Part shown: positions 1 to 12,404 of the stretch, piece after piece | How positions within the stretch are numbered: the stretch's first letter is position 1 | Layout: each line of letters opens with the position of its first letter | IMG/VR virus record: IMGVR_UViG_2703719355_000003 | Reading direction: 5' to 3' (one strand) | Origin: a virus | Lineage: Duplodnaviria > Heunggongvirae > Uroviricota > Caudoviricetes | Length of the DNA: 12,404 nucleotides | Notes under the pieces: generated by a model | What the model saw: the letters and a program-made list of their open reading frames with translations, nothing else | Told to the model about the DNA's origin: nothing | The model's database searches: none | Made by a program: the position numbers and the translations under genes

Positions 1-437
1 CCAGATGATAATTGCAGTGCAATAGTCCCTGCTTGGGGATTTATTGAATATGCCCCCCATCCATCATTCTGCACAAAAACATAAGATTTTTTGTCTGGTG
101 ACCAAATGCGTGTTTCGTTAGTGTCCTGATCACATCTTTCTAAACCAAGATTTTCGAGAGCCGTTTTCACCGTGCCATCCGATTTGATATCACCAAACGG
201 ATTCTTGCGGCTTAACAGCAGCGTGCGAAGCGCGGTAAGTAGCTGGTTGTGCCGCCCCTTCTCCAGGCTGGCACCGGAAGCCTCCACCACGCTGCAAAGT
301 TCCTCCTGCAACATGTCAAAGTAGTCATCATCCAGATCGGTGGCAGGTGTGCCGGTCTGGGGGTTACCACGGGTAAAACCGTTCTTACCCGCGCCGAACT
401 TATCCTTCTGCGCGGTTTTCGTGTCTATACGATGCAT
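1..437 (-). CDS. Tail fibre protein, N-terminal part (Mu S-like); 5' partial, continues left of window
   Basis: ATG at 437..435, 4 bp after the stop of the upstream gene; my translation reads [67 protein letters not shown]..., which I recognise from memory as the conserved N-terminal domain of enterobacterial Mu/P2-type tail fibres. Frame is open to position 1. Confidence 0.7.
135..160. other. Candidate Gin/Hin/Pin-family invertase crossover site (gix/hix-like) inside the tail-fibre gene
   Basis: TCTTTCTAAACC-AA-GATTTTCGAGAG: two imperfect inverted 12-mers around a 2-bp core; about 8/12 matches per half-site to the gix half-site TTCCTGTAAACC as I recall it. Coincides with a GC drop to the left (~41% counted over 1-120). 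Confidence 0.3.
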
Positions 438-440
438 GGA

Positions 441-1025
441 TTACTCCGGATATTTAAAAATTACGTAGGTATGCGAAGGGCAGAGTTTGTTAAGTACACA
501 CTCGACAACGGTGTTGCCCCAGATACGCAGCGCGGAATCACAGGGATCACCACATGTCATCCAGGTGGTGTTGGTGGCAGCTGGCATGTTGACCTGCCAG
601 TAATACCGCCATTCCGGCGCATTCACTGCGTCAGTACAGGCCGATGAGCAGGTGAACGTGCTTTTATCGTATCGCGTGATGGTGGCGTCTGGTCTGCCCA
701 GGGCAGCAAGCTGTGCAAGGTAAAAATCCTCATTGATGCCGCCCGCCAGATTAACCTTCGCATCCAGCCGTTGCTGACGCTGGCGAAGGGTCTGCGTTCC
801 CGCCGGAATACATTCATCCGGCAGGCCGCACAGACGCTCCCAGCGGTTTATCAGTTCAGTGGTAGTGCGCGGATCCAGCTCCCGCATCAGGGCATCCGCA
901 CGCTGATGAACGCGGGTTAATGACGGTGCCGCACCGGCAATCGCCGGATCGCTGGCTGACCACGCCGGACCGGGGGGCAACAGTGCCGACAACAGACGGA
1001 TGTAATCATCGTTTGTCACGTCCAT
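441..1025 (-). CDS. Baseplate/tail protein, Mu gp48 (R)-like (DUF2313/YmfQ-type, from memory)
   Basis: 194-aa ORF; position between the baseplate J-like gene and the tail fibre; overlaps the upstream gene by 10 bp; N-terminus ...[15 protein letters not shown]... resembles what I recall for this family. Confidence 0.6.
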
Positions 1026-2074
1026 GAAATCGTCCCCAGAACCGCCAGTTCATTTTTTGCAATGGAGATATTGTCCGCCGGAGCAAGCAACTGATGGCTG
1101 TATTCCCCGTTCGCACCGGAAATCGCTTCACTGATACGCGATACCTTCAGCTCTCCCTGCGGATAACCATCACGCAGCAGGAATGAACGCAACTCCGCGG
1201 TGATGGCAGCCCGTATTTCCGGTGTGTCCGGCGTCACGCGGATATGAAAATCCACTTTGTGCGCCACCGGCCTGAATACATACAAATCAGAGCCTGCCAC
1301 CGGGGCCAGTGGCTCGATATGTTGTCTTGCCGCCGTTTCCGTTGATTCTTCCGGAATGGGATTAATCAGGTCACTGCTGGCAATCATCACACCGACAGTT
1401 CCCGTTCCCATCCAGTGACGGTATGTCCATGCGCGGGTAATGCCGGGCACTTCTTTAGCCCAGACGACATAGTCCCCGTCAGCCCCGCCCTGCGGCGTCC
1501 AGTAATACCGCTCAATGACGCGGGCGCGCCACGTTTCCAGCTCTTCAGTATCAAATCCACCTGTCAGGGTATCTGCCTCGCCGGAAGACGGCAGACCATT
1601 CACCGGCGTGACCAGGATTAATGACGTACCGTCGTCAGCGTTACCGACCGCGCCTGCACTTGAGCAGGCGATCGGCACGCGCAGGACACCACCGGTGCTG
1701 GTTGCATCGGCAGTTGCCGTGTACTGAACCAGGTCATCGCGCTGAATAACACTTCCGGCGGTCACCTTCAGGCCATCGCTGACACCTTCCCAGCGCATAT
1801 ACCCGCTGGCAGCCGTGGCCCCCTTGCGCGGACACCGTTTCATCGCAGCATGTCGCGCCAGCCAGGACTCATCGCACAGGTCAGGCAGCATGTTCATTGC
1901 CAGATAATCGATGTAACCGTAAACCGTATGCAGCGCCGCCGCATACACCTTTGCCCGCACGTCTTCATCCATGCGCCGGAGCGTGTCGCTGACGTCCAGC
2001 CTGGCGAATAAATCGTTACGGAGCATACTGATATTTTCTGCCAGCGTCGGGCGCTGAAATTCACTGTCCGCCAT
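1016..2074 (-). CDS. Baseplate J-like protein (Mu gp47/W-like)
   Basis: 352-aa ORF; synteny; size typical of baseplate J-family wedge proteins; overlapping start/stop with neighbours. Confidence 0.75.
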
Positions 2075-2489
2075 GCGTTATCGCACTCCACAGATCATCA
2101 AAAGAAATCATTACCGGTCCGTCACGACGCCAGAGAGTGATACTGTTACCCAGTTCATTAATCCCGGTGCGGCGGATATCCAGATCAATACGGGACACCA
2201 CGCCGTCATCAATCATCCATTGCAGGCATTCGCGGATATACCCCCTTACCGTCTGCACCAGCTGATTGGTCAGTTTGCTGCGCTGAAGCAGCCACAGTCG
2301 GGAGCCGTAACGGTCATTCTGTACCGCAGGCCAGGTATCCCCCCACCATCCCATCGGGACGTCGGCATTATCATCAGGCTCCGCCCGCCGCCAGGTGAAC
2401 AGGGAAATCACCACGGCGCGGGTCAGCGGATCCAGCGGTGCGCTGGCGCAGGTGCGTTTACCGTTCACCGTCAGCCACAGTTCCATCAT
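2061..2489 (-). CDS. Baseplate protein, Mu gp46 (V)-like (GP46 family)
   Basis: 142-aa ORF; synteny between the V-spike-like and J-like genes; 4-bp overlap with the upstream gene. Confidence 0.65.
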   Translation of the reverse strand: MMELWLTVNGKRTCASAPLDPLTRAVVISLFTWRRAEPDDNADVPMGWWGDTWPAVQNDRYGSRLWLLQRSKLTNQLVQTVRGYIRECLQWMIDDGVVSRIDLDIRRTGINELGNSITLWRRDGPVMISFDDLWSAITHGGQ

Positions 2490-3034
2490 GCCTCCATCGC
2501 TTTATCCGGTTTGTCGGTGTTACTGCCCTGACCGTTCTCTCTGTGACGATGGCCGTTATAGGCAAGCCGCATCGCTGACATGGTGGTGCCGCCGGAGTCG
2601 CACAGGTCTTTCACCTGTCCGGTCACTTCCAGGTCCATTTCAAAACGCGCTTTAGGTGAATTGCGAAACGTGATTGTTTTACCTGCACCGTCCACCACGA
2701 TCCCCTCTCGGGTCAGCGTCACGGACTGCCCCTGATCGTCATAGACAGCCACCTCACCCGTCTGCAGCCCTTTCAGGCGGTAGCGCCGGTCCGACACCGT
2801 AACAACCACCGCATGAGAACGGTCGCCATCCGGAAACAACACCACCGCTTCCGCACCGCTGTTTGCCCTTGCGGTAAAACCGTAGGGTTCAAGATGTTCA
2901 ACCCCGGCTTTGGGTTCACCGGCAATCAGGGACACATCCACGGTCTGACATTTCGTGGCGGCACTGATGCTTTTCACCACGGCCCGCCCAATCAGGCCGA
3001 GGAGTTGTCGCTGCATGGCTTCAATCGTCCTCAT
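2486..3034 (-). CDS. Baseplate assembly/spike protein V-like (Mu gp45/Q-like)
   Basis: 182-aa ORF; starts ATGAGG, sharing TGATG with the upstream stop, with AGGAGG just upstream; synteny. Confidence 0.7.
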   Translation of the reverse strand: MRTIEAMQRQLLGLIGRAVVKSISAATKCQTVDVSLIAGEPKAGVEHLEPYGFTARANSGAEAVVLFPDGDRSHAVVVTVSDRRYRLKGLQTGEVAVYDDQGQSVTLTREGIVVDGAGKTITFRNSPKARFEMDLEVTGQVKDLCDSGGTTMSAMRLAYNGHRHRENGQGSNTDKPDKAMEA

Positions 3035-4113
3035 CAGAACGGGTCCTCCTGTACTCTGGCTTTTTTCTTTTTCCGCGCGCCGGGGACTTCGGGTTCAGGC
3101 AGATAAGCATCAGGTGGGCCGACACGGATTTCCGTCAGGGTGCCGTTCTGGTCCTGAGTAAACGTGACTTCCGAAACAAGCAGTTCGGTATTGTCGAAAC
3201 CACAGACCGGATCAAAGACAATCACCCGCTGGTTGGGCTGCCACAGCGTACCGTTACCCTGTCGCCAGCCCTGCACCACATAGGTGGTTTCATCCGTCCG
3301 CGCCGCCCGTTGTCTGGCTTCAAAGTCCGCACGGGCAATACAGCCTGCCCCCGTAGCCTGCCCTGTCTGCCTGATATACATCGGACGGTAACGGGCAATA
3401 AATGCGTCCTCTGTGCGGGCCCGCAGCGCGGTGGTGGTGGCCTCACCGAAATCATCGTCGTTTCCGGCACGCTGCCCCGCCACCTGGTAAACAGAAAACC
3501 GCTCCCGGATACTCTTCTCCGTATCGCAGGAAAGGATGTTTTCCCCGAGTACCAGCGCAGTATGTGCCCGCGTTGAGCCAATACCGCCAATCACCAGCCT
3601 GCCGTGCGGGTCGTCGTAAGCCAGTGCCTGCTGCTGACCGAGTATTTTGTTGATTACCTCAATCACCGTTTCACCGTGATCAGGCTGAACATCAGGAATA
3701 ACACCCGACGGCGCACCGCTGTTCACCACCTCAATGCCGAAAGGCGCAGCAAGCGCCTGCGCAATCTGCACCAGCGAGCGTCCGTTAAACTGTGTCGGTT
3801 CGGCTGCACAGTCAATCAGGTCAGCCGTCAGACTACGTCCGGCAATACCGGTGCTGACCGAACGGGCATCGTAACGAACGGGAGTCGCCTCCACCCAGCC
3901 GGTGATCACCAGCTCATCACCAATCAGCACTTCCACTTTTGAACCGTTTTTAATGCGCGGCTGAAGCGTGGTGATACCCTCATCTCCCGGCCACTGGCGA
4001 GTGATCTCCACACTGAAATCCCGCGCCAGCCGTTCAATACCGGCACCGATGCGCACCGATGTCCAGCCATTCCACTCCCGGCCATTTACCCGTAGCGTGA
4101 CATTGTCGTTCAT
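3034..4113 (-). CDS. Tail/baseplate hub protein, Mu gp44 (P)-like (P2 gpD-like)
   Basis: 359-aa ORF; ATGA overlap with the N-like gene; synteny and size close to Mu P as recalled. Confidence 0.7.
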   Translation of the reverse strand: MNDNVTLRVNGREWNGWTSVRIGAGIERLARDFSVEITRQWPGDEGITTLQPRIKNGSKVEVLIGDELVITGWVEATPVRYDARSVSTGIAGRSLTADLIDCAAEPTQFNGRSLVQIAQALAAPFGIEVVNSGAPSGVIPDVQPDHGETVIEVINKILGQQQALAYDDPHGRLVIGGIGSTRAHTALVLGENILSCDTEKSIRERFSVYQVAGQRAGNDDDFGEATTTALRARTEDAFIARYRPMYIRQTGQATGAGCIARADFEARQRAARTDETTYVVQGWRQGNGTLWQPNQRVIVFDPVCGFDNTELLVSEVTFTQDQNGTLTEIRVGPPDAYLPEPEVPGARKKKKARVQEDPF

Positions 4114-5438
4114 TGCACTGGCACCTTCAGAGGGATCACCGGCACAAAGCCGGGATGCGTAATGGCATTACGCCGGATAATGTCCGCGTCACGCGCCGCG
4201 TTATCAAACCAGGTCGCCGCCAGCACCAGCGCGGGTAAAACCTCATCCGGTGTGCGCTGAATGATCCGTGCAGACTGTTCAAGGCGCGTGTTGATATCCG
4301 CATTCAGATCTGCTTTCACCCGGCGCAGCGCCAGAAACAGCGCATCGCTGGTTGTACGGGACAACTCCTTATCAATTGCCGTATTCAGTGTGTCGCGAAT
4401 GTCAGTCAGTTCTTCCCACGTCGGCAGGTCAACCGTGTTTTTCACCGCCGGTGCATTGTTCAGTGCCGGATGCGTGACGGAAGGCCAGCCAGTGCTCTGC
4501 GCGGGTGTTGTTGCCTGCCCCACTGCGGCATTCTGCATCACCGCGGAAGTTGTTGGCGCAGGCAATCGGGTGACGGCATACGCCGCTTCGCTGATTGCGG
4601 TCGTACGAAGGGTGCTGGCAACCACGTTACGCTGCTGCGTCGCCGTGGCGGTGGTTTTACTGTCCGTTTTCCAGACGCCGCGCGGTTGCAGATCGCTGCC
4701 GAGGCTGACACCGGAAAGCGTTTTGATCATGGTGACCAGGTCGCTGGCGTTACCATAAAGGCGTTTCCCGGTACGCCACATTTTCTGCACCTGCTCAACG
4801 AAATTTTTTCCTGACGATGGCGGCGGCAGAAGTACCGAGATATCCCCCTGCAACAGCCTGGCGGCATCCGATACGGCAGAATCCACCACTTTCATCGCAT
4901 CAGAAACATACCCCAGCATTATGCTGGCATTACCGATAACGTCGTTCTGCACGAAATCCGCCACACCATCGATACTGAAACCGCTGAAGCTGTCACTGAT
5001 GCAGTCATCCAGTGCAGAACAGGATGACATCAGCGTCTGCGCCGTCGCCGCACCTGATGTGGGGTAAGAGAGTTCTCCTGCTTCGACAAACTTCAGGTCA
5101 AAGCGGACAATACGCCCTTCACTTTTCGATGTGCTGACCCGAACTTCCCCGTCAACACAGACTTTCAGCTCACCATATGTCGGGTGGACAAGCGTGCCGG
5201 GACCGGGTTTATTCAGCGCTTCAATCAGGCGATCGCGCTGGTCAAAGCAGTCATCTCCCACCACATAAGCTGTGATGGACGGGCGGAAAGTGACTTTTCC
5301 CAGATCTTCGGTATAGGGCTTGTCGCGGTTCGGATATTCGTGTGTTTCCACACGGCGACCGGTTCCCGCACTTTCTTCTTCAACCTTAAACGGTACGCCG
5401 CGAAATGACGCATCCTGAAGCCTGTCTTTCCACGTCAT
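4110..5438 (-). CDS. DNA circularisation protein N-like (Mu gp43-like)
   Basis: 442-aa ORF beginning MTWKDRLQDASFRGVPF...; GGAG 5 nt upstream of the ATG at 5438; synteny immediately downstream of the tape-measure region. Confidence 0.7.
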   Translation of the reverse strand: MTWKDRLQDASFRGVPFKVEEESAGTGRRVETHEYPNRDKPYTEDLGKVTFRPSITAYVVGDDCFDQRDRLIEALNKPGPGTLVHPTYGELKVCVDGEVRVSTSKSEGRIVRFDLKFVEAGELSYPTSGAATAQTLMSSCSALDDCISDSFSGFSIDGVADFVQNDVIGNASIMLGYVSDAMKVVDSAVSDAARLLQGDISVLLPPPSSGKNFVEQVQKMWRTGKRLYGNASDLVTMIKTLSGVSLGSDLQPRGVWKTDSKTTATATQQRNVVASTLRTTAISEAAYAVTRLPAPTTSAVMQNAAVGQATTPAQSTGWPSVTHPALNNAPAVKNTVDLPTWEELTDIRDTLNTAIDKELSRTTSDALFLALRRVKADLNADINTRLEQSARIIQRTPDEVLPALVLAATWFDNAARDADIIRRNAITHPGFVPVIPLKVPVQ

Positions 5439-5453
5439 ATAAACTCCGGATAC

Positions 5454-5508
5454 AAAAAAACCGCCAAATCTGCTTTGTCAGTTATTTACATCGCAGAAGA
5501 TGTGGCGG
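5454..5508 (-). terminator. Rho-independent terminator downstream of the moron gene
   Basis: On the minus strand, an imperfect GC-rich hairpin (CCCGCCACATCTTCTGCG ... GCAGATTTGGCGG; + coords 5461-5508) is followed directly by TTTTTTT (+ coords 5454-5460). It lies 21 bp after the moron stop and 16 bp before the N-like start. Confidence 0.55.
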
Positions 5509-5528
5509 GAATCTAATATTTTTAATTA

Positions 5529-5978
5529 CTATCTGAGTTGAACATCAATGGAATAAACATCACCACTCTTTATAAATTTAGAATCTGTCCTTTCATCAAA
5601 AGATTCAAATGACTGTACCTTTAAAAACTTTTTCATTTTATTTTCAAAAATACTTTCATTAACACCAGTTAAATACTTGAACGCTCTACCAGTAAGGACC
5701 TCATTACTTAAATCCATTGTGTTTTTATTGTCTTTGAAAAACCAAACAATAACCTTTTGTGGGCATGATGGATTATAAACAGATATATAAAACTGCGGCT
5801 CATATTTTTCATCAGCGTCATCACTAAGCATTTCTTCAGAAGATAATTCTCTTCTGAATTCATATTGCCGCTTAGTTATTCCTTCATCCTTTATTATCTC
5901 TTGCTTAACTGGTGCAATACCTATAGAAGAGATTAATTCTGACTCATTAAAGCTGAACTTACACTCTTCCGCAGCCAA
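5529..5978 (-). CDS. Hypothetical low-GC protein (moron); likely secreted; 5' end frameshifted. As given, the ORF has only a TTG start and no RBS; the probable true start is the ATG at 6022 in another frame
   Basis: 149-aa ORF in strongly AT-rich DNA. The in-frame upstream sequence encodes ...FFISALLSFNLAA-EEC (signal-peptide-like with an AXA-type cleavage motif) but has no ATG. The ATG at 6022, with GAAGGG 6 nt upstream, is in a different frame and terminates at 5933. One extra T in the T7 run (+ strand A7, 6003-6009) would fuse them into MRIFVFFISALLSFNLAAEECKF... (about 164 aa). No motif I can assign. Confidence 0.55.
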   Translation of the reverse strand: MAAEECKFSFNESELISSIGIAPVKQEIIKDEGITKRQYEFRRELSSEEMLSDDADEKYEPQFYISVYNPSCPQKVIVWFFKDNKNTMDLSNEVLTGRAFKYLTGVNESIFENKMKKFLKVQSFESFDERTDSKFIKSGDVYSIDVQLR

Positions 5979-6022
5979 GTTAAAAGATAAAAGTGCAGAT
6001 ATAAAAAAACAAAGATACGCAT
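5933..6022 (-). pseudogene. Out-of-frame 5' fragment (signal-peptide region) of the moron gene, 29 codons
   Basis: ATG 6022 with RBS-like GAAGGG; hydrophobic MRIFVFLYLHFYLLTWLRK...; frame diverges from the main ORF at the A7/T7 tract 6003-6009. Confidence 0.4.
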
Positions 6023-6052
6023 AATCATCCCTTCAATCATTTGTAAGGAATG

Positions 6053-6082
6053 ATTATATTAACTACTTAAAGCTGAAAACCC
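6053..6082 (-). promoter_or_regulatory. Candidate sigma70-type promoter for the moron gene
   Basis: Perfect TATAAT on the minus strand (+ coords 6053-6058), 30 nt upstream of the ATG at 6022; the -35 is weak (TTTTCA-like); AT-rich upstream. Located in the gap after the tape-measure stop. Confidence 0.3.
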
Positions 6083-6121
6083 AAATTATGCCAGACAAAA
6101 ACACATTAATCATTTTGTACA

Positions 6122-7954
6122 CTACCTGAACCGCGTATAGCCAACATCATGGCTGACATCAAAACCGCTGGATCGCGTTTCCATAACCCGCATACCCGGA
6201 GGCGAATTCACAAAAGAGACCTTGATCTCACCATCAACTTTTGGCGCAGAAGCTTTGTTAATCATGAAGGGATTCGGGCCTGTGGCATCGGAGGCGTTGT
6301 TTGACTGAGCCGGATCTACCGCCGGATAAGGTGTGTATCCCCGTGCCGGTATTCCCGTCCCATAAGCATCATAAGCACCCGCCCCCCACTGCGCCGAGTT
6401 AATGGCATCGACCGTGTCACCGGAACTGTCGGTAAACCACTCAATAATTGGCTTCAGCTTGTCCCACATATCCTGAAACCACTTAACAACCGGCCCCCAG
6501 TTATTGATCACCATCCCCAGCGGCGACCAGGCAAAAACTTTCTTAAGGAGTTCCCAGCCAGTCTCAAAATAAGGACCAATGGTTTCCCAGAGTTTCTTAA
6601 AATAAGGTCCGACAACATCCCAGTTAGTGATAATTAATCCCGCAGCCAGGGCTATCGCCGTCGCAATCATGCCAATCGGCGTCATCGACATGAGCCTGCT
6701 GACAATACTGATGGCACTGCCAACGCCCATCAATCCCAGTTTCAGAATCGCAAGACCGGCAGCAAGCCCGACGACGCCGCGAATAACCCGGGGATTTTCA
6801 TCCGCAAACTTCGTGAATTTTTCCCCCAACTCCCCCAGCCATTGCGTGATATTTTTGGCGTCACCAGAAAATGCGCCGCCAATAGCCGCAAGGCCGTTAG
6901 TTGCGGTCCCCGTCATTGCCTCCCACAGGTTGGACAGCGTACCAAGCTGGGCCTGAACACGTTTATTCAGGCTGGCCTGTTTATTCATCTTCTGCTGGAT
7001 CTGATCGTAGCCATCCTTTCCTTTATCGATTAGTGCATTGACCACCTGAAGGGTTTCGGCATCATCACCAAATATTGCCTTAAGTACACCTGTCCGCTTA
7101 ACGTCGGTCAGTTTTCGCAGCTTTGCCAGTTGCCTGAACATGTTATCAAGACCGCCAAAACTTCCTTTGCCGTCAGTAAAATCGAGCTGTACCCCGAGTT
7201 TCTGGCGGGCCATGATTTTATTGACGTCCCTGATTTTCTTAACGCTTAATCCGGACTGGATAACTTTTCGCAGGGCATTACCTGCCGACTCCCCGTTCAT
7301 CCCCATCTGATCCATCATGACGCTGATGGGGGCAAGGCTCTGTGCAGCCTGAAGACCGTCCTTGTTCACCATCTTCAGAACAGAACTGGTTTTAGTGAAG
7401 AAGGACAACATGTTGGTATCGTCAACGCCCAGATAAAACGCCTTCTGGATAGTGTCGAACAGCCCCATCATGTCTTCTGACGCCGTTCCGGTAGCATCCT
7501 GCATCTTTGCAGCAAACTCAGCAGCCGCTTCCGGTGTTTTTTTCAGTTGTACCGCAAGATAAGCTGTCGCTTTACCCACACCGCCAAGAATGTTTTCTGC
7601 CGGGATCCCCTGACGCACCAGCATCTGCATCATGTTCTGGAAATCAGCCGTTGTACCGGGAAGCTGGTTACCCAGGCCAATAGCCAGTTTATTGATGTCC
7701 TGAAAGCGCTTTCCAACCTCGCCATTCGCATCCATCATGGCGACTTTCAGCCCGGTGGCGGCGTTTTCCTGATCGGCATAAGATTTCAGGGAAAGCGTCA
7801 GACCCGCTGCCAGTCCGCCACCAAGCGCCAGCCCACCCTGTGACGCTTCTTCCGCCTGGCGTTTAAATCCCCGTATTTTCTTTTGCATTTTCGACAGCGC
7901 GGGAGAAAGCCTGTCGACACCGGTGATCAACGCCTTAAGCTCAAATTCAGCCAT
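6122..7954 (-). CDS. Tail tape measure protein (Mu gp42/Y-like)
   Basis: 610-aa ORF directly downstream of the tube and chaperone genes; Gly/Ala-rich with a long hydrophobic segment (...VVGLAAGLAILKLGLMGVGSAISIVSRLMSMTPIGMIATAIALAAGLIITNW...) typical of tape-measure proteins; GGAG upstream of the start. Confidence 0.85.
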   Translation of the reverse strand: MAEFELKALITGVDRLSPALSKMQKKIRGFKRQAEEASQGGLALGGGLAAGLTLSLKSYADQENAATGLKVAMMDANGEVGKRFQDINKLAIGLGNQLPGTTADFQNMMQMLVRQGIPAENILGGVGKATAYLAVQLKKTPEAAAEFAAKMQDATGTASEDMMGLFDTIQKAFYLGVDDTNMLSFFTKTSSVLKMVNKDGLQAAQSLAPISVMMDQMGMNGESAGNALRKVIQSGLSVKKIRDVNKIMARQKLGVQLDFTDGKGSFGGLDNMFRQLAKLRKLTDVKRTGVLKAIFGDDAETLQVVNALIDKGKDGYDQIQQKMNKQASLNKRVQAQLGTLSNLWEAMTGTATNGLAAIGGAFSGDAKNITQWLGELGEKFTKFADENPRVIRGVVGLAAGLAILKLGLMGVGSAISIVSRLMSMTPIGMIATAIALAAGLIITNWDVVGPYFKKLWETIGPYFETGWELLKKVFAWSPLGMVINNWGPVVKWFQDMWDKLKPIIEWFTDSSGDTVDAINSAQWGAGAYDAYGTGIPARGYTPYPAVDPAQSNNASDATGPNPFMINKASAPKVDGEIKVSFVNSPPGMRVMETRSSGFDVSHDVGYTRFR

Positions 7955-8365
7955 GTGTGCGTTTCTCCTGCTCTATCCTGTTTGCCTGACTGACCAGCAA
8001 GGGAATTTCACTGATCGGCATATTCAGCAATTCGAAAGGATTAATGCGCCAGTAGCTGGCGCAATCAAAGAAGCGATCAGTAAGGTATTCAGCCGTCAGG
8101 CCTGGAGGAAAAAACCAGCCACAAGCCACGCCGCTGCATTCAGGTCTGCCGGAGACATCTGGTCGACAGAGCTTTGCGGCACTTTCGCCAGCCGCACAAT
8201 ATATTTCGATACCACATGCGCCAGAAGTCTGACGGACTCATCCTGATTCATCTGGTAGGGATACCCCAGCTCGCGGACATCTTTCCCGGTGGGCTCATCA
8301 AACTCCAGTACGGAGAGTGTCTCGCCATGAGCGGTAATCGGTTTCTTTAACTCAAGCTCTTTCAT
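7947..8365 (-). CDS. Tail assembly chaperone, predicted -1 frameshift fusion product (G/GT-type)
   Basis: The -1 frame is open from the slippery heptamer (+ coords 8108-8114) to a TGA at 7947, 7 bp before the tape-measure ATG; this layout is the conserved tail-chaperone frameshift known from dsDNA phages. Confidence 0.5.
8096..8365 (-). CDS. Tail assembly chaperone (Mu gp41-like), frame-0 product
   Basis: 89-aa ORF between the tube and tape-measure genes; shares TAATG with the tube gene; ends 3 codons after a T-TTT-TTC slippery heptamer. Confidence 0.65.
   Translation of the reverse strand: MKELELKKPITAHGETLSVLEFDEPTGKDVRELGYPYQMNQDESVRLLAHVVSKYIVRLAKVPQSSVDQMSPADLNAAAWLVAGFFLQA
8108..8114 (-). 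other. Programmed -1 ribosomal frameshift slippery heptamer (U UUU UUC)
   Basis: Minus-strand T TTT TTC in X XXY YYZ register relative to the chaperone frame; the -1 frame continues for about 55 codons. Confidence 0.5.
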
Positions 8366-8721
8366 TACTGGTAATCCCCTTCTTCACCGTGGAACTCAAG
8401 ATCGACCGTGCCTTCTTCGGCATTATGGTTCGCTTCGCCGTGCAGCCAGGCGGACGACAGTACATAGACCTGACCGTTCGCCAGCTCGGCAGTGATTGTC
8501 ATCTCATCAGACGAGGTGATTTTGCCCACCGGAAAATTCTTCGGCACCTTGAAGGTCCCTTTGACATAAGGCGCACGGTGAGTTTCCTTGCGGTCCACTG
8601 AACCGTCCAGGCCGATGATGTCATCATTAACCATCCTGTTCATGGGCACCTCAATGCCGCCGGTCAGCGATAGCTGCTGACCGTCAATTTTGAAATAACA
8701 GGTTCCCCCGATACGGGCCAT
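8365..8721 (-). CDS. Tail tube protein (Mu gp40/M-like)
   Basis: 118-aa ORF immediately downstream of the sheath gene with TAATG stop/start overlap; size and position match the Mu tube protein as recalled. Confidence 0.8.
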   Translation of the reverse strand: MARIGGTCYFKIDGQQLSLTGGIEVPMNRMVNDDIIGLDGSVDRKETHRAPYVKGTFKVPKNFPVGKITSSDEMTITAELANGQVYVLSSAWLHGEANHNAEEGTVDLEFHGEEGDYQ

Positions 8722-10217
8722 TATGCAGACTCCTCTGAATACTGAAGACGAAACTGGTTAACCACGGCAAAGACACGCAACTGGTTAACATAGTCAGGCG
8801 GGAACAGCGTGTTCAGGCGGTTCGGATCGCTGGCATCACGCTCCACAACCAGGTACTGCTTAAAAAGTTCGTAGTTTTCCACGATCCCCGCACGCTCAAG
8901 CTGACGGTAGGTTGCCAGCAGTTCCCCTTTGATCACCGCCGGGGTGACAATCGCCTGACCGGGACCAAAGCGGGTACCGTCGCTGGCAAGCTTGTGACGC
9001 CCGTACTTACTGGTAATGACGGATTTCAGTTTGCGCAGTACATACGCACTGGTATGCAGCGTCTCGCTGTCGAGGTAGCTGTTATCCGCAACCCCGTAAG
9101 CGTTTTTCCTGTACGTGGTGACATCACGCTGAATGCGCAGTACCCCGCTTTCGACATACGCCGTTGCCACGCCATGAGACAGCAGGGTCTGTTGTTCGGT
9201 CATCGTGAACCGTTTCCCCTTCGGCGCAGACAGCATACCCACCAGCTCACCGGTCTGCGTGGGACGTGCCGGATCGTTGCGGATAAACACCGCTGCGCGG
9301 GCGGTACGGCTTGCCGCCAGCTCGTCGGCAGGCGTCTGGGTGTCTTTTTCGTACCCCGCCAGGGTAATGTGCTGCTGGTTAAACTGGTCACCTGCGGTCA
9401 CCAGTTCTGACAGCGTGCCGATCTTTGCCGTATACACATGACCATACAGCTGACGCGCATAGCTCCAGCGACCGCTGGTATCGTTCATCTCGGTCACCAG
9501 CGTGTTAACGGAGGCCGTGTCGTTGAACGGCAGGCCGATATAATCAAACGGCTCATCCGCCATTGCAGCCACCGCGCCGGTGAGAACCGGAGCACCCGTA
9601 CCGGCGGTACCCGTCGCCACGGCAATCTGTACGCCCGCTGGCAGCACTTCGCCCCCACCAAAGCCGTAGTAATTGAGGCTGACAGGAATTTCATTCCCGC
9701 AAAGCCCCTTATGACGCGCGGTCAGTGTGACCACGCCTGCCGAAGATGAAGCCGTAAACGGCAGGGCCGGAACGGCATTGATGGCATCTTTGATACTGCT
9801 GGCAATCGTCGTGACGTTATCGCCGTTGGTCACCGGAGCCTGCACGCGGGTACGTCCCACATAAACATTCACCGTGCCGGTTTCGGTTGCCGCGCCGGTC
9901 ACCGTCAGCGTAACTGTTGCCGCCGCGCCCGTGGATTCAGGAACGGCAATCACATACAGTTCACCAAACGGGTCGGTCTGGCGATAAGCCTCGACCATAC
10001 GCGCCAGCTGACTTCCCGCACCACAAATCTGGCGTGCATAGTCTGCCGATGGCATCAGCACCAGACTGTTGGCAACAATCTCTGCACCGTTATTGGCATG
10101 ACCAATCAGCAGCGATGCTCCGCTGTCCTGTGCAGTATTCGCCGCCTGGTTATCCATTTCCGCATAAAAAATCGGAACCAGCGTATTCGACGGAATGGTG
10201 TTAAAGCTTATCGTCAT
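8721..10217 (-). CDS. Contractile tail sheath protein (Mu gp39/L-like)
   Basis: 498-aa ORF; size close to Mu L as recalled; followed by the tube gene; N-terminus MTISFNTIPSNTLVPIFYAEMDN... is sheath-like. Confidence 0.85.
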   Translation of the reverse strand: MTISFNTIPSNTLVPIFYAEMDNQAANTAQDSGASLLIGHANNGAEIVANSLVLMPSADYARQICGAGSQLARMVEAYRQTDPFGELYVIAVPESTGAAATVTLTVTGAATETGTVNVYVGRTRVQAPVTNGDNVTTIASSIKDAINAVPALPFTASSSAGVVTLTARHKGLCGNEIPVSLNYYGFGGGEVLPAGVQIAVATGTAGTGAPVLTGAVAAMADEPFDYIGLPFNDTASVNTLVTEMNDTSGRWSYARQLYGHVYTAKIGTLSELVTAGDQFNQQHITLAGYEKDTQTPADELAASRTARAAVFIRNDPARPTQTGELVGMLSAPKGKRFTMTEQQTLLSHGVATAYVESGVLRIQRDVTTYRKNAYGVADNSYLDSETLHTSAYVLRKLKSVITSKYGRHKLASDGTRFGPGQAIVTPAVIKGELLATYRQLERAGIVENYELFKQYLVVERDASDPNRLNTLFPPDYVNQLRVFAVVNQFRLQYSEESA

Positions 10218-10371
10218 CGGTATTCACCTTTTCATTCACGCGCCGGATATCACCCGCTGCTTCACGGCGCAGCCAGTAGTTGTTCTCATCAACATTTCGC
10301 CCCTCGGCGGGCAAAAGGTCACCGCGGGCAGGGTCAGGAACTGACCGCCCTTTAACAGGTTTCACAAACAT
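10201..10371 (-). CDS. Small conserved protein, Mu gp38-like (DUF2635-type, from memory)
   Basis: 56-aa ORF absent from the supplied track (below its length cut-off); my translation is MFVKPVKGRSVPDPARGDLLPAEGRNVDENNYWLRREAAGDIRRVNEKVNTDDDKL. It fills the gap before the sheath gene and overlaps its start by 17 bp. Confidence 0.5.
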   Translation of the reverse strand: MFVKPVKGRSVPDPARGDLLPAEGRNVDENNYWLRREAAGDIRRVNEKVNTDDDKL

Positions 10372-10379
10372 GAAGATTC

Positions 10380-10949
10380 TCAGGAAGGAAGGGTTATTTC
10401 GGTGTGATGTTCGATATCGCCGTCAGGCCCGTTACCGGGATCGAGATAATCAACATCAATCGCCAGCGTTCGCAGTTCATCCAGACTGTTCAGGTCATCC
10501 TGCTGGCGGGTATCGTCTTCGGTCAGCTCGCTGATGACCGAAAAATCGAACTGATAAATCAGCTCATGACGATTCAGATCCAGCAGCGTGCCGCCGTCAT
10601 AGGTAATCGGGTTACCGCACGCTTCCGGGTTCCAGCCCAGCAGAGCCTTAAAGAGCATCTGCCGGACATCGTCCACCACATCATACGAGGCAAACTGACC
10701 GCGCTCATCACGCCCGTTACTCAGTATGACAACCACGGAGAAGCCCTCTTTCAGCTCCTGCCAGTAGTCGGTCTGGCTTTTGTTTTCTCCCGGAGAGTCA
10801 TCACCCGGTACCACATACGCCGCCGGGAGTCTCAGCTTTCCGACCTCCGGCAGATTTTTGAACTGTGCCGCGCCTGCCACCCGGTTTTCAAAATACGGGC
10901 AGCGGGCACGCAGCGCAGCAATAACAGGCGTCAGTTTCATCTGTGTCAT
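10380..10949 (-). CDS. Putative tail completion/sheath terminator protein (Mu gp37-like)
   Basis: 189-aa ORF; synteny upstream of gp38-like and sheath genes; 4-bp overlap with the upstream gene. Function assigned by position only. Confidence 0.45.
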   Translation of the reverse strand: MTQMKLTPVIAALRARCPYFENRVAGAAQFKNLPEVGKLRLPAAYVVPGDDSPGENKSQTDYWQELKEGFSVVVILSNGRDERGQFASYDVVDDVRQMLFKALLGWNPEACGNPITYDGGTLLDLNRHELIYQFDFSVISELTEDDTRQQDDLNSLDELRTLAIDVDYLDPGNGPDGDIEHHTEITLPS

Positions 10950-11443
10950 CGCTCCGGCTTTAGTGATTTACGCAATTCCCGCGCCAGAAAATAGCGTGTC
11001 CAGCTGCGGTTCTTTTCAAGCGTTTCCACCATAAAGTTATTACGTGGAGCCAGCCGCCAGCCGCTGCCACCGGATGCACCACGATGATGACTACGACGAC
11101 GTTTTGCTCCTCCCCGGACACCAAAAAACAGAAACGCCGGATAGAAGTCACCAGAGATCATCCGGTTCCCCTTCCCGTTGCGCTGGTTAGGGGCAATGCG
11201 TGTCATAAAACCGGCTCGCTTTTTACTGGCTCTCGGCACCATGTAACCAATCGAACGAGCCAGGCGTCCGGTCTGATAACCGGGGTTTTCACCCGGTGCC
11301 GACCGCGCACGGCGCATCACCAGCCGACGGGCATCACGCATATGACGCTGCCCAATCGTGACAAACGCCCGCCGGACACGGGCGCGGTTAAAGCGCATCT
11401 CCGCGGGCTGCTGAACATCAACGTGAAAAAAGGGAGTCGCCAT
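10946..11443 (-). CDS. Neck/tail-completion protein, HK97 gp10-like family (tentative)
   Basis: 165-aa highly basic ORF; GGAGG 5 nt upstream of the ATG at 11443; contains ...PGYQTGRLARSIGY..., resembling the P-x-x-T-G-x-L-x-x-S motif I associate with gp10-type neck proteins. Confidence 0.45.
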   Translation of the reverse strand: MATPFFHVDVQQPAEMRFNRARVRRAFVTIGQRHMRDARRLVMRRARSAPGENPGYQTGRLARSIGYMVPRASKKRAGFMTRIAPNQRNGKGNRMISGDFYPAFLFFGVRGGAKRRRSHHRGASGGSGWRLAPRNNFMVETLEKNRSWTRYFLARELRKSLKPER

Positions 11444-11828
11444 TGCTGCCTCCGTGACTCTGCGTAAATTCGCCCAGTTCCGTACACTCCAGCAGCAGAA
11501 AGCGCCGCGCCCCGTTCAGATCGCGCTGACGTTTCACCCGGTACACACTGTCATCACAGACCACCTCATAATCAGCAGTGATCCCCCGGCGGTAGCGAAT
11601 GGTGATGTAATGGGTGATGGCGTCTCCGGTCTGCGCGGTTTCCTGCCAGGTGGTGGCACTGGTCTGGATAACCTTCGCCCATGCCCGGAACGCAACCGGG
11701 TATTGAGGCTCCACGCCAAAGTTATCCGCGGGCATATCCACCCGCTGGCGGATCAGGACGCGTTTATTCAGTTCGCCGGGGTCCGGCAGAATGTAGGTTG
11801 CGCTGGTCTGCGCCTGACGAATTTTCAT
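11418..11828 (-). CDS. Head closure / head-tail adaptor protein (tentative)
   Basis: 136-aa ORF; ATGA overlap with the upstream connector-like gene; ...FRAWAKVIQTS...THYITIRYRRGI...YRV... resembles head-closure family patterns as recalled. Confidence 0.5.
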   Translation of the reverse strand: MKIRQAQTSATYILPDPGELNKRVLIRQRVDMPADNFGVEPQYPVAFRAWAKVIQTSATTWQETAQTGDAITHYITIRYRRGITADYEVVCDDSVYRVKRQRDLNGARRFLLLECTELGEFTQSHGGSNGDSLFSR

Positions 11829-12147
11829 AGTGGTATAAGGCGATAAGGAACAACCAACCAGTTAAAACTCATTGGCAACTCCATTTTCTCAACGTCTGTA
11901 ACCGTTGAGCGGTTTTCGTAGAAATGGCTGACAAGTAGCAGAAGCGCCAGCTTCACATCATCAGATATCACAAGCCCATCAGGATCATCCGCAGGCCTGT
12001 CATCTGCGGTTGCATACAACTTACGGTTAAGGAAGTTTTCCGTACGACTCTGAGCGGCCTTACCAAGCAGTTCAAGCAACTCATCTTCATCAGAGAAATC
12101 ATCATCCAGACGGAGCTGAAGCTTAATCTCTTCCATTTTTAACAGCA
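11825..12147 (-). CDS. Head-tail connector protein, gp6-like (tentative)
   Basis: Start taken at the ATG at 12147 (MLLKMEEIKLQLRLDD...), 4 nt downstream of a perfect AGGAGG, rather than the longer track ORF; ...ALLLLVSHFYENRS... resembles the gp6-like connector family. Confidence 0.55.
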
Positions 12148-12157
12148 TAAAACCTCC

Positions 12158-12179
12158 TGTGCCCGCCAGAACGCGGGCA
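12158..12179 (-). promoter_or_regulatory. Perfect 8-bp GC-rich hairpin abutting the RBS of the connector gene
   Basis: GTGCCCGC-CAGAAC-GCGGGCAC on the + strand; on the minus-strand mRNA it sits between a U8 run and the AGGAGG. Not terminator-shaped for either strand (the U-run is 5' of the stem on the minus strand). Confidence 0.4.
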
Positions 12180-12200
12180 CAAAAAAACCGCATTACGCGG
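12180..12200 (-). terminator. Weak terminator/attenuator candidate after the upstream head gene
   Basis: On the minus strand a short CCGC-GUAAU-GCGG hairpin (+ coords 12188-12200) is followed by U8 (+ coords 12180-12187); only a 4-bp stem, so low confidence. Confidence 0.25.
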
Positions 12201-12226
12201 CGTGCTGTATTACGTAAAAAGACTAA

Positions 12227-12404
12227 TCAACCACCAACGCTACCTTTCCCCACCAGCGCTTTAATGGCAGAGGTGTCTTCCAGGATACAGTCAAAACGAT
12301 GGAAGGCCAGAAAACCAGTCTGATCATATTCCGCGTAATGAACCGCCCCGGAAATCCTGGAGACTAAACTCCCTGAGAAAGAGGTAAACAGGATGACTAA
12401 AAAT
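12227..12404 (-). CDS. 3' end of upstream late gene (possibly the major head protein); partial
   Basis: The only frame open from the window edge to a TGA at 12229..12227 (59 codons, ...HYAEYDQTGFLAFHRFDCILEDTSAIKALVGKGSVGG*). Its position upstream of the connector gene suggests a head gene; not recognised by sequence. Confidence 0.4.
   Translation of the reverse strand, partial: FLVILFTSFSGSLVSRISGAVHYAEYDQTGFLAFHRFDCILEDTSAIKALVGKGSVGG

Follow-up and report, generated by a model that had tools for sequence, protein, structure and literature searches.

We have identified, inside the tail-fibre gene of a Mu-tail prophage, a 26-bp site that is in good likelihood an orphan crossover site of the pix type (Pin/Gin, Din family), left behind in a fibre that became locked when the rest of its inversion cassette was lost. 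The site lies near the left end of the window, by which we mean the whole stretch of DNA analysed (12,404 bp), equal to the entire contig CYGN01000093.1 of assembly GCA_001286505.1. It belongs to the tail-fibre gene of an SfV-like prophage and sits where the constant part of that gene meets the variable part, at the position that the proven crossover site pixL occupies in the e14 prophage. In the ancestor, as in many living sisters, such a site would pair with an inverted partner located just upstream of a Pin-like serine invertase, and inversion of the roughly 1.8 kb between the two sites would swap the receptor-binding fibre end together with its assembly gene. The present element would have lost the alternative fibre end with its assembly gene as well as the partner site and invertase, and what remains leftward would be one fibre end (366 aa for the whole fibre), one assembly gene, dinI, an integrase and the dusA attachment site. 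With the distal half of the switch gone, the fibre would be locked, and the site would survive because it is coding sequence for an N-L-G-L motif.

The understanding of invertible fibre segments, with their crossover sites, goes back to the work on Mu, P1 and e14, and the phenomenon described here is known biology that is well documented for such segments. What the locus offers is a clean example of one prophage lineage in switchable, crippled (truncated invertase) and apparently locked (cassette deleted) forms, together with a receptor-binding cassette that has been spliced at this same joint onto three unrelated tails. For annotation, the lesson is that a sequence similar to a crossover site is not enough, when found in a fibre gene, to predict a functional switch; checks for a partner site and an invertase are needed as well.

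The site and the mosaic joint of the fibre gene

All long open reading frames of the window are on the minus strand and make up a Mu-type tail module that comprises sheath, tube, tape measure, DNA-circularization protein and homologues of the baseplate proteins gp44-48. Baseplate_J, GP46 and Mu_Gp45 are among the called genes, and Phage_Mu_Gp48 was recognized by Pfam. By megablast, Shigella phage SfV, its relatives SfI, SfII and SfIV, and the prophages of about 1,600 complete E. coli genomes are 95-99% identical to the window. The Mu-type baseplate genes are followed by an StfP-like fibre N-terminus, the arrangement that characterizes the SfV-like/e14-like Mu-tail prophages. Coordinates of the features are collected in Table 1.

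Table 1. Features of the 12,404-bp window that are discussed in the text
Feature	Position	Strand	Basis or remark
pix/gix-type crossover-site homologue	135-160		e14 pixL positional orthologue; weight matrix; homology breakpoints
Site, variable-side half	135-146		
Site, core (AA)	147-148		
Site, constant-side half	149-160		
StfP-family tail-fibre gene, 5' part (codons 1-145 of 366)	1-437	-	Open frame, ATG at 437 to position 1; exits left contig end
Fibre constant part, codons 1-92	161-437	-	GC 55.6%; ~96% identical to e14 stfP
Start of variable receptor-binding part of fibre	1-134	-	GC about 41%
YmfQ / Mu gp48-like baseplate wedge gene	441-1025	-	Pfam Phage_Mu_Gp48, E = 9.6e-27; directly upstream of fibre gene
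Open reading frame between tape-measure and DNA-circularization genes	5529-5978	-	TTG start, 149 aa
Second mosaic breakpoint of tail module	about 5415-6130		
Terminus of IS3-like element, IS1203/IS629 family	12339-12404 (66 bp)		100% identical; 23,289 places in E. coli genomes

The site reads TCTTTCTAAACC AA GATTTTCGAGAG (contiguous form TCTTTCTAAACCAAGATTTTCGAGAG), and its coding strand, CTCTCGAAAATC TT GGTTTAGAAAGA, specifies A-L-E-N-L-G-L-E-R. An earlier note on this DNA, made from the sequence, had reported an imperfect 26-bp palindrome at this place that resembles invertase crossover sites at about 16 of 24 half-site positions. The repeat is indeed present exactly there and is unique in the window, and the likeness amounts to 16 of 24 half-site positions against Mu gixL (taken from the Mu genome) and to 19 of 24, plus both core bases, against e14 pixL. 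As a palindrome the site is weak: by count, 5 of its 12 half-site positions obey the dyad, as compared with 9 in e14 pixL and 7 in Mu gixL. A second copy with at most three mismatches was found neither elsewhere in the window nor in 200 shuffles, and the same search of the window, L001 and L002 returned nothing beyond the site itself. The partner sites of sister prophages become visible only through a looser core scan combined with a weight-matrix scan, since in them CCTTT or CGTTT replaces GGTTT.

The weight matrix was built from 13 half-sites, taken from sites that border proven invertible segments. The window site scores 18.6 bits, against 10.4 for the runner-up in the window and a maximum of 16.2 over 200 shuffles, a score that is partly circular because the training set includes the constant-side half of e14 pixL, a half-site orthologous to the window's own half. 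Sites bordering proven invertible segments obtain 13.8 to 32 bits with the same matrix, most of them 25-32 and the weakest 13.8, and the window site stands at the low end of this functional range. Some of the distance from the canonical sequence can be followed among relatives. In 9 of the 10 listed contexts that have this fibre end on the window's backbone the site reads AAAATC, whereas AAAACC is found in L007, in the copies on other backbones (strain A41 and contig 14 of the source genome) and in those sister prophages, with other fibre ends, that were read. This C-to-T change beside the core is synonymous (Asn, AAC to AAT), and the variable-side half of the window site equals the canonical half at 8 of 12 positions. 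The change is compatible with selection that still maintains the protein but has become relaxed on the DNA as a target of the recombinase, and the site may on this evidence be drifting as such a target.

Composition and homology both change at the site. The earlier note had pointed to a composition break to the left, and GC content is 40.8% over 1-120 and 41.8% over 1-134, against 55.6% in the constant part; across the entire variable part, read in a near-identical relative, it is 49%, a milder drop. Up to the site, SfV-family prophages match the constant part at 95-98% identity. Inside the site the homology to about 1,600 related SfV-like prophages ends: of the alignments, which cover 12 phages, about 1,600 E. 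coli genomes and 10 contigs of the same backbone, nearly all begin at 141-147. The site had been likened in the note to gix of Mu gene S, at the junction of constant and variable parts, and these breakpoints place it exactly at the joint. The window displays the Din-family arrangement, a 26-bp crossover site inside a fibre gene at the constant/variable joint, and alignment identifies the site as the positional orthologue of e14 pixL, itself a proven crossover site.

The full 366-aa fibre reading frame is present in L001, L012 and L029 (17518-18618 in the last), and its C-terminus matches Pfam Gp53-like_C. The protein contains four N-L-G-[LV] motifs, at residues 96, 159, 188 and 251, and two internal repeats of about 60 aa each that end in GGTGA..A.AR.NLGLG. 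Short fibre ends of sister prophages, for example the silent 132-aa copy of strain UTAK-14, align only to residues 251-366, and it appears that the fibre end grew longer when a unit with the crossover-site motif at its borders was duplicated. The internal N-L-G-L-G copies were also considered as secondary Min-like sites and rejected; one has a good variable-side half (GGTCTGGGAGAT), and scored over the full site none reaches 8 bits. The mosaic joint has left its mark on public annotation. RefSeq breaks the intact fibre reading frames of L001 (9141-9437) and L002 (9143-9487) in two at the crossover site, giving a pseudogene labelled 'StfP, missing C-terminus' and a 'gp53-like domain-containing protein', and the UTAK-14 fibre gene (L004 6550-7296) has been automatically annotated as 'integrase'; these misannotations are artefacts caused by the joint.

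Of 5,426 complete E. coli genomes, only 3 contain the variable part (1-134). Three unrelated fibre N-termini have been found joined to it, and an assembly gene and dinI always follow it; the three carriers of this module are the SfV-like backbone, a DUF2612-type phage in strain A41 and a Mu-like prophage on contig 14. In A41 and contig 14 the common sequence continues 75-90 bp beyond the site, into a conserved linker, so those two exchanges did not take place at the core. Exchange between unrelated phages seems to use homologous recombination in the conserved linker, while invertase action at the core is the within-element mechanism. A search of the phage collection with the variable part (1-170) found no similar sequence, and an exact 60-mer spanning the junction had 0 matches in a set of one genome per species.

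At the opposite end of the window, the IS element interrupts the major capsid gene 37 codons ahead of its stop. It is absent from the 99.98%-identical L029 and L030 and present in L032, and it accounts for the right-hand contig break. The prophage of the source strain is probably defective, and with an IS in the capsid gene host-range switching would be of little consequence there. Within the tail module, the reading frame between the tape-measure and DNA-circularization genes encodes 164, 170 or 176 aa in several relatives.

Relatives with and without the switch

The closest complete-genome relative, E. coli UTAK-14, is 98.7% identical over 142-12338 of the window. To the left of its fibre constant part it carries a fibre end with an assembly gene, then another assembly gene and a Gp53-like fibre end, both inverted, and next a 185-aa gene with Resolvase and HTH_7 domains, dinI, an integrase and dusA. 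Among the 10 listed contexts that encode exactly the window's DNA-circularization protein, 7 have a 187-aa invertase; that of L021, the only one compared, is 56% identical to PinE. Intact invertases (Resolvase plus HTH_7) were found in L004/L028, L017-L019, L021, L022, L025 and L026. A partner site, TTCTCCCAAACC AA CCTTT..., is located ~60 bp upstream of the invertase in 5 of the 7 invertase-bearing contexts, the exceptions being L022, with a one-base variant, and L019, in which the inner half is replaced. Where the partner is intact, its inner half is identical, after reverse complementation, to that of the left site, and the partner sites of sisters score 13.6-27.3 bits at the expected place. 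An alternative fibre end, an assembly gene, a partner site and a serine invertase, all of which the earlier note had predicted, are found together in sisters that share the tape-measure or the DNA-circularization protein, and judging from these sequences the lineage as a whole uses a site of this type as a switch.

The left flank of the window's own prophage is in our reading equal to that of its near-identical relatives. L029 differs from the window by 3 mismatches in 12,338 bp (99.976% identical) and continues with the rest of the 366-aa fibre, an assembly gene of 145 aa and, after a spacer of 168 bp, dinI. Over 2,151 bp L009 has the same sequence as L029 (100% identity), and it then proceeds to the integrase and dusA. 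The best other candidate for an inverted partner site in the flanks of L029 and L009 scores 8.1 bits, which is chance level. No invertase lies between the assembly gene and dinI in L029, L009, L001 or L006. An inverted alternative fibre end with its assembly gene was sought in L009 and L029, and nothing but a 15-codon antisense remnant of a TfaE-like gene is left there. The partner, alternative fibre end and invertase that the earlier note expected further left are absent from the near-identical L029 and from L009. It had named observations that would speak against its proposal, and for the most part these were made: L029 and L009 show no partner above chance level and no invertase within a few kilobases, and in SfV the same site is plain coding sequence of a non-invertible fibre. 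The proposal of a switchable fibre is right about what the site is and how the lineage behaves, and finds no support for this element, from whose near-identical relatives the cassette is absent.

The wider set of relatives is in keeping with this. All 10 listed contexts that encode exactly the window's YmfQ protein carry this fibre end; 8 of them have the simple layout without any invertase, and the other 2 (L012 and L016) have a partner site and a truncated invertase. In 3 complete genomes and the sampled contexts, this fibre end was never found in a silent inverted position and is always in frame with the constant part. In the Gin, Cin and Hin systems the Fis-dependent recombinational enhancer that acts in cis lies within the 5' part of the invertase gene. 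As the closest relatives have no invertase gene, the usual location of such an enhancer is absent from them.

Traces of a former cassette are present in these relatives. If exactly 1,696 bp (16111-17806) are taken out of the invertible sister L021, the result is the sequence of L009, and the junction, GGTAT/TAATTT, is clean. The block includes the assembly gene and fibre end in inverted orientation, the partner site, and the invertase as far as its stop codon. L009 and L029 retain, in antisense, the last 15 codons (TSTAPDVIWPELPEA) and the stop of a TfaE-like gene, which span 21 nt after the stop of the assembly gene (L009 9130-9150, L029 19059-19079) and the overlapping 3' end of the assembly gene. 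From its sequence we take this to be a remnant of the alternative cassette, and we infer from this short remnant that the difference arose by deletion rather than by non-acquisition.

In L012 and L016 the assembly gene is followed by an inverted TfaE/StfE-like cassette, a canonical e14-type pixR (27.3 bits) and a truncated invertase of ~118 aa without the HTH domain (L012 10263-10619, L016 6878-7234). In these two contigs a 334-aa SDH_protease-like gene comes after the truncated invertase (L012 10833-11837) and is missing from dusA-integrated relatives. Both contexts diverge from the window beyond position 5414 (tape measure of 633 aa vs 610 aa), and their gene content makes them look like an intermediate stage of switch loss.

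The contig ends can be accounted for by repeats. Another Mu-like prophage, unrelated to this one, lies on contig CYGN01000014.1 of the same genome (contig 14), and it shares the variable part of the fibre. Its module (L006 10196-12002) consists of the fibre P0001 of 367 aa, the assembly gene and dinI, with no cassette. From position 23 leftwards the window is identical to this prophage, so that its left end is 22 nt past the last base that distinguishes it from the contig 14 copy, and L029, as a proxy for the window, differs from the contig 14 module at 1 of 1,584 bases beyond window position 23. The left contig break is explained by this common repeat. The contig end was also considered as an inversion breakpoint and rejected, as the contig passes the site by 134 bp and stops at the repeat shared with contig 14. 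The near-identity of the modules in two co-resident prophages hints at a recent exchange. Logan contig L032 ends exactly at the core (window 147), which shows only an assembly-graph branch; a second prophage or an e14 that shares the constant part gives the same picture.

Alternative explanations

One alternative is that the segment still inverts, the unseen DNA to the left holding an inverted partner, an alternative fibre end, an assembly gene and an invertase, with inversion by this invertase or, if it is truncated as in L012 and L016, by a Pin protein of another prophage in trans. The site is a true pixL orthologue with a score in the functional range, sister prophages have the full cassette, L012 and L016 have this very fibre end beside tfaE', Sv', pixR and a truncated resolvase, and inversion in trans is documented both for a cassette with a truncated invertase (EC958 Phi4, PMC4134206) and for PinQ/PinR acting on e14 (PMC12529663). 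We nonetheless regard a working switch as unlikely, given that L029 and L009 have no cassette between the assembly gene and dinI, that L012 and L016 carry another tape-measure allele and differ past 5414, that the contig 14 copy of the module likewise passes from the assembly gene to dinI, that the contig break is explained by the contig 14 repeat and not by a break at the core, and that no sampled genome has this fibre end silent or inverted. A quite different account denies the site any recombination history: its likeness to crossover sites would be a by-product of the conserved fibre motif A-x-x-N-L-G-L, and the composition break would be ordinary mosaicism through homologous recombination. 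The fourfold occurrence of N-L-G-[LV] in the fibre agrees with this, as do the plain coding role of the same site in the non-invertible SfV and the homology in A41 and contig 14 that runs past the site. It is at odds with the scores of the other three motif copies (all below 8 bits), with the codon-for-codon orthology to a site of proven inversion, with the partner site and invertase in same-backbone sisters, and with the TfaE-like remnant and clean 1,696-bp difference from an invertible sister, which point to a lost cassette; we consider this account improbable. Hardly any probability attaches to the palindrome being an RNA or DNA structural signal within the fibre gene (hairpin, terminator or regulatory stem). 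The repeat is inverted and imperfect, as such a signal could be, but its symmetry is confined to the 5 of 12 positions given above and the mRNA fold of 115-180 (-11.8 kcal/mol, z = -0.37) is matched or bettered by 72 of 200 shuffles, so a hairpin or terminator was rejected; moreover, no compensatory changes were seen across relatives, and the flanks are near-invariant coding sequence.

An orphan site with its cassette lost therefore remains the reading that we prefer, and under it the site would no longer be used. Against it stand the score of the site, which exceeds that of the weakest site bordering a proven invertible segment, and the retention in L012 and L016 of a 27.3-bit partner site and an inverted cassette together with this fibre end. 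SfV provides a precedent for an orphan site without an invertase. An orphan site might still be bound by Pin-family invertases encoded elsewhere and act as a docking point for cassette exchange between co-resident prophages, an idea suggested by the near-identical fibre-end/assembly-gene/dinI modules of two unrelated Mu-tail prophages, both of which start at the site. We think this very unlikely; if it were true, the near-identity of the modules could reflect a recent exchange of this kind rather than ordinary homologous recombination.

Comparison with known invertible segments

In the P1 C segment (cix/Cin) and in p15B Min, crossover sites double as module boundaries of fibre genes, and orphan and quasi sites, as well as the shuffling of fibre ends between unrelated phages, have already been described. 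A review by Sandmeier, cited in PMC4134206, reportedly treats both fibre module shuffling and invertible fibre segments.

The cryptic prophage e14 of E. coli K-12 has the same gene order as the window, ymfQ and then the fibre gene, and the order around its P segment is ymfQ-stfP-tfaP-tfaE-stfE-pinE, with the sites pixL and pixR. Its stfP is about 96% identical to the constant part in the window (96.2% over window 142-1803). The pixL site occupies the same codon as the window site and has the TT/AA core in common with it, and the variable part begins at the core; the window's variable-side half is off that of e14 at 4 of 12 positions, and its constant-side half has T for C beside the core. In e14, pixL is the left arm of an inverted pair around the P segment, with its partner pixR just upstream of pinE, and experiments have demonstrated that PinE, as well as PinQ/PinR from other prophages, inverts the segment at exactly these repeats (PMC12529663). 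The further parts of the e14 switch, namely pixR at a distance of 1.8 kb, the inverted tfaE-stfE cassette and an intact PinE, are all missing from the near-identical copies of the window element.

SfV (orf20-orf21-orf22), SfI, SfII and SfIV have a Mu-like tail module that is 95.8-96.8% identical to the window over 142-1100, and in SfV, too, the fibre gene comes next to the YmfQ / gp48-like gene in the order found in the window. Like the window's relatives, SfV has a single fibre end, one assembly gene and an orphan crossover site in the fibre gene, and no invertase. In SfV the orphan site is canonical (29.5 bits), the fibre is 216 aa long and O-antigen gtr genes come after the assembly gene, whereas the window element has a 366-aa Gp53-like fibre followed by dinI, and its site is degraded to the score given above.

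In prophage Phi4 of strain EC958 the invertase is truncated before the HTH domain, both sites are kept and both orientations have been seen, presumably through inversion in trans (PMC4134206). L012 and L016, with the same fibre end as the window, have similarly truncated invertases; the window's closest relatives differ from Phi4 in having lost the partner site altogether.

In the G segment of Mu (S/U, S'/U', gixL/gixR, Gin), the site is inside the fibre gene at the constant/variable boundary, as it is in the window. Mu and the window also have homologous neighbouring baseplate genes (gp47 and gp48). Unlike the window's relatives, Mu has both sites and Gin, and its core is TC/GA rather than TT/AA. 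The fibres of Mu and the window are without sequence similarity outside the N-L-G-L motif, which Mu gixL encodes in the same frame as the window site (F-I-Q-N-L-G-L-Q-E in Mu).

What the first reader, a model, noticed from the sequence alone, without database searches (positions are those of the whole stretch)
5439..6121. AT-rich moron between the tape-measure and N-like genes encodes an unrecognised, probably secreted protein
The flanking late genes are GC-rich and packed with start/stop overlaps, but this ~680 bp block is strongly AT-rich (by eye ~30% GC) and sits exactly where Mu has Y and N adjacent (from memory). It looks like a self-contained cassette: a perfect TATAAT (6058..6053), an RBS and ATG, one gene, then a clean hairpin plus U7 terminator (5508..5454). 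Once the frame is corrected the product is about 164 aa with a classical signal peptide (MRIFVFFISALLSFNLAA/EEC), two cysteines in the mature part and no motif I can place. Cargo of this kind in prophage structural operons is typically lysogenic-conversion, superinfection-exclusion or anti-phage defence, but the actual function here is unknown. This is my best candidate for something undescribed in the window.
Basis: partly seen in the sequence, partly recalled or inferred. Interest (0 to 1): 0.8.

Follow-up and report, generated by a model that had tools for sequence, protein, structure and literature searches.

The report
Broken exported-protein gene in tail-gene hotspot
Between two tail genes of an SfV/Mu-tailed prophage lies an AT-rich accessory gene for a small exported protein of unknown function; it sits in a slot where related phages carry other envelope proteins, one of them labelled as blocking superinfection, and the copy in this window is broken by a one-base deletion.

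Summary
The AT-rich block is real: 31% GC against 55% elsewhere, z = -6.3. It lies between the tape-measure gene (PF10145) and the N-like gene (PF07157).

It encodes a 164-aa protein with a Sec signal peptide and two conserved cysteines. In this window the gene is frameshifted. A T8 run is T7 at 6003-6009, so translation from ATG 6022 stops after 29 codons. None of 85 complete E. coli genomes, and none of the IMG/VR copies where the run could be read, has T7.

The family (PHROG 8976, RefSeq "hypothetical protein") is tiny and confined to Enterobacterales. It has no Pfam, NCBIfam or PADLOC match. A confident AlphaFold model has no solved structural relative.

All phage-borne homologues located, down to 28% identity, occupy this same slot and have diverged in step with N and the tape measure.

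Near-identical phages have the slot empty or filled with unrelated AT-rich cargo. Most of that cargo is envelope-targeted, and one type matches a "superinfection exclusion Sie-like" PHROG.

The "own terminator" is a conserved hairpin that cargo-less SfII also has. The "promoter" is a lone TATAAT.

Best guess (about 0.4): a periplasmic superinfection-exclusion factor, inactivated here.

The parts
6122..7954 (-). Tape-measure protein gene (610 aa). It forms the upstream border of the slot.
   Evidence: Pfam PF10145, E = 6.7e-27. 98.5% identical to the SKA5 'tape measure protein Mup42'.
6100..6121 (-). Short spacer after the tape-measure gene that cargo-less SfII also has (AAAATGATTAATGTGTT-like).
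   Evidence: Local alignment of window against SfII scores 19; 0 of 500 shuffles reach that score. See also alignment A1.
5511..6099 (-). Cargo-specific AT-rich DNA, absent from SfII, SfV and SfI.
   Evidence: GC is 31%.
6053..6058 (-). TATAAT, a lone -10-like hexamer and only a candidate promoter element.
   Evidence: Read. Invariant in 9 E. coli-type alleles. It has no -35 hexamer, and the promoter scan finds 0 sites.
6028..6033 (-). Ribosome-binding site AAGGGA, 5 nt upstream of the ATG.
   Evidence: Sequence read.
5933..6022 (-). The reading frame as it stands in this window: ATG at 6022, 29 codons, then a stop (MRIFVFLYLHFYLLTWLRKSVSSALMSQN*).
   Evidence: Translation.
6003..6009 (-). T7 homopolymer, the site of the -1 frameshift. 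Intact alleles have T8.
   Evidence: None of 85 E. coli genomes is 100% identical across this site. All 7 IMG/VR copies where the run could be read have T8.
5529..6002 (-). Remainder of the coding sequence (codons 8-164 plus the TAG stop at 5531..5529). It is in the other frame relative to the ATG.
   Evidence: Translation. 98.8% identical to the SKA5 protein.
5693..5693 (-). Window-specific G-to-A change that turns the family-invariant alanine (LAGRAF) into threonine.
   Evidence: The alanine is A117 of P0001 and is invariant in alignments A2 and A3.
5454..5509 (-). Hairpin plus T-run. It is a variant, with an expanded loop, of a terminator-like element conserved in this slot. The window-specific G-to-T change at 5460 removes the last stem pair.
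   Evidence: Fold: -19.1 kcal/mol, z = -2.4. The same element sits just upstream of the N gene's RBS in SfII and in all 7 cargo-bearing relatives compared (SKA5, five more carrying homologues of this gene, and 720R4 with unrelated cargo). The G-to-T change is shown.
4110..5438 (-). N-like DNA-circularisation / tail protein gene (442 aa), with RBS GGAG at 5447..5444. It forms the downstream border of the slot.
   Evidence: Pfam PF07157, E = 3.7e-34. Sequence read.

Best explanation
Anatomy (shown; confidence about 0.9). The block is an optional accessory gene in a cargo hotspot between the tape-measure gene and the N gene. The host element is an SfV-like temperate phage with a Mu-type contractile tail. 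When intact, the gene encodes a 164-aa precursor: a Sec signal peptide (MR, then about 14 hydrophobic residues, then a small-x-Ala site) and a 146-aa acidic mature protein. The mature protein is 17 kDa with pI 4.9 and has two conserved cysteines, so it is probably a soluble periplasmic protein with one disulfide. The protein is under purifying selection in E. coli. In this window it is inactivated by a 1-base deletion in a T8 run. The only remaining long frame starts after the signal peptide.

Mechanism (inferred; confidence about 0.4). The intact protein would act in the periplasm of the lysogen as a superinfection-exclusion factor. It would interfere with the injection apparatus of incoming related phages. 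The two proteins encoded next to it, the tape measure and N, are the tail components expected to pass through the periplasm during infection.

Expression is unresolved. It could come from a weak promoter of its own or by read-through of the late operon. The conserved hairpin downstream would stop any such transcript from running into N unless the polymerase carries the phage's Q antiterminator.
For: - GC dip and gene borders.
- Frameshift.
- Signal peptide and cysteine pair conserved in every phage-borne member.
- dN/dS of 0.12-0.23 among intact E. coli alleles.
- Accessory status: absent from SfII, SfV and SfI, whose flanks are 98-99% identical at the protein level. Present in 85 of 871 E. 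coli genomes with at least 80% of this window.
- Slot fidelity: homologues at 28-61% identity in eight further lineages all lie between PF10145 and PF07157 genes.
- Co-divergence: pairwise divergence of the protein tracks N (Spearman 0.83) and the tape measure (0.70).
- Faster evolution than the neighbours: mean identity 41%, against 67% and 59%.
- Slot company: among 80 IMG/VR loci whose N is 98-100% identical, the slot has no detected cargo in 44 (35 with the SfII-type spacer). Otherwise it holds unrelated AT-rich cargo. Three of those four other types carry an N-terminal signal or membrane anchor. One of them is PF12869, on the opposite strand, and matches phrog_8545 'superinfection exclusion Sie-like' at E = 1.5e-49.
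- Precedents in the literature: the HK97 gp15 moron lies next to the tape-measure gene and blocks genome entry in a tail-dependent way (PMC3594210). T4 Imm binds the tape-measure protein (bioRxiv 10.64898/2026.03.06.709160).
- These phages use a Q antiterminator: PMC3851460 and the annotation.
Against: - Expression in lysogens is unproven. No full sigma-70 promoter is detected here or in four relatives.
- In three lineages the gene starts only 15-17 bp after the tape-measure stop codon. That arrangement looks like a late-operon gene.
- The 'Sie-like' label of the slot neighbour is a database annotation, not a tested function. One cargo type (bPH_1) is cytoplasmic.
- Export is inferred from sequence features only. 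No SignalP run and no experiment were available.
- The copy in this window cannot perform any periplasmic function as sequenced.
Confidence: 0.4

Rival explanations
1. It is a host-fitness or lysogenic-conversion factor unrelated to phage exclusion. On this reading it is a periplasmic protein that changes envelope physiology, stress tolerance or host interaction, in the way lambda Bor and Lom or prophage SodC do.
For: The gene is AT-rich, optional and encodes an exported product. It is found in commensal, avian-pathogenic and clinical E. coli from many hosts. One stray homologue lies outside any phage, next to an autotransporter gene. Morons are known to have diverse roles (PMC3594210).
Against: All phage-borne homologues located sit in the one slot between the tape-measure and N genes, and their divergence tracks those genes across genera. 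A generic host-benefit gene would not be expected to show that. There is no similarity to any known virulence or fitness family.
Confidence: 0.2
2. It is a late-operon helper made during lytic growth and exported to the periplasm for the phage's own benefit. Possible roles are timing or completeness of lysis, protecting the infected cell from secondary injections, or stopping progeny being wasted on infected cells.
For: In Pantoea phage AH07 and two metagenomic lineages the gene follows the tape-measure stop codon by 15-17 bp, leaving no room for a promoter. No promoter-like site is found on the sense strand in any lineage scanned. The gene has the same orientation as the tail operon. Q-type antitermination would read through the hairpin (PMC3851460).
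Against: It is dispensable, since SfII, SfV and SfI are viable phages without it. The persistently low GC and the interchange with unrelated cargo, including one type on the opposite strand that must have its own promoter, fit prophage-expressed cargo better.
Confidence: 0.2
3. The hydrophobic N-terminus is not a signal peptide, and the protein is a cytoplasmic tail-assembly or virion component specific to this tail type.
For: Its position is fixed inside the tail module and it has diverged in step with its neighbours.
Against: It is absent from close relatives with near-identical tails. All phage-borne members have the n-h-c architecture with a small-x-Ala site, followed by a conserved cysteine pair. 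Unrelated genes can replace it in the slot.
Confidence: 0.05
4. The T7 run is a sequencing or assembly error at a homopolymer, so the gene is really intact in the source organism.
For: The lesion is a single-base length change in a homopolymer. Every other copy examined is in frame.
Against: All other genes in the 12.4-kb window are full length. The same copy carries two further changes not seen in the 8 other alleles compared. One is Ala-to-Thr at one of only 9 family-invariant positions. The other is loss of the last stem pair of the hairpin. Both fit relaxed constraint after a real inactivation. The run is a genuine mutational hotspot, because strain FDN-9 has an in-frame T5.
Confidence: 0.35

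Closest known systems
HK97 gp15, the founding 'moron' and a superinfection-exclusion protein (PMC3594210)
   Same: It is an extra gene with deviant GC inside a tail operon, directly next to the tape-measure gene. Its product is located in the envelope. Its exclusion activity depends on the tail of the incoming phage.
   Different: gp15 is a small inner-membrane protein related to YebO, found in a siphovirus, and lies upstream of the tape-measure gene. The protein here is a 146-aa soluble periplasmic domain lying downstream of the tape-measure gene in a contractile-tail module. There is no sequence or fold similarity, and the function here is untested.
T4 Imm, which binds the tape-measure protein (bioRxiv 10.64898/2026.03.06.709160), and the TP-J34 Ltp type lipoproteins (PMC3952083)
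   Same: They are envelope-located, phage-encoded proteins that block genome delivery. For T4 Imm the reported target is the tape-measure protein. T4 also shows that this happens with contractile tails.
   Different: Imm is a membrane protein of a virulent phage, and Ltp is a lipoprotein of a Gram-positive host. The family here has no lipobox (A-E-[EQ]-C) and no detectable homology to either.
phrog_8545 'superinfection exclusion Sie-like' cargo (PF12869 OB fold with an N-terminal anchor) found in the same slot of sister prophages
   Same: It occupies the same tape-measure-to-N slot, is AT-rich, has similar size and is envelope-targeted.
   Different: The sequence is unrelated. It lies on the opposite strand and is membrane-anchored rather than cleaved and soluble. 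Its Sie label is itself only an annotation.
PHROG 8976 / RefSeq WP_001219112.1 'hypothetical protein'
   Same: This is the same family: E = 1.9e-106 over the full length, and the same gene is annotated in ECOR29.
   Different: That family has no assigned function, and the copy in this window is frameshifted.

Membership tests
Moron (as described in PMC3594210: an extra gene relative to close relatives, deviant GC, its own promoter and terminator, expressed from the repressed prophage) | Present in some phages and absent from close relatives at the same position | tested here: met
   SfII, SfV and SfI lack it although their flanking proteins are 98-99% identical. 44 of 80 loci with near-identical N show no detected cargo.
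Moron | GC content different from the surrounding genes | tested here: met
   31.3% against 55.4%, z = -6.3. The same holds in other genera: 33-40% against 47-57%.
Moron | Its own promoter | tested here: inconclusive
   TATAAT at 6058..6053 is invariant in 9 alleles, but it has no -35 hexamer. The consensus scan finds 0 sites here and none on the sense strand upstream of the gene in 4 relatives. Three lineages have only 15-17 bp upstream of the gene.
Moron | Its own terminator | tested here: inconclusive
   A hairpin plus T-run does follow the gene. The same element sits in front of N in cargo-less SfII and after unrelated cargo, so it belongs to the slot and not to this cassette.
Moron | Expressed from the repressed prophage | not testable with these tools
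   No transcript data were available, and no paper mentions WP_001219112.
Superinfection-exclusion proteins that block genome injection (HK97 gp15, T4 Imm, P22 SieA, Ltp) | Sequence or fold relationship to a characterised member | tested here: not met
Superinfection-exclusion proteins that block genome injection | Located in the cell envelope | tested here: met
   Met by sequence features only. The n-h-c signal peptide with a small-x-Ala site and the conserved cysteine pair occur in all phage-borne members. There was no SignalP run and no experiment.
Superinfection-exclusion proteins that block genome injection | Protects the expressing cell from infection without blocking adsorption | not testable with these tools
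   This needs phage challenge assays.
Phage lipoproteins that mask receptors or block injection (T5 Llp, Cor, Ltp) | A lipobox ([LVI][ASTVI][GAS]C) at the end of the signal peptide | tested here: not met
   The residues before the first cysteine are A-E-E or A-E-Q in nearly all members.
PHROG 8976 | Full-length match to the family profile | tested here: met
   E = 1.9e-106, residues 1-164 on profile positions 1-164, using the frame-corrected sequence.
Phase-variable (contingency) gene switched by a homopolymer tract | On and off tract lengths both common in the population | tested here: not met
   T7 occurs only in this window. None of 85 E. coli genomes is identical across the tract. Of 8 other alleles sampled, 5 have T8, 2 have a synonymously interrupted T6 and 1 has an in-frame T5. 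All 7 IMG/VR copies where the run could be read have T8.

The most novel reading that the evidence does not exclude
The family would be a new class of soluble periplasmic anti-injection proteins with a fold that has no solved relative. Such a protein would bind the tape-measure or N protein of incoming Mu-type contractile-tailed phages. It would have co-evolved with the tape-measure and N genes it sits between. The tape-measure-to-N slot would then be a dedicated exclusion-gene hotspot in SfV-like phages.
Probability: 0.3. Interest if true: 0.6.

Novelty: new member of a known kind. Interest (0 to 1): 0.4.

Why it matters
The finding defines a precise and easily recognised cargo hotspot between the tape-measure and N genes in SfV-like prophages with Mu-type tails. 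Matches covering at least 80% of this tail-module window occur in about 16% of complete E. coli genomes. The hotspot holds at least five unrelated small proteins, four of them envelope-targeted and all uncharacterised.

If these proteins are exclusion factors aimed at the injection machinery, they would be compact tools for studying how contractile-tail phages cross the periplasm. They would also be determinants of phage host range, which matters for phage therapy against E. coli and Shigella.

For this particular window the practical message is more modest. The gene is a catalogued hypothetical protein, and this copy is broken.

Tried and rejected
- **Family libraries.** Pfam, NCBIfam and PADLOC scans of the corrected protein and of all 13 aligned members gave nothing consistent.
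- **Exhaustive profile search.** A search of 1.84 billion representative proteins found only 13 hits. One is a 1766-aa eukaryote-like repeat protein (P0024), matched through 13 short repeats. I treat it as spurious.
- **Second profile search.** It added only more Enterobacterales 'hypothetical proteins'.
- **Alternative cargo phrog_5586.** Profile-profile comparison with this family aligned only the signal peptides, with probability 1.4%. Its AlphaFold model failed with pLDDT 36.6.
- **Insertion or deletion footprint.** A direct repeat flanking the cargo was not significant; 46 of 500 shuffles scored as well.
- **RNA families.** Rfam found nothing meaningful in 5200..6400.
- **Phase variation or programmed slippage at the T run.** Rejected on the population data.
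- **Lipoprotein reading.** Rejected because there is no lipobox.
- **Literature.** No paper mentions the RefSeq accession, and none was found that discusses this slot in SfV, SfII or SfIV. The HK97 gp15 primary paper and the SfV genome paper are not held.
Full report
**1. What the window is**

All genes in the window run on the minus strand. They form the tail module of an SfV-like temperate phage with a Mu-type contractile tail. Pfam identifies the following:
- sheath, 8721..10217
- tube, 8365..8721
- tail assembly chaperone, 8096..8365
- tape-measure protein, 6122..7954 (PF10145)
- a DNA_circ_N protein, 4110..5438 (PF07157)
- a gp44/P-like hub protein, 3034..4113

The closest sequenced phage is Escherichia phage SKA5.

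**2. The observation**

*Composition and gene packing.* The block 5439..6121 has 31.3% GC, against 55.4% for the rest of the window. 300-bp windows inside it average 0.314. Outside they average 0.557 with sd 0.039, which gives z = -6.3. The flanking genes overlap start to stop.

*Signals that are present.* TATAAT lies at 6058..6053. An AAGGGA ribosome-binding site lies at 6033..6028. The ATG is at 6022..6020.

*The reading frame is broken.*
- From that ATG the frame closes after 29 codons, at 5933.
- The rest of the protein, 5529..6002, is in another frame.
- The cause is a run of seven T at 6009..6003. SKA5 has eight.
- The longest intact frame begins at a TTG inside the signal peptide, at 5978. 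It could not give an exported product.

*The hairpin is not clean.* It has a 6-bp outer stem, 5508..5503 paired with 5466..5461. This encloses 36 nt that contain a second 5-bp stem, and T7 follows. The fold is -19.1 kcal/mol with z = -2.4.

*Consensus scans.* The scans call neither a promoter nor this terminator in 5300..6300.

**3. Is the frameshift real?**

- None of the 85 complete E. coli genomes carrying the insert is identical to the window across the T run.
- Eight other alleles fetched in full have T8 (five), a synonymously interrupted GTGT6 (two), or an in-frame T5 that drops one Phe (FDN-9).
- All seven IMG/VR copies where the run could be read have T8.
- The run is therefore a mutational hotspot, but it is not a phase-variation switch.
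- The window copy has two further changes found in none of the eight other alleles.
  - G-to-A at 5693 turns the alanine of LAGRAF into threonine. That alanine is one of only nine positions invariant across the whole family.
  - G-to-T at 5460 removes the last stem pair of the hairpin.
- These changes lean towards a genuine decaying copy. A homopolymer sequencing error cannot be excluded, and I put it at about 0.35.

**4. The protein**

*Sequence features.*
- All phage-borne members start with M-R/K, followed by 11-14 hydrophobic residues and then a small-x-Ala site.
- A conserved [EQ]-C follows the site.
- A second cysteine about 66 residues further on is also conserved.
- There is no lipobox.
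- The mature E. coli protein is 146 aa, 17.1 kDa, with pI 4.9.
- Among intact E. coli alleles dN/dS is 0.12-0.23, so the protein is under purifying selection.

*Structure.* An AlphaFold model built on ten homologues is confident. Mean pLDDT is 86.9, and it exceeds 90 over the mature domain. The fold is alpha+beta with seven strands.

*Similarity searches.*
- A PDB sequence-profile search is empty.
- BFVD gives one viral analogue of unknown function, with TM-score about 0.6.
- Pfam, NCBIfam and PADLOC give nothing. PHROGs places the protein in phrog_8976, of unknown function.
- RefSeq calls it WP_001219112.1, hypothetical protein.

**5. Distribution**

The family is very small. There are 13 clusters from a single-sequence search, 13 representatives in an exhaustive profile search of 1.84 billion proteins, and 26 clusters with a broader profile. 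The named members come from Escherichia, Salmonella, Atlantibacter, Kosakonia, Kluyvera, Cronobacter, Pantoea and Yersinia ruckeri.

**6. Context in relatives**

*Same slot everywhere.* Every phage-borne homologue whose surroundings I could read lies between a PF10145 tape-measure gene and a PF07157 N gene:

| Lineage | Identity to the window protein |
|---|---|
| Kosakonia | 59% |
| a gut metagenome lineage | 61% |
| Atlantibacter | 56% |
| Kluyvera | 60% |
| Pantoea phage AH07 | 42% |
| Two metagenomic lineages | 36% and 28% |
| Yersinia ruckeri | 35% |

*One exception.* A copy at 31% identity has no signal peptide and lies after an autotransporter gene.

*Co-divergence.*
- Across nine lineages the pairwise identity of this protein tracks that of N (Spearman 0.83) and of the tape measure (0.70). 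Those two track each other at 0.81.
- The pairs are not independent, so the p-values are not to be trusted.
- The protein evolves faster than its neighbours: mean identity 41%, against 67% and 59%.
- Its GC stays at 33-40% everywhere, while the flanks are 47-57%.
- The gene is therefore an old companion of this tail module and not a recent random insertion. It has nevertheless not drifted towards the flanks' base composition.

**7. The slot is a cargo hotspot**

SfII, SfV and SfI have flanking proteins 98-99% identical to the window's. They have only a short, roughly 60-bp spacer here.

In complete E. coli genomes, 871 carry at least 80% of the window and 85 carry this insert.

I surveyed 80 IMG/VR loci whose N protein is 98-100% identical to the window's. 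The slot contents were:

| Slot content | Loci | Notes |
|---|---|---|
| No cargo hit | 44 | 35 of these have the SfII-type spacer |
| phrog_5485 | 21 | 176 aa, with an N-terminal membrane anchor |
| This gene (phrog_8976) | 8 | |
| phrog_8545, 'superinfection exclusion Sie-like' (E = 1.5e-49) | 6 | 148 aa, opposite strand, N-terminal anchor, PF12869 OB fold |
| bPH_1 (PF08000) | 1 | cytoplasmic |

Phage vB_EcoM-720R4 and 101 E. coli genomes carry yet another cargo, phrog_5586. It is 162 aa, with a signal peptide and two cysteines. Profile comparison shows no homology between it and this family beyond the signal peptide. All the cargo types are AT-rich, at 33-38% GC.

**8. Promoter and terminator, re-read**

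*The hairpin belongs to the slot.*
- A short GC-rich hairpin followed by a T-run sits directly in front of the N gene's ribosome-binding site in the relatives compared. Its form is ACCCGC-NNNN-GCGGG-T6/7, or a CCCAC variant.
- The relatives include SfII, which has no cargo and whose depositors annotated the element as a terminator.
- The element also follows unrelated same-strand cargo.
- The window's hairpin is therefore a variant of a slot feature, with an expanded loop. It is not something the cassette brought with it.

*No promoter is detectable.*
- No sigma-70-like site is found on the sense strand upstream of the gene in the window or in four relatives.
- In three lineages only 15-17 bp separate the tape-measure stop from the gene's start.
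- The lone TATAAT is invariant among the nine E. coli-type alleles.
- Whether the gene is transcribed in lysogens, or only as part of the Q-antiterminated late operon (PMC3851460), remains open.
- The cargo on the opposite strand must have a promoter of its own.

**9. Mechanism**

*What is shown.*
- The gene is optional, under selection and encodes a protein with an export signal.
- It is fixed between the genes for the two tail proteins expected to cross the periplasm at infection.
- Its slot otherwise hosts mostly envelope proteins, one of them labelled Sie-like.

*What is inferred.* The intact protein would act in the periplasm against the injection machinery of incoming related phages.

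*Precedents.* HK97 gp15 is a moron next to the tape-measure gene that blocks genome entry in a tail-dependent way (PMC3594210). T4 Imm binds the tape-measure protein (bioRxiv 10.64898/2026.03.06.709160).

*How likely.* I give this reading about 0.4. The rivals are a host-fitness factor (0.2), a late-expressed helper of the phage's own cycle (0.2), and a cytoplasmic tail component (0.05).

**10. Verdict**

Five corrections apply:
- The copy here is broken.
- The cassette is not self-contained.
- The family is already catalogued, though without a function.
- The family is a long-standing resident of this exact slot across genera.
- The more interesting result is the slot itself: a hotspot between the tape-measure and N genes holding at least five unrelated small cargo proteins, four of them envelope-targeted.

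Noticed in passing
L032 2908-3438; L046 2943-3389 (minus strand); L107 2978-3436; L012 1881-2369: The same tape-measure-to-N slot in near-identical prophages carries four other unrelated AT-rich cargo genes. They are phrog_5485 (176 aa, membrane-anchored), phrog_8545 'Sie-like' (148 aa, PF12869, opposite strand), a bPH_1 protein (152 aa, cytoplasmic) and phrog_5586 (162 aa, signal peptide, in 101 E. coli genomes).
   Followed up: partly
window 5454-5509; L002 1695-1733; L003 8527-8542; L005 8519-8534; L014 6524-6543; L023 3995-4012: A terminator-like hairpin plus T-run lies immediately upstream of the N gene's ribosome-binding site in the middle of the tail operon. It is conserved across genera and is present even where there is no cargo. 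Its role there (insulating cargo transcripts, setting expression ratios, or stabilising mRNA) is unexplained.
   Followed up: partly
L018 6001-6471: A stray homologue (P0020, 31% identity) lies outside any phage, just after a pertactin-type autotransporter gene and its hairpin. It has no signal peptide, lacks the first conserved cysteine, and is still AT-rich (37% against 52%).
   Followed up: partly
L025 (E. coli FDN-9), start of the gene; L026 and L027: The T run at codons 5-7 varies in the population. FDN-9 has an in-frame T5 (163 aa). Strains 181.1 and K-15KW01 have a synonymous T-to-G that breaks the run to T6.
   Followed up: yes
window 7947-8129 (minus strand): A 60-aa ORF overlaps the 3' end of the tail-assembly-chaperone gene and fills the 141-bp gap before the tape-measure gene. 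A gene was called at the same place in L004. It looks like the frameshift-extension part of a chaperone pair of the G/GT type.
   Followed up: no
H73, E. coli PEC122 NZ_CM168021.1 4438521-4439906; L086 about 1700-2600: Insertion sequences have landed in or next to the slot in some genomes. An IS1 splits the phrog_5586 cargo in PEC122. Transposase-like ORFs sit in the 3' part of the tape-measure gene region in L086.
   Followed up: no
P0024 (1766 aa): A eukaryote-like repeat protein scored E = 1.6e-9 against the family profile through 13 short repeat matches to profile positions 19-63. This is almost certainly a repeat or composition artefact.
   Followed up: partly
BFVD A0A8S5RVB8 (Siphoviridae sp. 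ctLeG9, 180 aa): This is the only structural match to the model: Foldseek E = 3.8e-6, TM-score about 0.6, 13% identity. It is labelled 'ABC transporter periplasmic binding protein', which is implausible for a 180-aa protein. Its sequence and context could not be retrieved.
   Followed up: no
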